A stretch of 61,687 nt of DNA, from positions 1 through 61,687 of the forward strand of contig CAZSZE010000018.1 of NCBI GenBank assembly GCA_964610645.1, in the 5' to 3' direction. The translations under genes and the position numbers were made by a program. The DNA is from an uncultured Enterobacterales bacterium. Its GTDB lineage: Bacteria; Myxococcota_A; UBA796; CAJQPC01. Of this stretch, positions 1 to 61,687 are shown one piece after another. Each line of letters starts with the position of its first letter. Positions within the stretch are counted from its first letter, which is position 1. Below the pieces are notes generated by a model that was given only the letters and a program-made list of their open reading frames with translations, had not been told where the DNA came from and ran no database searches.

Positions 1-112
1 CATCGGCATCGGCATCGGCATCGGCATCGGCATCGGCATCGGCATCGGCATCGGCGTCGGCATCGGCATCGGCATCGGCATCGGCGTCCGCATCGGTATC
101 AGCGTCTGCATC
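1..112. repeat. (CATCGG)n hexamer tandem repeat encoding poly(Asp-Ala)
   Basis: Near-perfect CATCGG units from base 1, degenerating towards ~112. Confidence 0.95.
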
Positions 113-205
113 CGTGTCCGGCGCCGTGTCCCCTGTGTCCTTGCCCCCGCCCGGACAGGCCAGCAATCCAAAAAACACCGCACCACAAAGCAAGATTCGT
201 CGCAT
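1..205 (-). CDS. Lipoprotein with Asp-Ala (DADADA) repeat, 5' part only; runs off the window edge
   Basis: Manual translation from ATG at 205 (GGAGG RBS at 211-215): MRRILLCGAVFFGLLAC-PGGGKDTGDTAPDTDADADTDADADAD...; LLAC lipobox; absent from the ORF track because there is no stop in the window. Confidence 0.85.
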   Translation of the reverse strand, partial: MRRILLCGAVFFGLLACPGGGKDTGDTAPDTDADADTDADADADADADADADADADADADADADADAD

Positions 206-267
206 GCCATCCTCCCGGGGAACGTTGGTTCTACCATGGGTCTCCCCAGACGGGTGCACACCTGGGA

Positions 268-1593
268 TCAGTGCTGGACCCTGGGCAGGTAGGTCTCCCA
301 GTCAAAGCGTCCCTGATCCTGCTCTCCATCGTGGCACTGCTCGCAGGTGGCCCGTTCCACCCGGCGCTGGATCGTGCCCGCGACCGGTGCTGCAAGGTGG
401 GTTTCCCCCGGGCCATGGCAGGACTCACACCCTACGTTCCGCAAGATGCCCACCTGGGAGGGGTGCACCGGCCCACGGGGGTCCTGGGCGCCGGTCACGT
501 GGCAGGCAAAGCAGTCCAGGTCCATGGACCGCCCCACCTGCTCCAGGGTGCCGAGGGCGTGGCTGTGTCCCGTGGTTCGCCACTGGGCGAACTGGGCCGG
601 GTGGCAGCCAAGGCAGGCACTGGACCCGACAAAGGGTCCCGACCACTCCACATCCCGGGGAGCCTGGGCCGCTGCGGCAATGCGCGGCTTGGCAGCCTCC
701 ACCAACTTCTGGGTCGCTGCGTGCTCCCCGATGCCAGCGTTCAGGTCAACAACCAGGTTCTTGAACCGGTGGTGCGGACCCCGTTCTCCTGACGGCCCCC
801 ATCCCACTCCACCGGGCCGGGCCTCCAGGGACAACAGCCCCAATCTCTTTCCCCGAGAGCCAGCCCCCAGCTCAAACCCACCCCCCTCCAGGGGCTTTGG
901 GTTCACCCAGGTGCGGCGTGCGTGGCCATCGATGACAAAATCCACCTCGGCAAGGCGCCCCAATTCCGCCACCTGCGTCGCTGTTCCGTGGGCGATCACC
1001 ACCCGCACATCCACCGGACCCTGCCGTCCGATCTCCTCCTGCACCCCTTTCACCCCCGTTCCCCCGTCGCAGCCCATAGGGCCCGCCCCCACCATGCCGA
1101 TCAACCCCACCCGGATCCCGCCTCTCTCGAGCACCCGCCCGCCATCAAACCGCGTCTCCCCACAGACAAGGCCCGCTGCCAGCACCGGCAGATCATGCGC
1201 CTGCACCACCTCCAGAAAGGCATCCAACCCCAGGGAAAAATCCCCCTCCCCCGGGACAAACGCATCCAGCCCTCCCAGGGAGAGGGCTTCCGCCTGGAGC
1301 ATGGCCTTCTCCACCTGCTGCGCCTTGCGGGCCGGCGCCAGCACGCGCGACTTCCAGAACAGGTCCCCCCCGTCCACCACCACCACCGCTCCCTCTGACT
1401 TCACCCCCTCCAGCAGCACCGCTCGCCTGGACAGACCGCCCAGAGGATTCTTGGGTCAGCCACAGGGCTCGATCTCACCGTCTACGTTGTGGGAGTAAAC
1501 CAGTGTGACGCGGGCGGGTTCCGCTCTTCCAGCCTGGGGTTGGCTCCCGAGACAACCGGCGAGAAGGGCTCCTGCAATTGTCGCAGAAATCAT
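268..1593 (-). CDS. Selenocysteine-containing lipoprotein: UshA/5'-nucleotidase-like N-domain (CGU motif) fused to a tetraheme c-type cytochrome domain
   Basis: The frame of ORF 268..1419 continues upstream through a single TGA (1456-1458) to ATG 1593, which overlaps the upstream stop (ATGA). MISATIAGALLAGC lipobox; GEIEPCG-U-PKNPLGGLSRRA; VDGGD, IAHG and IDGH motifs; CLGCH, CFACH, CESCH, CEQCH. Confidence 0.88.
1426..1446 (-). promoter_or_regulatory. Bacterial SECIS element
   Basis: mRNA UGA CCC AAG AAU CCU CUG GGC GGU CUG UCC AGG: stem CUGGGC/GUCCAG with GGUCU loop; GGU CUG at codons +7/+8 after the UGA, the same position as in the E. coli fdhF SECIS. Confidence 0.8.
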
Positions 1594-3059
1594 TCGGCCT
1601 CGGATCGTGCCAAGTCCATGGCATCGCGCCGCTCTTCCTTGTCATCGTCCCGGTCCACTTTTCGACTGTGCTCCCGCACCGCGTCCTGCAGCACCGAAAG
1701 GGCGCCGCGATCCACGAGGTACACCGCCGGTTCCTCCTCCACCTTGGCGAAGTAGCGCTCAATGGGGCGCTCCTCCGGGTCCATCCAGGGCTCCCCCTCT
1801 CCCCCGATCAACAACGTGCGCTGGGTGCCATCGCTTGTCGCAACAATGGCCCGTGCGATGGGCGCATCCAAGCCGTAGAGGCCCAGATTCCCAGGGGCAT
1901 CCGCCACAAATTCCTCGGCCCGAACCGCTGCCACCCGCGAGGCCACGCGCTCGGGCGTCGATCCCGGCACCGGCTGTCCATCGGCCCACTCCCACTTGGA
2001 GACCCCCTTCTGCAGGTGAACCTCCCCGGCCGGGTCTCCCTCGTCCCCCTCTGCAAGCCAGACCTTCAGGGCCACCACATCGCTGCCCTCCATGCGCATG
2101 AAGCGCCGAAGCCGCAGCGTCTCGGGGTCCCCACCGTACTCGTCCAGCAGCGCCTGCCGGGCGGTGTACACCGTGCGGTCCCCCTCGATGATCATGTAGG
2201 CCAGCTCCTCGTCCTCCGCATCGGACACCGGGCGCCCAATGCGCAAGACCAGGGGGTCTCGGTTCCCGAAGTGCAGGGTGATCAACGCCCGGGGTGTGTC
2301 CAGGCCGTACAAGCCCAAGTCGGAGTCATCCCCCTCCGGCAGGTCCCGGGCAAACTCCCGGGCCTTCAGGCCCGATACACGCCCCATGAGGGATCGGGCC
2401 TTGTCCCGGGAGGCCGCCATGGGAAAGGGCTCCGTGAGCTCCCACAGGTGCTCTCCGAGGCGCTGTAGACGCAGGCGGTCTCCACCGGGCAGGTCCGCCT
2501 CAATGCCCTCCACGTCCTTGGAGTCAAAGGAGGCAAAGCGCCGCTCCCGGAACTCGTCCAGGGTGAAGGAGTAGTAGTCCACGGCGCTCTTCTTCACCGT
2601 GTAGATGCGATCTCCGGGAATGGGCTTGATGTAGTAGCTGACGCTGCTTGGGTTCGGGTCCCCGGCCAGGAACTCGATGGGATCCCCCTCCCGAAGCTCC
2701 ACGCGCACGTGCACGGCCTGGGCCCCCAGCCCGTAGAGGGCCATGTCCTCCGTGGCCTCGATCACCGTGGCCCGGGCGTTCAGGTCATGGAGCTGGTGCT
2801 TGACCCGGTTGACCATGGATCGCGAAGCAAGAAAGCCGGTTTCTTCCAACACCCATCCCGCATCGGTTTCCTTGAGCACCAGGGTGTCCTCCGGGCGCTT
2901 CACCTCGACCCGAACCACCTCTTGCTTTTCAAAGCGAAACAGCGCCGGCTCCATGCTGTCCACAAAGGTCGGCGCCACGTCCGGCGCGAAGAAGTCGGCA
3001 CCGAACCAGGCCAGGGCCAGGAGCACCGCCACCACAAATGTGCCGCGAAATGCCTTCAT
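1590..3059 (-). CDS. DUF4340 domain-containing protein (Gld-like ABC accessory)
   Basis: N-terminal TM segment, three repeated ...YGL.. units; ATG 3059 overlaps the GldG-like stop; usual position after GldG-like genes. Confidence 0.8.
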   Translation of the reverse strand: MKAFRGTFVVAVLLALAWFGADFFAPDVAPTFVDSMEPALFRFEKQEVVRVEVKRPEDTLVLKETDAGWVLEETGFLASRSMVNRVKHQLHDLNARATVIEATEDMALYGLGAQAVHVRVELREGDPIEFLAGDPNPSSVSYYIKPIPGDRIYTVKKSAVDYYSFTLDEFRERRFASFDSKDVEGIEADLPGGDRLRLQRLGEHLWELTEPFPMAASRDKARSLMGRVSGLKAREFARDLPEGDDSDLGLYGLDTPRALITLHFGNRDPLVLRIGRPVSDAEDEELAYMIIEGDRTVYTARQALLDEYGGDPETLRLRRFMRMEGSDVVALKVWLAEGDEGDPAGEVHLQKGVSKWEWADGQPVPGSTPERVASRVAAVRAEEFVADAPGNLGLYGLDAPIARAIVATSDGTQRTLLIGGEGEPWMDPEERPIERYFAKVEEEPAVYLVDRGALSVLQDAVREHSRKVDRDDDKEERRDAMDLARSEAE

Positions 3060-4528
3060 CTTCCCCTCCTGGAGGCCCACACAGCACCGCCCAAGAGCAG
3101 CGTCAGCAAGGGCAGCAGCCCCAGGGCCACCCAGCGAATGACCCCCCGATCCTCAGCGGTCAAGGCCAGGCGCCGCACGGTGGTGGGCCGCCCCACCACG
3201 GAAAGGCGTGCCTCATCCCCCAGGAGCCAGCGAAAAGCGTTCACCAGGAACGAGGCGTTGCCGGGCCCTTCTGCCAAGAGCTGGTTGGTGGCCATTTCGG
3301 AATCCCCCACCACCACCGCACGGGCCACAGGCCGACCCGGGCTGACCGGTCCTTCCTCACCGGGAAGCACCTGCACCGCCAGAGACATGATCCCCGGGCC
3401 CTCCCCATCGATCTCCGGTTGGTACAGGGCCGTGCCTCCCTCCAGGGGGCCACCGCGCTCGATCCACCCGGACCGCGCCGTTTGGAGCAACGGCTCGTGG
3501 CGCAGCCAGGCCGGCGCCTCCACGGGGGAGACCAGGGGCGCGATGTGCGCCAGGACCGTCACCAGCTTCTCCTCTGCGAGATCCTGGGTGATGGCGTGGG
3601 AGCGGTACCGGGGCACGGGACGGTCGTTGTACGGAAACACCAGGGTGCGATCCATGACCAGGCCATCGGCCACCGTGACCCCAAAAGACTCCAGAATCGA
3701 TGGAACAGGATGTCCCGGATCCACCCAGATCATCAGGGCACCGCCCCTCCCCACGTACTCGGCGAGGGCCGTCTCCTCCGCCACCGTCAGCAGGGCCCGG
3801 GGACGGGCCAACAACAAGGCCGCTGCATCAAGAGGAATCGATGGAGCCACATCCCCCAGGCGATCCCGAAACAGGTCCAGGGTCTCCACCTCGTAGTTCT
3901 CCTTGTCCAGGATCTCGACCAGGTTCGTCAGCCCCCCCGGCCCCCGGTCCTCCACATCCCGCTCTCCGTGGCCCTCAAGGGAGTAGATCACCTTCTTGCG
4001 CTTGGAGAGCAGCTGGGAGGCAGCGCGGTTGAAGGCCGCCTCCCCCAGGAATTCCATGCGCCGATCGGCCCCCTTGCCCACCCGTCGAAAGAGGTCCCGA
4101 TCCCGCAGGTCCACCCGGTCCTCTCCCCGCTGGATGGTCAGGTGGCCGTATTCCCCGACCCCCAGCTCCTCCGCGGTGAGGCGCTCCCGGTCAAAATCCA
4201 CCACCCGCCAGTTCACCACCGGCGAGGCATGCCCCAGCTCCTCGAGGAAGTCCCGCGAGGCCCGGTTTTTGAAGTAGGTGTCCTTTTTTCCCTGTTGGGC
4301 CGTGAAGGCCGTGATCTTCACCTCGACCCCTTCGGCCTCCAGGAGCTCCAGCTTGTGAACGGTACCCCGCTGCAGCTTGCTGGCTGCATCCTCGGACAAG
4401 TCCCAGCGCAACGGACTGCGCTCGGCGACTCCCACCACCACCCCCACCAAGAGCACCACCAGGGCGCTCATGAGGGTCGCGTTGCCTCCATGGGCCAGGC
4501 GACGACGGCTCTGGAGATTCAACGCCAC
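3056..4528 (-). CDS. GldG-family ABC transporter auxiliary protein
   Basis: RWDLSED, YSLEGHGE, VVVGDSEM motifs; N- and C-terminal TM helices. Confidence 0.85.
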   Translation of the reverse strand: MALNLQSRRRLAHGGNATLMSALVVLLVGVVVGVAERSPLRWDLSEDAASKLQRGTVHKLELLEAEGVEVKITAFTAQQGKKDTYFKNRASRDFLEELGHASPVVNWRVVDFDRERLTAEELGVGEYGHLTIQRGEDRVDLRDRDLFRRVGKGADRRMEFLGEAAFNRAASQLLSKRKKVIYSLEGHGERDVEDRGPGGLTNLVEILDKENYEVETLDLFRDRLGDVAPSIPLDAAALLLARPRALLTVAEETALAEYVGRGGALMIWVDPGHPVPSILESFGVTVADGLVMDRTLVFPYNDRPVPRYRSHAITQDLAEEKLVTVLAHIAPLVSPVEAPAWLRHEPLLQTARSGWIERGGPLEGGTALYQPEIDGEGPGIMSLAVQVLPGEEGPVSPGRPVARAVVVGDSEMATNQLLAEGPGNASFLVNAFRWLLGDEARLSVVGRPTTVRRLALTAEDRGVIRWVALGLLPLLTLLLGGAVWASRRGR

Positions 4529-5229
4529 CGGCGGGACTCCAGGGACCGGAAGGTCAGGAAGAGAAAGATGAAGGTGAAGCCAGCGAACCAGGCCAGGTCC
4601 CCCGTGTCGACAATCCCCCGGTTGAAGTCCCGCAAGTGCGGCAGCAGCGCGAGCTTCTCCAGGCGGGGGGCCCAGGTCTCACCCACCAGGCGGACGGCGC
4701 TCCCCATGAGCCAGAAGGGAAGGAGAATCAGGATGCCCCCCAACCCGGCAGCCACCGCATCCTCGGTCAGGGAGGAGGCAAACAAGCCCGCCGCACAGAA
4801 GGCGCCGCAGCTCAAAATCAGGCCCAGGTAGGAGGTGAGGACAATCCCCCAGTCCGGGTCCCCGTACCAGGAGAGAATCCATGGAAACAGGAGCGTACCG
4901 GCGAGCATCACCCCGCACAAACTCCAGGAGGCCAGCCACTTGCCCAACACCAGGGAGGGAAGGGACAAAGGCACCGTCATCAGCAGCTCCAGGGTGCCGC
5001 CGCGCTGCTCCTGGGAAAAGTGGCCCATGGTGAGCATGGGCAGCACGAAGATCAGGGAAATGGAGAGGTTGCCCAGCATCACCCGCAGGGAGGCCTCCCC
5101 GGTCAGGGCAATGCCCAGGTAGAAAAACACCCCGGCCAGAAACAGGAAGGCGCTCAGGAAGGCATACGCCAGGGGGCTCACAAAGTAGCTCCGCATCTCC
5201 TTGCGGTAGATGGCCCACATGCCGCTCAT
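4519..5229 (-). CDS. ABC-2 type permease (GldF-like)
   Basis: KEMRSYFVSPLAY, EQRGGTLELLMTVP, LGKWLA; ~6 TM helices. Confidence 0.9.
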   Translation of the reverse strand: MSGMWAIYRKEMRSYFVSPLAYAFLSAFLFLAGVFFYLGIALTGEASLRVMLGNLSISLIFVLPMLTMGHFSQEQRGGTLELLMTVPLSLPSLVLGKWLASWSLCGVMLAGTLLFPWILSWYGDPDWGIVLTSYLGLILSCGAFCAAGLFASSLTEDAVAAGLGGILILLPFWLMGSAVRLVGETWAPRLEKLALLPHLRDFNRGIVDTGDLAWFAGFTFIFLFLTFRSLESRRWR

Positions 5230-6152
5230 GCGGCCTCCTCGCCAATGAGGGAGAGAAAGGCGGCCTCCAGCCCGGGAAGGTGGGCCTCCAGGGACGCGAT
5301 CTGCCAGCCCTTGGCCGCAGCCATCTTTGAGATCTCCTCCCGGGGATCCGCAGGAGCGCTGACTTCCAGCACGCCATCGGTCCGGGGATGCACGCGCGTC
5401 ACGACGGTGAGATTCCCCACCGCCACCGCCTGCTCGGAGGCATCCGGTGCATTTCCACCAAACTCCACGTGCCAGGTGGGCTCGCCCCCGTGGGCGCAGA
5501 CCTCTTCCAGGGTGCCATCCGCCACGATTCGGGACCGATCGATGACCACCACCCGGCTGGCCAGGGCTTCCACCTCTCGAAGAATGTGGGTGGAGAGGAT
5601 CACCGTGCGCTCCGTCGCCAGCTCGGCGATGAGGCGTCGGACTCCCAGGTTCTGCGCCGGGTCCAGGCCACTGGTGGGCTCGTCGAGAATCAGGACCTGG
5701 GGGTCATGGACCAGGGCCTGGGCAATGCCCACGCGCTGCCGGTACCCCTTGGACAGGCTGCCGAGAATCCGCGATTCCCACCCGGTGAGCCCCACGCGCT
5801 CCATGATCGAACCAATGCGGGCCAGGGACTCGCTGGCGGGCACCTCGCGCAGCTGGGCCACAAACTTCAGGTACTGGCCCACCGTGAGCTCCCGGTACAA
5901 GGGCGGGGTCTCCGGCAGGTAGCCCACGGCCCGCTTGACCTCCCGGGGGGACTCAAACACATCGTGTCCCGCTACGATGGCAACTCCTGCCGTGGCCGGA
6001 AGGAAGCCCGTGAGGATACGCATGGTCGTTGTCTTGCCCGCACCGTTGGGACCGATGAACCCCAGGACCTCCCCCTTGTCCACCGCAAAGCTGACCTGGT
6101 CGATCGCCGTCAGATCGCCGTACCGCTTCGTCAATTTCCGGGCTTCGATCAT
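5226..6152 (-). CDS. ABC transporter ATP-binding protein (GldA-like)
   Basis: GPNGAGKT, LSKGYRQR, ILDEPTSGLDP; start trimmed to MIEARK (ATG 6152 with GGAG RBS). Confidence 0.93.
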   Translation of the reverse strand: MIEARKLTKRYGDLTAIDQVSFAVDKGEVLGFIGPNGAGKTTTMRILTGFLPATAGVAIVAGHDVFESPREVKRAVGYLPETPPLYRELTVGQYLKFVAQLREVPASESLARIGSIMERVGLTGWESRILGSLSKGYRQRVGIAQALVHDPQVLILDEPTSGLDPAQNLGVRRLIAELATERTVILSTHILREVEALASRVVVIDRSRIVADGTLEEVCAHGGEPTWHVEFGGNAPDASEQAVAVGNLTVVTRVHPRTDGVLEVSAPADPREEISKMAAAKGWQIASLEAHLPGLEAAFLSLIGEEAA

Positions 6153-6182
6153 GGTCTCCCCGCGCTGCGGAGTGGGAGTGTA

Positions 6183-6761
6183 ATGTCTCCCCACCGGATC
6201 ACACAGGTGTGGGTGCTGGTTCTGGGGACCTCCTTGTCCTTGGAGGCCTTTGCGTCCGATGGGAAAGAGCCTGGCGCCGTCCTGGCCGACCGGGTCGTGT
6301 CCGTGCTGGGGGAGTCCATCATCACGCTGACGGAGGTGGGGTTTGAAGAGGCACTTCATCCCCATGTGGCGAGCCCCATCCCCCCACTTGCCAATCCGGA
6401 CATGGAGGCTCTTCAGCGCCTGGAGGACATGCGCTTACTGCTCCTCCTGGCGGGAGATGTGCCGCTCTACGCCCCGGATCGCAGCCAACTGGATGCGCGG
6501 CTGGTCGCGGTCCGTTCCACCTGGGACGGGGAGAAGGCCTACCTTGCCTTCCTGGCCCAATGGGGCATGACCGAGGCCGACCTGCGATCCCACCTTCGGA
6601 ACCGCATGGTGGTGGAGTCCTACATCCACCGGAACGTGGGGCTGTCCCTGGAGTGGGAGTCCGAGCAAGTGGGGTGGGCCGCCGTCTACATCACCGCGTA
6701 CGAGGACTGGATTGCCCCCCGGCGCACCGAAGCCCGAGCGCGACGGATTCCCGCCCGATGA
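6183..6761 (+). CDS. Exported protein with SurA N-terminal-like domain
   Basis: Signal peptide-like N-terminus, DRVVSVLGESIITLTEV, FLAQWGMTEADLRSHLRNRM; stop overlaps the rimI ATG. Confidence 0.6.
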   Translation: MSPHRITQVWVLVLGTSLSLEAFASDGKEPGAVLADRVVSVLGESIITLTEVGFEEALHPHVASPIPPLANPDMEALQRLEDMRLLLLLAGDVPLYAPDRSQLDARLVAVRSTWDGEKAYLAFLAQWGMTEADLRSHLRNRMVVESYIHRNVGLSLEWESEQVGWAAVYITAYEDWIAPRRTEARARRIPAR

Positions 6762-7204
6762 TTCGCACTGGCACCGAGGCCGACCTGGAGGGGGTGCTGA
6801 AAATCGAGCAGGTGGCCCAGCCCCCCGGCTGGTCCCGGGCACAATTTCGCGAGGAGCTCCAGCGGCCCGGTGGGCACTTTCTGGTGGCCGAGGTGGAAGG
6901 CAGCGTGTGCGGCTTTGCCATCGGCTGGACGGTGGCGGAGCAAACCCACATCCTGAACGTGGCGGTGCACCCGGACCGCCGTCGCCAGGGAATCGCGCGC
7001 AACCTGGTGGAGGCTGTCGTAGCGAGTGGCGGCGGGGAGGAAGCCCTGCTGGAGCTTCGCGCCTCGAATACGGCAGCTTGCGCCCTCTACGAAGCCCTGG
7101 GCTTTCAGGAGGTGGGCCGGCGCACGGGGTACTACCGAGACGGCGAGGATGCGATCCTCATGACGCTACCCGCTGCCGAAGTGGTACTTCCGGGCAAAGG
7201 CTGA
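6758..7204 (+). CDS. rimI: Ribosomal protein S18-alanine N-acetyltransferase
   Basis: HILNVAVHPDRRRQGIA, LELRASNTAA..LYE.LGF..VGRR.GYY..GEDAILM. Confidence 0.9.
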   Translation: MIRTGTEADLEGVLKIEQVAQPPGWSRAQFREELQRPGGHFLVAEVEGSVCGFAIGWTVAEQTHILNVAVHPDRRRQGIARNLVEAVVASGGGEEALLELRASNTAACALYEALGFQEVGRRTGYYRDGEDAILMTLPAAEVVLPGKG

Positions 7205-7999
7205 AGCCACGGTGATCTTGGGGAAGTGCAGGTCCGTCATCTGGCGCTTCAGGCATGCCTCCAGGGACTTGTCGCGCACCGTCAGGGCCCGCACGCGAAT
7301 GCTGCTGGGAGACCCACTTGGCTGCACGGTGAAGCTCACCATCCAGGATCCCTTCAAGCCCTCCAATTCCTTGAGGCGCTGGTTGTAGCACTGCTCGAAG
7401 CGTCCGTTGTTGGCCCGAAGGGTGTGGGTGATGGCCTCCGCGATCTCGTCCGGGTTTGAGAGGGCATCCGGGGCCAACTGCAGACGGCGCGGAATCACCA
7501 CCGGCCCGCCGGAAGACAGGGTGGCAGGCTCCTGGGTGGTCCCAGCGCGCGAGGCGTGGTTGGAAGAGGCGGGGTAGGACGTCTTCTGCTGGTTGCTGGG
7601 GGCGCTCGGCATGGACACCACCGCAGCCTGTGCCGGCTCCTCGGGCTCCTCCGGTGCGTTTTCCTTCAAGGCATCGGACATGGCCTGGGCCTGGGCTTCG
7701 GGATCCGCGCTGTTTTCAAACAACTCGAACTCACCGTCCAACTCCTCGCCAGGCAGGGGAGTTCCCCGGATCTGGGTGAAGATCCCACCCCCCACAATCG
7801 CCAGGAGCGCCGCGGCAGCCACCACGCGCCCCATGCCAGGACCCCCGGATTCCGCCTTCTTGGCCTCCGCCTTCTTGGACCCACCCGGATCGGTTGGAGT
7901 CTCCTCCCCCGGGATTGCATTGAAGCAATGGGGGCAGGAGCCGCCATAGAGGACCAGGTCTTCCTCTACTTCCGCTCGACAGAACGGACATTCAGGCAT
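7166..7999 (-). CDS. Zinc-ribbon / TM / AgmX-PglI C-terminal (TonB_C-like) domain protein
   Basis: CPFC...CPHC, one TM helix, low-complexity linker, C-terminal FEQCYNQRLK..LKG...SFTV..SG...LEACL...LHFP; start uncertain. Confidence 0.7.
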   Translation of the reverse strand: MPECPFCRAEVEEDLVLYGGSCPHCFNAIPGEETPTDPGGSKKAEAKKAESGGPGMGRVVAAAALLAIVGGGIFTQIRGTPLPGEELDGEFELFENSADPEAQAQAMSDALKENAPEEPEEPAQAAVVSMPSAPSNQQKTSYPASSNHASRAGTTQEPATLSSGGPVVIPRRLQLAPDALSNPDEIAEAITHTLRANNGRFEQCYNQRLKELEGLKGSWMVSFTVQPSGSPSSIRVRALTVRDKSLEACLKRQMTDLHFPKITVASAFARKYHFGSG

Positions 8000-8152
8000 G
8001 CAGGTCTCCAATTCCTCGAGGTGCAACGAGTCCGCCCGGATCGCCGCCATGATGGCAACGGTAGCACTTGCCCCCAGAATACGGCAACCGGGGCACCCAT
8101 CGTGAATCTCCAGTTGACACGGTGTGCACCACATCGCACCCTACCTGTCGCC

Positions 8153-8461
8153 ATGGGCAGCCTCTCCGACTTCATTCGTTCCGCCTCCTCCGATTCCATG
8201 CTGCCCTTCCTGCAGCAGGCCCTCACCGACGTGGTGATGGAGGTTCTGGGCGAACGCCAGGTGCCCACGCGCACCGACTTCCGGGAGCTTCGCGACGTGG
8301 TGAACAAGATGCGGTCGTCCGTGACCGCCACCACCACTTCCGTGAAGAAGATGGAGGAGCGACTGGTGGCCATGGAGCAGCGAGTGGCGGCGCTGGAGAA
8401 GAAGAAGCCCCGCAAGGCCCCGGCGAGAAAGAAGGGAGCCACCGCGAAGAAGAAGGCCTAG
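8153..8461 (+). CDS. Small coiled-coil protein with Lys/Ala-rich tail (phasin/PhaF-like?)
   Basis: MGSLSDFIR..., VPTRTDFRELRD, coiled coil, tail KKKPRKAPARKKGATAKKKA; strong GC3 codon bias. Confidence 0.65.
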   Translation: MGSLSDFIRSASSDSMLPFLQQALTDVVMEVLGERQVPTRTDFRELRDVVNKMRSSVTATTTSVKKMEERLVAMEQRVAALEKKKPRKAPARKKGATAKKKA

Positions 8462-8539
8462 GCCCGGACGCCCCGAAGCTGCCAAAGTCACGACCTGACC
8501 CCACTTCTCAGGTGATCCAGTCGCCTCGGACGTGTGACC

Positions 8540-9121
8540 ATGATCTGTACACCTGCAAAGGCGCTCAATGGCCCAGTCCGGCTCTTGGCTGCGGTCTTTT
8601 TGCTTTCGTCCTGCATCGACGGAGACAACGCGGATCCTGAAGGTTGCAAGACCGAGTTGCAGCCCAGTCCAAGCAGCCTGGTGGGCGAATGGATGGGAGA
8701 TTTCGAGATATCCATTTTCGCTGGGGAAGACGCTGACGTCGCAGTAGATGGATGCGAGGGTTCCATCGATCTCGTCTTGGAGGAATCCGGGGACAATCTG
8801 TCGGGATCTGGGACCTGCGACTGTCAACCCAGTGACTTCTACCCGGGTATTCTGGAGGCCGAGTGGACATGTCTTGTAGAAGTTTCAAGCTATGGGCCCG
8901 TCGGAGATTGTCGTACCTCAGGGGATGCCGCTGCCAATCTCGCGGTCCTTCGGATGGAATTGGCGGATCCGGAAAGTGGGTCTGGCTTGGTTTGGGATAG
9001 CTGGATTACATTTTCTTCCGAACAGACGATTGCACTTCACGAAACAGCGTCGGTGGAGGCCTCCTCAGGACCTGAAACTGCAGTTTGGATGGAGCTGACC
9101 CGCCTTCAACTTTCGAGGTAA
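8540..9121 (+). CDS. Hypothetical acidic, Cys-rich lipoprotein
   Basis: FLLSSC lipobox; visibly lower GC and weaker codon bias than its neighbours. Confidence 0.65.
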   Translation: MICTPAKALNGPVRLLAAVFLLSSCIDGDNADPEGCKTELQPSPSSLVGEWMGDFEISIFAGEDADVAVDGCEGSIDLVLEESGDNLSGSGTCDCQPSDFYPGILEAEWTCLVEVSSYGPVGDCRTSGDAAANLAVLRMELADPESGSGLVWDSWITFSSEQTIALHETASVEASSGPETAVWMELTRLQLSR

Positions 9122-9163
9122 TTGCCCCCGCGTGGGCAACCCATCATCGGAAACAGGTTCCGA
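9122..9163. terminator. Two small hairpins between convergent genes (possible terminator)
   Basis: TTGCCC-n6-GGGCAA (9122-9139) and TCGGAA-n5-TTCCGA (9147-9163); no U-tract. Confidence 0.3.
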
Positions 9164-9172
9164 CGGGGACCC

Positions 9173-9574
9173 CTAATCGTGCAACCGCGTGATCCCGGGA
9201 ACCCCGTCAAAATCCGCGTCGAAGCTCATGACGCAGTCCACGGAGTGCCTCTCCATTACAGCCACATGCAAGGCGTCACGCGCCGACAACCGCGTGGACC
9301 CGAGGACAATGTCCTTGGCCCTGTCCAGGTCGAGAAAGTCGATCTCCAGCACCTCATCCACGATCCCAAGGACCGCGTCGAAGGCGGGTTGAATCATGTC
9401 CCGCCGATCAATCGCTACGTAGTGGTGGAGGATTTCCTGGAGCACCTCGACATCGGTGACCATGCGCTGGTCCATCCCAATGGCGACCTGAACCAGTCGT
9501 TGTGCGTCCAGCTTGTGGGGGTGTGCCTTCCCAACCAGGTACATCGGGATGTTTGAGTCGATCAAGATGCTCAC
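9173..9574 (-). CDS. vapC: VapC-family PIN-domain toxin
   Basis: [35 protein letters not shown]. Confidence 0.92.
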
Positions 9575-9828
9575 TCGGGGAGGGTCCTGGGAACCCCCGA
9601 TGCAATCTCGGCCAGCATCTGGTCGATGTCAGAGGTCGGGCCCTGGAACTGCACCGCTGTCCGCAGAGCAGCCATTTTCCGCGCCGCATCGCGAACAGGC
9701 ACCTCCTTCCTGGCAGCCCGCAACACGATTCGAACCCATTCGGAAAGGGAGAGTCCAAGCCGGCGAGCAACGGCCTCGGTCTCCGCCAGCTCCAGCTCGT
9801 CCATGACCACCTGTAGGCGCTTACTCAT
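9571..9828 (-). CDS. Ribbon-helix-helix antitoxin (VapB-like)
   Basis: [10 protein letters not shown]...[11 protein letters not shown] pattern; 4-nt overlap with vapC. Confidence 0.85.
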
Positions 9829-9850
9829 GTCATGAGTATATCCTACTCAT
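9822..9850 (-). promoter_or_regulatory. vapBC promoter/operator: three ATGAGTA half-sites around a TATACT -10 box
   Basis: TACTCATG-T-CATGAGTA perfect palindrome (9822-9838) plus ATGAGTA-n5-TACTCAT (9832-9850); TATACT 6 nt before the ATG. Confidence 0.75.
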
Positions 9851-9869
9851 CAATGGAGGGTCAATGGTT

Positions 9870-10598
9870 TCAGATCAACCCATACGCCGTGTCCAACAGG
9901 TGCACCATCACGTTGCACCCGGCGTGGAAGAACGCTGCCGCCAGCACCCCGCCGGTCTTCTCCCGCAGCAGCCCGAAGAGCAGCCCCGGAAAGAAGATTG
10001 CGAAGTGCCACCACTGGAAGGTGACCAGGGAGTGGCCGAACGCGAAAAGCAGCGAGCTTACCCAGAGGCCATGCCCAAAGGGAATGCCTGCCAGGATGAA
10101 CTTCCTCGGCAGGGCCTCGTTGAGCCGCGTCAACAGGTAGCCCCGGTAGAAGAACTCCTCGGGAATGGCGACGAAGAACACCTGGTAGACGATGAGGGTC
10201 GCAACATCGGCTGGGAACCGCAGGGCGGGCTCCGCGCCAAAGAGAATCGTCTGGTAGAAGTGGTACGCCACGAGCCACGGCAGAAGGATCGCCGCCAGCA
10301 GCTTGCCCGCCACCGCCAGGGATCGGCCCCAGGCCCGTCCATCCCGAAAGGCAGGCACCGCCAACCGATACGCGAATGAATCCACGCCGCGGATGCGACA
10401 AAGCAGCACCGGCGCGTAGATGAACAGGACCGGCACCGCCGCCAGCACCCAGTCCGGCAGGCCCGCCCCTGCATGAACCTCCACCACGCCCCGAATCAAG
10501 AGGAGCGTCACGAGCCACAAACCCACGACCTCCCGAAGAATCGTGGGCAACTCCAGCCCGGGGGTGGGGCGATCGCCGAGACCGGGCGCCTCCATCAT
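9870..10598 (-). CDS. CPBP-family intramembrane glutamic protease, myxosortase-like
   Basis: IPEEFFYRGYL, SLLFAFGH, FFPGLLFG.LREKTG, FHAGCN; ATG 10598 overlaps the larE stop. Confidence 0.85.
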   Translation of the reverse strand: MMEAPGLGDRPTPGLELPTILREVVGLWLVTLLLIRGVVEVHAGAGLPDWVLAAVPVLFIYAPVLLCRIRGVDSFAYRLAVPAFRDGRAWGRSLAVAGKLLAAILLPWLVAYHFYQTILFGAEPALRFPADVATLIVYQVFFVAIPEEFFYRGYLLTRLNEALPRKFILAGIPFGHGLWVSSLLFAFGHSLVTFQWWHFAIFFPGLLFGLLREKTGGVLAAAFFHAGCNVMVHLLDTAYGLI

Positions 10599-11404
10599 TC
10601 GGTGGGCAGGCCGCCGCTGCGGTAGCCCGCAAGGTCCAGGGTCACCTGGCGGAAGCCCTCCTGCCAACAGGCCTCCAGCACGGCGTCCCGCACCCCTTCG
10701 GAGATCAGGGCAGCAAAGTCGCTGGGGGCCAACTCGATGCGGGCCAACGGGCCCTCGTCCAACTCGTGGAACCGAACCCGAAAGTGCCGAAACCCGTAGA
10801 TGCGCAGGACGCTCTCGATGCGCCCCACCTTTTCCACGCGCTCGGTGGTCACCCGCGTGCCCTCGGGAAAGCGACTTCCCAGGCAGGCAAAGGACGGCTT
10901 GTCCCACAAATCCAAACCCAGGGAATGGGCCGTGTCCCGCACGGCCGACTTGTCGAACCCCGCCTCCACCAGGGGATGTCGCACCCGGTGCTCCTCGGCC
11001 GCCTCCAGGCCCGGCCGGTGGTCGCCGAGGTCATCCGTGATGGTTCCATCCATGACCCAGCGAATTCCAACCCGATCCGCCCAGAGCCGGGCCAGCTCAA
11101 AGAGCTCGGTCTTGCAGAAGTAGCAGCGCCGCCCGTCATTTGCAGCGTACCCCTCGCGCTCCAGCTCGTGGGCATCCACCACCAGGTGCCGCACCCCCAG
11201 CTTTTCCGCAAAGGCAATGGCCTGCTCCTTCTCCTCCTTGGGAAAGGTAGGCGAGTCCGCGGTCAAGGCCACTGCCTTGTCCCCCAGCACCCGGTGCGCC
11301 ACCTGCAGGACCAGCCCCGAATCCACCCCCCCGGAGAACGCAATCAGGGCGTTCCCAGCCTCGCCGAGCACGGATTCCAAGCGCTGAAGAGCCACATCTG
11401 CCAT
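10595..11404 (-). CDS. larE: LarE-family ATP-dependent sulfur transferase (PP-loop)
   Basis: AFSGGVDS, RCYFCKTELF, DDLGDHRPG, WDKPSFACLGSRF, FRVRFH, VTLDLAGYRSG. Confidence 0.88.
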   Translation of the reverse strand: MADVALQRLESVLGEAGNALIAFSGGVDSGLVLQVAHRVLGDKAVALTADSPTFPKEEKEQAIAFAEKLGVRHLVVDAHELEREGYAANDGRRCYFCKTELFELARLWADRVGIRWVMDGTITDDLGDHRPGLEAAEEHRVRHPLVEAGFDKSAVRDTAHSLGLDLWDKPSFACLGSRFPEGTRVTTERVEKVGRIESVLRIYGFRHFRVRFHELDEGPLARIELAPSDFAALISEGVRDAVLEACWQEGFRQVTLDLAGYRSGGLPTE

Positions 11405-11433
11405 GAAGCTCCATCTAACCGGTGTCGCCTTGC

Positions 11434-12909
11434 TCAGGTGAAGATGGCCCGGTTCAGGTCCACGCCCAGATCCTCGGGATGCACCACGCGCGCTGCGGAT
11501 CGCACCCAGGCGCCCCCCTCGTCCTTGTCCCTGAGATCCACCAGCTTGGACTCTCGCACCTGGGTGCCAAACCGATCCAACAGGAGGCGCACCACGGGCC
11601 TCCGCAGATCATCCGCATCGGAAGGCGTCATGTACACCACCCCCACCTCGCCGGTGGAGAGCAGGAGCAAGGAACCCAGGGGGTAGCACCCCACGAGGTT
11701 TACAAACAAGGCCACCAACACCGGGTCCAGGCTCTTTCCTGCAGCCTCCAACATCTTGGCCAGCGCTTCGTCCGGAAGCAGTCCATCCTGCCCGGGACGT
11801 TGCGTGGTCAGAGAGTCATAGGCCTCGGCGATGGCGATAATCCGTGAAAAAAGGTGCTGCACCGGCCAGTCCTGCACCTGGGGGTAGCCGCTGTGGTCAT
11901 GGCCCATGTGGTGCTCAAATGCGGTCACCATCCAGCGCCGGGCAGCCTGGTCCATGCGACCCGTTCCCACCGTGGACCGGACAGAAGCCAGGGGATGTTG
12001 TTCCAGCTGCTTCTGCTCCCCGGAGTCGAGGGGCTGGGTCTTGAAACGGATGCTCTCCGGCAGCTCGCGCATGCCGAGGTCACACAGCACCGCCGCCATG
12101 CCCAGGTCCAGCAGGGCCCCTCGGGGCAACCCGACGGCATGCCCCAGGGCAATGCTCAAGATCGCAGTGTTCACCGGGTGGCGCAGCTCGTAGGCATGGC
12201 TTCCCTTCAACTGCACCAGGGCCAGGTGCTGGCGGGGCTCGTCCATGGCCTGCTCTACCAGGAACTGCATGATGCGCCGCAGCGAAGACTGCAGCCCCCG
12301 GGAACTTTCTCGCTGGTAGAAGGCCGCCACCACACGCAAGGCCCGCAGGTACAGCTGCAACGAGCGGGAACCCGCCATGGCGATGGAGTCCCCCTCGCCT
12401 CCGCCATCTCCCCCCACAGTCCCGCTAGTCAGGCGCATGGGTCGACTGAAGCGCACCGACTCCACCGCATTTCGGGACAGGCCTTCATTGAGCCGGTGAC
12501 ACGCCTCCCGGTCATCCTCATCCACGGTGGGAGCTTCCAAGATGGCGGCCAACACCGTGCGCCAATCCTCTCCAAGGCTGGGCCCGTGGATTTCAAAGCC
12601 CCCCACCCCCCGCTCCCGAAGGAATTTGTTTAGAAAACGCACCTGCTTGACCTGGGCCCGCGCCACGCGAATGCGATTCTGGTTGATGTGGATCACGTCT
12701 CCCTCTCCCTGAAGGGTGGCGAAACCCACGTCCTGGAACAGGGACGTCGCAGCGCTCGCTGTCACGGTGAGGGGGTTGTCCAACGCCTGGTTGGCCATGT
12801 TGTGGATCCGGGCGGTGCGAATCAGCGTCGCGATTCTGTAGGTGAATCGCTTTCCCACATTGTGGAGGCGACGCAACTCCGCCTGAGAGACCCCGCCTTC
12901 AAGACTCAT
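11434..12909 (-). CDS. HD-GYP domain protein with degenerate HD motif
   Basis: HPVNTA, AAVLCDLG (HD changed to CD), EHHMGHDHSGYP, SRIIAIAEAYD; C-terminal LSTGEVGVV...RPVV. Confidence 0.85.
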   Translation of the reverse strand: MSLEGGVSQAELRRLHNVGKRFTYRIATLIRTARIHNMANQALDNPLTVTASAATSLFQDVGFATLQGEGDVIHINQNRIRVARAQVKQVRFLNKFLRERGVGGFEIHGPSLGEDWRTVLAAILEAPTVDEDDREACHRLNEGLSRNAVESVRFSRPMRLTSGTVGGDGGGEGDSIAMAGSRSLQLYLRALRVVAAFYQRESSRGLQSSLRRIMQFLVEQAMDEPRQHLALVQLKGSHAYELRHPVNTAILSIALGHAVGLPRGALLDLGMAAVLCDLGMRELPESIRFKTQPLDSGEQKQLEQHPLASVRSTVGTGRMDQAARRWMVTAFEHHMGHDHSGYPQVQDWPVQHLFSRIIAIAEAYDSLTTQRPGQDGLLPDEALAKMLEAAGKSLDPVLVALFVNLVGCYPLGSLLLLSTGEVGVVYMTPSDADDLRRPVVRLLLDRFGTQVRESKLVDLRDKDEGGAWVRSAARVVHPEDLGVDLNRAIFT

Positions 12910-14750
12910 ACGAGCCCCCGCCGCTTGTGGGTGGCCCCTTGAATCACCGGCACCAGATCAGGCTTCTTCCGGGCCACGAGATCCAGGGCGGCCCGGCTTT
13001 CATCCATTTCGATTGCCACCAGTGCATGGACTGCACACTCACTTACGGACCGCGGCGGCCCTGCCATTTCGAATTGCCCGGTAAGCACACCCCGCAAGAG
13101 GGGAATGGACTCCACCCGGCCGATGATGCCGTAGGCAAGAAACCAGGCCCGGCGCTCTGCATCGCTGCAAGTGCCCAGCAAGGGAGAGCGCATCCTGACC
13201 TCGATGTGGTTCAGGCAGGAACGGTCCCGATAGACCGACAGGTAGCGCAGAGCCTCCACGCGCACCTCGCTCTCCGGGTCCTCCAGGGCCGCAAGCATCG
13301 CAGCCCGTATGGCAGGGGACTGCTGCTTTCGAAGGGCCCGCAGCGCAGCCTTCCGCGTGGCGCTCTCCTCTGCTTTCACGTGGCCCAGACACACTTCGAG
13401 AGCCTGGGGCACGGTCACCCTTCCCAGGGCAAGGAGCGGAATGACCGCATCTCTGGGTTCCGCTGTCACCAGCAGGGTCAGCACCGCCTCCGGGTCCCAG
13501 TCCACCTTCAACACCAGGACATCTGCCAGAACCTGCCGCAGGGACGACGAGGAACAGTGGGCCCCCAAGGAGATCATCTGGTTCACACCCGAGCGTGGAA
13601 TCACTGAGAAGATCGTGAACACCGGGCCGCAGTCCTCCCGGGTCTCGCAATGGTTCGACAAGACCGCCCCGAGACGCTCCAGGCTCTTGTCCGCCAAGAG
13701 CCGCCCAAAGCCTCGCTGAAAGGCCTCCATTCGCTCAGGCGCAGCCCGGGGCGCATCCTCTGCGAATGCCAGCACCCGCCGTACAAAGGCCCCTGCCCCT
13801 TGCATCTCATCGCTGGAGATGAGCTCCAGGCAGTGGCGGCCCACCCCTCGTCCAAGCTCCTCCACCCGGGCAATGTCCTGCTCCAACCGGAGGGTCTCAA
13901 ACAACACCCTCCCCACACGTTCAAAGTCGGCATCGGTTCCGGCCTGCAGCTCGTTCACGTCTGCCTGGAGGGCCTGGCGCCCGGCCTCATCCACCTGCAA
14001 CAGCGCATCATCTTCCTCGGCTGCCCCCTCGACTTCCAGCTGCAACTCCTCCTTGAGGCGCAGGTAGAGCGCAACCTCATCCTGTTTCATCTGGATCACG
14101 TCGTCCGCCCGAACACCCTCAGCCTGCAACTCGGCCAGGAGCCCCTGGATTTCCGGGACCAACAGGGAGTCCCCCTGAGCCATTTCCGGATCGACACCTG
14201 CGGACCGCCCGGACATCAGGTCTTCCCGTTCCGCCGCGATTCCCATTTCATCTTCTGCTGAAAAGCGATCCGCAATGTCCACGTGGATGTTTTCAAACTC
14301 GGACCTCCAGAGGGCAGAGACCAGGTCATCCTGGAACTCCCCCCGGTGCGACCAGTCCGCCACCAGCAACTCGGCGAGTTTCAGCAGCTCTCGGGGAGAC
14401 ACCTCTCGCTGGATGCAAAAGCCCCGCGCCCCCTCCATGTGGAGTTTGTACGCCATTTCTTCCCCCACCTTGTCCTGCCCCACAATCTTCTCCCCATAGA
14501 ACTGGATTTCCGTGGCGCTGAACTCAAAGTCCAGGACTTCGAATCGCTCCAGGAGCTCCTGTACCCCCTCCACGTACTGGTTCACGAAACGCTGTGCCTG
14601 GTGGTGGGAAGAGCCATAGAGCCGCGAGGTCCGTCCGAACTTGATCAGGTTCTGGAACACCAACCGAGCTTGCTTGACCACCCGGCGCATCGCCGCGGGG
14701 TCCTCCTCGGGCGAGGTCACCTGGTTCAGGTACTGGTCAAGGTCCGACAC
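12906..14750 (-). CDS. HEAT-repeat protein
   Basis: N-terminal SRLYGSSHHQ motif; C-terminal TRKAALRAL and LEDPESEVRVEAL repeats; coupled to the HD-GYP gene. Confidence 0.75.
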   Translation of the reverse strand: MSDLDQYLNQVTSPEEDPAAMRRVVKQARLVFQNLIKFGRTSRLYGSSHHQAQRFVNQYVEGVQELLERFEVLDFEFSATEIQFYGEKIVGQDKVGEEMAYKLHMEGARGFCIQREVSPRELLKLAELLVADWSHRGEFQDDLVSALWRSEFENIHVDIADRFSAEDEMGIAAEREDLMSGRSAGVDPEMAQGDSLLVPEIQGLLAELQAEGVRADDVIQMKQDEVALYLRLKEELQLEVEGAAEEDDALLQVDEAGRQALQADVNELQAGTDADFERVGRVLFETLRLEQDIARVEELGRGVGRHCLELISSDEMQGAGAFVRRVLAFAEDAPRAAPERMEAFQRGFGRLLADKSLERLGAVLSNHCETREDCGPVFTIFSVIPRSGVNQMISLGAHCSSSSLRQVLADVLVLKVDWDPEAVLTLLVTAEPRDAVIPLLALGRVTVPQALEVCLGHVKAEESATRKAALRALRKQQSPAIRAAMLAALEDPESEVRVEALRYLSVYRDRSCLNHIEVRMRSPLLGTCSDAERRAWFLAYGIIGRVESIPLLRGVLTGQFEMAGPPRSVSECAVHALVAIEMDESRAALDLVARKKPDLVPVIQGATHKRRGLV

Positions 14751-14812
14751 TTGGGTCTCCGAGGGAAGAGTGTACCGCTGATGACGTATGCTGTACGCCC
14801 CCTGGAGAATTG

Positions 14813-16531
14813 ATGAACCGGCCGCCCCTCGGAAAGATCCTTGTGCGCCTGGGCCTGCTCACCAAGAATGAGTTGGCATCTGTCCTGGAGCGCACCGGGG
14901 ACGGAAGCCGCCTGGGGCAGACCGCCCTGGAACTTGGCGTCCTGGACGAGGAGGGCCTGGCCCGGGCCCTGGCGGTGCAGTGTGACGCGGGTTTTGTCTC
15001 TGCGAGCCGCCTGAGCGGACTGGAACCCTCGGCGGAGGCCCTGGGGATGCTGCCCAGCGAGCTGATGCGACGGGGTCCGCTTCTGCCCACGTTTCGGGAC
15101 GAAGAAACCGGCGTGGTCTCCCTGCTGGTGGCGGATCCAACCGACACGAAGATTCTCGCGGAGGCCAGGGAAGCCACGCGGGCCTCGGACCTGAAGCTGT
15201 ATGTCGTGCCGCGAACGCCTCTGATCGAGCTGCTGGACCGAGCGCTCGAACGCGTCGCCGGGGACCCCGGGTCACCGGCGCCGGTGGAGCAGGCACCCAG
15301 CCCAAACCTCCCGAGGCGAAAGGAAAGCCTGGCAATCCTGCTGGACCCGAATGCCCAGCGGCTTGCAGCGCTCAAACAACTGGACCTGTTGGAGGGCAAA
15401 TCGGCACTGTACGCATCGAACGCAGACCAGGTCACGAGCCTGTTGGACAATCCCGGCGCAGATCGCTTGTACTACCGCCCGGAGTCCAGCCCCCTCATCG
15501 ATGAGCGCCTGGACGGCTGGCGAGAAAAGACCCCGCATCTCCACGTGGCGGAGATCGCCTCTTATGGCCCCGCAAGCCATCCGGGGGCACCCCACGAGCC
15601 ACTGCGGGACTTCCTGATGGGTCTGTTCGAGTTCCTGCTGATCGCGTCAGAACAAGAGAACTTCGGCCTGAGGTCGCGAATCCGGCGAAAGTCCCAGCTG
15701 TGCCGCCAACTGGGGGAGATACTTCAGCTTCCGCCCCACGAGCGGGATGCCCTGCATGTATCCACGCTCCTGGTGGACCTCCCGGAGATGACTCGTTTTC
15801 AGGGGCTTCTGGCAGATGAAACCAGCGATCGCAGACAGGGCAGCCGATTTGAGGCTTCCCGGGCCCTCATGTCCGGGCTGACCTGTCCCCTGCCGGTTCA
15901 CGACCTTCTGTCCGCCCTGGAGGGCCGGCTCACGGGCGAAAGAGAGGTCTCACAGAACGTAGGAGCGGAAATCCTCTTCACCCTGGGTGCCTACCTCTCC
16001 CGGGGTGAGAACCCCCGCAGCACCGTGCACAGCATTCTCGGGCCCGAGGCACCCCGGCACACAGTGGAGGTACTGGATGCCTTGGAACGGGTGCTGGAGC
16101 AAGAAGCCACAATCGACGACTCGGCAGTCTGGGCCCGAAAGGACAAGGTGGCCTCTCGCACGGTGATCCTCGCGGAGCGCGATGCGCCCCTGCTGACCGC
16201 TCTTGAGCTGCGATTGACCCGGGCGGGCTTCAGCGCTGTCACCGTGCCCGACGGAACACAAGCCCTCGCCCGGATTCGAACCCTCCGCCCGGCGGGGGTG
16301 GTGGCCAACCTGCGGCTTCCAGGAAAAGACGGCCTCTCCCTGGTCATGGAGATCCGGTCGGACCCGACAATTGCTGAAACCCCGGTGATTCTCCTGACCA
16401 ACCGAAGCAGCGCAGTGGATGTGGAGCGGGGAATGGAAATGGGTGCCGACGCGGTCCTGGAGAAGCCCATCAACTTGGCAGACCTCACGGAGCGCCTGCG
16501 GCAGATCATCCAGGTGCGGATGGGAAGGTGA
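14813..16531 (+). CDS. MshEN (GspE N-terminal) domain protein with C-terminal receiver-like domain
   Basis: PLGKILVRLGLL...L...RLGQTALELGVLDEEGLARALAVQ; receiver with LPGKDG, PVILLT, LEKP but Asn at the phospho-Asp position. Confidence 0.8.
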   Translation: MNRPPLGKILVRLGLLTKNELASVLERTGDGSRLGQTALELGVLDEEGLARALAVQCDAGFVSASRLSGLEPSAEALGMLPSELMRRGPLLPTFRDEETGVVSLLVADPTDTKILAEAREATRASDLKLYVVPRTPLIELLDRALERVAGDPGSPAPVEQAPSPNLPRRKESLAILLDPNAQRLAALKQLDLLEGKSALYASNADQVTSLLDNPGADRLYYRPESSPLIDERLDGWREKTPHLHVAEIASYGPASHPGAPHEPLRDFLMGLFEFLLIASEQENFGLRSRIRRKSQLCRQLGEILQLPPHERDALHVSTLLVDLPEMTRFQGLLADETSDRRQGSRFEASRALMSGLTCPLPVHDLLSALEGRLTGEREVSQNVGAEILFTLGAYLSRGENPRSTVHSILGPEAPRHTVEVLDALERVLEQEATIDDSAVWARKDKVASRTVILAERDAPLLTALELRLTRAGFSAVTVPDGTQALARIRTLRPAGVVANLRLPGKDGLSLVMEIRSDPTIAETPVILLTNRSSAVDVERGMEMGADAVLEKPINLADLTERLRQIIQVRMGR

Positions 16532-16549
16532 GCGCTCGTGGACTTGTGT

Positions 16550-18211
16550 CTACAGGCTTGAGTCGACCCGCCGGTACGCCCGCAGCGTCACCCCCCCGCG
16601 AAGTGGCCAGGCCCCTACCTCCCGAAACAGCTCCCGCTGCTGGGCAAGCACATCTGCAACGGGCGGCAGCTCCCCGATCTGGTAGTGCTCCTCCCGGAGG
16701 GCCCGGTGGATGCGGGCTGCATCCGGCCAGCGCACATCCGGGTCTGAGGCCAGGTAGAGAAAGGACGTGGCGGTCCGGTACCACTCATAGGTTCCCTGGG
16801 GGTCTCCCAGCACGCCGCGGATTCGGCGGCCGGGAAGCTGCTCCCTCAAGGACAAGACCAGGTACCCCTCGTACCAATCGCCGTTCTCGCTGAACACCAG
16901 GACTTCGCCGGGCGGAAGGACCCCAGCCACCTCCTGGACGGGCCACCTGTGGTCCCTCGGAGCGATGGCCTGCGGATACCGGGGAGCAACCCATGCATCC
17001 GCCAGCACCTCTCCCCCCAGAAGCTGAGCTGCCCGGCTCGGCAGGGGCAGCCCCCGGTCCCACATGCGAAACCCCATCTGGTGAATGCCGGCCACAAACA
17101 GGACCACAGACAGAATTGTTCCGCCGCGCCGCATGCGGCACAGCCAGGTGGCCGTCAACACCGACAGACAACCCAGCATGGGGATGGTGTAGTAGACCTG
17201 CTTCTTCTGGATGATGGTGAACAGCACCATTCCCCACAGGACGACTGTCCCGGGCACCCGGCTGTGGCTCCCCCGCGTGGCTGCCCATCCCACCACCGCG
17301 ATCAAGCCCAGGAGCCCCGGAACCAGCCCGGCCTGTCCATCCAGAAGGCTCGCCGGGTAGAAGAGCAGGCTCGTGGCCGACAACGCATCTCGGTGCTCCG
17401 TCAGGCGGCCTGTGGAGTCCACCTCGCCAATGGGCAGCTGCTCCACAAGCTCGGGCAGGTGGTTCCTGAGAAACCCCCAGTACCAGGCCCCCACCAGAAC
17501 CAACACCAGGCCCCCGGCGCGAAGACCATTCTGCAGGACCCTCTTGTGGTGGGGCCCGGACAGTCCCCGCAGGGCTTCCACACCCACCGGCACCATGAGA
17601 AACATGCCCACCGTCATCCGGTCCATCCACAGGCCGACTCCGAGCAAGGCCCCAAGGACAAGGGATCCAGTCCCACTTTGGAAGGATCGGCACCGGACCA
17701 GCGCCAGGGCGCACACGGTGACCCAGGCGGTCGCAGCCACGTTGGGCTCAAAGCGAACGAGGTTCCCGAAGATGGATGGATAGACAACCACAATCCCCAT
17801 GGCGAGCAGTCCCACCCGCCGGCTCACACACGCGCCCAGCCCGTAGGTGGCCCCCAACAAGACCGCCAGGTGGCCCAGGTTGGAGAGCACCATCATCTTG
17901 TGGTTGGCACCGCCCAGGGCAAAGAAGGGCCAGGGCCACGCATAGAAGCCCGGCGGCCACGGATAGGTCTCAAAGAAGTGCCCCAGGTGGTAGAGGTCCC
18001 GGTCCACAAAGGCCCCCCAGAAATCCAGGGCATTGCCCACGTGCAGAATTTCGTTCTGGAACCCGTCCGTGCGGCCGTTCAGCGCCTGCCAAGCCATCGC
18101 CTGACAGGCAAAAACAACCACCAGAACCCCACCCAGGACCCACGGCAACCGCGCCTGGAAATTCGGCAACCGAACGACAAACCTCCTGGTTGACACCGGG
18201 CCGGCTATCAT
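16550..18211 (-). CDS. GT-C fold (ArnT/PMT-like, GT39-like) membrane glycosyltransferase
   Basis: Multiple TM helices, YPWPPGFY, KKQVYYTIPML, soluble C-terminal domain. Confidence 0.65.
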   Translation of the reverse strand: MIAGPVSTRRFVVRLPNFQARLPWVLGGVLVVVFACQAMAWQALNGRTDGFQNEILHVGNALDFWGAFVDRDLYHLGHFFETYPWPPGFYAWPWPFFALGGANHKMMVLSNLGHLAVLLGATYGLGACVSRRVGLLAMGIVVVYPSIFGNLVRFEPNVAATAWVTVCALALVRCRSFQSGTGSLVLGALLGVGLWMDRMTVGMFLMVPVGVEALRGLSGPHHKRVLQNGLRAGGLVLVLVGAWYWGFLRNHLPELVEQLPIGEVDSTGRLTEHRDALSATSLLFYPASLLDGQAGLVPGLLGLIAVVGWAATRGSHSRVPGTVVLWGMVLFTIIQKKQVYYTIPMLGCLSVLTATWLCRMRRGGTILSVVLFVAGIHQMGFRMWDRGLPLPSRAAQLLGGEVLADAWVAPRYPQAIAPRDHRWPVQEVAGVLPPGEVLVFSENGDWYEGYLVLSLREQLPGRRIRGVLGDPQGTYEWYRTATSFLYLASDPDVRWPDAARIHRALREEHYQIGELPPVADVLAQQRELFREVGAWPLRGGVTLRAYRRVDSSL

Positions 18212-18229
18212 TCAACCCGGAGTTCCACT

Positions 18230-19717
18230 ATGGCGCATCCAAAGCTCGACGGCCTGAAGGTGGCACTGGTCTACCCTCCCTACGGCCCCGTGAAGAACGA
18301 GCCCGGCATCAAGGCCGTCAAGGAGAACTACGGGATCTTCCCCAGCCTGTCGCTGTTGTATGTGGCGGGAATCCTGGAGGCAGCAGGTTGCGAGGTGCAG
18401 CTCATCGATTCCCATGCAGAGGGCCTCGACCTGGACCAGACGGTGGCGCGACTCCGCGCATTTGGCCCCTCCTACATCGGCTACACGATCACCACCTACC
18501 TGTTCTTCCAGACCCTGGACTGGATCAAGGCCATCAAGGAGCTGGTGGATGTCCCCACCATCGTGGGGGGCGTGCACCTGTCCATCTACCCCCGGGAGAC
18601 CCTGACCCACGACTCGATCGACTACGCCGTGACCGGCGAGTGCGAGGTCTCCCTGGCCGAGCTGCTCCACGCCCTGGAGACCGGCGGGAACCTGCGGGAA
18701 GTCCGGGGCATTGCCTACCGGCCCCACGGCCCCGCAAGAGACGGGCGAGTGGAGACAGACGAGGTCGTGGTCACGGAACACGCCTGCATCGTAGACGTAG
18801 ACCAGGCCCCCCTTCCAGCGCGGCACCTGCTCGACAACACGCTCTACCACTCGTTCATCAGCCGCTACAAGAACTTCAGCTGCTTCATCACCAGCCGGGG
18901 CTGCCCCTACAAGTGCATCTTCTGTGAGCAGGGCTCCAAGACCTTCCGGGCCCGCTCTCCCAAGCTTGTCGTGGACGAGCTGGAGATGTGCTACCACGAC
19001 CACGGCATCCGGGAGTTGGACTTCTTCGACAGCTCCTTCACCATCCGAAAAGACCGGGTCATCGCCATCTGCGATGAGATCAAGCGCCGCAAGCTGCCCC
19101 TTGTCTGGGCTGCCCGAACCCGGGTGGACTGCATCAACAAGGATGTGCTCGAAGCCATGGCCAGCGCCGGGTGCAGCCGCATCTACTACGGCATTGAATC
19201 CGGCAACCGCGAGATTCTCCGGGTGCTCAAGAAGAGCACCAGCCTGGAGCAGATCAAGCGCATCGTGCGGGAGACCCGGGAGACCGGCATCGACACCTTC
19301 GGGTACTTCATGGTGGGGAACCCCTACGAGACCGAGACCACCATTCGCCAAACCATTCGCCTCGCGATTGAGCTGGACCTGGACTACGCCCAGTTCTCCA
19401 AGGTCACGCCCATGCCCGCCACCGAGATGTACGCGATGATGCTCGAGGAAACCGGCGTGGATTTCTGGCGGGACTTTGTGCTGGAACCCCACGACCAGCT
19501 TGTGCCCCGGCCCCGGTGTGACATGACCGATGCCGAGATCCAGCGCTGGGCCCGACTGGGCTACCTGCGGTTCTACTACCGGCCCAAGATGATGCTGCGG
19601 CAGCTTCGCCGCATGAGGTCCATCGGCGAGGTGCAGCGCTCGATCCAGACGGCGGTGCAGATGCTGCGAGAGCACAACCTCGGTGAGGATGCGACGGGCA
19701 TGGAGGTCCTCGCCTGA
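18230..19717 (+). CDS. Cobalamin-binding radical SAM protein
   Basis: PSLSLLYVAG, IVGGVH, TSRGCPYKCIFC, GIESG, YFMVGNPYET. Confidence 0.93.
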   Translation: MAHPKLDGLKVALVYPPYGPVKNEPGIKAVKENYGIFPSLSLLYVAGILEAAGCEVQLIDSHAEGLDLDQTVARLRAFGPSYIGYTITTYLFFQTLDWIKAIKELVDVPTIVGGVHLSIYPRETLTHDSIDYAVTGECEVSLAELLHALETGGNLREVRGIAYRPHGPARDGRVETDEVVVTEHACIVDVDQAPLPARHLLDNTLYHSFISRYKNFSCFITSRGCPYKCIFCEQGSKTFRARSPKLVVDELEMCYHDHGIRELDFFDSSFTIRKDRVIAICDEIKRRKLPLVWAARTRVDCINKDVLEAMASAGCSRIYYGIESGNREILRVLKKSTSLEQIKRIVRETRETGIDTFGYFMVGNPYETETTIRQTIRLAIELDLDYAQFSKVTPMPATEMYAMMLEETGVDFWRDFVLEPHDQLVPRPRCDMTDAEIQRWARLGYLRFYYRPKMMLRQLRRMRSIGEVQRSIQTAVQMLREHNLGEDATGMEVLA

Positions 19718-19752
19718 TAGGCGCCAGTGATCTCGCCTGATAGGCTGCCGGA

Positions 19753-21441
19753 ATGTTGATTCTCGGCATTGCCGACAACCACGATGCGGGGGCAGCCCTG
19801 GTGGAAGATGGCCGCCTGGTGGCGGCGTGTGGCCAGGAGCGGTTCGACCGCATCAAGAACAGCGGGGCCTTTCCCACCGCGGCCATCGATGCGGTGCTGG
19901 ACATCGCAGGACACCGCGCCCGGGATGTGGACCGCATTGTGGTGGGCACGGCGTTTACACCCTCCTTTGCCCTGCGGCGCCTGCCCGGTTTCCACCACAA
20001 GCGAAAGGAGTCACAGGACCAGTTCGACCCCTTGCTGAACGCGTACATCGTGTACCAGGTGGGGCTGCGGGCTGCGGGTCTCCAGGGGCTGGAGCTGCGG
20101 GCCAATCGCCGCCTGCTGAGAAAGCGCCTTGGGGGCCTGGGGTTCAAGGGAATCCCGGTGGATCTCATGGATCACCACGGGGCCCATGCCCAGGCAGCGT
20201 GGCGCTCCCAGGTGCGGGATCCCTGTCTCGTGTTCACGGCCGATGCCATGGGGGACGGCATCACCTGCGCGGTCTGGCGGGGAGAGGGCACCTCCCTCAC
20301 CAGCGTGTGGAAGCAGTCTGGATTCGCGGCCCTGAACACCTACTACTCCCGCATCACGCAGCTGCTTGGGTTCATCCCCAACCGCCACGAAGGGAAGATC
20401 ACCGGACTGGCGGCCCTGGCAGATCCTCCGTCAGACCTGTTGGCACACTTCAAGACCCAGCTCCACTTTGTGGGTCCGGGCTTTTCCACGACCAACTACC
20501 GGCAGCGCCAGAGCCTGGACGACGCCTTCCACGCCCCCCTCAGGGAACGCCCCCGAGAGGAGGTCGCGAGCGCCTTGCAGGCCAACCTGGAGGAGGCGGT
20601 CTGCTCCTGGATTCAGCACTGGGTGCGCGAGGTGGGGGTGGCCGATGTGGCGGTCTGTGGTGGGCTCTTTGCCAACGTGAAGCTCAACCAGCGCATCGCC
20701 GGGCTGCGGGCCGTGGACAGCCTGTGGGTCTACCCGAACATGGGGGATGGAGGGCTGGCGGTCGGGGCAGCCCTGGCGGCAGCCCACGCGCCGCCGGTTC
20801 GCACGGAGACAATGTGCCTGGGACCGTCCTACGGGGAAACAGACCTGATCCGCGCGTTGCAAGTGGCGCGGCTTTCCAAGACAAAGCCCGATGACCTCCC
20901 GGGGGCTGTGGCGAACCTGTTGGCCCAGGGAAAGGTGGTGGCACGCTTTGATGGGCGCATGGAGTTTGGCCCGAGGGCCCTGGGAAACCGCTCGGTCCTG
21001 GTGCGGCCTGATGACCCGGCGGTCAATCGGTGGCTCAACGACAAGCTGGGGCGCTCCGAGTTCATGCCCTTTGCACCCCTGGTCCGGGAGAAAGATGCCG
21101 AGCGGTTCTTCCTTGGAATCCAGAAGGCCGCGGAGGCGTCCCGGTTCATGACCGTGTGCTTTGACTGCACCGATGCGTTTCAGGAGATCGCTGCGGGAGC
21201 GATCCACGTGGATGGAACCGCGCGGCCCCAGGTGCTCGCCCCCGATGACAACCCGGGCCTCTACGCCATCCTGGATGCCTTTGCCGAAAAGACCGGGCTA
21301 CCCGCCCTGGTGAACACCAGCTTCAACCGCCACGAGGAGCCCATCGTCTGCTCCCCCAACGATGCTATTCGTGCCTGGCGCGAGAGCGAGCTCGATGCCC
21401 TCATCCTGGGTCCCTTCCTCGTAGAGCGAGATACCGGCTGA
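19753..21441 (+). CDS. Carbamoyltransferase (NodU/CmcH family)
   Basis: HDAGAAL, ERFDRIK, HHGAHA, EGKITGLA, GGLFANVKLN, GRMEFGPRALGNRS, NTSFN.HEEPIV. Confidence 0.93.
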   Translation: MLILGIADNHDAGAALVEDGRLVAACGQERFDRIKNSGAFPTAAIDAVLDIAGHRARDVDRIVVGTAFTPSFALRRLPGFHHKRKESQDQFDPLLNAYIVYQVGLRAAGLQGLELRANRRLLRKRLGGLGFKGIPVDLMDHHGAHAQAAWRSQVRDPCLVFTADAMGDGITCAVWRGEGTSLTSVWKQSGFAALNTYYSRITQLLGFIPNRHEGKITGLAALADPPSDLLAHFKTQLHFVGPGFSTTNYRQRQSLDDAFHAPLRERPREEVASALQANLEEAVCSWIQHWVREVGVADVAVCGGLFANVKLNQRIAGLRAVDSLWVYPNMGDGGLAVGAALAAAHAPPVRTETMCLGPSYGETDLIRALQVARLSKTKPDDLPGAVANLLAQGKVVARFDGRMEFGPRALGNRSVLVRPDDPAVNRWLNDKLGRSEFMPFAPLVREKDAERFFLGIQKAAEASRFMTVCFDCTDAFQEIAAGAIHVDGTARPQVLAPDDNPGLYAILDAFAEKTGLPALVNTSFNRHEEPIVCSPNDAIRAWRESELDALILGPFLVERDTG

Positions 21442-22137
21442 CACCGCCCACAACGAGGCGGTTCCACTCCAGAGCTGCCCCGAGAGGTAGGGAGTGTGGC
21501 GCGGGTCACGGCCCTTTCGCGCACGAAGAAAGCTGTTCCATTCTTTGCCGGCCGGGTTCTTGAAGACGGTGGGATGGGCGAGGTTCATGCGCATGCGGGT
21601 GACGCCCTTGCTCCCCAGGTGCACCAGGTGGGCGGTGCCATCTGAATCCATGCGCTCCACCACCGCCACGTGGGTGTTGCGATCGTCCTGGCGGCCGTTG
21701 CGGTTCCGATCATGGGTGTTGTCGAAGAAGACCGTGTCTCCCACGCGGAGCTTGTTTCGCTTTTTCGTGTAGACCCCGTGCTTGCGGGCCAGGTCATAGA
21801 GCGCCGCAGCATTGCGGGAGCCCAGGTCCACCCCTGCCCGGGCGTGGGCTGCATCCACAAAGCCGGAGCAATCGTAGCGATAGGTGGTGCCGCCGGTGTG
21901 CAGTCGGCTCTTCCCCACCAAGGCCGCTGCCGAGGACGCCACCCGGCGCCCCCCCCGTGTGGATTTGCCCGTGTTTCGGTCCGCCACCGGGGAGGTCTTT
22001 TTCTGCTGGGGGGAGGATTCCGCCTGCCCCGGGGTTCCACCCAGGTGCCGGGTGGGACCCGGAAAGCGCATGGGGGTCGTGGCACAGCCCACCGACAGCA
22101 GTGCAACCAAGAACCCGAGGGACAACCTCTCAACCAT
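21298..22137 (-). CDS. NlpC/P60-CHAP family lipoprotein (putative peptidoglycan hydrolase)
   Basis: LLSVGC lipobox, YDCSGFV, GDTVFFDNT, THVAVVE; 3' end overlaps the carbamoyltransferase gene. Confidence 0.8.
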   Translation of the reverse strand: MVERLSLGFLVALLSVGCATTPMRFPGPTRHLGGTPGQAESSPQQKKTSPVADRNTGKSTRGGRRVASSAAALVGKSRLHTGGTTYRYDCSGFVDAAHARAGVDLGSRNAAALYDLARKHGVYTKKRNKLRVGDTVFFDNTHDRNRNGRQDDRNTHVAVVERMDSDGTAHLVHLGSKGVTRMRMNLAHPTVFKNPAGKEWNSFLRARKGRDPRHTPYLSGQLWSGTASLWAVSAGISLYEEGTQDEGIELALAPGTNSIVGGADDGLLVAVEAGVHQGG

Positions 22138-22178
22138 TGCACTAGCATACCCATTGACAGTCAAAGACTCAACGGGAA

Positions 22179-22985
22179 TCAACGACGCCAGCGATCCACT
22201 CCCCACAAGGCCAGGGAAACCGCCGCCGTGCCCAGGGCCGCACCCGCCAGGGCCCGGGAGGCAGCATACTGGGCATCATGGGCTTCCAATGTGGTGGCCT
22301 GTAGGCTGCTGCGATCCAGGGCCATCGCCCCGCCCCACGAGGCCACAGCCAGGGCGCCGCCGCCCAGGGCGCACCGTCCCAGCAGGGAGGTCGGAACCAG
22401 GGACGGGGCGGACCGAGGCTGCTGCAAGCCTGCATCCAGAATGGCCTGCTCTCCCCCTTGGAGATCCACCATTCGGTGAAAAACCACAGAGCCGTCATCC
22501 ACCACCTGCACCAGGTGCAGGCCGGGCAACACCTGTGCGGAATCGCCCGGCTGCCCCTGGCCATTGACCCACAACGACGCCCTGGGGGTCATGGGCTCAA
22601 TGCGAACGGTGGAGTGTTGGGCAATCCGGTGGTGGGGTGCCTCCCACTGGGTCTGCAAAGAGGACCCAAGGCGCGGCTCGAACCAATCCATCGACACTGC
22701 GACCGCCTGGCCAATCGCTGCATCCAAGGCGTCGTCTCCCCGAAAAAAGTGCACTGCTGCCCGGACCTGCCAGAGGGTGGCATAGGCATGTGGATCCACA
22801 GGGCTTGGGGTGCATCTCGCCCCCCGAAGACCCTCATCCACCCACGCCTCCGCCCGCTCCAACTCGTCATCCACCACCGCGGCCACGGCCTCTTTCGCCA
22901 GGTCTTGGAGTGTAACGTCACCGCAATCGGCCCAAGCGCCCTTCGTGAGAATCCCCCACAGAACGGGCGCTAGTACAGCTCGCAT
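22179..22985 (-). CDS. Hypothetical exported/membrane protein (helical N-domain, PEGA-like segment, C-terminal TM helices)
   Basis: Signal-like start MRAVLAPV, LWVNGQG...LPGLHLVQV; directly downstream of the kinase gene. Confidence 0.6.
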   Translation of the reverse strand: MRAVLAPVLWGILTKGAWADCGDVTLQDLAKEAVAAVVDDELERAEAWVDEGLRGARCTPSPVDPHAYATLWQVRAAVHFFRGDDALDAAIGQAVAVSMDWFEPRLGSSLQTQWEAPHHRIAQHSTVRIEPMTPRASLWVNGQGQPGDSAQVLPGLHLVQVVDDGSVVFHRMVDLQGGEQAILDAGLQQPRSAPSLVPTSLLGRCALGGGALAVASWGGAMALDRSSLQATTLEAHDAQYAASRALAGAALGTAAVSLALWGVDRWRR

Positions 22986-24508
22986 GACCCGCCGTCCTTG
23001 AGAAACTTGATGCGCCGAGAAGTCGCCGTCACCAGAACCCTGCACATGACATTCCACCCGTCACCCGTGTAGCGAAAGGTGTGCGCCCCAACCGGCAACG
23101 TGATCCGCTCCCCAACCTCCACGCCCTGGCTCTTCACCTCCACACGGCCCTCCCGCGGATCCGCCAGGATCTTCAGTGACACCCACTCCAGGACATTCGC
23201 CGGCGAGGGAAGCGGATCTGCGATGGCGGCTTCCACTTCCTTGGCAGCCGGGGCCACCCGAGGCGTCCGGGCAGGGGGGGGCGAGCGCGTCTTCGCCGGA
23301 GGTGCCGGATCAGTCGCAGGTGCCGTCACTTCGGGCGCAGATGGCTCCGGGTTCGGTGGTTCCATCGGCGCCGCCTCTTCAAAGACCGATGCTGGCGCCA
23401 CCTTTTCCTCCAGGTCACCCTGCCGCTGCTGGAGGCCCCAGAACACCCCCAAGAGCCCGAGCGCCAGTCCCAGTCCGCGAAACACAGCCGAGGACCGGGA
23501 GGGGGCCGGGTCGGCCTCCGAGAAGCTGTGGTGGGTCAAGATGGACCCGCTGGGGGCGGTGTCGTCCCCCAAGGACTTCTCCCGGTGCTCCAACAGCCCC
23601 GGCACCGTTTCCTGGGCAAACCGTCGAAGCTCCGGTCCCGGCAGGGCATCCCCCCAGCTCCCAAACATCGACTCGGCCTCCGCTGCGGTCAGGCGATCCT
23701 CCGGGTGCCAGGCCAGGAGCTTGCCCAATCCCGATCCCACGAACTGGGTGCCCCAGGACTCCTCCAGGTCGCGGATTTCCTCAATGCGCTGGGCCAGTCC
23801 GCGGGCAAAGGCGTCCTCCCGGGGCGCGAGGGTCTCGAACCGTGTCCCGGTCACCAACTCAAAGAACGTTGCCCCCAGGGCATACACATCCGAGGGGTGG
23901 CCGGCTGTGCGGTCCAGAATTCGCTCCGGCGCCATGTAGCGGCGGGTCCCAAAGCTATAGGCGGCGGTCTCAGCCTCCCGCTCGATCTCCCCCCGGGCCA
24001 CCCCGAAATCCATGACCTTCACCGCCCCCCTGCGGGACAGGAGGATGTTCGTGGGCTTGATGTCCCGGTGCACAATGTGCAGCGGCTTGTCGCTTTGGGG
24101 AGACACCCCCGCCCAGGCCGCGTGAAGTGCGCTGGCAGCACACTCACAGATGCGGGCTGCAATGCGAGGCGCCATTCCCGCCCCGGAGTGTTTCCTTGCG
24201 TGCAACAGCAGAGTGGCACAATCCACCCCCTCCACAAACTCCATCAGGACCGCCACCCGGCCATCGATCTCCGTGAGCCCAAAGACCTTCACCACGTTGT
24301 CGTGGTTCACCTGGGCCAACAACCGCGCCTCGTCCCGCGCCCGGGCCTGCATCTCCCGGTCCAGTCCCAGCTCCCCGTGCAGGAGCTTGATCGCCATGCG
24401 CTGCACCAGTCCATCGGAGGTGGTCACATCCGCCAGGTGCACCGCTCCAAAGCCCCCCCGCCCAAGGGGCCGCAGAAAGCGAATGTGCCGACCACTCTCC
24501 GAGGACAT
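22970..24508 (-). CDS. Hanks-type Ser/Thr protein kinase with TM helix and Pro-rich linker
   Basis: LGRGGFGAV, MAIKLL, HRDIKPTNILL, DFG, YMAPE, SDVYALG; start trimmed to MSSESG (GGAG RBS). Confidence 0.92.
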   Translation of the reverse strand: MSSESGRHIRFLRPLGRGGFGAVHLADVTTSDGLVQRMAIKLLHGELGLDREMQARARDEARLLAQVNHDNVVKVFGLTEIDGRVAVLMEFVEGVDCATLLLHARKHSGAGMAPRIAARICECAASALHAAWAGVSPQSDKPLHIVHRDIKPTNILLSRRGAVKVMDFGVARGEIEREAETAAYSFGTRRYMAPERILDRTAGHPSDVYALGATFFELVTGTRFETLAPREDAFARGLAQRIEEIRDLEESWGTQFVGSGLGKLLAWHPEDRLTAAEAESMFGSWGDALPGPELRRFAQETVPGLLEHREKSLGDDTAPSGSILTHHSFSEADPAPSRSSAVFRGLGLALGLLGVFWGLQQRQGDLEEKVAPASVFEEAAPMEPPNPEPSAPEVTAPATDPAPPAKTRSPPPARTPRVAPAAKEVEAAIADPLPSPANVLEWVSLKILADPREGRVEVKSQGVEVGERITLPVGAHTFRYTGDGWNVMCRVLVTATSRRIKFLKDGGSCELY

Positions 24509-24748
24509 CTGCTGTGCTCCTGCCCCCTTGCTGAAGGGTACCCCATGCATGGGTTCTCCTTGCAACCCAACCGGGGCACCTGCACAATGAGGCACAGCCC
24601 CCATGATCCTCCGATCTGCCCGATGGGCCACGCGCCCCCTGCATCCCTCGGCCGGAAGCGGCAAAGCGGGGACCCTTCCCTTGGACAAGTTTGATTTGGA
24701 TGGCGCTTTGGGGGAGCTGACGGCCACCAAGAACGAGCACGCAGCGTA

Positions 24749-25579
24749 GTGTCCCAGCTGAACGGGGCGGTGGCCCTTGTGACCGGAGGCGCCCGGGGAA
24801 TCGGCAGGGCAATCTGCGAGGCCCTGGAGGCCCGAGGTGCCAAGGTGGCCTGGTGCGACCTGGATCCGGCCGGGCAAGCCGGCGGACACCTCCTGGATGT
24901 ACGGGACCGGGCTGCATTCCTCGCATGGATCCAAGAGGTAGAGGCCCGGTGGGGCCCGGTGGACCTCCTGGTGAACAACGCGGGCATCATGCCCGTCGGC
25001 CCTTTTCTCTCCCACACGGAAGCCGCGGACCGCCTGATGGTCGACGTCAACATCCATGGCGTCCTCAACGGCATCCACGCGGTGCTCCCGGGCATGTTGG
25101 CGCGAAAGAGCGGCCACATCGTGAACGTGTCCAGCATTGTGGGCCGCATGCCCATGCCTTTTGTCTCCACCTACGCCGGCACGAAGTTCGCCGTGGTGGG
25201 GCTGACCGAGTCCCTGATCCACGAGCACTGGAATTCTGGCGTCAACTTCACGATCGTGCACCCCGGCAGCGTGGACACGGAGCTTGTGGCTGGCTTGCCG
25301 GAGCCCACCTGGCCCAAGCACGTGACCCCCCAGCAAGTGGCCGCCGCCACCTGCCGGGCCATCGCCCGCAACAAGCGCCGGGTCTTCGTGCCCGCTGTGG
25401 GAGCCCTCTTCGCCCTCCTCCCCTGGCTGATCCCCGATGGAATCGGACGCTGGCTGGCCAAAGTCTTCGGCGCCCTGGACCTCATGAAGCGCGTCGATGA
25501 AGAGGGACGGGACGGGTATCGCCAGCGGGTGTTGCCGCCGGCGGGGGCGGTGGAGGATGGGGGGGAGTCTTCCGACTGA
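24749..25579 (+). CDS. SDR family NAD(P)-dependent oxidoreductase
   Basis: TGGARGIG, LVNNAG, YAGTK. Confidence 0.93.
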   Translation: MSQLNGAVALVTGGARGIGRAICEALEARGAKVAWCDLDPAGQAGGHLLDVRDRAAFLAWIQEVEARWGPVDLLVNNAGIMPVGPFLSHTEAADRLMVDVNIHGVLNGIHAVLPGMLARKSGHIVNVSSIVGRMPMPFVSTYAGTKFAVVGLTESLIHEHWNSGVNFTIVHPGSVDTELVAGLPEPTWPKHVTPQQVAAATCRAIARNKRRVFVPAVGALFALLPWLIPDGIGRWLAKVFGALDLMKRVDEEGRDGYRQRVLPPAGAVEDGGESSD

Positions 25580-25715
25580 GTCCTCGCATCCCCGGTCTCA
25601 CTGTGCTTTGGTGCGGCAGGCCTTTCGGCGGCCTCTTCCGTAGAGCGGCAGTGGACCCGTAGCACCGCAAGAGACACTCGTGGCGCGTGGTCCGGCCCAA
25701 GGGTACAATCCGGCC

Positions 25716-25943
25716 ATGTCACGTCCCCTTCACAAGCTGACCGCCGAGGCGTTGGATTTGCCCGAGAGGGACCGGCTTGCCCTGGCGGATGCGCTGATCA
25801 ACAGCGTCGAAGGTCCCGTGGACCCGGCGTGGGAAGAAGCGTGGTTGGAAGAACTTGAGGCGCGGCGCAGACATGGAACCGCTGACGTTCGGCCATGGGC
25901 AGAGGTTCGTGACAGCCTCCTCAGTACACTCGACAGTCAGTGA
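25716..25943 (+). CDS. Addiction module antitoxin component
   Basis: EALDLPERDRLALADALINS...AWLEELEAR...PWAEVR; GTGA overlap with the toxin gene. Confidence 0.85.
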   Translation: MSRPLHKLTAEALDLPERDRLALADALINSVEGPVDPAWEEAWLEELEARRRHGTADVRPWAEVRDSLLSTLDSQ

Positions 25944-26248
25944 CTCGAGCGCTGGTTCTTCACCCGGAGGCAGCAGACGAATTCAAGGAGGCCGCCCGCT
26001 GGTACGCCTCTCGAAAAAAGGGGCTGGGAGTCGCTTTCGCCATGGCTGTAGATGAAGCGCTCATGTCGATCGCCCAGCATCACCATCGCTACCCGAAAAT
26101 CAGTACGAATCGGCCTTGGCGACGGATTGGCCTGCGAGGATTTCCCTATGTGGTGTTCTACGAGGTCGAAGGGGATCGCGTCCTCGTGATGGCGATCGCC
26201 CATGGTCGCCGAAGGCCCGGTTACTGGGTGGCACGGCAAAAGGAGTAG
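25940..26248 (+). CDS. RelE/ParE family toxin
   Basis: HPEAADEFKEAARWY...GLG..F, FPYVVFY, VMAIAHGRRRPGYW. Confidence 0.9.
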   Translation: MTRALVLHPEAADEFKEAARWYASRKKGLGVAFAMAVDEALMSIAQHHHRYPKISTNRPWRRIGLRGFPYVVFYEVEGDRVLVMAIAHGRRRPGYWVARQKE

Positions 26249-26257
26249 ATCGAATGA

Positions 26258-26304
26258 CTACAAAAGCTGGCTGATCCTCAGCATCACCAGCACCTGCGGA
26301 TCCG
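26258..26304 (-). repeat. Diverged copy of the last 47 nt of CDS 27506..29839
   Basis: 40/47 identical to 27506-27552; 23-nt perfect core (26282-26304 = 27530-27552); encodes DPQVLVMLRISQLL* versus DPQVLVMLRISQLF*. Confidence 0.93.
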
Positions 26305-26306
26305 AT

Positions 26307-26409
26307 TGGAATTCTAGCGTCCGCTTCACTATCGTGCATCCCGGCAGCGTGGACACGAAGCTTGTGTAGGGGCTGAAAGAGCCCACCTGGCCCAGGCACG
26401 TGACCCCCC
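26307..26409 (+). pseudogene. Internal fragment of the SDR gene (diverged copy)
   Basis: 88/103 identical to 25229-25331 by manual count; in-frame TAG at 26367-26369. Confidence 0.9.
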
Positions 26410-26447
26410 GGCGGTCGGCTCCACCCAGAGTTTCGGCCCAACCGACT

Positions 26448-26624
26448 TCGCCAAATCGAGGGGGAGTCATTTCATACCCCCCGAGATCTGGCGAACCACA
26501 CAGCACAATTGTCGCCAATTCAAGGGGGAGATACCCCATCCCCCTCCAAATCTGGCGAACTTCCAGGCCACCACCTCGCCAATTTCGGGGGGAGTCACTT
26601 CATACCCCCCGTGATCTGGCGAAC
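26448..26624. repeat. Array of three 49-nt palindromic repeats, 64-nt period, 15-nt unique spacers
   Basis: Units 26448-26496, 26512-26560, 26576-26624; consensus TCGCCAA-n5-GGGGGAG-n-CAT-n-CCCC-n-ATCTGGCGAAC. Confidence 0.93.
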
Positions 26625-26715
26625 TCGGCGCTCCGGGACCTTTCAGCGAGATTGCACGCTGCTGGCGGCATTCTCGCTCAGGTCAAGGGGGTGGGCAGCG
26701 CTGGGCGTTCTTGGC

Positions 26716-27405
26716 TCAGGGCATGAGGAGGTAGGCCTTGCCGGCATTGATGCCGCCATCGTCGTTGCCAGAAGCCCCCACCAGGAGGTCATCGAGGCCA
26801 TCGCCGTCCACGTCGCCCGCGCTTGAGACGGAGACGCCCGCGTAGTCCTCGCTGTTCTCGCCCACGAAGCTGTAGTCCGCCAGCGAGAGGCTGCCGGCAC
26901 TGATGACACCGTCGCAGTCATAGTCGGAAAGCGGGCCGTCCGAGCTGGCGCCTGGATTGAAAGCAGCGTTTGCGTCGTCGCAGTCCCCTTCACAAGAGGA
27001 ATACCCATCCGCATCCGCGTCGTCCTGGTTCAAGGAGGCGTCGGAGTCATCGCAGTCCGTACCGTCCGCGATGTGACCGTCAGGGGCCACGCAGGCTTTC
27101 GTCGCCGCATCCGCATCCCCGTAGCCGTCGGCATCGGCATCGGGGTACCAGGTGGCCGCATCGACCGCATCGTCTTCATCCACCCGGCCGTCGCAGTCGT
27201 TGTCGATGCCGTCGCAGATCTCCGCTGCGGCAGGATTCACCGCCGCGTTGCCATCGTTGCAGTCCTGGTTTGCGCCGAACCCATCCCCATCCGCATCCAC
27301 CGACTCGGTATCGTCGGGTGGGATTCCGGTGTCGCCCAGCCCCGTGTCCTTGGACGGCGTTGGGCAGGAACAGAGCAAAAACAGGAGCAGAAACCGCGTA
27401 CTCAT
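26716..27405 (-). CDS. Lipoprotein with MopE-like metal-binding repeats and a single FG-GAP repeat (probably truncated)
   Basis: LLCSC lipobox; DADGDG..DCND...NP.A.EICDGIDNDCDG repeats; AGDVDGDGLDDLLVGA, then a stop soon after. Confidence 0.8.
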   Translation of the reverse strand: MSTRFLLLFLLCSCPTPSKDTGLGDTGIPPDDTESVDADGDGFGANQDCNDGNAAVNPAAAEICDGIDNDCDGRVDEDDAVDAATWYPDADADGYGDADAATKACVAPDGHIADGTDCDDSDASLNQDDADADGYSSCEGDCDDANAAFNPGASSDGPLSDYDCDGVISAGSLSLADYSFVGENSEDYAGVSVSSAGDVDGDGLDDLLVGASGNDDGGINAGKAYLLMP

Positions 27406-27505
27406 GACCGCGACCACCGGGTTTTGGTTCAGGCGAATGCCCATGCTACCACCCCAGACGTCGCCCGACCCGCCGCCCGCGCCATCAAGGGAGGGATTGA
27501 GCCAC

Positions 27506-29839
27506 CTAGAACAACTGACTAATCCGCAACATCACCAGCACCTGCGGATCCGGGTAGAACATGGGCTCCTGCCAGAACAGCCGACTGAAGGTGATGCCTC
27601 CCAACGCGGGCCGGATGCCAAGGGTGTCCGCCACCACGCTGATGCCAAACGTGCCGCCAACGCCCAGCACCCCGTCCAGGGGATCCGTGAACTCCCCGGC
27701 ATCCAGCCAGCCGGCCTCGACGCCCGCCGAGAGCTGCACATCGGTGATCCACCACAGGGGCACATGCAAGGAGAGGTTTCGCACTGCGAGGACCCGGTAC
27801 TCCCCAGCCAGGGATGCCTGGCGTCGCCCGAGTATTTCGCTGCTCGGCACGGAGTACAGCCCGCCAGATCCCCCCATTCCCAACATCCGGTGTTCCAGGT
27901 TGCCCCGCATCCAGCCGAGGCTTGCCTTTCCTGCAAAGGCGTGACGCGGATGGACTGCCCGCACGCCCCGTGCCCCCAAGCGTCCCCTCAGCCAGAACGA
28001 GTCGGACTCCGGCACCATGCCGCCTCCCCCATCGATCCAGAGGCGCCGGCCCCGCTCGGGGAAGTAGGGAGTGACCCGCGTGTCCCAGGCGTATCCAGCC
28101 CCGAGATCCACATGGAAGAGCGCATCCTCCGTCGGCCGGTACTCCGCATCCAACAAACCCCCCGTGCCGGACAGCCAGACCAGGTGCTCTCGTCGCATCC
28201 GATCCCGAAAGGGGCCCACGTACCGGACCAGGAGGGACTCCATGGAAACCACGGATCGGGCATCGTGGGACACCACCACCTGGGCCAAGCGGTGGGTGTT
28301 GTAGGGGCGGCGAATGGTGGTCCAGGCGACCCCCTCGAACCGGCGTTCGGTCAGGTGGATGCCCCCCAGGTAGATGCCCGGAATGAGGGAAACCCCCCGG
28401 GGCCACCGGTCGTTGGCCCGGTTCGCCTGGGGCACCTGGCGATCCGGATCGAGCCAGACCCGCTGCACCTTCTCGTCGAAAGCCTGGATGCGCCAGTCCG
28501 GCCCGGAACCCGTGAGCCAGACCTCCCGCTCTCCGTCCACATCCACCACCACAGGGACCGGGGCAGCATCCTCCCCCGCACGGCGCTCCATCCAGAGGCG
28601 GGGCTCCGCGCCGGGATCCACTGCCAGGATCAAATCCTGGCGCGGCATGGGTGCCTGCCAAGCCACCGCCAGCTCACCCTCCAACCCCTGGGCCACAAAG
28701 GCAGCCGGCAGGGTCTCCCCGGCCAGGAGGTCCCGGGCAATGGCCTCGGCGGCTGCCTTCCCTGCCATGGACTGCACCCAGTGAGCCACAAGCGCCCCGG
28801 GAACCCGCGGGCGGAAGCGCTCCAACAGGTCATCGGCCAGGGGGTCCGACTGCAGCGCCTCCCCAAAGACATCGGAAAGGAACAGGGTCCGGCCGTCGTA
28901 GAGCAGGGTGTGTGCGCCCGGGAGGCCCAGGCGAGCCAACAGCCGCTGGTGCTCGCCCGCGATGACCGCATCAGCTGCAACCTGCCCCAGGACCTCTGCC
29001 GCCAGGGCCCGGTGCCAGGGATCGGAAAGGGGAAGGGCTGCCTCCAACAATCCCTGGGCCACCGGCGCCCGGTGGTACTGAACCACGCTTGGGCTGACCC
29101 GGAAGGCCAGTTCGGAGACAAAGAGCACCCCGGGACCCGCCCGCACAAGCCGTCGATAGAGCGGGGCCACCACCACCACCACCCGCCCCGGTTGATCCAG
29201 GGTCCAGGCAGCCTGGGCCAGGCGGGCAAGCTCCCCCTCCAGGGGGCGAGCGTGCTGTCCCTCTGAAACAAGCACCGTCTCCAGTCCCTCCTCTCCCAAC
29301 ACCGTGGTGGTCGCATCAGCCAGCACCGCGATCGCCACCCGATAGGACAGGCCGGTCCACTGTGCCGCCCCCTGGCCCACGACATCGTTCACCACCAGGA
29401 CCGCCCCTTCAGGCCCCGCCAGATCCACCTGCCAGGTCACCCGCGGAGCAGAGTCCCCCCGGACCGGCTGGGGAAACCAGCCTCCATTTGCCCACAACCC
29501 CCGGCCCTCCAGACCTCCCATCGCGCCATATCGCTCGGGCAGCAGAGTGCGAAAAGTGATGCAGTCCTCCCCGGCCACTTCCCACGTCATCTCCCCCCGG
29601 TTCTGGCGCCCCGGTGCCGTGCGGGGCCAGAGCAGGTCATCGGTAGGCCAGGGCAGGTCCTCCAGGGGATTCAGCCAGTCCTCCGGCCCGGCTCCACACA
29701 CGGTTCCGCGAATGCCGAGAAAGGTGGAATCCACCTCAGCATCGACGGACAACTCCATCGCGAGGGCTGGCGGGGCGCGAAGCACCCCCGTAAAAAGCAC
29801 CGTCCACAGCACCGGCAGGCAACCCACTGGTCCCCGCAC
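27506..29839 (-). CDS. Exported protein: M1-aminopeptidase-like scaffold (no HExxH) fused to an Omp85/BamA-like beta-barrel
   Basis: Signal peptide; LPERYG, GGWFPQP, LDPD...NRANDRWP; C-terminal WDTR...PERG, GG...L...G...AGEYR; terminal Phe. Confidence 0.55.
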   Translation of the reverse strand: MRGPVGCLPVLWTVLFTGVLRAPPALAMELSVDAEVDSTFLGIRGTVCGAGPEDWLNPLEDLPWPTDDLLWPRTAPGRQNRGEMTWEVAGEDCITFRTLLPERYGAMGGLEGRGLWANGGWFPQPVRGDSAPRVTWQVDLAGPEGAVLVVNDVVGQGAAQWTGLSYRVAIAVLADATTTVLGEEGLETVLVSEGQHARPLEGELARLAQAAWTLDQPGRVVVVVAPLYRRLVRAGPGVLFVSELAFRVSPSVVQYHRAPVAQGLLEAALPLSDPWHRALAAEVLGQVAADAVIAGEHQRLLARLGLPGAHTLLYDGRTLFLSDVFGEALQSDPLADDLLERFRPRVPGALVAHWVQSMAGKAAAEAIARDLLAGETLPAAFVAQGLEGELAVAWQAPMPRQDLILAVDPGAEPRLWMERRAGEDAAPVPVVVDVDGEREVWLTGSGPDWRIQAFDEKVQRVWLDPDRQVPQANRANDRWPRGVSLIPGIYLGGIHLTERRFEGVAWTTIRRPYNTHRLAQVVVSHDARSVVSMESLLVRYVGPFRDRMRREHLVWLSGTGGLLDAEYRPTEDALFHVDLGAGYAWDTRVTPYFPERGRRLWIDGGGGMVPESDSFWLRGRLGARGVRAVHPRHAFAGKASLGWMRGNLEHRMLGMGGSGGLYSVPSSEILGRRQASLAGEYRVLAVRNLSLHVPLWWITDVQLSAGVEAGWLDAGEFTDPLDGVLGVGGTFGISVVADTLGIRPALGGITFSRLFWQEPMFYPDPQVLVMLRISQLF

Positions 29840-29851
29840 GCTCGCGACCGA

Positions 29852-30718
29852 CTAGTAGCTGAAGCCGAGGCCGACGTTGACCGTGGGCAGGACGCTCCGG
29901 GCCAGGGTGCCTGCCAGGACGCACTCGAATCCGGAGCTCACAATGCGTAGCCCCAAGTGGAACTGCAGGGGTTGGAACGACTCGTCGTAGAAGTCCGAGT
30001 CCTTGAATCCACTGACTTCCGAGATGCCCAGCGCCAGGGTCTCCTCCTCCGACAACAGGGGCCGGGCGTGGATGCGCAGCAGCCCCATGCCGGTGTAGGG
30101 CGTCACCGTTCCGTGGTTCACCCCCACCACCTTGCCAAAGGGAATCGTGTACCCACTCGATGCGGTTAAATCCATGGCGCCTGCTTCCAGTTGGTCGTTC
30201 CCAACCACCCCGGAGTAGCCCCACTGCATGGTGAGGTCCGGATACTGGCGGTAGCCCTCCAACGGAGACCAGCGGCCATAGGCGCCAAACACGGTCTGCC
30301 GGCTGGAGGACAGGGTCGCCATCGTGGCACCAATGTCCACCGAGGCGGGCAGCCCCTTTCGAATCCCCAGGCCGGACATCCAAAGGGCCGGCTGGGCGCG
30401 TCCTTCTTCCTGGACCCGTTCCCAGGCGGTGGGCGCGGAGCCCCCGACGCCCGAGATGAACCCCACCGTTCCCATGGCCTTGATCTCGAATCCATAGGCG
30501 CCCAGGGTGTTCCCCGGGGCCATGGGCTTGTTGGCGATCACGGCCCCCAGCTCCCGCACGACCTTGTGGTACGCGTTCTGGCGAATGGTCACGTCATCGA
30601 CCGTCACCCCGTTCCACGTGGCGAGGGCCCGAGGGTCCACATCGAGCTCGCCCCCCGCCCAGGCGGATCCTGGCAATCCAAGGCAGCCAGCCAACAGCAA
30701 CCCTCTCACACGATCCAT
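29852..30718 (-). CDS. Hypothetical outer-membrane beta-barrel-like protein
   Basis: Signal peptide (SAWA), RKGLP motif, alternating beta strands, ends VNVGLGFSY. Confidence 0.6.
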   Translation of the reverse strand: MDRVRGLLLAGCLGLPGSAWAGGELDVDPRALATWNGVTVDDVTIRQNAYHKVVRELGAVIANKPMAPGNTLGAYGFEIKAMGTVGFISGVGGSAPTAWERVQEEGRAQPALWMSGLGIRKGLPASVDIGATMATLSSSRQTVFGAYGRWSPLEGYRQYPDLTMQWGYSGVVGNDQLEAGAMDLTASSGYTIPFGKVVGVNHGTVTPYTGMGLLRIHARPLLSEEETLALGISEVSGFKDSDFYDESFQPLQFHLGLRIVSSGFECVLAGTLARSVLPTVNVGLGFSY

Positions 30719-30742
30719 CGGACGCTCCAGAGTTGCAGAATG

Positions 30743-32110
30743 CTACCGCGCAGCCACGCCCGCGTCGACCCATGACCCCTTGTCATCATCGGCAATCCAG
30801 GCGTAGTCCACCTGTTCCCCATCCACCGTCGCGTACTTGGGACGCCATCCGGGCTTTCTCGTCCACAGAAAAGCCCCGCCCCACAAGGTAGCGGCCTCCG
30901 CAGCGATGAAACCCAGGGCGCCGGACAAGACCGCCGGGGCAACTCCCCCCAGCTGCTTGGACAGGAGCAGAGCCTGAAATGCCTCCCGCGCTCCCTCGCC
31001 TGCAATGGTGGGAGAAAGGAGCGTGGCCAGGATCTGGATGGTGGAGCCAAACACGATCGGCCAGAATTTCGCCCCCACGACGCCGATGGCCAGGGCGGTG
31101 AAAAAGTAGACCACCGCGGTCGTGAAGTGGGTGACGAACTTGCACACGAGCGTCAGGAGCAGCAGCTTCACCTGGCCCCGGTAGGCCCCCACCGCATCCA
31201 CAAACCGCTGAAACACCCCCGAGACCTTGGCGGGCAGAAACCGGCCCACAAGACCCAGGCCCCAGACGATGAGCACAGGCCAGACCAGGCCCAGCAACAC
31301 GCAGCCCGACACGCCTCCCGCCACCAACGCGATGGCCCCAGCAAGGGGCCCGGCCGCCTCGGGACGTCCCACGTGCTCCGTGACATCCACAATGACCTGG
31401 TACCCGAAGGGCAGGGTCAACAGCATGCCCAGAAAGAGCCCCGCCACCCCGATGAACTTCTCAAGCCCCTTGGCGGTGATGACCCGAGGCCAGCGGTTTG
31501 AGTAGCGCCCGGCTTCGTAGAGGGTGTAGCCATCCAGCCCCAGGGTGCTGGGCAGAAAGGTCCCGATGAACCGGCCGATCAGAAAGCTGGTGAAGGTCAG
31601 GGACCAGAAGGGAAACCGCACCCCCTGGCCTCGCAGCAGAAGCTGCCAGCCAAAGGCAGAGGCGATGACCCCCGTGAACTTCACCGCCATGGCCAGGAAG
31701 GCAAAAAGGAAGAAGGTGCTTGCTTCCACCTGGCCCACGTACTCGGCGATGGCCGCGTAGATCGGAAGCTCCACGCCCCCCCCCGCCAGGGTGGCACCTG
31801 TTTCCGGGTCCAGCACCGGGACCTTGATCGGGTGCCGCAGCAGCGCCATGAGCCCCGCAAATGTGAAGAGCGCCTTGGCCCACTTGTCCACCCGCAGCCG
31901 CGCTGGCTTTTCCAGCTTCTTGCGGGCCTTGGCCAAGGCAACCACAGCCACCAACAAGAGGCCCATCGCTGCGAGTCCCAGGCGGCCCAGCCAGGCATAG
32001 GCACAGACCCCGGCGAAGGCCGATGCAGCCAATGCCACGAGGTCTTCTCCCTGCGCACGGCGCTTGTCTTCTGGCATGGGCCCGGTCCTCGACGCGCGGG
32101 TAACCCGCAT
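30743..32110 (-). CDS. Lysylphosphatidylglycerol synthase TM-domain (flippase-like) protein
   Basis: WQLLLRGQG, IGRFIGTFLPSTLGLD, PTIAGEGARE; TGATG overlap with moaA. Confidence 0.8.
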   Translation of the reverse strand: MRVTRASRTGPMPEDKRRAQGEDLVALAASAFAGVCAYAWLGRLGLAAMGLLLVAVVALAKARKKLEKPARLRVDKWAKALFTFAGLMALLRHPIKVPVLDPETGATLAGGGVELPIYAAIAEYVGQVEASTFFLFAFLAMAVKFTGVIASAFGWQLLLRGQGVRFPFWSLTFTSFLIGRFIGTFLPSTLGLDGYTLYEAGRYSNRWPRVITAKGLEKFIGVAGLFLGMLLTLPFGYQVIVDVTEHVGRPEAAGPLAGAIALVAGGVSGCVLLGLVWPVLIVWGLGLVGRFLPAKVSGVFQRFVDAVGAYRGQVKLLLLTLVCKFVTHFTTAVVYFFTALAIGVVGAKFWPIVFGSTIQILATLLSPTIAGEGAREAFQALLLSKQLGGVAPAVLSGALGFIAAEAATLWGGAFLWTRKPGWRPKYATVDGEQVDYAWIADDDKGSWVDAGVAAR

Positions 32111-33093
32111 CAACCGCCGATGCGTGTCATCACGCCCTCGAAGGGCACCCCACCATCCACCTCGCAGCCGTGGCCTTCGCGCTTGCTCAGGGTCAGTGCA
32201 CGGATCTGATCCTGGATCGCGGCATCGCTTGCCCCCTCCCGCAGCAAGGTGGTCAGCGGCGGCGTTCCATCGTCCGAGAGACAGGTGCGCAGGTTGCCCT
32301 CCGCAGTCAATCGCAGGCGGTTGCAGGAGGCGCAGAAGCGGTCCGAAAGCGAGGAGATGAAGCCCACCACTGCCCCCGTCTCCGGCAGTCGCCAGTGCAC
32401 CGCAGGCCCTCCTCCCTGCGCGGCAGGTTCCGGTTCCATCTTGTGGGTGCGGGCAATGCGCTCCCGAAGGGTCGCCCCCGTCACGCAGCGATGACGACTG
32501 ACCTCGAACGGCATGTACTCGATAAAGCGAACCTGGAGATCCGCGGGGCGTTCACTGGCCCAGGCAAGAAGCGGCTCCACCTGGTCCTCGTTCTCCCCCT
32601 CCAAAATCACCACGTTGACCTTGATTGGGGACAGACCAGCGGCCAGGGCCACATCAATCCCGTCCAGTACCCTGGTGAGATCCCCCCCCCGGGTCAAGCG
32701 GTGGAACAGGTCCGGATCCAATGCATCGAGGGAGACGTTGACGCGATTCAAACCGGCGGCCGCCAGCCGGCCTGCCACGAGGGCCAACACGTGACCGTTG
32801 GTGGTCATGGACAGATCGTCCAACCCCGGCAAATCCGCCAGTACCCGGACCAAGCGGGGGAGGTCCCGCCGCAGAGTGGGTTCCCCGCCAGTCAATCTCA
32901 CCCGTCGAACCCCCAGCGCCACAAAGCACCCCACGAGGCGCTGGATCTCCTCGAAGGTGAGAAGCCCATCCCGGGGCAGCCAGGTCATCCCCTCCTTTGG
33001 GAGGCAGTAGGTGCAGCGAAAGTTGCAGCGGTCCGTCACCGAGACCCGAAGGGTGTCGTGCACGCGACCAAAGCTGTCGACCAGGGCCGTCAC
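32110..33093 (-). CDS. moaA: GTP 3',8-cyclase
   Basis: SVTDRCNFRCTYC, LTGGEP, FIEYMP, FCASCNRLR...C, C-terminal IGG. Confidence 0.97.
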   Translation of the reverse strand: MTALVDSFGRVHDTLRVSVTDRCNFRCTYCLPKEGMTWLPRDGLLTFEEIQRLVGCFVALGVRRVRLTGGEPTLRRDLPRLVRVLADLPGLDDLSMTTNGHVLALVAGRLAAAGLNRVNVSLDALDPDLFHRLTRGGDLTRVLDGIDVALAAGLSPIKVNVVILEGENEDQVEPLLAWASERPADLQVRFIEYMPFEVSRHRCVTGATLRERIARTHKMEPEPAAQGGGPAVHWRLPETGAVVGFISSLSDRFCASCNRLRLTAEGNLRTCLSDDGTPPLTTLLREGASDAAIQDQIRALTLSKREGHGCEVDGGVPFEGVMTRIGG

Positions 33094-34178
33094 GCGAGCT
33101 GATCCAGGACTGCGCTGGCGAGCTGGTCAAAGATGTGCGCCGCCGGGCCTTCCCCAAGCACCGCGGGATTACCCGCATCCCCCCCCTCCCGAATGCCCTG
33201 CTCCAACGGAATCTGGGCCAAGAGGGGCAGGTCCTCTTTCCGGGTCATGGCGGCTGCCCCCCCTTCCCCGAATGGATGCGCCCGGGAACCATCCGGCAGG
33301 GCATACCAGGCCATGTTCTCCACGACCCCCATCACCGGAACATTCAGCTTGCGGAACATCTCCATGCCGCGGCAGGCATCCAGGAGCGCCACCTCCTGGG
33401 GGGTGGACACAATGATCGCCCCGGAAATGGGCACCGCCTGGATCATGGTGAGCTGCGCATCCCCCGTTCCAGGCGGCAAGTCCACCACCAAAACGTCCAG
33501 CTCCCCCCAGTCCACGTCCCGCAGAAACTGCCGCACCACCCCCATCACCATGGGGCCCCGCCAGATGATGGGCTCGGTGGAATCGACCATGAAACCGATG
33601 GAGATGCACTTCACCCCGTAGGCCACCAGGGGGATCATCTTGTTCTCGCGACTGGCCAGGGGCTTGCCATTCACCCGCATCATCAGGGGCAGGGAGGGTC
33701 CATAGATGTCTGCATCCAGGAGGCCCACCTTCTTGCCGGCCTTGGCCAGGCCACAGGCCAGGTTGACCGCCACCGTGGACTTGCCCACCCCGCCCTTGCC
33801 CGAGGCGACCGCCACGATGTGCTTCACCCCTTCGATGGCCTGAAGTTGAATCGGTCCTCCGTGGGGTCCCATTCCGGGTCCCTGCATGCCGCGCACCCCG
33901 CCGGGCGCCGTGGGTGCAGGTGTTGACACCCTCGCCAGCCGCACGTTGCAGATGACCTCACCGGAGAATCCCTGGTCCTCCAGGGATTGGTGCAGGGCAA
34001 GCTGAATCTGCTCCCGATCCGTGGGGGTGTGGCCCGAACCAAAGGTCAGGGTGTAGCGCAGGTTGCCGTCAGCCAGCTTGCTGTCCGAGACCATGTCCGC
34101 CAACCAGATGGAGCGGCCACTTACCGGATCGCGAACCTGCGTGGCAGCGGGTTCCAGGAGATGATCTGCAGTGGTCAT
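33090..34178 (-). CDS. mrp: Mrp/NBP35 (ApbC) ATP-binding Fe-S carrier protein
   Basis: SGKGGVGKST, DADIYGPS, WRGPM, DLPPGTGD, VENMA. Confidence 0.93.
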   Translation of the reverse strand: MTTADHLLEPAATQVRDPVSGRSIWLADMVSDSKLADGNLRYTLTFGSGHTPTDREQIQLALHQSLEDQGFSGEVICNVRLARVSTPAPTAPGGVRGMQGPGMGPHGGPIQLQAIEGVKHIVAVASGKGGVGKSTVAVNLACGLAKAGKKVGLLDADIYGPSLPLMMRVNGKPLASRENKMIPLVAYGVKCISIGFMVDSTEPIIWRGPMVMGVVRQFLRDVDWGELDVLVVDLPPGTGDAQLTMIQAVPISGAIIVSTPQEVALLDACRGMEMFRKLNVPVMGVVENMAWYALPDGSRAHPFGEGGAAAMTRKEDLPLLAQIPLEQGIREGGDAGNPAVLGEGPAAHIFDQLASAVLDQLA

Positions 34179-34203
34179 GTTGCCCTCGAACGAGGCCCTG
34201 CCC

Positions 34204-34734
34204 TTATCCGGCGGGGTCGGCCGCGGCCTCCTTGGAAAGCTCCCAGACCAGGTGGGAGAGCTCGGGGCCGATCAGGGAATCCACCGCGAGTCGACATGCT
34301 GCAGTGGAGCCGGGGACCGAGAAGAGGATCACCCCCTGGCAGATCCCGGCCGAGGCCCGGGAGAGCATGGCTGCAGCGCCGATCTCCTGGAAAGACAGCA
34401 TGCGAAACAGCTCCCCAAACCCAGGCAATGGCTTGTCGATCAAGGCGTCCACCGCCTCGAATGTCCCATCCCGGGCTGAAATTCCGGTGCCCCCGGAGAG
34501 CACAAGTGCCTGGTCCAGACCGCCCTCCACTGCCTCCAGGACCCACGCCCGCACCCGGTCCGGATCATCGGGCAGAAAGTCCAAGCCGGATACCCGGTGG
34601 CCCGCTGCCTCGAGGCGCTCCTGCAGCACAGCACCGGAAGTATCGGTCTTTTCGGTCCGGGTGGTGGAGACCACCGCGAGACGCACCTGCACCGAGGTCT
34701 TACCGGCGTGACCGTGATGTTCTCTGTGGCCCAT
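34204..34734 (-). CDS. moaB: MoaB/Mog molybdopterin adenylyltransferase family
   Basis: DTSG, GGTGISARDGTFEA, LPGFGELFR, SRASAG, PGS. Confidence 0.88.
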   Translation of the reverse strand: MGHREHHGHAGKTSVQVRLAVVSTTRTEKTDTSGAVLQERLEAAGHRVSGLDFLPDDPDRVRAWVLEAVEGGLDQALVLSGGTGISARDGTFEAVDALIDKPLPGFGELFRMLSFQEIGAAAMLSRASAGICQGVILFSVPGSTAACRLAVDSLIGPELSHLVWELSKEAAADPAG

Positions 34735-34744
34735 GGTGGAGGGC

Positions 34745-35266
34745 TTATCCCGGCGGCCGGTTCCAATTGACCAGCTGGTCGCCAGGAAGAGGCACGGGCC
34801 TCGCGCCGGCCAGGGCATCGGTGGCACTGCCATTCACGGCCAACACGGCCGCCACCCGCGGTGCCCAGAATCCGGGAAGATGGGCGAGAAGAGGATGGGG
34901 GGAGCCGGATTCATCCACCGCGACAGAGGGCGCACCCGCCTTCACAAGCCGGGCGACACCAGACGCCTGGAGTCCCGGCAGGTCACATGGCACCAGCAGG
35001 GCGGTCTCTCCATCCTCCAGGGATTGCAGTGCCGCCAACAGCCCCCGCAAGGGGTGGGGTGATTCGGGGGAAGGCGCCTCGCGCAGGAGCGGAATCCCCA
35101 GGTCCGCCAGGGCCTCGTCCCGCACCACGAGGCACACGGGAAGCCCGGCCGCCTCCAGGGCGGATGCGACCCTGGCCGCCATGGGCACGCCGTCAATCGG
35201 GTGCCGGGCCTTGTCCGAGCCAAAGCGCATGGACTGCCCTCCGGCGAGCACAAACCCCTTTACCAA
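34745..35266 (-). CDS. mobA: Molybdenum cofactor guanylyltransferase
   Basis: VLAGGQSMRFGSDKA, PCDLP, NWN; TTG start at 35266 with GAGG RBS. Confidence 0.88.
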   Translation of the reverse strand: MVKGFVLAGGQSMRFGSDKARHPIDGVPMAARVASALEAAGLPVCLVVRDEALADLGIPLLREAPSPESPHPLRGLLAALQSLEDGETALLVPCDLPGLQASGVARLVKAGAPSVAVDESGSPHPLLAHLPGFWAPRVAAVLAVNGSATDALAGARPVPLPGDQLVNWNRPPG

Positions 35267-36489
35267 TCGAACCTCGCATCGGAACGCCCGGTCCAGTCCC
35301 ACCGCAGAACCTGCACCGAGATCTCGTCTCCCGCTGCCAGGCCCGCGCAGTCCTCTCCCAGGAGCGCAAATCCATCGGCAAAGACCATGGAGGTGAGCGC
35401 CCCCGAGGAGGCATTGGCAACTGGCGTGGCCCGAATCCCATCGGCGTCTGTCAGGGACACCCGGCAGAATTCCGCCCGCCCCGGTTTCTTGGACAGGTCG
35501 GCGGTGAGCCGCGCCCGCACCACCGGGAGAAACGGGGACGGGTCGCCCAGCATTCCCCGGATCACCGGCCGCACAAACTGGTAAAACCCCACCATGCACG
35601 AAACCGGGTTGCCGGGAAGACCAAAGGCGGGCTTGCCCCCCATTCTCCCAAAGGCCAGTGGCTTCCCCGGTTTCATGCGGATCTTCCAGAAATCGAGCGC
35701 GGCGTCGTGGGCGTCAAAGGCATCCTTGACATGGTCGTGATCCCCCATGGACACGCCCCCCGTGGTCACGATCACGTCCTCTTCCACGCACCGCGCCAGG
35801 TATCGCTGCAGCTCGGCTGGATCGTCCGGGGCGATTCCGCAGTCCACGCCGATGGCCCCTGCTGCAGCGACCAACCCCATGAGCGCGTGGGTGTTCGAGG
35901 AGTGGATCTGCCCGGGCTTGAGCGCCACATCCACCGGCATCACCTCGTCGCCCGTGGAGAGGATGGCCACCCGCGGTTGCCGCGCCACCTGCACGCGAGG
36001 CATGCCAAGAGCTGCCAGAAGTCCCACTTCCGGGGGACCGAGGATCCGACCGCTGCGCAACACAACCGTCCCCGCGGAGACATCGTTTCCCTGGTCTCTC
36101 ACGTTCTGCCGGGGAGAGACGCCCTGGTGAATCTCCACGGCCTCCATGCCGCCATCGGTGCGCTCGATCATCACCACCGCATCCGCCCCCGAAGGCATCG
36201 GGGCCCCGGTCATGATTCGGGCGCATGTGCCCGGGGTGATCAAAACCGACGGGGTCTGCCCAGCCCCGATGTGCTCCACGACATCCAAACAAACGGGAAC
36301 GGTCCGGGTGTCCTCTGCAATCACGGCGAACCCGTCCATGGCCGAGTTGTCCCAAGGAGGAAGGTCGGCCGAAGCCGTGACGTCTTCCGCAAGCACCCGC
36401 CCACAAGCCTGCTCGATGGGGATCTCCTCCGACACCGGCGCAGTGACCGCTGTCAGCACCCGCGCCAGGGCCTCTTCAGGTGACAGCAC
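35260..36489 (-). CDS. moeA: Molybdopterin molybdotransferase
   Basis: PWDNSAMDGFA, IMTGAPMP, STGDE, TGGVSMGD, MKPGKP, GLPGNPVS. Confidence 0.96.
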   Translation of the reverse strand: MLSPEEALARVLTAVTAPVSEEIPIEQACGRVLAEDVTASADLPPWDNSAMDGFAVIAEDTRTVPVCLDVVEHIGAGQTPSVLITPGTCARIMTGAPMPSGADAVVMIERTDGGMEAVEIHQGVSPRQNVRDQGNDVSAGTVVLRSGRILGPPEVGLLAALGMPRVQVARQPRVAILSTGDEVMPVDVALKPGQIHSSNTHALMGLVAAAGAIGVDCGIAPDDPAELQRYLARCVEEDVIVTTGGVSMGDHDHVKDAFDAHDAALDFWKIRMKPGKPLAFGRMGGKPAFGLPGNPVSCMVGFYQFVRPVIRGMLGDPSPFLPVVRARLTADLSKKPGRAEFCRVSLTDADGIRATPVANASSGALTSMVFADGFALLGEDCAGLAAGDEISVQVLRWDWTGRSDARFDW

Positions 36490-36504
36490 GACTGCGCTCC
36501 CGCA

Positions 36505-37953
36505 TCACTGCGCTCCCCTCTCGAGTGGCTGCGGAAAGACCAGGAGCACCTGGCCCACCTGCAGGTGGTTCGGGTCCTCCATGTGGTTCCAGGCCACCAG
36601 GTCCCCCACACTCACGCCGTGTCTCTGGGCAATCATCCCCAGGTTGTCGCCGGTCCGCACCTTGACCTTCATGGGCTCCCCTGACGACTGGGCCTTCTTC
36701 GACCCGCCCTCTGCACCCAGCAGGGGCACCACCACCTCCATCCCCACGGAAATGCGGTTCGGATTGGAGATGCGATTGAACTCCACCAGCGCATCCACAC
36801 CCACACCATACTGGGCAGCAATGGACCCGAGGGACTCGCCGGATTGGACCCGGTGCTTGCGGTAGGTGACCCGCTCGGCGGCTGGCACCTGGACGATGGC
36901 CGCCTGAAATGCAGCGGTGGTTCCCAGGGGAATGCGCACGTGGGTCGTGGAATCAGGGGGCGTCGCGCCTCGCAGCAAGGCGGGATTCAGGGTGACCACA
37001 GCCGCTTCATCCACCCCGGCGCAGCGGGCGATCACGTCCAGGGTGACGGACCCCTCGACCTCCACCGTTTCGTAGACCAATTGGGACCGGGGGGTGATTC
37101 CCGTGAACCCATACCGCTCTGGATGCTTGCCGATAATGGCCGCCGCCATGATCTTGGGCACGTAGTTGCGCGTCTCGGGAGGCAATGCCTTCAGGCGAAC
37201 CAGCTCCCAGTAGTCATCCGTCCCCTGCTTTCGAACCGCCCCCCGCACCCGCCCGGTGCCCGCGTTGTACGCCGACCAGGCCAGGGGCCAGTCCCCGAAG
37301 AGCCGGTAGAGATCGTCCAGCATCTCCATGGCCGCCGCAGTGGCGGCTTCCGGATCCCGGCGCTCGTCGACCCAGTAGTCGATGCGCAGGCCATAGCCGC
37401 GGCCCGTGGGGGCGATGAACTGCCAGAGCCCCACCGCTGAAGCCGTGGACTTGGCATGGGGTGAGAAACCAGACTCGATCATGGCCAGGTAGAGGGTGTC
37501 CTGGGGCAGGCCGGCTTCCGTCAGGGCTGCCGAGATCATGGGCTGGTACCGGCCCTGCCGCGCCAGCCACTTTCGGTAGTACTTGCTGCCCCGTCCCTGG
37601 AAGTAGTGGAGCCAGCGCTGGACATCCGCATTCAAGACGACCGGAATGTCGAACTCCGAGGGGTCCAAGCCGGTCTTCGGCTCCGGTTCCACCGGCGGGT
37701 CCTCCACCTTCTCGGCGGGCACCCCCGGCCAGGCACCATCCTCCAGCAGCTCCTTCTCTGCGACCTTCTCCTCCTCGAACTCCTCGGCCTCTTGTTTCCC
37801 CTCCTCCGACGCAGGCTCGCTTCCCTGCTCCACAATGTCCCACAGGGAAGGGGGCGGCTCCGGCTCCTCTTCCGGTGGGCTCCAGGGGCTCTCCTCCTGT
37901 CCCCACGCAGGGGCTCCGAGGACACACCACAAGAGCGGCAGAAGGGAGATCAT
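36505..37953 (-). CDS. mltD: Lytic transglycosylase (MltD-like) with two LysM domains
   Basis: AMIESGF, AVGLWQF, DERRDP, AYNAG, ETRNYVPK; LysM repeats; ATG 37953 with GGAG RBS. Confidence 0.9.
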   Translation of the reverse strand: MISLLPLLWCVLGAPAWGQEESPWSPPEEEPEPPPSLWDIVEQGSEPASEEGKQEAEEFEEEKVAEKELLEDGAWPGVPAEKVEDPPVEPEPKTGLDPSEFDIPVVLNADVQRWLHYFQGRGSKYYRKWLARQGRYQPMISAALTEAGLPQDTLYLAMIESGFSPHAKSTASAVGLWQFIAPTGRGYGLRIDYWVDERRDPEAATAAAMEMLDDLYRLFGDWPLAWSAYNAGTGRVRGAVRKQGTDDYWELVRLKALPPETRNYVPKIMAAAIIGKHPERYGFTGITPRSQLVYETVEVEGSVTLDVIARCAGVDEAAVVTLNPALLRGATPPDSTTHVRIPLGTTAAFQAAIVQVPAAERVTYRKHRVQSGESLGSIAAQYGVGVDALVEFNRISNPNRISVGMEVVVPLLGAEGGSKKAQSSGEPMKVKVRTGDNLGMIAQRHGVSVGDLVAWNHMEDPNHLQVGQVLLVFPQPLERGAQ

Positions 37954-38046
37954 GGTCTCCCGTAGCCGGGTCCCCCCTCCCCAGCCAGCGTTGCCCGGTG
38001 AGCCATCCTGCGCTACCACCGGCGCACCCACCGGCTGGCAACCCCC

Positions 38047-39261
38047 ATGTCCCACATTGTCATCGCTACCCAGGACGATGTCCTTCGGAACCAGGTGGTG
38101 GAGCCCCTGGCCGATACCGGTCACGCAGTACATGCCACGACAGGCTGGGATGGACTGGTGCGAGGCCTCGCAGATCCAGGCTGCACCATGGTGTTGGTCG
38201 ATGCGTCCCTACCGGACCTCCAGCCGGATCTGCTCCTCCAGATCACAGCCTCCCTCACCCACAAGCCCCTGGTGCGGGTCATGGGGGGAGCTGCACCGCC
38301 CCTTACCCGCGTCTCGACCCGGCAGGACCTGCTCCTGGGCCAGGTACGGTCCCGCACACCCGCCAGCTTGAATCCCAGGGAACGCCGCATCTTGAGTCAC
38401 ATGGGGCTGGGGAAGAAGCCGTTTCGAAGGCTGGCCCGTATGGCGACCCATCCTCTTCCCGTCCGAATCCAAGGGGAACGAGGCACCAACAAAGAGAGCA
38501 TCGCCCGGGCGCTGCACGCCCTCAACGGAGACACCGGCCCTTTCGTCAAGCACAGGGGCAGCGCCATGCCCACCCTCTCCGGGCGAGAGGGCACCCTGTA
38601 CCTGAAGGATGTGGACGAGTGGGGCGAGGCCGACCTGGAGCAGCTCATCCGGAGTCTGGAGGAAACCCGCTGGCGCCTCATCGGCGGGTCCCGCAATCCA
38701 CCTGTCGGCGACGATGCAGTGCTCTCCTGGACCCACCTCTTGTTGCCCCCTCTGCGCGAGAGACAGAAAGACATCAAGTCCCTGACGAAGATCTACCTGG
38801 AGCGGTACCGACGAAGCCTCGGAATGCCCAGGAGACGGCTGGATGAGTCCGTCTGGAGAATGCTCCACTCCTATGACTGGCCCGGCAACACCAAGGAGTT
38901 GGAACACCTGGTGGTCCGGGTGCTGACCTCCACGAACCGGCCGGAGATTCGCCGGCGAGACATCCCTCGCGCCGTGCGCGATCTGATACTTAAAAACCCC
39001 CACGCTGAGATTCGAGACCTGGCCCAGGGGTTCGAGGAAGTGGTGGAGGCCCGCCTGGGACCCATCGTCGGGGAATACCAGATCGACTCGGACCTTGGCC
39101 TTCACCGCCTCGCGGTCAACGCCACCGAACGGGCCCTGTTCCGCCTGGCCTTGTCTCGTACGGGGGGCAACCAAAAGGCAGCAGCAAACCTTCTCGGTGT
39201 CGCAAGAAATACCCTGCGCACAAAACTCACCCAGCTGGGAATCGAGGGAGAGGAGAGGTGA
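38047..39261 (+). CDS. Degenerate NtrC/Fis-family regulator (receiver-like, AAA-like and Fis HTH domains)
   Basis: GERGTNKE, LPPLRER..DI, YDWPGN.KEL, GGNQKAAANLLGVARNTLR; no GAFTGA. Confidence 0.85.
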   Translation: MSHIVIATQDDVLRNQVVEPLADTGHAVHATTGWDGLVRGLADPGCTMVLVDASLPDLQPDLLLQITASLTHKPLVRVMGGAAPPLTRVSTRQDLLLGQVRSRTPASLNPRERRILSHMGLGKKPFRRLARMATHPLPVRIQGERGTNKESIARALHALNGDTGPFVKHRGSAMPTLSGREGTLYLKDVDEWGEADLEQLIRSLEETRWRLIGGSRNPPVGDDAVLSWTHLLLPPLRERQKDIKSLTKIYLERYRRSLGMPRRRLDESVWRMLHSYDWPGNTKELEHLVVRVLTSTNRPEIRRRDIPRAVRDLILKNPHAEIRDLAQGFEEVVEARLGPIVGEYQIDSDLGLHRLAVNATERALFRLALSRTGGNQKAAANLLGVARNTLRTKLTQLGIEGEER

Positions 39262-39848
39262 TTCGCGGACTGTACGGCATCGCGGACGCGGATTTCGGAG
39301 ACCCGGTTGCACTGGCCTTGCAACTGTTGGAAGGGGGTGTGGAAACACTCCAGGTGCGATGCAAGAAATGGCGTGCCGCCCGAATCGGTGCGGTGTTGCA
39401 GGAGATTGGTCCTACTTGTGCCGCTCGGGGCTGCCTGTTGCTGGTCAACGACCACCTGGAGTTGGCCCCCCTCGCGGGTGGGCTGCACCTGGGCCAGGAA
39501 GATGGTGTGGTGCAGCGATCTGACCTCCCGCATGGAGCGCTCCTGGGCCGTTCCACCCATGATGAGGGACAGGTCCAGGCGGCCCTGGCAGAAGGGGTGG
39601 ACTACATCGGGTTCGGACCTGTCTTTGGGTCCAGAACCAAGGCCACGGGCTACACGCCGCGGGGCCTCTCCGCCCTGCAAAGAGCGGTGGAGGCAGCCGG
39701 CAACACACCGGTAGTGGCCATTGGGGGAATTACCGAGGAGAACCTCCCGGAGGTACGCAGGACGGGTGTCCAGGCCTGGGCACCCATCTCGGCCCTGCTG
39801 GGACAGGAGGACATTGTCGCCACCACCCGGCGGTTCAGGATGCCTTGA
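39258..39848 (+). CDS. thiE: Thiamine-phosphate synthase
   Basis: LVND, GLHLGQED, GRSTH, DYIGFGPVF...TK, VAIGGI. Confidence 0.93.
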   Translation: MIRGLYGIADADFGDPVALALQLLEGGVETLQVRCKKWRAARIGAVLQEIGPTCAARGCLLLVNDHLELAPLAGGLHLGQEDGVVQRSDLPHGALLGRSTHDEGQVQAALAEGVDYIGFGPVFGSRTKATGYTPRGLSALQRAVEAAGNTPVVAIGGITEENLPEVRRTGVQAWAPISALLGQEDIVATTRRFRMP

Positions 39849-41142
39849 CGCAGACCCCCAGTGTCTGTGAATGCGGTTCCAGGAGGGCGGCAAGCCAGGC
39901 CCGTGCCTTCCAGTCGGTCTCGTCCAATTCCGTGCGCGGGTTGGAGTCGGCAACGATTCCCGCCCCCACCTGCACATGGGCGCTGCGCTCCCCGCACCCG
40001 GCCCCGAGAAATGTGGCGGTGCGAATGGCCACGTTCCACTGGGCCGAGCCGCCATCCCCAAAAAAACCGATGGCACCCGTGTACACCCCGCGCGGCACCG
40101 GCTCCAGGGCGTGGATGATCTCCATGGCCGCGACCTTGGGCGCACCGGTGATGCTGGCCCCTGGGAAGGTGGCCTCCAGGGCTGAAACCGCGTCGTGGCC
40201 CGGCGCCAACCGGCCCTGCACCGACTGCTCTGCATGGAACAGGGTGGGCAGGGACGCCAGGACCCTCGGGGAAGTGACCACCGAGCCCGGGGTACACACC
40301 CGGGAGAGGTCATTGCGGGCCATGTCCACGATCATGGTGAGTTCTGCTTGCTCCTTGGGATCCTCCATGAGCTGCCGCGCCAACAGCCGGTCCAACTCGC
40401 CGGTTGTTCCCCGGGGGCGCGTTCCCTTGACCGGCCGCGTTTCCACCCGTCCACTCTCCACCCGCAGAAGGAGCTCCGGGGAGTTCGAGACCACCTGCCC
40501 CGCCTCGCCGAGATCCAGCAAGGCCCCATACCGGGCGGGGTGGTTTCTCCGAAGACGAAAGGCGCATTCCAAAGGAGAACCCGCCCGGTCCACCACGAGG
40601 CGCCGGGACAGGTTGGCCTGGTAGCAGGCCCCCGCACGAATGGATGCCAGTACCTGCTCCACGCCCTGAAGGAACCCCGCGGGATCCCCCACCTCCGCCA
40701 GGTGTCCCCCGGGGACCTGGGGAAGGGGCACCTCGTGCGCTTCCTCCAGCACCACGGAGGCCGCTTCTACAAAGGTGGGCGCACCACCGGCGCACCACGA
40801 CTGCCCATCCCACCAAAGTGCGCCGTCCACTCGCCAAAGGGCAAGATCCGCCAGGGGGCGAGGCCCCTTGGGAGACGGCATCTTCTCACACCACCTGCCC
40901 GCCTCGTAGCCGAAGTATCCGACCACCCCTCCCGCAAAGGGCATTCCAGGCGCCATGGAGGACTGCCGGAGAAGGCAACGAACAGACTCCGCCCAGCCAG
41001 GCCCTGGGTCCACATCCAAGGCCGCCCCCCAGGTGAAGACCGTGCCCCATGGCCCATCAAACCAACAGAACCTGGGCTTCAAAGCAGCGATTCTGGCGAC
41101 GGACTCCCACGGAGGAGAAAGCTGGCCAAAGTGGCGTACCAT
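39835..41142 (-). CDS. pabB: Chorismate-binding enzyme, aminodeoxychorismate synthase component I-like
   Basis: GGVVGYFGYE, YQANLS, SPELLL, PVKGT, AELTMIVDMARNDL, FPGASITGAPK, GAGIV. Confidence 0.8.
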   Translation of the reverse strand: MVRHFGQLSPPWESVARIAALKPRFCWFDGPWGTVFTWGAALDVDPGPGWAESVRCLLRQSSMAPGMPFAGGVVGYFGYEAGRWCEKMPSPKGPRPLADLALWRVDGALWWDGQSWCAGGAPTFVEAASVVLEEAHEVPLPQVPGGHLAEVGDPAGFLQGVEQVLASIRAGACYQANLSRRLVVDRAGSPLECAFRLRRNHPARYGALLDLGEAGQVVSNSPELLLRVESGRVETRPVKGTRPRGTTGELDRLLARQLMEDPKEQAELTMIVDMARNDLSRVCTPGSVVTSPRVLASLPTLFHAEQSVQGRLAPGHDAVSALEATFPGASITGAPKVAAMEIIHALEPVPRGVYTGAIGFFGDGGSAQWNVAIRTATFLGAGCGERSAHVQVGAGIVADSNPRTELDETDWKARAWLAALLEPHSQTLGVCVKAS

Positions 41143-41239
41143 GCAGGGCAGCTATCACGCCCGGAAGTCTCCGGGACACCGTTGCAGCCCGCGCCGAGGT
41201 GTGTTTAATTCACCTTCATCGATTGCCAATAGACCGCTC

Positions 41240-42958
41240 ATGAAACTCGTCCTCCTCGAAACAGATGCCGACTTTGCCCGGGTCCTCACGCAGGTGCTGG
41301 ACAAGGCCGGATTCCGAGTGGAACAGGTTCCCTCCCCGGAAGAGGCACTGTCCAAGGTGCGAACCTCCTTGCCGGATCTCCTGGTCCTGGGATTGGGCGG
41401 GGATCTCGCTGCGGGTGGCCAGCTGTTGAAGCGCCTTCGCAAGGAGCCCGTGGGAGCCACGCTGCCCATCCTTCTCATGTCCTCCACGTGGTCGGAAACC
41501 AACCCGCACATTCAGCACCTGTTGTCCCACCACCGGTGCCAGGGCTTTCTCGCTCGTCCCTTTCCCATGCTGGACCTGGCTGATCGCCTTCGCGCCGCAG
41601 CCGCCGATGCGCCAGTCGCCGAGACCGCCAGCGCCCCCGCCCCAAAGCCGGATCGAAAGACCCTGCGACTGCTGCAGTCCATCTGGATTGAAAAGCGAAC
41701 AGGCGTGCTCCGATTGGCATCCACGGACAATTGGGCCTTGTTCAACAATGGTGCAGCCATGGATGAGGGGTCCCTCTCGCTGGCCCGGCAAGCCATGTAC
41801 GAGGGAGGGGCTTCCTTTTCGGAAACAAACGAGTCGGGGAGCGCCTCGATCCTGCCTTTCGCCGCCCTGTTGATGGAGGGGTGCATGGCCCGGGTGCAAA
41901 CCACCTTTGTCCTGCAGCGGGACAAGAACTGGGCAGCCCCCGGAGAGCGCAACGACCGCCTGGAGGAGTTGGGTGCTTCGGATTCCGTCCAAGCCCTGCT
42001 GCAGGCAAGCAACAACGAGGTCGCCCTGGGAACGCTCTTGGACGACACCGACGAACAGGCCAGTGAGCTTGCAGCGCTGGCACAGCTCGGCGTGATCGAG
42101 TTTCAGCCCATCTCCACCCGGACTGCAGCACGCAAGAAGGCAGCGGAAGCCAGAAGGCGCGCCGCTGCCCGGGCCGCAGCGACCCCCACCCCTGCCGAGG
42201 CGCCCACCTCGCTCGAGCCAGCCATCGAGGAAGCAACTGGAGCGCTTCCCGAGGAGGGCCTGTCCTTGCCCGAGGGGGCCTCTGAAGATGCCACCGTGAC
42301 CATGAAACGCCTCGTGCGAGAGTGGGGGACCCTCCAGGGGGCAGACCACTACACGGTGCTGGGCGCCTCTCCGACGACTCCACCCGATCGACTGGAAGCC
42401 CAGGCCCAGCGCATGGTGGATCGCTACTCCGCCCTTGCGAATGACGAGAAGCAACCCTATCCAGTGCGGGAGTTGGCGCGGAAGATCCTGGGCCGGGTCG
42501 AGGACGCCCAGGATCTGGTGGCAGGCCGCAAGCAGGCGGTGGCGACCTTTGGCATGGCCGCGGATTCCGCCAACTTGTCCAAGGAGGATCTGGCCTTCCA
42601 GGAAGGGCAGACGGCCTTGGAGGCCGGCCTCTACGAGCGGGCCGCCCAGTGTTTCACCGCGGCCCGCAACGAGCGCCTGGACTCGGCCCGCAACCTTGCG
42701 TGGCTCGGCTGGGCCACCTACCACAATAAAAAGCTCTCCCTGGAGGACCGCTGCAACGAGGGGCTGGATTTCCTGCGCCTTGCCAACTCCTTTGACCCCC
42801 ACCACAAGGAGGGGCAGTATTTCCTGGCCTTCATCGAGAGCAAGCATGGCAAGCCAGAGCAGGCAGTCAAGCGGCTGCAGGGGTTGCTTCAAGACGACCC
42901 GGGAAACCGCGAGGCCCGAACGCTCTTGAACGGCCTGCGCCGCGACCACGGAATCTGA
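41240..42958 (+). CDS. Pseudo-receiver / J-domain-like / TPR protein
   Basis: Receiver fold lacking the phospho-Asp (LLVLGL); DHYTVLG without HPD; C-terminal TPRs. Confidence 0.75.
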   Translation: MKLVLLETDADFARVLTQVLDKAGFRVEQVPSPEEALSKVRTSLPDLLVLGLGGDLAAGGQLLKRLRKEPVGATLPILLMSSTWSETNPHIQHLLSHHRCQGFLARPFPMLDLADRLRAAAADAPVAETASAPAPKPDRKTLRLLQSIWIEKRTGVLRLASTDNWALFNNGAAMDEGSLSLARQAMYEGGASFSETNESGSASILPFAALLMEGCMARVQTTFVLQRDKNWAAPGERNDRLEELGASDSVQALLQASNNEVALGTLLDDTDEQASELAALAQLGVIEFQPISTRTAARKKAAEARRRAAARAAATPTPAEAPTSLEPAIEEATGALPEEGLSLPEGASEDATVTMKRLVREWGTLQGADHYTVLGASPTTPPDRLEAQAQRMVDRYSALANDEKQPYPVRELARKILGRVEDAQDLVAGRKQAVATFGMAADSANLSKEDLAFQEGQTALEAGLYERAAQCFTAARNERLDSARNLAWLGWATYHNKKLSLEDRCNEGLDFLRLANSFDPHHKEGQYFLAFIESKHGKPEQAVKRLQGLLQDDPGNREARTLLNGLRRDHGI

Positions 42959-42961
42959 TCC

Positions 42962-44560
42962 TTGGACTCCTCGGGCAGAGGCAAGGACCCACAGATTGCC
43001 CGCTGGCTCTGGCTGTCCCTGACCTGCTGGTACATCCTGCTGCTGGGGGGACACATCTACAGTCCCGACGGTACGGTCATGTACCGGGTGACACAGGGGT
43101 GGGTCGAAGACGGCACCTTGGATTTTCCCGTCCTGCCGGACCACGAAGCGTTTGGCGGTCCTGTCTCCCGGGAGGAGGACGGCAAGGTCACACGGCGACA
43201 CTCCAAGTATGGGCTTGGGCTCTCAGCTGCCTCTGTGCCCGCCTATGCTGCCAGCCGACTCCTCTCCCCCCTTGCCACCGACGAAGAGAAAGGCATCTTC
43301 CACACGCCGGCCACAATGGAGGGGCCGTTCTCGTGGGGGTCACACCGTCGGGTAAGGGACCCGGATCGGCGCTCCTTTCGCCGACTTTGGTACAAGGTGG
43401 GCCGGGACAGGTTTGACGACGCATTTGGCGCCTTTCTTGTGACATGGACCAACGGGGCCCTCACAGCAGGGACCTGCGCCCTGTTGTTTCTTCTGTTGCG
43501 CGGCCTCGGAGTCGGTGTCCGGGTCTCCCTTGGCTGTGCGGTGGCCTGCGGGCTGGGCAGCCCCATGTTGCACTATGCGCGGACCTTCTGGGCGGAGCCG
43601 TTGGCGGCTTTCTCGTTCACCGGAATAGCCGCGTGCCTGGTTCGAAATGCCAGGTCCGGGGACAGGCGGGACCTGGTTGGCGCAGGTGGATTTTACGGGT
43701 TGTTGGTGGCCACGAAGATCGCCCTCGGCATCCTGGCCCTTCCCCTGGGGCTGGCCCTCCTGCACAGCCGCAGTTGGAAGTGGAGGGACTTCCTGGGGGA
43801 TGTGGGTTGGATCACGGCGGGGGCGGCGCCTGGCTTTGCGGGGGTCGGGGCCTACAATGCGGTGCGGTTTGGCTCTCCGCTTTCCACCGGGTACAGCGTC
43901 GCTGTGGATGCCTGGACCAGCCCCTGGACCGAGGGGCTCTTGGGGTTGATCGCAAGCCCGGGACGCGGACTCTTGTGGCACTTCCCCCTGGTGTTGGTGT
44001 CCCTCTGGGCCATCAGAAAGTGTCAGGGCACCTCCCGGACCCTCTCAATTCTGGCTTTCAGCGGGCTTGTCACACTGCTGGGGCTGTACTGCAGGTGGTG
44101 GGACTGGGGCGGCAGCTGGTGTTGGGGGCCCCGGTTCCTTGTGCCCGTGCTCCCGCTTCTCTACGTGCCTGTGGCCGTGGCCCTGGAGAATGCAGAGGGG
44201 GCCCAGCGCAGGGCCATCAAGGCGGCAGTGGGTCTCACGGCCCTTGTGGCCATCAACGGCATCCTGGTGAATCCCCACGACTACTACCAGTGGCTGAAGG
44301 CGATCTTCGTGACCGACAAAGAGGCCTGGGCTGCCCTGGGCATCTTCCACCACTTTGAGCTCCTGTACTGGGACTGGCACTTTGCGCCCCTCCTGCGCTG
44401 GTGGACCTTTCCCGTGCGTGAGACCCAGCTCCTTCCCGCGGTGTTCAGCGCCCCCGGCCTGGTGGCGGGACTGTACGCGCTGGTGTTGTGCGGAGTGCTG
44501 CTCGGGGTACTCCGGATCCGGCGCTTCATTCCCGCCGCAGTGACTCAATCGTCGCAGTGA
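42962..44560 (+). CDS. GT-C fold membrane glycosyltransferase-like protein
   Basis: SPDG..MY, SKYGLG, YARTFWAEP, YN..RFGSPL.TGY, SPGRGLL, WGPRFLVP. Confidence 0.7.
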   Translation: MDSSGRGKDPQIARWLWLSLTCWYILLLGGHIYSPDGTVMYRVTQGWVEDGTLDFPVLPDHEAFGGPVSREEDGKVTRRHSKYGLGLSAASVPAYAASRLLSPLATDEEKGIFHTPATMEGPFSWGSHRRVRDPDRRSFRRLWYKVGRDRFDDAFGAFLVTWTNGALTAGTCALLFLLLRGLGVGVRVSLGCAVACGLGSPMLHYARTFWAEPLAAFSFTGIAACLVRNARSGDRRDLVGAGGFYGLLVATKIALGILALPLGLALLHSRSWKWRDFLGDVGWITAGAAPGFAGVGAYNAVRFGSPLSTGYSVAVDAWTSPWTEGLLGLIASPGRGLLWHFPLVLVSLWAIRKCQGTSRTLSILAFSGLVTLLGLYCRWWDWGGSWCWGPRFLVPVLPLLYVPVAVALENAEGAQRRAIKAAVGLTALVAINGILVNPHDYYQWLKAIFVTDKEAWAALGIFHHFELLYWDWHFAPLLRWWTFPVRETQLLPAVFSAPGLVAGLYALVLCGVLLGVLRIRRFIPAAVTQSSQ

Positions 44561-44588
44561 CTCAATCGTCGCAGTGACTCAATCGTCG
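44536..44588. repeat. 17-nt tandem repeat, three copies, spanning two convergent stop codons
   Basis: CGCAGTGACTCAATCGT at 44536, 44553 and 44570. Confidence 0.95.
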
Positions 44589-45883
44589 TAGACAGGGTCC
44601 GGGTCGTAGTCGCCATCCAGGGGCGCATTTCCAAACTCGTCGTCTGGCGGGCCCTCGTCGTCCGGCCCAAAGTCCTGGTACCGGGTCGGTCGCTCCGGCT
44701 CATCGTCCAGGTCGTCGTATTCCAGGTCTGGATCGTCCTCAGATTCCGGGCGTCGCATGACCTTCTTGTCCCGGGCCTCGTCCTCTGGGGATCCCTCCTC
44801 GTCCGACTCCCGCTTGGACCGTCGATCCCGCATGCGCTCCCGTCGCTCCCGAATGCGGTCCTCCCGCCGCTCCTTCCGGGCATCGTCCTCTTCAGCCTCG
44901 GGTTCGCCGCCATCCACCCGGGTCACGGATCCGCTCGTGCTTCGGCGGTCCACGCGGGAAGAGGTCTTGCCCCGGGCTGCACTCCGGTCCTCTCGGAACC
45001 GCCAGTTGGCCACGGTGCCGGTGACCTGGAAGTGGTACTCACCGCCGGAGTCCCGGGCCCTCTTCATCTGCGGAAGGATCTTCGCCAGGTCGTCCATTTC
45101 CTCGGAGAGCTTGAACCGCACCTTCAGCCGCACGCGGCTTCGCTCCATCGGCTCCTGCAAGACAATGTCGCCGTCCAGGACCAGCCGGATCACGTCGGAC
45201 TCAATCTTTCCTTTCTTGACCTTCAGCCGGCCCCCATCCACCTCCAATTGAATGATGGCCTCATCAAACGTGGTGGGTTCCAATTCAAAGCCGCCAAAAG
45301 AGGCCTGGTTCAGAGCCAGCCCGTCCACCGACAGGCGAACCCGGCCCTTGCTCTTCGAGGAATCCTCTCCATCGATGGCCAGCTTGATCAAGCCCTTGAG
45401 GCGCCCCTCCAGGCCCACTTGAAAGGCCTCGCTCTCGATGGGGTAGGCCGAAAGATCCAGGCCGCGAATCTTGAGGTCCATGCCGGAGCCATCTCTGGAC
45501 TGGTAGACCTCCCCAAAGACTCGACCATCGTACAGGCGGGTGTTCAGTTCGACCGAACGAGTGCCCCCCAACAGGGGCAAGGCCCGGATGCGGGCCGCGA
45601 ACTTGTCCAGGACCAGGCGCAGGTTGGGGCCCGCGCTCTCCTCGTCCCGAGACGAGCCCTTGGCACGGGAAAAGAGCTGGACCCCCTTCAATGAAACGCC
45701 CAACACGCCCCAGGGAGCGGCCTTTTCCACCCGGAGAAGCTGCTTTCCACTTGTGGCCTGCTCCACCTCGTAGGCCATCCGGTCCCCCAGGGCCTCAGAG
45801 GGAAAACTCAAATGAAACGCCAGCTGGAAGACCAGGGCCCCCCACACCACGCCGAACAAACCGATGCCGATGCGCTGGATCAT
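44579..45883 (-). CDS. gspN: Type II secretion system protein N
   Basis: Last gene of the gsp operon; N-terminal TM plus FP motif, beta-rich body, charged tail. Confidence 0.75.
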   Translation of the reverse strand: MIQRIGIGLFGVVWGALVFQLAFHLSFPSEALGDRMAYEVEQATSGKQLLRVEKAAPWGVLGVSLKGVQLFSRAKGSSRDEESAGPNLRLVLDKFAARIRALPLLGGTRSVELNTRLYDGRVFGEVYQSRDGSGMDLKIRGLDLSAYPIESEAFQVGLEGRLKGLIKLAIDGEDSSKSKGRVRLSVDGLALNQASFGGFELEPTTFDEAIIQLEVDGGRLKVKKGKIESDVIRLVLDGDIVLQEPMERSRVRLKVRFKLSEEMDDLAKILPQMKRARDSGGEYHFQVTGTVANWRFREDRSAARGKTSSRVDRRSTSGSVTRVDGGEPEAEEDDARKERREDRIRERRERMRDRRSKRESDEEGSPEDEARDKKVMRRPESEDDPDLEYDDLDDEPERPTRYQDFGPDDEGPPDDEFGNAPLDGDYDPDPVYDD

Positions 45884-46485
45884 CCGCTCTCCTCCTCGAC
45901 GAGGCGGTAGGCCGCCACATCCAACTTCACGGTCAACTTCTTTTCACCCGACACGCGCACACTCTTGAGGTTCGCCGACTGGATGCGCAGGGGGTAGCCG
46001 GTGCCTTCGGTTTCGTAGAGAAAGTTCAGCACCTGGTCCAGGGCTGCCTTCTTGACGGTCACCGAGTAGTTCTTGATTTCCAGGATGCCCTGTTGGCTCT
46101 TTGAGGTCTCCCGCACCGAATCCAGGTTCCCGCGAATCTGGGCCGAGCTGGCAGCCTTCTCCAGGAAGGCAGAAAGGTCCGTGTCTTCGTAGACCTTGAG
46201 CTTGGCTTCCAGTTCCTCGGCCTTGGCGCCTGCCTCCAGGTACTCCACCCCCAGGGCCTGAACCAGAACCAGGGTCTGCTGGCCCCGGACAAGGTCTTCC
46301 TCCAACCCCTCCAAGACCGCCATCATCCCCAGGACAACGGCTCCCACAAGGGCCACCACCAGGGTGGAAGAGAGGCCGTAGAACAGCTTCCGATCCCGGG
46401 GGGTCATTCCCAGCAAGAAGGCCTCGAACCGAGCCCCCCATGGTGCTGCAACCTGGCTTACCCGGGCACGTACATTTTCAAACAT
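45880..46485 (-). CDS. gspM: Type II secretion system protein M
   Basis: MTPRDRKL, TM helix, coiled coil; position in operon. Confidence 0.8.
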   Translation of the reverse strand: MFENVRARVSQVAAPWGARFEAFLLGMTPRDRKLFYGLSSTLVVALVGAVVLGMMAVLEGLEEDLVRGQQTLVLVQALGVEYLEAGAKAEELEAKLKVYEDTDLSAFLEKAASSAQIRGNLDSVRETSKSQQGILEIKNYSVTVKKAALDQVLNFLYETEGTGYPLRIQSANLKSVRVSGEKKLTVKLDVAAYRLVEEESG

Positions 46486-48116
46486 CAGCCTTCCTCCTTC
46501 TCGTCCCCATCCAGGGGAATGGTCAGGGAAAAGCTGATGCCGTCCCCCAGCTTCTTTTCATCACCCTTGACCGTGTCTTTGAACCGGGCCCTCCGCTGCA
46601 GGGACTGCTCAATGCTGGCCGCTGCTTCGTAGCCCGTGGTTTCGGCTTTCATCCGCACGGAGGTGGGGGTCAGGGTCATCTCCCGCACTTCGACCCGCAC
46701 GTCCTTGGGCGGAGGAAAGGCCTGGGAGATTTCCTTGAGCAGCACCAGCATGGGCGGCTCTCCCTGCATGGCGCCTTCCAGGATGTCGACCCGCTCGGCT
46801 TCGGTACCGGCCAACTCCAACAGGAAATCCCGGGAGAGTTCTGCTTTCTGGGCGATGGACTCCGGCATGTCCGGGACGATCGACGCCACCTCGGCAATGA
46901 CCTGGGCCTCAAGCTCGGAGATTTCTTGCGACAAGCTCATCCCCTTGAGGGCAAAGAGCACAAGGCCCACGGCAAGCAGTCCCACACCTCCTGCTGCAGC
47001 GTACCCGGCCAGGTCCCGCACAATGGCCAGGTCCCCCTTGTAGCCAAACTCCCCCTTCCGGAACTGGAACTCCCGGCTGTGGGTCATCCCCCCCGCCACC
47101 TCGCTCAAAGCATGGGACAGGGCAAACCGGCCCGGGTCTCCCTCGAAGACCGCCTCATCGGAAATGGAAGCACGGCGGACCGGCACCCCAAGGGCAGCCG
47201 CCACCCGGGGTGTCAGGCCCTGTAGCTCCGAGGTCCCACCGGTCACCACCAGGTCTTCAATCTCCACATCGGTGCTGGCTTCGAAGGCCAGGCGCGTGGC
47301 CCGGAGTTCAGCAAGAAGGGGCGCCAATGCCTCTTCCAGGACCCGGCCCGGGCCGACACCCGCATCCGTGACGTCCTCCGCATCCGGTGTCTCCGTGGCC
47401 TCCACCACAGCCACGCCTCCAGCGAACCTGGGCAGAGAGGCCATGTGCTTCTCCTCTTCAGCGACCTCCCAGTCCCAGTCAAAGGCCCGGCACAAGGCCA
47501 GGGTCAGATCCCGCCCCCCCCGGGACAGGGCCCGGACCTGGATGACCTCTCCCCCGGACACAAAGGCCACCAGGGTCCGGGTGTGCCCGATGTCCACCAC
47601 CATCCGGTGGCCCATGCCCGGGGCGAAGCTGGCCAGCACCTCTGCATCCAGCACCACGCGGCGCGGTTGAAGGCCGGCTTCCTTCAAGCCCTGGAGCATG
47701 CCCCCAAGCACCTGCTTGCTGGCCAAGGCACACAGGACGCGGCTCCCCTCTCCCACGGGCTTGAGCACCCGGTAGTCGAGCACGAAGTCATCCAAATCAA
47801 AGGGCACGTGGCCCTCCAGCTCAAAGGCCAGGGTCTTTTGAATCTGGGCGCGGTCGCTGAACGGAAGGCGGATGCCGCGCAGGGAGGCCCGATCGGCGGG
47901 AAAACCCGCTGCGCAGGTGGCCCCCTCCGTCTGGGGAAGATCCCGAAGCAGTGCCGCCAAGGCGGCAAAGCGCTCGGCTTCTGTGGGGAGGCTTTCTGTG
48001 TCTTGAAGGATGGGTGCCACCTTGTAGTCCAAGGTGCCGCCGCGCCCAAGACGCCCTTCCACGATGGCCAGCTTGACCGAGTGGGTTCCGATGTCTACGC
48101 CGAGAATGGTTGCCAT
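46485..48116 (-). CDS. gspL: Type II secretion system protein L (PilM/PilN-like)
   Basis: ILGVDIGTHSVK, LPFSD, FELEGHVPF, VDIGH, GG..LT, VTGG. Confidence 0.85.
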   Translation of the reverse strand: MATILGVDIGTHSVKLAIVEGRLGRGGTLDYKVAPILQDTESLPTEAERFAALAALLRDLPQTEGATCAAGFPADRASLRGIRLPFSDRAQIQKTLAFELEGHVPFDLDDFVLDYRVLKPVGEGSRVLCALASKQVLGGMLQGLKEAGLQPRRVVLDAEVLASFAPGMGHRMVVDIGHTRTLVAFVSGGEVIQVRALSRGGRDLTLALCRAFDWDWEVAEEEKHMASLPRFAGGVAVVEATETPDAEDVTDAGVGPGRVLEEALAPLLAELRATRLAFEASTDVEIEDLVVTGGTSELQGLTPRVAAALGVPVRRASISDEAVFEGDPGRFALSHALSEVAGGMTHSREFQFRKGEFGYKGDLAIVRDLAGYAAAGGVGLLAVGLVLFALKGMSLSQEISELEAQVIAEVASIVPDMPESIAQKAELSRDFLLELAGTEAERVDILEGAMQGEPPMLVLLKEISQAFPPPKDVRVEVREMTLTPTSVRMKAETTGYEAAASIEQSLQRRARFKDTVKGDEKKLGDGISFSLTIPLDGDEKEEG

Positions 48117-48125
48117 TTCTTCTCC

Positions 48126-49334
48126 TCAATCCACGCGCCAGAAGACGAACTTGCCTTCCTTGCTCTTTTCGAAATCCATGACCACGGTGAGGCTCTGCGT
48201 CGCGTCTCCCACCATGCCGATGGACTTGACCGTAAACACTGTCGACTTCGTTCCAATGGCCTTTCTCATGGCCGGTTCCACGTTCACCCCCTGGCCCGAG
48301 AGCCAGTTGGTGAAATCCTTGGCCTTGGCGAAGCTCGCCCCCATCATCCGGTACTCCGCCAGCTCCTGCAGCAGCACCTCGCACTGGGTGTCCATGGGGC
48401 TTGGGCTGATGTAGGCCTTGAACAGGCCCACCAGCACCTCGGAGGAGGCGGTGTTCACGTTGATCTTCCCCGTGCCGTACAGGGTGAAGTACTCGGAATA
48501 CCGGTCGTAGACATCGTCCTGCCAGCCCTCCACCAAGCGAATCTCCGCCTTGGTTTCAAAGGGGGCATTCTTGGAGAGGTAGGGAGAATCCAGGTTGTTG
48601 TACAGGTCGTCCTCGTACCCACCCTGGGCGCCGGAGCGCATGGTGTCCTGATCCACCCAGTCCAGCAGGTTCGAAATCAACTCCCAGCGATCGATGTTGC
48701 GATCGTAGAACCACTGGTCGTGCTCCTCTCCGGACATGAGTCCGTAGAGTTGAATGGCCGTGGGGTTTTCCATGAGGGGCACGGTGCCGTAGGTGCCAAT
48801 GAGGCCGATGTTGACCTTGGAGTCCTCGTCCACGATCTCCGCGAGGAAGTCCCCGTCGAAATCCAGGAAGTTCCGATTCGCAAACCGGCTCTCCCGGCTG
48901 GCCTCCCGGGTCTCTGCATCCAGGCCCTCGTCCCGGAGCTTCTCCAGGTCTTCGGATTCCAGGTCCCCACCGCTCACGAAGATCATTCGCAGCAGGCTGG
49001 TGTTGATGTTGGGCATCAGCTGCCACAACTCGATCCCGCCCATCCCGATGCTGTTCATCATGTTCTTGAGCATGGGGTTGTTTTCCACCTGCTTGGTGCC
49101 CACCAGGATCAGCCGGTACATGTTGACCCCGGTGCGGGCCAGGGCACCGGCAGCCACCTCATCCCGGGCGTGGGCCGACTGGAGGAACCGCACCCGGGAG
49201 CTGAAGCTGATTTCTGTGACAAGAACCGTCATGAACATCAGGGTCGTGGCCACCAGCAACAGGGCCACACCCCGGCGCTTGTCCCGCCGGCGGGGGAATC
49301 CATAAAATGGATGCGGATTGCGGAAGAGTCCCAT
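48126..49334 (-). CDS. gspK: Type II secretion system minor pseudopilin K
   Basis: RRG-VALLLV, DEDSKVNI, DWVD, KNAPF, INVNTAS. Confidence 0.9.
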   Translation of the reverse strand: MGLFRNPHPFYGFPRRRDKRRGVALLLVATTLMFMTVLVTEISFSSRVRFLQSAHARDEVAAGALARTGVNMYRLILVGTKQVENNPMLKNMMNSIGMGGIELWQLMPNINTSLLRMIFVSGGDLESEDLEKLRDEGLDAETREASRESRFANRNFLDFDGDFLAEIVDEDSKVNIGLIGTYGTVPLMENPTAIQLYGLMSGEEHDQWFYDRNIDRWELISNLLDWVDQDTMRSGAQGGYEDDLYNNLDSPYLSKNAPFETKAEIRLVEGWQDDVYDRYSEYFTLYGTGKINVNTASSEVLVGLFKAYISPSPMDTQCEVLLQELAEYRMMGASFAKAKDFTNWLSGQGVNVEPAMRKAIGTKSTVFTVKSIGMVGDATQSLTVVMDFEKSKEGKFVFWRVD

Positions 49335-50044
49335 CAACCGCCCTCCACTTTTCCGCGACCAAAGGCGGATCTCGCCAGGGCCTTGGAGTACTGAAGAAGC
49401 ACGGTGGTGGCGTAGGTGGTCTCGCGGGTCTCCTCCGGGTCGCTTGGATCGGGGCTTTCCAACACAAGAACGATTCGCACCGCTCGAGGAAGCCGGTTGG
49501 GGGTCTCGATGCCCGTGGTGTCCCACTCCTCCACCCACTCGCCTCGGGTGCCATCCAGGAAGGAGAGGTCGAACCGCTCCACCCGGTGGGCCAGGGGCAG
49601 GATGACGCCATCCTTGTCCGGTTCGTGGTCAATGCGCGGGGCTTCCCGGTGCAGCAGCACGGCGTTGCCGGAGTGCTCCGGATCGTCTTCCGTCCAGAGG
49701 GTGATCTCGGTCTGGTCCCCTTCGCGAGAGTCCCGCACCATGCGCCGGTGGGAGAGCGAGGTGAACCAGATCCGGTCCAGGGGCTCGTTGTCCTCGGCTA
49801 CAAACACGGTGCGGAAGGTGTTGATGGCTGCGGTGTGCTCGGTGAGCCAGGCCAGCTCCAGCTCCCGCGTGATGCGATCCATGGCCACCCTTGCCGACTG
49901 CTGCACCTCGTCCTGCAGCTCCAGGGTGTCCCGGGCATCCAGCACGCCAGCCAGGGAGATCCAGGTCATGGCTGCGATCCCCGCCAGGATGCCCATGGCG
50001 ACCATCACCTCCATGAGGGTCATTCCCAGTCGCCGGGTCCTCAC
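49334..50044 (-). CDS. gspJ: Type II secretion system minor pseudopilin J
   Basis: LG-MTLMEVMVA, WDT...LPRAVRI. Confidence 0.85.
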   Translation of the reverse strand: MRTRRLGMTLMEVMVAMGILAGIAAMTWISLAGVLDARDTLELQDEVQQSARVAMDRITRELELAWLTEHTAAINTFRTVFVAEDNEPLDRIWFTSLSHRRMVRDSREGDQTEITLWTEDDPEHSGNAVLLHREAPRIDHEPDKDGVILPLAHRVERFDLSFLDGTRGEWVEEWDTTGIETPNRLPRAVRIVLVLESPDPSDPEETRETTYATTVLLQYSKALARSAFGRGKVEGG

Positions 50045-50700
50045 TTTTCCTCCCCCCCGGTGCCGGCGTCTGCTTCCCCGGACAATCCACCGATTCCCGC
50101 TCCCGGCATCACAACACCCGATGGATTGATCACGTGGGTGGTCAGCTCGACCTGGTCGATTCCATCCTCGTTCTCCCCCCACCAGACCCGCACCACCAGC
50201 TCACGCATGTAGGGCGAGAGGGCTTCAGTGATCATCTCCGGGGAGAGGAAGTTCCCCAGCATGCCCGCTTGGGGGGTTGCCTGCGAGAGGTCTGCTTCTT
50301 CCCCTGCATCCCCCCAGTACCCATCGCCTGCCAGGTCCCCCGCCATTCCCATGAGATCCCCTGCCAGGGCCAACTCAATCTCCCGGACCGTGTAGGCCCA
50401 CTCGTAGTCGGAGAACGCCTCATCAAAATCCACCGACTCCATGTCGTCGCCGTACTCGTCGAAGTCCCCATCTTCCTCCAACTCCTGGTCCCCAAAACCC
50501 TCGCGCTCCAGCATGAGCCGGATCTCCGTCATCTTTTCCTGGGCCAGCATGGTGGCCGTGCCGTAGCGCTCCGCACCGAGGGTCATGTCCACACTCGTGG
50601 CCTGCGCATCCACCAGGACCACCAGGGAAATGGCCAGGATGCCCATGGCAATGACCACCTCCAGCAAGGTGAAGCCGCGGCGCCTGCTCCGGGGGCTCAC
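50041..50700 (-). CDS. gspI: Type II secretion system minor pseudopilin I
   Basis: RRG-FTLLEVVIAMGIL; position in operon. Confidence 0.8.
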   Translation of the reverse strand: MSPRSRRRGFTLLEVVIAMGILAISLVVLVDAQATSVDMTLGAERYGTATMLAQEKMTEIRLMLEREGFGDQELEEDGDFDEYGDDMESVDFDEAFSDYEWAYTVREIELALAGDLMGMAGDLAGDGYWGDAGEEADLSQATPQAGMLGNFLSPEMITEALSPYMRELVVRVWWGENEDGIDQVELTTHVINPSGVVMPGAGIGGLSGEADAGTGGEEK

Positions 50701-51437
50701 AGGTCCAACTCCGGGGCTGCATCCGGCAACCAGTCGCGGCGGTCTTCGGGCCGCACCTCGCCCGCGTGGATCTGGACCCGGCCGGTGAGGGGCTCCACCT
50801 CGAGGGTGAGACCATCGTCGGGATCGTTCTCATCCACGAGGTAGATCAGCGTGTGCTCCATGTACCCGTCCGGGAAGACATGGGAATGGGCGATTCGGCG
50901 ATCAGACTCCTCGTCCATCTCTGCGTCCCAGGGCTCGTCGGGGGCTTCCACCGGCTCCTCGTACTGGGGGGTGTAGATCCAGCCAAAGACGGTGCCCCCG
51001 GGGAGTTCGACCCGGGTCGGCAGGGTGCGATCTCCCTCCAGGCCGTCGAACCGGCCCCTCTTCTCCAGGATTTCCCGGGCCTCGCCCTCCTCGATCTCCC
51101 TTTGGGTGTACCGGGCCAGCTCGTCCTCGATCTGCTCTTCGAATTCCATGCGGGCCTCCGCATCTGTGAAGACCAGCGTGTTCGGGTCCCCCACCTGCAC
51201 GCTCCAGCTGTTGCGATCCAGGTCGTACTCGACCCGGAAGCTCACGTTCCGCAGGCCTGCTTCCTCCCGAAGGAAGTTGTAGGTGGTGGCGATCTGCTTG
51301 GCCATCTGGGATCGCTCCAACCCAAACAAGCCCCCAAGCCCCGGCAGGGCGATCCCGAAGATGCCCGCAATGATCGCGATGGAGACCATGATCTCCATGA
51401 GCGTCATGCCGCGGCGGAATTGGGATCGAAGTCGCAT
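50697..51437 (-). CDS. gspH: Type II secretion system minor pseudopilin H
   Basis: RRG-MTLMEIMVS, FPDG, PLTGRV. Confidence 0.8.
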   Translation of the reverse strand: MRLRSQFRRGMTLMEIMVSIAIIAGIFGIALPGLGGLFGLERSQMAKQIATTYNFLREEAGLRNVSFRVEYDLDRNSWSVQVGDPNTLVFTDAEARMEFEEQIEDELARYTQREIEEGEAREILEKRGRFDGLEGDRTLPTRVELPGGTVFGWIYTPQYEEPVEAPDEPWDAEMDEESDRRIAHSHVFPDGYMEHTLIYLVDENDPDDGLTLEVEPLTGRVQIHAGEVRPEDRRDWLPDAAPELDL

Positions 51438-51443
51438 CAATTC

Positions 51444-51872
51444 CTACTGGATCTTCCCGGAATTGGACACGAGGTCGGCTTCCTTGTCGGAACCGCCAGA
51501 CTTGCCGTCTTCCCCGAAGGAGACCAGCTTGTAGCCCCGGCAGTCATCGGTGCAGCTGTACTCGAAGTTGCCGCCCCAGGCGTCCGTGGGAACCTCGCCG
51601 TTCTTGAACTTCTTCTTCACCTCGTCCAGGGTCGACGGGTACTTGTTCTTGTGCGTGGCCCGGTGAATGGTGAGCATGTTGTCCATGTTCGCCATCTGGA
51701 TCTTGGTGTTCTCCACGTTGGACTCACCAAAGACCTCGAGCACGTTCACGGCCACCACGGTCATGATGGTGCCGAGAATGGCGATCACAACCATGATCTC
51801 CATGAGGGTCATGCCTCGCCGGGCGTGGGAGCGAGCGCGGCGGTTGCGGCTGCGGGAGGAAAGGCAAAACAT
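51444..51872 (-). CDS. gspG: Type II secretion system major pseudopilin G
   Basis: RRG-MTLMEIMVVI, YPST, PTDAWG, SFGEDG..GG. Confidence 0.9.
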   Translation of the reverse strand: MFCLSSRSRNRRARSHARRGMTLMEIMVVIAILGTIMTVVAVNVLEVFGESNVENTKIQMANMDNMLTIHRATHKNKYPSTLDEVKKKFKNGEVPTDAWGGNFEYSCTDDCRGYKLVSFGEDGKSGGSDKEADLVSNSGKIQ

Positions 51873-51886
51873 CAGGGGCTCCTTGG

Positions 51887-53140
51887 CTATCGAAGGGAAT
51901 TGGACATGTTGAGCATGGGCAGCATGATGGCCATGGCAATGAAGCCAACCACGCCCCCCATCACGAGAATGAGAAGAGGTTCAAGCAAGCTGGTCAGCCC
52001 TTCCAGGGTGGACTCCAGCTGGGATTCATAGGAGTCCGCCACCTTGCCGAGCATGCTTTCCAGCTCGCCGGTGCGCTCCCCGATGGCGATCATGTGGGTC
52101 ACAAGCGGCGGAAACTCCCCGGACTGGCGCAGGGGAGCAGCAATGGAGTCCCCCTCGGAGATGTTCTCCGCCGCCTCCCGGACCGCCTTGGCCAGGACAT
52201 CGTTCTGGACCACCCGCTCCACGATTCCCACGGCAGTCAGGATCGGCACACCGGAATCCAGCAGCGTGGAGAGGGTCTGGCAGAAGCGCGTCACGGCTAC
52301 CCGGCGAACGATGGGGCCCAGAATGGGTGCCTTGAGCAGAAAAGTGTGCCACTTGAAGCGGCCCTCTTTCGTGCTCTTCCACCGGCGGAACAACGTGTAG
52401 GCCCCAAAGCCCAGCAGGCCGAGGGCCCACCACCAGCCAAGCACCAACTCCGAGATGCCCAGCGTGATCCGCGTGATGGCCGGCAGGGTCTGCCCGAAGG
52501 ACTCCAACACCCGCCGAATCCGCGGGATGACAAACACAAAGAGCCCCATCACAATGGCGCCCCCCACCACGGACATGAGGATCGGGTAGATCATGGCCCC
52601 GGTCACCTTGCCCCGGAGCTTGACCTGGCCCTCGGTGTAGGAGGCCAGCCGCTGCAGCACCAGGTCCAGGCTGCCAGAGGCCTCCCCCGCGCGAACCATG
52701 TTCACGTAGAGATCCGAGAAGACCTTGGGGTGGCTCTCCATGGCATCCGCCAGGCCCGACCCCTGGTTCACCTTCTCCCGCACATCCGCCAGGATCACCT
52801 TCAGCTTGTCCTTTTCGCACTGCTCCTGAATGGCCGCCAGGGCCTCCACCATGGGAATGTTGGCCCCGATCAGGGTGGCCAACTGGGTGGTCATCGCTGA
52901 TACATCTTTGATCCCTACCCGCTGGAAGAAGGCCGCCACATCCACTTCTCGGGACAGGCCGCCACCGCTCTTTTCTGCCTTTCCCTTCCCGCCGCCGGAG
53001 ACCGCCTGCTGCTTGATGTCTGTGGGGAAGAGGCCCTGCTTTCGCAAGCGGGCACGGGCGCTCTTGGCACCCTCGGCGTCGATGATGCCGGCGATTGCCT
53101 TGCCGCGGCCGTCCAGTCCCTTGTATTCGTAGACAGCCAT
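51887..53140 (-). CDS. gspF: Type II secretion system inner membrane platform protein F
   Basis: MVRAGEASGSL, AMIYP, MIAIGERTGEL, LLEP. Confidence 0.93.
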   Translation of the reverse strand: MAVYEYKGLDGRGKAIAGIIDAEGAKSARARLRKQGLFPTDIKQQAVSGGGKGKAEKSGGGLSREVDVAAFFQRVGIKDVSAMTTQLATLIGANIPMVEALAAIQEQCEKDKLKVILADVREKVNQGSGLADAMESHPKVFSDLYVNMVRAGEASGSLDLVLQRLASYTEGQVKLRGKVTGAMIYPILMSVVGGAIVMGLFVFVIPRIRRVLESFGQTLPAITRITLGISELVLGWWWALGLLGFGAYTLFRRWKSTKEGRFKWHTFLLKAPILGPIVRRVAVTRFCQTLSTLLDSGVPILTAVGIVERVVQNDVLAKAVREAAENISEGDSIAAPLRQSGEFPPLVTHMIAIGERTGELESMLGKVADSYESQLESTLEGLTSLLEPLLILVMGGVVGFIAMAIMLPMLNMSNSLR

Positions 53141-53144
53141 GGGT

Positions 53145-54848
53145 TCAGCCCGCGACCTCTTCCTGGGTGACGCGCACTACCTCGTCGAAGGAGGTGACCC
53201 CATCCAACACCTTGCGCAGGCCATCACGGCGCAGGGTCACAAGACCATCTGCCAGGGCCGCCTTCTTGATGGAACCCGCATCGGCGGACTGCATCACCAG
53301 GTGCTTCACCTCGTCAGTCACGTGGAGCAGCTCGTAGATGCCCGACCTTCCCCGGTAGCCAGTTTCCAGGCACTCCGGGCATCCCTTGGGCCGGTAGACG
53401 GGCCCCCTGAGGTCCTTCTTGGTCAGTCCCACGTCTTTCAGTTGGACCGCTGAGGGCTCATAGGCCTCCTTGCACTCGCCACAGAGCTGTCGCACCAGTC
53501 GCTGGGCAAGCACCGCCACCAGGGACGAGGCCACAAGGAAGGGCTCCACCCCCATGTCCACCAGTCGCGAAAAAGCGCCTGCGGCATCGTTGGTGTGCAG
53601 AGTGGAAAACACCAGGTGGCCGGTCAGGGCTGCCTGGACCGCGTTGTCCGCGGTTTCCTTGTCCCGAATCTCACCGACCATGATGATGTCCGGGTCCTGC
53701 CGCAGGTGCGCCCGCAGGGCGGATGCGAAAGTCAGCTTGATCTTGGGATTCACCTGGGTCTGGCCGATGCCCTTGAGCTCGTACTCGATGGGATCCTCAA
53801 TGGTGAGGATGTTCAGGTCGGGCTTGTTGATCTCCGAGAGGGCCGAGTAGAGGGTGGTGGTCTTTCCGGAGCCGGTGGGGCCGGTCACCAGGAGGATTCC
53901 ATGGGGCCGCCGGATGTGCTTCCGGAAGTCCAACAGCTCGCCGGCCTCCATTCCCGTGGAGTCCAGGCTGAAAACAGCGCCCTTCTCCAGGATACGCATG
54001 ACCACGCGCTCCCCGTGCCGCACCGGCAGGGTGGAAACCCGCAGGTCGATCTCCCGGCCCGCCATGCGAATGCGAATGCGGCCATCCTGGGGAATGCGCT
54101 TCTCGGCGATGTTCAACCCAGCCATGATCTTCACGCGGGACACGATGGACGCCTGCAGCCGCGGGGGGGGCTTGACCACCTCGTAGAGCACTCCATCGAT
54201 GCGGAACCGGACCACCAGCTCCTTTTCGAAAGGCTCGATGTGGATGTCCGAGGCCCGATCCTTGATGGCCTGGGTCAGCAGCGTGTTCACGAACCGGATG
54301 ATCGGGGCCTGGTTTGGATCGTCCAGGATGTCGGCTTCCAGGTCCAGGCCGCCGGTCAAATCGTCCTCTTCCTCCTCCTGGATCTCCTCCATCACCGCGC
54401 TGGCGGTGCGAGACGCCTTGTCGAAGGCCTTGTTGATGATGTCCCGAAGGGTGTCGTGGCGCACCAGGACCGGTGAAACCGGCATGGAAAAGAGCACCCG
54501 CAGATCATCCGTGGCGCTCAGGGCCTCGGGGCTGCCCATGGCCACAAGCACCCGGCCATCCTTCTCCCACAAGGGCAGAACCCCCTGCTCCCGGGCCAAC
54601 CCCAGGGGAAGCTGGCGCACCAACTCCACATCCACCTTTTCCAGGTCCACCTCCTCCAGCACTTCCAACCCCGTCAGCCCCGCCAACACCCTGTGCAGCA
54701 GCCCCGGGTCCACCGAGTCCGTGCGCTGGATGACCTCCAACAGGCTCAAGCCCGTGCGATCCGCGTGCTGCCGAGCATCTTCCAGATCGGAGGCCTGCAC
54801 CCCCTCCTGCAAGAGGCTCTGCTCCAGGGCAAAGAAACCAGCACTCAC
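53145..54848 (-). CDS. gspE: Type II secretion system ATPase E
   Basis: ASDIHIEP, GPTGSGKTTT, TIEDPIE, LRQDPD, LHTND, tetracysteine motif. Confidence 0.95.
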   Translation of the reverse strand: MSAGFFALEQSLLQEGVQASDLEDARQHADRTGLSLLEVIQRTDSVDPGLLHRVLAGLTGLEVLEEVDLEKVDVELVRQLPLGLAREQGVLPLWEKDGRVLVAMGSPEALSATDDLRVLFSMPVSPVLVRHDTLRDIINKAFDKASRTASAVMEEIQEEEEDDLTGGLDLEADILDDPNQAPIIRFVNTLLTQAIKDRASDIHIEPFEKELVVRFRIDGVLYEVVKPPPRLQASIVSRVKIMAGLNIAEKRIPQDGRIRIRMAGREIDLRVSTLPVRHGERVVMRILEKGAVFSLDSTGMEAGELLDFRKHIRRPHGILLVTGPTGSGKTTTLYSALSEINKPDLNILTIEDPIEYELKGIGQTQVNPKIKLTFASALRAHLRQDPDIIMVGEIRDKETADNAVQAALTGHLVFSTLHTNDAAGAFSRLVDMGVEPFLVASSLVAVLAQRLVRQLCGECKEAYEPSAVQLKDVGLTKKDLRGPVYRPKGCPECLETGYRGRSGIYELLHVTDEVKHLVMQSADAGSIKKAALADGLVTLRRDGLRKVLDGVTSFDEVVRVTQEEVAG

Positions 54849-57544
54849 CGTCCGGCCTCCTTCTCGCCCTGGAGGTAGGCGGATTCCAGCCCGCCCCCCA
54901 GGAGCATGCGAATGTCCTCATCGGTCAGGGCTGCGGTCACGTTCTCACTGGGAACGGTCTCCTCCTGGTACGCCGCGCTCTCGGAGTCCTCCGGAGAAAC
55001 CGGGGCTGCGGATTCCCCAGAAGGGCCCTCCTCGCCAGTCGACTCCTCCTCGGGAGCAGACTCCGGTTCGGGCTCCTGAATCTGGGTCCGGTAGACACTG
55101 GGCTCGTTGACCACGTTCATGCTGTAGCGCAAAAGACCGTTGAGCTCAGCGGCCTGCTCCTGGGTGGTCTTGCCATAGAACCGTCGCAAGAACTCCTCTC
55201 GCTGGGCCACCTTGATCCGGTAGACCTCCTCCAGGTCCTCCGGCTCGTCAATGACATGGGGGGTCATCACGATGAGCAGGTTGGTCTTGCGGGCGCTCTT
55301 TCGGCGGCCGCGGAACAGGGCTCCCACCAGGGGCAGGTCCCCCAGAAGCGGAATCTTGGTCTCCACCTCGGTCTCCGTCTGGCCCATCAGGCCACCGATC
55401 ACCACGGTCTGGTTGTCCTTGACCAACACCGTGGTCTCGGCGGAGCGTTTCGAGGTGATGAAGCCCGCCGAGTTGACATCGAGCCCGCTGGAGTCCTCCT
55501 CGATCTCCGAGACCTCCTGGAAGATCTCCAGGGTGACAAAGTCCGACTCGTTGATCTGGGGCGTGACCTTCAAGGTGATGGCCACATCCTCGCGTTGGTA
55601 CGAAATCAGCTGGTTTCCGTTGGAATCCAGGCCGGATGAAATGGGGAAGGGAATGTTCCGGCCCACGACGATCTTGGCTTCCTCGTTGTCCAGGGTGAGG
55701 ATGTTCGGGGTGGAGAGGATATTCACCATCGAGTTCGCCTGCAGCGCGTTGAGGGCCACACCAAAGGCGGGAATGGGCACGGTGGTGCCATCGCTCAACG
55801 TCACCTCGATGGAGTCCCCGAAGACCCCCATCGCCATGCCTGACAGCACGCTCTGCAGGTCCAGCCCAACACTGTTGCCGTTGAGTTGGGCGGAACCAAA
55901 GCTGAAGGCACTTCCGGAATCGCCGGGAAGGCCCATGTGCATTCCCAGCCCCAGGTTCAGGTCATCGTCCGAGGCGATCTCCATGATCACCGCCTCCACA
56001 AAGACCTGCTTGCGGCGAATGTCCAGCTTGTCGATGACCTGGCGCAGAATCGCGAAGCTCTCCGGACTGGCCACGATGACCAGGGAGTTGGTGTTCTCAT
56101 CCGCCGTCACCTTGACCCCATCCTCGAAAACCGCCGTGGGGCTCGCGCTGTCCGCAGCCGTGCCCTGGTCCCGCTCGGGCCGGCCACGACTGCTGCTGCG
56201 ACTGTTCTGGTTTCGGCTCTGGGGTTGCCGACGGCTGTTGCTTCGACTGCTGCCCCGGCTCTGGGATTCCTGGGACAGGTTTGTCAGTACCTGGGCCACA
56301 TCCTGGGCCTTGGCGTGCTCCAGGTAGACCACGTGGATCTGGGAACGGGACGAGGGATCCACATCCACATCCAGCTCCCCAATCAGGGAGAGAATGTCCG
56401 CCATGGCGGTCTCGTTGGCCTGGATGATCAGCGAGTTCGTGCGCTCATCCGCGAGAATTTTGGAGATGTACCGGCCCTCTCCAACGGAGGTGGTGGTGGC
56501 GGACCCCGCCGCGTCTTTGTCAGCCCGGCGCCGGCGCTTGCGGTCCTTCGCCGAGTTGGACTTCCGGGAGCTCGAGGTGCTCGACGCGCCTTCCCCCGCC
56601 ACCCCGTACAGGTCGGTGATGAGGCGGGCGATTTCAGCCGCCATCGCGTAGCGCACGGGCACCACCTGCAGGGTCGACCTGGGGGCGGCCACATCCAACT
56701 GGCTCACCACCTTCCACATGCGGCGGATGTTCACGGCCGAGTCGGTGACAATCAGCGTGTTCGTGGGCTGGTAGGCAATGATGTTGGCAGCCGATCCCGA
56801 GAGCTGCTTCACCACGCTGGAAATGTCGCTGACCGCCGTGTTCTCGAATTGGAAGATCTGGGTGACGAAGTTGTCGATGTAGGGGATCGTGCCCCCCTCG
56901 TAGACCCGCAGCGGGTGGGAGGCGGCTTCCCGGTCCTTGACCACCTTGGTGATCTTGCCCACGGTGACGGTGGTGTAGCCCTTGACTGCCAGAGCGGACA
57001 AGAACGCCTCGTAGGCTTCTGCTGGCGAGACCATCTGGTGGGAGATGATGGTGATCTCCCCCTTGAGATCGTCCGTGAGAATGAAGTTCCGCCCGGTGAT
57101 TTCGGCCATGAACTTCACCAGGTCCTGCAGGGGGGTGTTGACGAAGTCCAGGGTCACCTTGGAGTTGGGGGCCAGCTTGGGGGGGCGGCTCTGGTTCGCA
57201 GGGCGAGGAGGTGCGCTGGGGGTGGAAGACGAAGAGCTGCTGGACGAGGATCTGCTGGACGAGGAACGGGGTGTGGGGCCGGATGGCTTGTCGTCTCCTC
57301 CGGACGGCTTGGCGTCGTCTCCCCCGCCAGGCCCATCCTCATCGGAGCGGGAGGCTGTGGGTTTCAGGGTAGGTCGAGGCATAGAACCGCCCGGGCCGAG
57401 GCCCGGCATGAGGGGCAGCTTGCCCGCGGGTCCGCCGATCATCGGCCTGTCGTCGTCGTCCTGTGCTGCCAGCGGCGGTTGGAACACCACCAGTGCAGCG
57501 AGAACCAGCGATGTCTTCAGCAGCCAGTTTTGGATTTTGATCAC
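54845..57544 (-). CDS. gspD: Type II secretion system secretin D
   Basis: N0-N3 domains, QVFVEAVIME, LSTP..LTLDNEEA, VTPQIN, KIPLLGDLP. Confidence 0.95.
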   Translation of the reverse strand: MIKIQNWLLKTSLVLAALVVFQPPLAAQDDDDRPMIGGPAGKLPLMPGLGPGGSMPRPTLKPTASRSDEDGPGGGDDAKPSGGDDKPSGPTPRSSSSRSSSSSSSSSTPSAPPRPANQSRPPKLAPNSKVTLDFVNTPLQDLVKFMAEITGRNFILTDDLKGEITIISHQMVSPAEAYEAFLSALAVKGYTTVTVGKITKVVKDREAASHPLRVYEGGTIPYIDNFVTQIFQFENTAVSDISSVVKQLSGSAANIIAYQPTNTLIVTDSAVNIRRMWKVVSQLDVAAPRSTLQVVPVRYAMAAEIARLITDLYGVAGEGASSTSSSRKSNSAKDRKRRRRADKDAAGSATTTSVGEGRYISKILADERTNSLIIQANETAMADILSLIGELDVDVDPSSRSQIHVVYLEHAKAQDVAQVLTNLSQESQSRGSSRSNSRRQPQSRNQNSRSSSRGRPERDQGTAADSASPTAVFEDGVKVTADENTNSLVIVASPESFAILRQVIDKLDIRRKQVFVEAVIMEIASDDDLNLGLGMHMGLPGDSGSAFSFGSAQLNGNSVGLDLQSVLSGMAMGVFGDSIEVTLSDGTTVPIPAFGVALNALQANSMVNILSTPNILTLDNEEAKIVVGRNIPFPISSGLDSNGNQLISYQREDVAITLKVTPQINESDFVTLEIFQEVSEIEEDSSGLDVNSAGFITSKRSAETTVLVKDNQTVVIGGLMGQTETEVETKIPLLGDLPLVGALFRGRRKSARKTNLLIVMTPHVIDEPEDLEEVYRIKVAQREEFLRRFYGKTTQEQAAELNGLLRYSMNVVNEPSVYRTQIQEPEPESAPEEESTGEEGPSGESAAPVSPEDSESAAYQEETVPSENVTAALTDEDIRMLLGGGLESAYLQGEKEAGR

Positions 57545-57554
57545 AGCATTTCCC

Positions 57555-58484
57555 CTAGCGAACTTGGTAGCTCAGCGTCTTCTTCTTGTTCCGACGCGTG
57601 ATTTCAAAGGTGAAGGACGACTCGTTCTGGAGGCCCTGGTAGGCGTTCATGGCATCCGAGGTGCTCATGAGCGACTGGCCGTTCACGTTGTGGACGATGT
57701 CGCCGTTCTTGATGCCCAACTTGTCGAACAGCGTGCCGCGGCGAATGGCGGACAGGCGGTATCCATCGACCTCTCCCCCGGCCCCCTTGTGGGGCACCAC
57801 ACGCACCTGGGTGGCGAGCTTGTCCATGTTTTCCATGGCCTCGTCCAGGAGGGAGCGCTCCACGGTGAAGTTGTCACCATCCCGCTGGACCTCCCCATCC
57901 TCGGACCCCTTGCCCGCTCTCGCCTTGGGCTTGCCCTTGTTCTCGGACATGTCCAGGTACTCGATCTCCCCGCTGTTCCGGAGAATCACCACCCTCTTCT
58001 TTTCAATGCTGTGGATGACCCCCTCGCCCAACAGCGAGTACCCGATGCCGTAGCCGCGGGCCCGGGCGCCGCGCTTGCCCTCCACGATCAAGGCGGAACT
58101 TGAGTCCGCCGGCAAGGCCACCACCGTCGCCAGCAGCACCACGTCCAGGTCCGTGGGGCGGCCATCTTCCGTGTCGACACTCGCCACCACCGCCACCGCA
58201 TCCGGATCAAACAGGTTCCGGTCCAGGATCGGGAGGTTGTAGAACTCCTTCGAGCGGGCCTTGTTCGCCAGGGTCCGGCGGGCTCCAGCAGGCTCCGCCT
58301 CTTTCTCCTCGCTCTCCGAATCGAGTTCCTCCACCACCGCGTCTTCCGGCAGGGCCAGGAGCTTGCCCACACCCGTGCCCAGGGCGATTCCAGACAGGGC
58401 AGACACCAGAGTCACCAGGCCCAGGCCGGCCTGCACGCGGCGGGAGCGGAAAGGGTTGAGCAGCTGGTTCAACGAAATTCGCAT
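57555..58484 (-). CDS. gspC: Type II secretion system protein C with PDZ domain
   Basis: TM helix, RNLFD, HR domain, PDZ segment LGIKNGDIV..VNG; alternative start at 58493. Confidence 0.88.
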   Translation of the reverse strand: MRISLNQLLNPFRSRRVQAGLGLVTLVSALSGIALGTGVGKLLALPEDAVVEELDSESEEKEAEPAGARRTLANKARSKEFYNLPILDRNLFDPDAVAVVASVDTEDGRPTDLDVVLLATVVALPADSSSALIVEGKRGARARGYGIGYSLLGEGVIHSIEKKRVVILRNSGEIEYLDMSENKGKPKARAGKGSEDGEVQRDGDNFTVERSLLDEAMENMDKLATQVRVVPHKGAGGEVDGYRLSAIRRGTLFDKLGIKNGDIVHNVNGQSLMSTSDAMNAYQGLQNESSFTFEITRRNKKKTLSYQVR

Positions 58485-58502
58485 GGGAAGCACCCCTTAC
58501 AG

Positions 58503-58518
58503 TGCAAGGCGCGTGCCG
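58503..58518 (-). promoter_or_regulatory. Sigma-54 (-24/-12) promoter of the gsp operon
   Basis: Minus strand CGGCACGCGCCTTGCA versus consensus TGGCACGnnnnTTGCW, just upstream of gspC. Confidence 0.7.
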
Positions 58519-58559
58519 GCCAGAACGGCGGGAATTGGGGGTCCGGGAGGGCAAAAAGG

Positions 58560-58613
58560 AGACAGGTTGTCATTCGGGAGGCTGCCAGGCCCTGCCAACG
58601 TGACAAGTTGTCA
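58560..58613. promoter_or_regulatory. Paired palindromic boxes (candidate enhancer-binding-protein sites)
   Basis: AGACA-GGT-TGTCA (58560-58572) and TGACA-AGT-TGTCA (58601-58613), 41 nt apart. Confidence 0.55.
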
Positions 58614-59804
58614 AACTCCCAGAAGGGAGTCATGGGGGCCGGGAGGCGCCATCGAGTTTGGGCCGGATCCCAGCGCCTCTCCAAGCGCCTCGTAGTCCTC
58701 GCGGGTGTTGTAGACCTGGGCGGAGATTCGCACCCACATCCGGGCCCCGATCGGGTGGATCGGCACTTCGATGCGGCGGTCCTTGTAGAGCCGCCCACGC
58801 AGAGCCAGTCCCGCCTCAACGGTGGGTTCAACCTGCCAGGCATCGGGCAGGGGCAAGGTCACAAGAGAGCCGATCATGGATGCGGGCACCGGTAGCTCAA
58901 CCCCCCACAGGTTCGCGAGATGCTGCGCCCCCCACAGGACGAGGTCGTGGTTGTGGCTGCGCACTGCAGCCGGACCCAGGGACTCCATGAAATCCAGGGC
59001 AGCGGACAAGGACAGCCACGCGCTGACATCCCGGGTGCCGACCCAGTCGAATTCAGCGGTGTACCCCTGGCCGTAGCCCAGGGAGATGACCAGGGGACGG
59101 GTCTGGGCCTGGCGCTTTGGGTGGGTCCAGAGAAAGGCGCATCCCTTGGGGGCCCACATCCACTTGTGGCAGTTTCCCGTGTACCAATCCACCCCCAGGG
59201 AGGTGAGATCCAGAGGCAGCATGCCCGGCGCGTGGGCCCCATCCACACAGACGGGGATCTCCAGATCACGGCACCGGGCCACCAGCGACTCCAGGGGCAG
59301 CACCAGCCCGCTGGCAGACGTGATGTGGTCCAACACCACCAGGCGCGTGCGCTCGGAAAGAGCGCCGTCCAGGGCCTCGAGCACCGAGTCCGGTTGGCAG
59401 GGAAGAGGGAGCGTTGCCACCACAAGGCGGGCCCCGATCTCCTCGCACAGGTGCGCGGCGGCATTCTTCACCGCCGGGTAGGCATGGTCCAGGAGCACCA
59501 CCTCGTCCCCAGGCTCCAGGTCCGCTGCCCGCAAGGCGGTGTTCACGCCCGTGGTGGCGTTTTCCACAAAGACCAGGTCCTCGCCCCGGGCACCCACGCT
59601 GTCCCCAAGCCGAATCGCCGTTTCCCTGAGCAGGCCCCACAACTCCCCCAACACGAACTCAATGGGGGAGGCCTCAAACCGATCCCGCCACACCTGTTGA
59701 GCAGCCAGGACCGGAACCGGGCAGGCCCCAAAGGACCCGTGGTTCAGGAACACCAGGTCCCTGTCCAACAGGAACTGATCCCGGAGGCCGGCCCCAAACT
59801 CCAT
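58611..59804 (-). CDS. Class V PLP-dependent enzyme (isopenicillin N epimerase / Egt2-like C-S lyase)
   Basis: FLNHGSFG, NATTG, DHITS, VDGAH, GNCHKW, WVGTRD, RISAQVYN. Confidence 0.88.
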   Translation of the reverse strand: MEFGAGLRDQFLLDRDLVFLNHGSFGACPVPVLAAQQVWRDRFEASPIEFVLGELWGLLRETAIRLGDSVGARGEDLVFVENATTGVNTALRAADLEPGDEVVLLDHAYPAVKNAAAHLCEEIGARLVVATLPLPCQPDSVLEALDGALSERTRLVVLDHITSASGLVLPLESLVARCRDLEIPVCVDGAHAPGMLPLDLTSLGVDWYTGNCHKWMWAPKGCAFLWTHPKRQAQTRPLVISLGYGQGYTAEFDWVGTRDVSAWLSLSAALDFMESLGPAAVRSHNHDLVLWGAQHLANLWGVELPVPASMIGSLVTLPLPDAWQVEPTVEAGLALRGRLYKDRRIEVPIHPIGARMWVRISAQVYNTREDYEALGEALGSGPNSMAPPGPHDSLLGV

Positions 59805-60523
59805 CAGTCTCGCCTCCGCCGGCGCAGCTTCGCCGTGAAGATGACCCCCAGGGAGACCACGGCATCCTTCCAGCCGATCTTCTTGCCTTCCGAGTAGTCG
59901 CGCCCCGAATAGGAGATGGGCACCTCGTAGACCCGGCAGCCAAGGGCAGCCACCTGAGCGGTAAACTCCGGATCGAAGCCAAACCCGTTGGAGCGGAGAT
60001 CCAGGTGCTCGAGGACCTCCCTCCGGCAGACCTTGTAGCAGGTCTCCATGTCCGTGAGGTTCAGGTTGGTGAGCACGTTGGAGAGGGTGGTGAGGCCCCG
60101 GTTTGCCACGTAGTGGTGGAAGTTGTGCACCCGGTGGGGACCCCCCAGAAACCGACTTCCGTAGACCACGTCCGCCCGTCCATCCAGGATCGGCCCCAAG
60201 AGCACCCCGTATTCCCGGGGGTCGTATTCCAGGTCGGCGTCCTGCACGATGATCACGTCCCCTTGGACCTCGGCGAACCCGGTGCGCAGAGCAGCGCCTT
60301 TGCCCGCGTTGCGCTCGTGGCGGAAGAGCCGCAGGTTGTCCAGCTCTTCCGCAAGGGCCTGAAGGCGGGATGGGGTATCGTCGGTGCTGCCATCATCGAT
60401 GGCGAGAATCTCCATCCGCCAGGGCTGCTCGGCCACACGGCGCACGAGGGCCTCGACAAAATTCTCCTCGTTGTAGACGGGGATGACGACGGAGAGCAGG
60501 GGATCGTCGATGACGCGTGACAT
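59804..60523 (-). CDS. GT2 family glycosyltransferase (polyprenol-phosphate hexosyltransferase-like)
   Basis: [50 protein letters not shown]. Confidence 0.92.
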
Positions 60524-61687
60524 GCTGAAGCCCCCGGACTCTACCCCAGGCCACTCTTGGCGGGCGGGAGCACTTGCCGTTCTGGGGTTGGCAACGGCGG
60601 TGCGGCTGTCCGCCCCTGGCACCCATTTCCACGCCGACCGCCTGGTCCCGGCGGATGCGGATGCCGCAATGCACACGCGGCGCGCCCTGGCGTGGGTCGA
60701 ACAATTCCCCTGGCCTCCGCTTCATGATCCCTTTCTGGGCTTTCCCGAAGGGGCGATATTCCCCTGGTCCCCCGGCTGGGATGCCGCACTGGGGCTCTTT
60801 GCCTGGATCCTGGGGGGGCTTGGAACCGGCGGACCTGGATTCCAGGTGGGACTGGCGCTTTTTCCCTTGTTCGTCGGGGTGCTCACCGTGGCCGTGGTGC
60901 TTCGGGGAGCACGGCGCCTCTTTGGCGAGCCCGCTGCCCTGGCGGCCGGCCTCATCGTGGCCCTCGCCCCCCAACACGTGGCGGCCACCCAATGGGGCCG
61001 ACCGGATCACAGCGGCGCAGAGGGCCTCTTTGTAGCGGGTCTGCTTCTAGCGCTTGCCACCGAGCGACCCTGCCGGCGGCGCGTGGCCCTGTGGACCGCA
61101 GGCGCTTGCCTCGTCTGGGTGGGCGGTTTCCTCTACGCGGTCCTTGCCGCTGCCGCCCTGACCTTGTCCCAGCTTCCCCGCCCCACAGAAACAGGCCGAA
61201 TCGGCCTCACGGGAATCGCCCTCGGCGCCGCCCTCGCCATGCCCATCGCCGCCGCCACCGGGTTGCAAGCGGGGGGACTCCTGGACTACGCCCGGCTCTC
61301 CTTGTTCCACCCCCTGGCCGTGGTGGGGGCAGCGGCTGGAGGGGCCTGGCTTCTGGCCTGGCGGTCCGGGGCGGATCCAAAGCGGCAGGTGGGCTTGGGG
61401 TGGGTCCTTCTTGCCGGGGCCCTGCTGCTGGCCGGCGCCGCCAGAACAGGGCTGGAGGATTGGCTGACCCGGGGGGACCCCTGGCTGGCAACGGTCACGG
61501 AAATGCAGCCCATGTGGGAGGGAGGGCTGCTTGCGGGAGGCATCCGATCGGTGCGCCTGCTGGGGCTCGGCTTGGTGCTGCTGCCCGTCTGCTGGGTCCA
61601 CCTGGCCCGCGCCGAGCCTGCCCCCACCACGCGGATCCTGCTCTGGGGCACCGCTGGATGCCTGGCGCTGGTGGTGATCCAGAATCG
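60522..61687 (+). CDS. STT3/AglB-like oligosaccharyltransferase, 5' part only; runs off the window edge
   Basis: Manual translation, no stop seen: [37 protein letters not shown], many TM helices, [10 protein letters not shown] (TIXE-like); start codon uncertain. Confidence 0.75.

Follow-up and report, generated by a model that had tools for sequence, protein, structure and literature searches.

A displaced gene end joined to a piece of the neighbouring gene: the likely scar of an additive merger at one intergenic slot

In E. coli, linear DNA has been reported to recircularise and to integrate by a single crossover, leaving duplications of 109-950 bp, and both this circle route and homology-facilitated illegitimate recombination are described there as demonstrated (PMC3240628, Amarir-Bouhram, Goin and Petit 2011). 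The second route is characterised in that report by a usual microhomology of 3-10 bp and by the deletion of resident DNA of similar size (PMC3240628). At rhs loci, single crossover of a circle was proposed to displace the old C-terminal end downstream without deleting it (PMC2935791, Jackson et al. 2009), and at icd the prophage e14 gives the order intact gene, insert and then dead 3' copy, icdC (PMC13626634). Furthermore, integrase-free hotspots are described as turning over through double recombination at the core genes on either side (PMC5635113, Oliveira et al. 2017). An earlier note on the DNA analysed here had proposed an integrase-independent way of accumulating cassettes; this remains plausible, but the route itself is already published, both as E. 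coli recircularisation with a single crossover and as rhs tip displacement. The locus clearly exemplifies this known class of event; it does not represent a new mobile system, enzyme or element. A keyword search of open-licence text returned no natural two-fragment junction of such a kind, which does not imply absence from print.

The window (the whole stretch of 61,687 nt that was analysed) comes from a marine bacterium and contains a slot between two genes, A and B. The gene order was checked and was found to be A, a toxin-antitoxin (TA) module, a displaced end of B (B') joined to a piece of A (A'), a repeat array, a lipoprotein and B, with the following features:

24749..25579, + strand: gene A, short-chain dehydrogenase (SDR, adh_short), intact, 276 aa
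25716..25943, + strand: antitoxin, putative addiction module component (PF09720), cargo X, family match
25940..26248, + strand: ParE-family toxin (PF05016), cargo X, family match
26258..26304, - strand: B', displaced 3' end of gene B including the stop codon, 40/47 identical
26282..26304, no strand: 23-nt perfect run, flush with the join, same as 27530-27552
26305..26306, + strand: join of B' and A', 2 nt (AT), matching the A allele of congener G002
26307..26412, + strand: A', internal piece of gene A with an in-frame stop, 88/103 identical over 26307-26409
26445..26624, + strand: three hairpin units with a 64-nt period, REP-like interspersed repeat family
26716..27444, - strand: lipoprotein (MopE-repeat/FG-GAP), open frame, cargo Y, family match
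27506..29839, - strand: gene B, intact, about 777 aa (start uncertain), present 3' end at 27506-27552

A and B remain open frames, and B' forms with the end of B a direct repeat flanking 1.2 kb. The cargo genes of the slot consist of the TA module and the lipoprotein only, both retained; no recombinase or transposase gene was found between A and B, in agreement with the earlier note. Gene A shares 88.5% amino-acid identity with its ortholog in the congener, and the antitoxin 79% with a module in another member of the family (G021). No Pfam or NCBIfam family matched gene B, for which look-alikes with Peptidase_M1 and Omp85 domains provide a lead only. Promoter and terminator scans of the locus gave chance level only, and a comparison with Rfam gave zero matches, the repeat array included. 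Two 6-bp palindromes by the join were set aside as chance, being intact, part of the source genes and absent by eye at other scars.

The locus resembles Campbell-type insertion-duplication, as described in PMC3240628, where non-replicating homologous DNA is added with partial duplication of the target and by RecA only. Likewise, the added DNA here is free of recombinase genes and lies between direct repeats, and the two copied pieces appear, on small counts, to come from separate functional lineages. The published system differs in using a lab plasmid whose homology was perfect over 1 kb, whereas here an ~85%-identical chromosomal donor is inferred, both flanking genes left a piece and the intermediate was not seen (PMC3240628). 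Homology-facilitated illegitimate recombination shares with the locus one homologous anchor, one illegitimate join and competence genes in the host, but at the locus the old cargo was retained, so that the deletion of resident DNA was not observed, and microhomology is not visible with the alleles compared (PMC3240628). The host genome encodes two RecA, ComEC and DprA. At rhs, as reported, the new tip is non-homologous, function changes and arrays grow, whereas here a near-same peptide resulted from one event (PMC2935791). The integrase-free hotspots are alike in having a variable slot between conserved genes without mobile-element genes; their double crossover, however, swaps cargo without duplication, whereas the event in the window added cargo (PMC5635113).

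Both copies are about 85% identical to the resident genes, as had been claimed. The B copy (26258-26304 against 27506-27552) matches at 40/47 positions and the A copy (26307-26409 against 25229-25331) at 88/103, chance being excluded for both (E values of 1e-26 and 1e-6 in a search of the entire genome), and each copied piece is present at just two places in the genome. Alignment also confirmed that six of the seven base changes in B' keep the residue (by Nei-Gojobori path averaging, 5 count as silent and 2 as replacement) and that the 23-nt run is perfect; the peptide of B' ends in ISQLL and that of gene B in ISQLF, each before the stop. Changes private to B' were 4 silent and 1 replacement, a small count polarised by G002 as the single outgroup. 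This silent bias has a P of about 0.01-0.02 under neutral decay, and at the decay rate of A' 0.65 silent changes would be expected against the 4 observed (P 0.004). The pattern supports B' having evolved as a working gene end. The A copy has decayed, with 5 replacement changes including the in-frame TAG. Its match stops ~245 nt short of the end of A, which means that the second allele falls short of a full unit of A 3' end, cargo and B.

The congener comparison places these distances in context. Mean identity between the host genome (G000) and G002 is 84.0% over 1.90 Mb, and within the 103 nt of the A copy the three alleles are nearly equidistant, with 15 differences between A and A', 16 between A and G002 and 15 between A' and G002. 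The lipoprotein region (26729-27466) shares 85% identity with a broken copy elsewhere in the genome (G000:C10:64349-65086; dS 0.52, dN 0.093), a dS similar to the species gap (A dS 0.34, B dS 0.56). The evidence thus supports a divergence of the duplicated pieces equal to that of another species in the genus, and B' and A' would come from lineages each functional on its own. B' is farther from G002 than B is (5 copy-unique against 2 gene-unique changes), a difference that on its own is neither proof of B' as the resident end nor an argument for it.

The junction is genuine. Two of eight sequencing runs (X2 of study P1 and X5 of study P2) carry it without a mismatch and with over 31 nt to either side, and the metagenome record L039 also crosses it with 0 mismatches; run X1 spans it by two overlapping contigs only, and no spanning piece was found in the other five runs. 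An assembly chimera of two co-occurring strains might be suspected in a draft of 182 contigs, all the more since depth in X1 falls to ~4 in the interval against ~7 in the flanks. Depth in X2 is nevertheless flat across the interval (7.0, 7.9, 6.6), the contigs of two studies agree, and the in-frame stop means that A' cannot be the live allele of a second strain. A chimera is therefore refuted at the contig level and almost certainly not the explanation. The low X1 depth, together with contig breaks near 25640-25670, was also considered as a sign of polymorphism and rejected, as X2 is flat and the overlaps resemble coverage gaps. The join itself may be flush, since the AT at 26305-26306 equals the congener's A allele at those positions; no microhomology was found with the window or G002 alleles.

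The slot varies between relatives, as had been predicted. In G002 it consists of A, a remnant of the same toxin and then B, with no lipoprotein there. The last ~60 nt of the toxin lie directly beside the B stop (83% identity across 120 nt, the end of B included); the adjacency of TA and B is therefore not confined to the host genome, and B' occupies the position of the working B end in G002. The other congener compared (G001) has no A at the slot, leaving G002 as the single informative one, and a 100-nt piece of the toxin gene matched neither of them. Counting the host, 17 of the 22 family genomes carry gene B; within ~1.5 kb of the match, A occurred only in G002 and the A' piece only in the host.

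Wider scans for other alleles gave a similar picture. A protein scan for relatives of the slot in metagenome contigs yielded 0 among 146 candidate stretches, a genome-contig scan only the G002 locus (1/97), and a degenerate pattern scan one record with the same arrangement as the window. Neither a donor nor, for the host's own species, a pre-insertion allele was seen, the long pieces listed from 8 runs matching the window almost exactly, lipoprotein paralogs aside. Among the joints listed in 8 of 21 runs, where lipoprotein repeats dominate, there was no interval-skipping joint, no alternative allele and no excised circle, including the ~1.25-kb circle that the earlier note anticipated; run contigs lose rare variants, which bears on this absence.

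We consider the locus to be likely the fixed scar of a one-off additive merger. In its general form, DNA from the same slot of a related species was probably added by one homologous crossover and one illegitimate join, in either polarity. The piece of the neighbouring gene A inside the insert indicates chromosomal DNA of the same locus, and copies as divergent as a congener, combined with the almost exclusively silent changes of the B copy, favour a donor from that locus in a related species. A more specific version, for which the chances seem close to even, is that the resident was A-TA-B, that the crossover fell in gene B and that the old cargo was kept. The donor piece would then run from inside A, through the repeats and lipoprotein, into B. 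RecA would pair it in B, so that B takes the donor 3' end and the old end (B') is pushed downstream, while the donor's other end would be joined flush at 26304/26305. Next to the repeat array, A' would have lost its 3' part, whether still in the donor or at a later time. Had the donor first formed a circle, the crossover would have to lie within the final 47 nt of B, whereas a linear donor could recombine anywhere in B; the products are alike and cannot be told apart from sequence. The earlier note had DNA spanning A, cargo and B from a relative integrate as a circle. The junction, the slot variation, the divergence and the lack of a slot recombinase are supported; the circle is not required, since a linear donor with a homologous anchor at one end and an illegitimate join at the other would yield the same product. 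No Ku gene was found in the host genome, which leaves no evident dedicated end-joining pathway for closing a circle. Against this explanation stand the separate deletion needed for the missing 245 nt of A', the lack of microhomology at the join with the alleles compared, and the lack of a donor or pre-insertion allele with only one informative congener.

The same event may have run in the opposite polarity, which we regard as possible though distinctly less probable. The resident would then be A-repeats-lipoprotein-B and the donor would bring the A 3' part, TA and B', with the crossover in A, A' being the displaced old end of the resident A, truncated later. A circle carrying ~350 nt of A would offer perfect runs of 54, 32, 31, 29 and 24 nt (with G002 as proxy), all longer than the 23-nt core and better as RecA substrates, so for a circle a crossover in A, and with it the reversed polarity, would be favoured. 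The greater distance of B' than B from G002 and the frequent horizontal acquisition of TA modules, as described in PMC13617665, also fit. However, G002 retains the toxin tail beside B and has no lipoprotein in the slot, TA-B' is no nearer to G002 than the backbone is, and no identity step is visible along A against G002, a step which a third lineage need not give.

An old tandem duplication within the lineage, of a 1,078-nt segment (A 3' part, TA and B end) whose interior was later replaced by the repeats and lipoprotein, is unlikely. It needs no circle, and it is consistent with the decay of A', with the first 9 nt of A' matching resident A and not G002, and with the frequent turnover of the slot, as seen in G002 from an ~890-nt deletion of the ferritin-like gene upstream and from a repeat cluster that differs. 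Yet a dead B copy should change at random, which the excess of silent changes contradicts. Several states of A' equal those of G002 and differ from A; three residue changes in A are missing from both, which exceeds the number expected for A' as a recent tandem copy (P roughly 0.02-0.07). A hybrid with later allele replacement from a relative requires two events.

The 23-nt core, where the earlier note placed the crossover, does not single out a site. All 7 mismatches of the B copy fall within its first 24 nt (P 0.006, post hoc), while a perfect run of at least 23 nt is expected in 4.4% of random placements. Runs of at least 23 nt are frequent between the congeners (5 in 1,200 nt of B and 5 in the 330-nt 3' part of A), and G002 shares 18 of the 23 core nucleotides in one run, so the core appears to be partly plain conservation. 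Prophage e14 carries its own recombinase, and the core could by analogy be an att core for a site-specific recombinase whose gene lies elsewhere or has been lost; the earlier note had offered this as an alternative, and we find it highly improbable. The perfect run does occupy the inner edge of the displaced piece, as an att core would, the silent changes follow the icd/icdC pattern as published (PMC13626634), though they are not specific to that class, and three tyrosine-recombinase matches occur in the genome. However, none of these (PF00589) is on the contig of the window, PF00239 has no match anywhere in the genome, and the core occurs only twice with up to 3 mismatches; at 4 mismatches there are three sites, none on a contig with a recombinase match. 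By eye, no core is common to other displaced ends, and no cognate integrase lies in or beside the insert. Element e14 is a 15-kb prophage (PMC13626634), whereas the insert in the window is recombinase-free and, unlike a foreign element, holds DNA of the neighbouring gene.

Most scars with a displaced gene end retain one flank, so that the origin of the donor is guessed; here, with a piece of the other neighbour preserved, the added DNA can be traced to this locus in a related species. A variable slot can thus grow by stacking two ~85%-identical alleles and not by swapping them, which provides a useful worked example for gene gain in integrase-free hotspots. The window records a single event, old and apparently fixed, in a bacterium that has not been cultured, and it is improbable that the genus gains genes mainly by small relative-derived circles integrating through 45-130 nt of gene-end homology without an integrase. 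On that improbable reading the window would keep the two ends of one such circle, the 1,248-bp unit delimited by the 23-nt cores might loop out and be transmitted anew, and REP-like hairpin arrays might be what frees it.

The 64-nt-period repeat family gave 144 hits on both strands of 38 contigs, with a fold z of about -4, and thus shows the extragenic hairpin units in many genomic copies that are expected of REP/BIME. Such repeats associate with an HUH/Y1 transposase (TnpA-REP). No PF01797 transposase was found in the host genome (96% complete); G002 has one, with no repeat unit within its locus. A cut of the lipoprotein by the array was considered and dropped, as its end resembles those of other family members and repeat loss fits equally well.

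The genome scan for dual-fragment junctions, suggested earlier, recovered the window's own and no other crossed one. The raw scan gave 112 pairs; with two-copy sequence only, a single crossed pair was left among 60 local duplications. In the 7.1 Mb scanned the crossed junction is unique. None was seen in G002 among 15 local matches from 120 tiles (2.37 of 4.7 Mb, pairs at tile edges being missed), and three of five 'orphan' hits there were discounted after inspection, one as a pilin paralog lying at a tile edge, one as an FG-GAP repeat and one as a weak 31-nt match. The locus of a dnaE2-like gene was considered as a second full case and judged weak, as the second lipoprotein there has the first as its best N-terminal hit by a narrow margin (48 against 44 bits) and its longer N-terminal part prefers other matches. 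One-sided displaced gene ends do recur, at the dnaE2-like gene, proS and NAD kinase; the differences are mostly silent at the dnaE2-like gene, and proS shows the same with more decay.

The DNA between the SDR gene A and gene B is a real scar of unusual legibility, probably left by additive recombination between congeners. The gene order described in the earlier note was observed on contig C18 of the draft genome G000 (4.71 Mb, 182 contigs, 64% G+C), which was found in marine metagenomes and whose gene B has look-alikes mostly in Myxococcota. The host is therefore probably a marine bacterium resembling myxobacteria. The features are arranged as follows.

24749-25579 (+), SDR gene A
25716-26248, antitoxin and ParE toxin (TA pair)
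26258-26304, B', a 47-nt copy of the B 3' end, 40 of 47 nt identical
26307-26409, A', a 103-nt piece of A with an in-frame stop, 88 of 103 nt identical, two bases beyond B'
26445-26624, three hairpins with a 64-nt period
26716-27444 (-), MopE/FG-GAP lipoprotein
27506-29839 (-), gene B
26282-26304 and 27530-27552, the 23-nt perfect run (core) in B' and B

Both B' and A' sequences occur at two locations each in the whole of G000, the copy and its source gene. Six of the seven base changes in B' are silent, as had been claimed, and one residue differs from B. The TA pair and the lipoprotein are both present, and we therefore read the cargo as added, not replaced, in agreement with the earlier proposal.

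The join is spanned without mismatches by assembled contigs of runs X2 (25638-26647) and X5 (26190-26406), the latter from another study, which rules out a chimeric assembly. Since X1-X4 are possibly the source samples, independent support is limited to X5 and possibly the metagenome record L039, which is identical to window 25895-27064 at 1160 of 1170 positions. All ten differences are clustered within one FG-GAP repeat of the lipoprotein (26746-26773), which suggests conversion between such repeats; the first 152 nt of this record have no match in G000. Long pieces listed from the eight runs compared have the window's arrangement throughout, and no joint skipping the A-B interval was found among the joints listed, in contig data that miss rare alleles. 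The arrangement looks fixed in the species, as far as seen.

Relatives do not all share this arrangement. In the congener G001 the order is kinase, ferritin-like gene and B, and A is missing from this position. In G002 (contig C6, locus L002) it is kinase, ferritin-like gene, A, a repeat cluster of ~215 nt, a remnant of the same ParE toxin (its last ~60 nt), and B. The ferritin-like gene is intact in both congeners and lacks ~890 nt in the window relative to G002. These differing orders, together with the ferritin-like loss, show that the A-B slot turns over. Among the alternative alleles expected, G002 provides one with A, a toxin remnant and B; a lipoprotein-only allele was not found in the family genomes or in scans of genome and metagenome contigs. 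B' occupies the position of the working B end in G002. The G002 repeat cluster is unrelated to that of the window and takes the place of most of the TA module, and window 24604-24751 is a fused remnant of the ferritin-like gene (weak AurF/DUF455).

The copies are about as divergent as the two species, with 15 differences in 103 nt between A and A', 16 between A and G002 and 15 between A' and G002, where the mean G000-G002 identity is 84.0%. Changes unique to B', few in number and polarised by the single outgroup G002, comprise four silent and one replacement, where decay as fast as that of A' would predict 0.65 silent changes (P 0.004; binomial test, P 0.01-0.02). A also carries three residue changes absent from both A' and G002 (P 0.02-0.07 if A' were a recent tandem copy). 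These small counts agree with the pairs A and B', and A' and the present B end, each having been working genes in different lineages for a time. The donor DNA would most likely derive from the same A-B locus because the insert holds part of the neighbouring gene A. The lipoprotein differs from a broken copy on contig C10 by a dS of 0.52, near the species gap; that copy (G000:C10:64349-65500, L048) has a stop and a frameshift, and G002 has other DNA there.

The observed order would follow from a single homologous crossover combined with a single illegitimate join. For a circular donor closed at B|A, as the earlier note proposed, the crossover would fall within the 47 nt of B or within ~350 nt of A; a linear donor would allow it anywhere in B or in A. 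That the TA pair is resident and the lipoprotein incoming has close to an even chance, and is preferred because the toxin-B adjacency is kept in G002; the reverse polarity, a resident lipoprotein and an incoming TA pair, is unlikely. Two RecA, ComEC and DprA are encoded in G000, where a search for Ku found none.

The core is weak evidence for a crossover site because a perfect run as long is obtained in 4.4% of random placements, G002 has 18 of its 23 nt, and runs of 23 nt or more are shared between congeners five times within 1,200 nt of B and another five times within the 3' part of A. Its position flush with the join is suggestive (P 0.006, post hoc). The alternative that the core is an att site of a recombinase encoded elsewhere has little support, as only two core copies exist in G000, its three tyrosine-recombinase matches are all off the window's contig, and a resolvase-family match was not found in the genome. 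The data do not establish the scar as an att site or as the work of a dedicated system. A loop-out using A and A' as repeats would delete the TA pair and disrupt A, and one at the core would bring back A-TA-B; the joints listed in contigs of the eight runs include neither product.

Judged by its structure, the scar works like a Campbell-type insertion-duplication or its linear equivalent, showing the structural marks of that class. It is an example of an already known event class, of unusual legibility. A study in E. coli describes linear DNA that is trimmed, ligated and then integrated by a single crossover, with the diagnostic PCR product in 56 of 60 clones, duplications of 109-950 bp in 14 sequenced clones, and a frequency ten times that of homology-facilitated illegitimate recombination (PMC3240628). 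The same circle-and-crossover scheme has been proposed for displacement of rhs tips (PMC2935791). Accounts are also given of the icd/icdC pair (PMC13626634), of gene gain tied to recombination in the flanks of integrase-free sites (PMC5635113, PMC11375855) and of TA gain and erosion (PMC13617665).

Of the 60 two-copy local duplications that the scan for similar dual-fragment junctions gave in G000, one is a crossed junction, the window's own; half of G002 gave none among 15 local duplications. One-sided scars recur in both genomes. Gene calls came from a crude script. In G000, 7 of 43 short local matches join a called gene to an extragenic copy, and three of the seven end at the stop codon (B, a dnaE2-like gene and proS).

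One-sided scars and direct repeats in G000 and G002
Displaced dnaE2-like end, G000:C58:18583-22500 (L058): 94 nt, 85%; 3.8-kb cargo
Displaced, frameshifted proS end, G000:C157:335-1900 (L059): 79 nt, 89%; beyond a sulfatase gene (cargo)
NAD kinase end, G002: 46 nt, 96%; PIN-like fragment
PP2C piece, G002: 55 nt, 93%
Exact 130-nt direct repeat, G002:C23 (L175:4917-6540): flanks an insert of 1.36 kb in an interrupted gene; G000 lacks the insert

At the dnaE2-like locus, three cargo genes lie on one side of the displaced end; the other side carries a sulfotransferase-like gene and a second MopE lipoprotein. The site is empty in G002, where the lipoprotein directly adjoins the gene, and G002 shares seven silent states with the displaced end. 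The proS locus of G002 holds a different 5-kb cargo and lacks the displaced copy. The 1.36-kb insert in G002 looks recent from its exact repeat. No common core was visible by eye among the displaced ends and no recombinase is encoded in the cargos checked, so the scars would fit housekeeping recombination; the one-sided ones could also be decayed integrative elements. More short direct repeats surround cargo in G000 at C140:4936-6607, C101:121-1188, C63:55-876 and C81:7021-9016, the cargo including an AAA/DUF4143 gene, a weak AbiEii-like pair and others.

The hairpins of the window belong to a REP-like family that has 144 hits in G000, spread over 38 contigs; no Y1 transposase was found in this genome. 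Other arrays are located at C8:19417-19593, C104:13245-13421, C74:4743-4921, C86:15591-15767 and elsewhere. Several have conserved flanks in common, in G002 as well, and two adjoin transposase-like genes, putatively of the IS1182 type.
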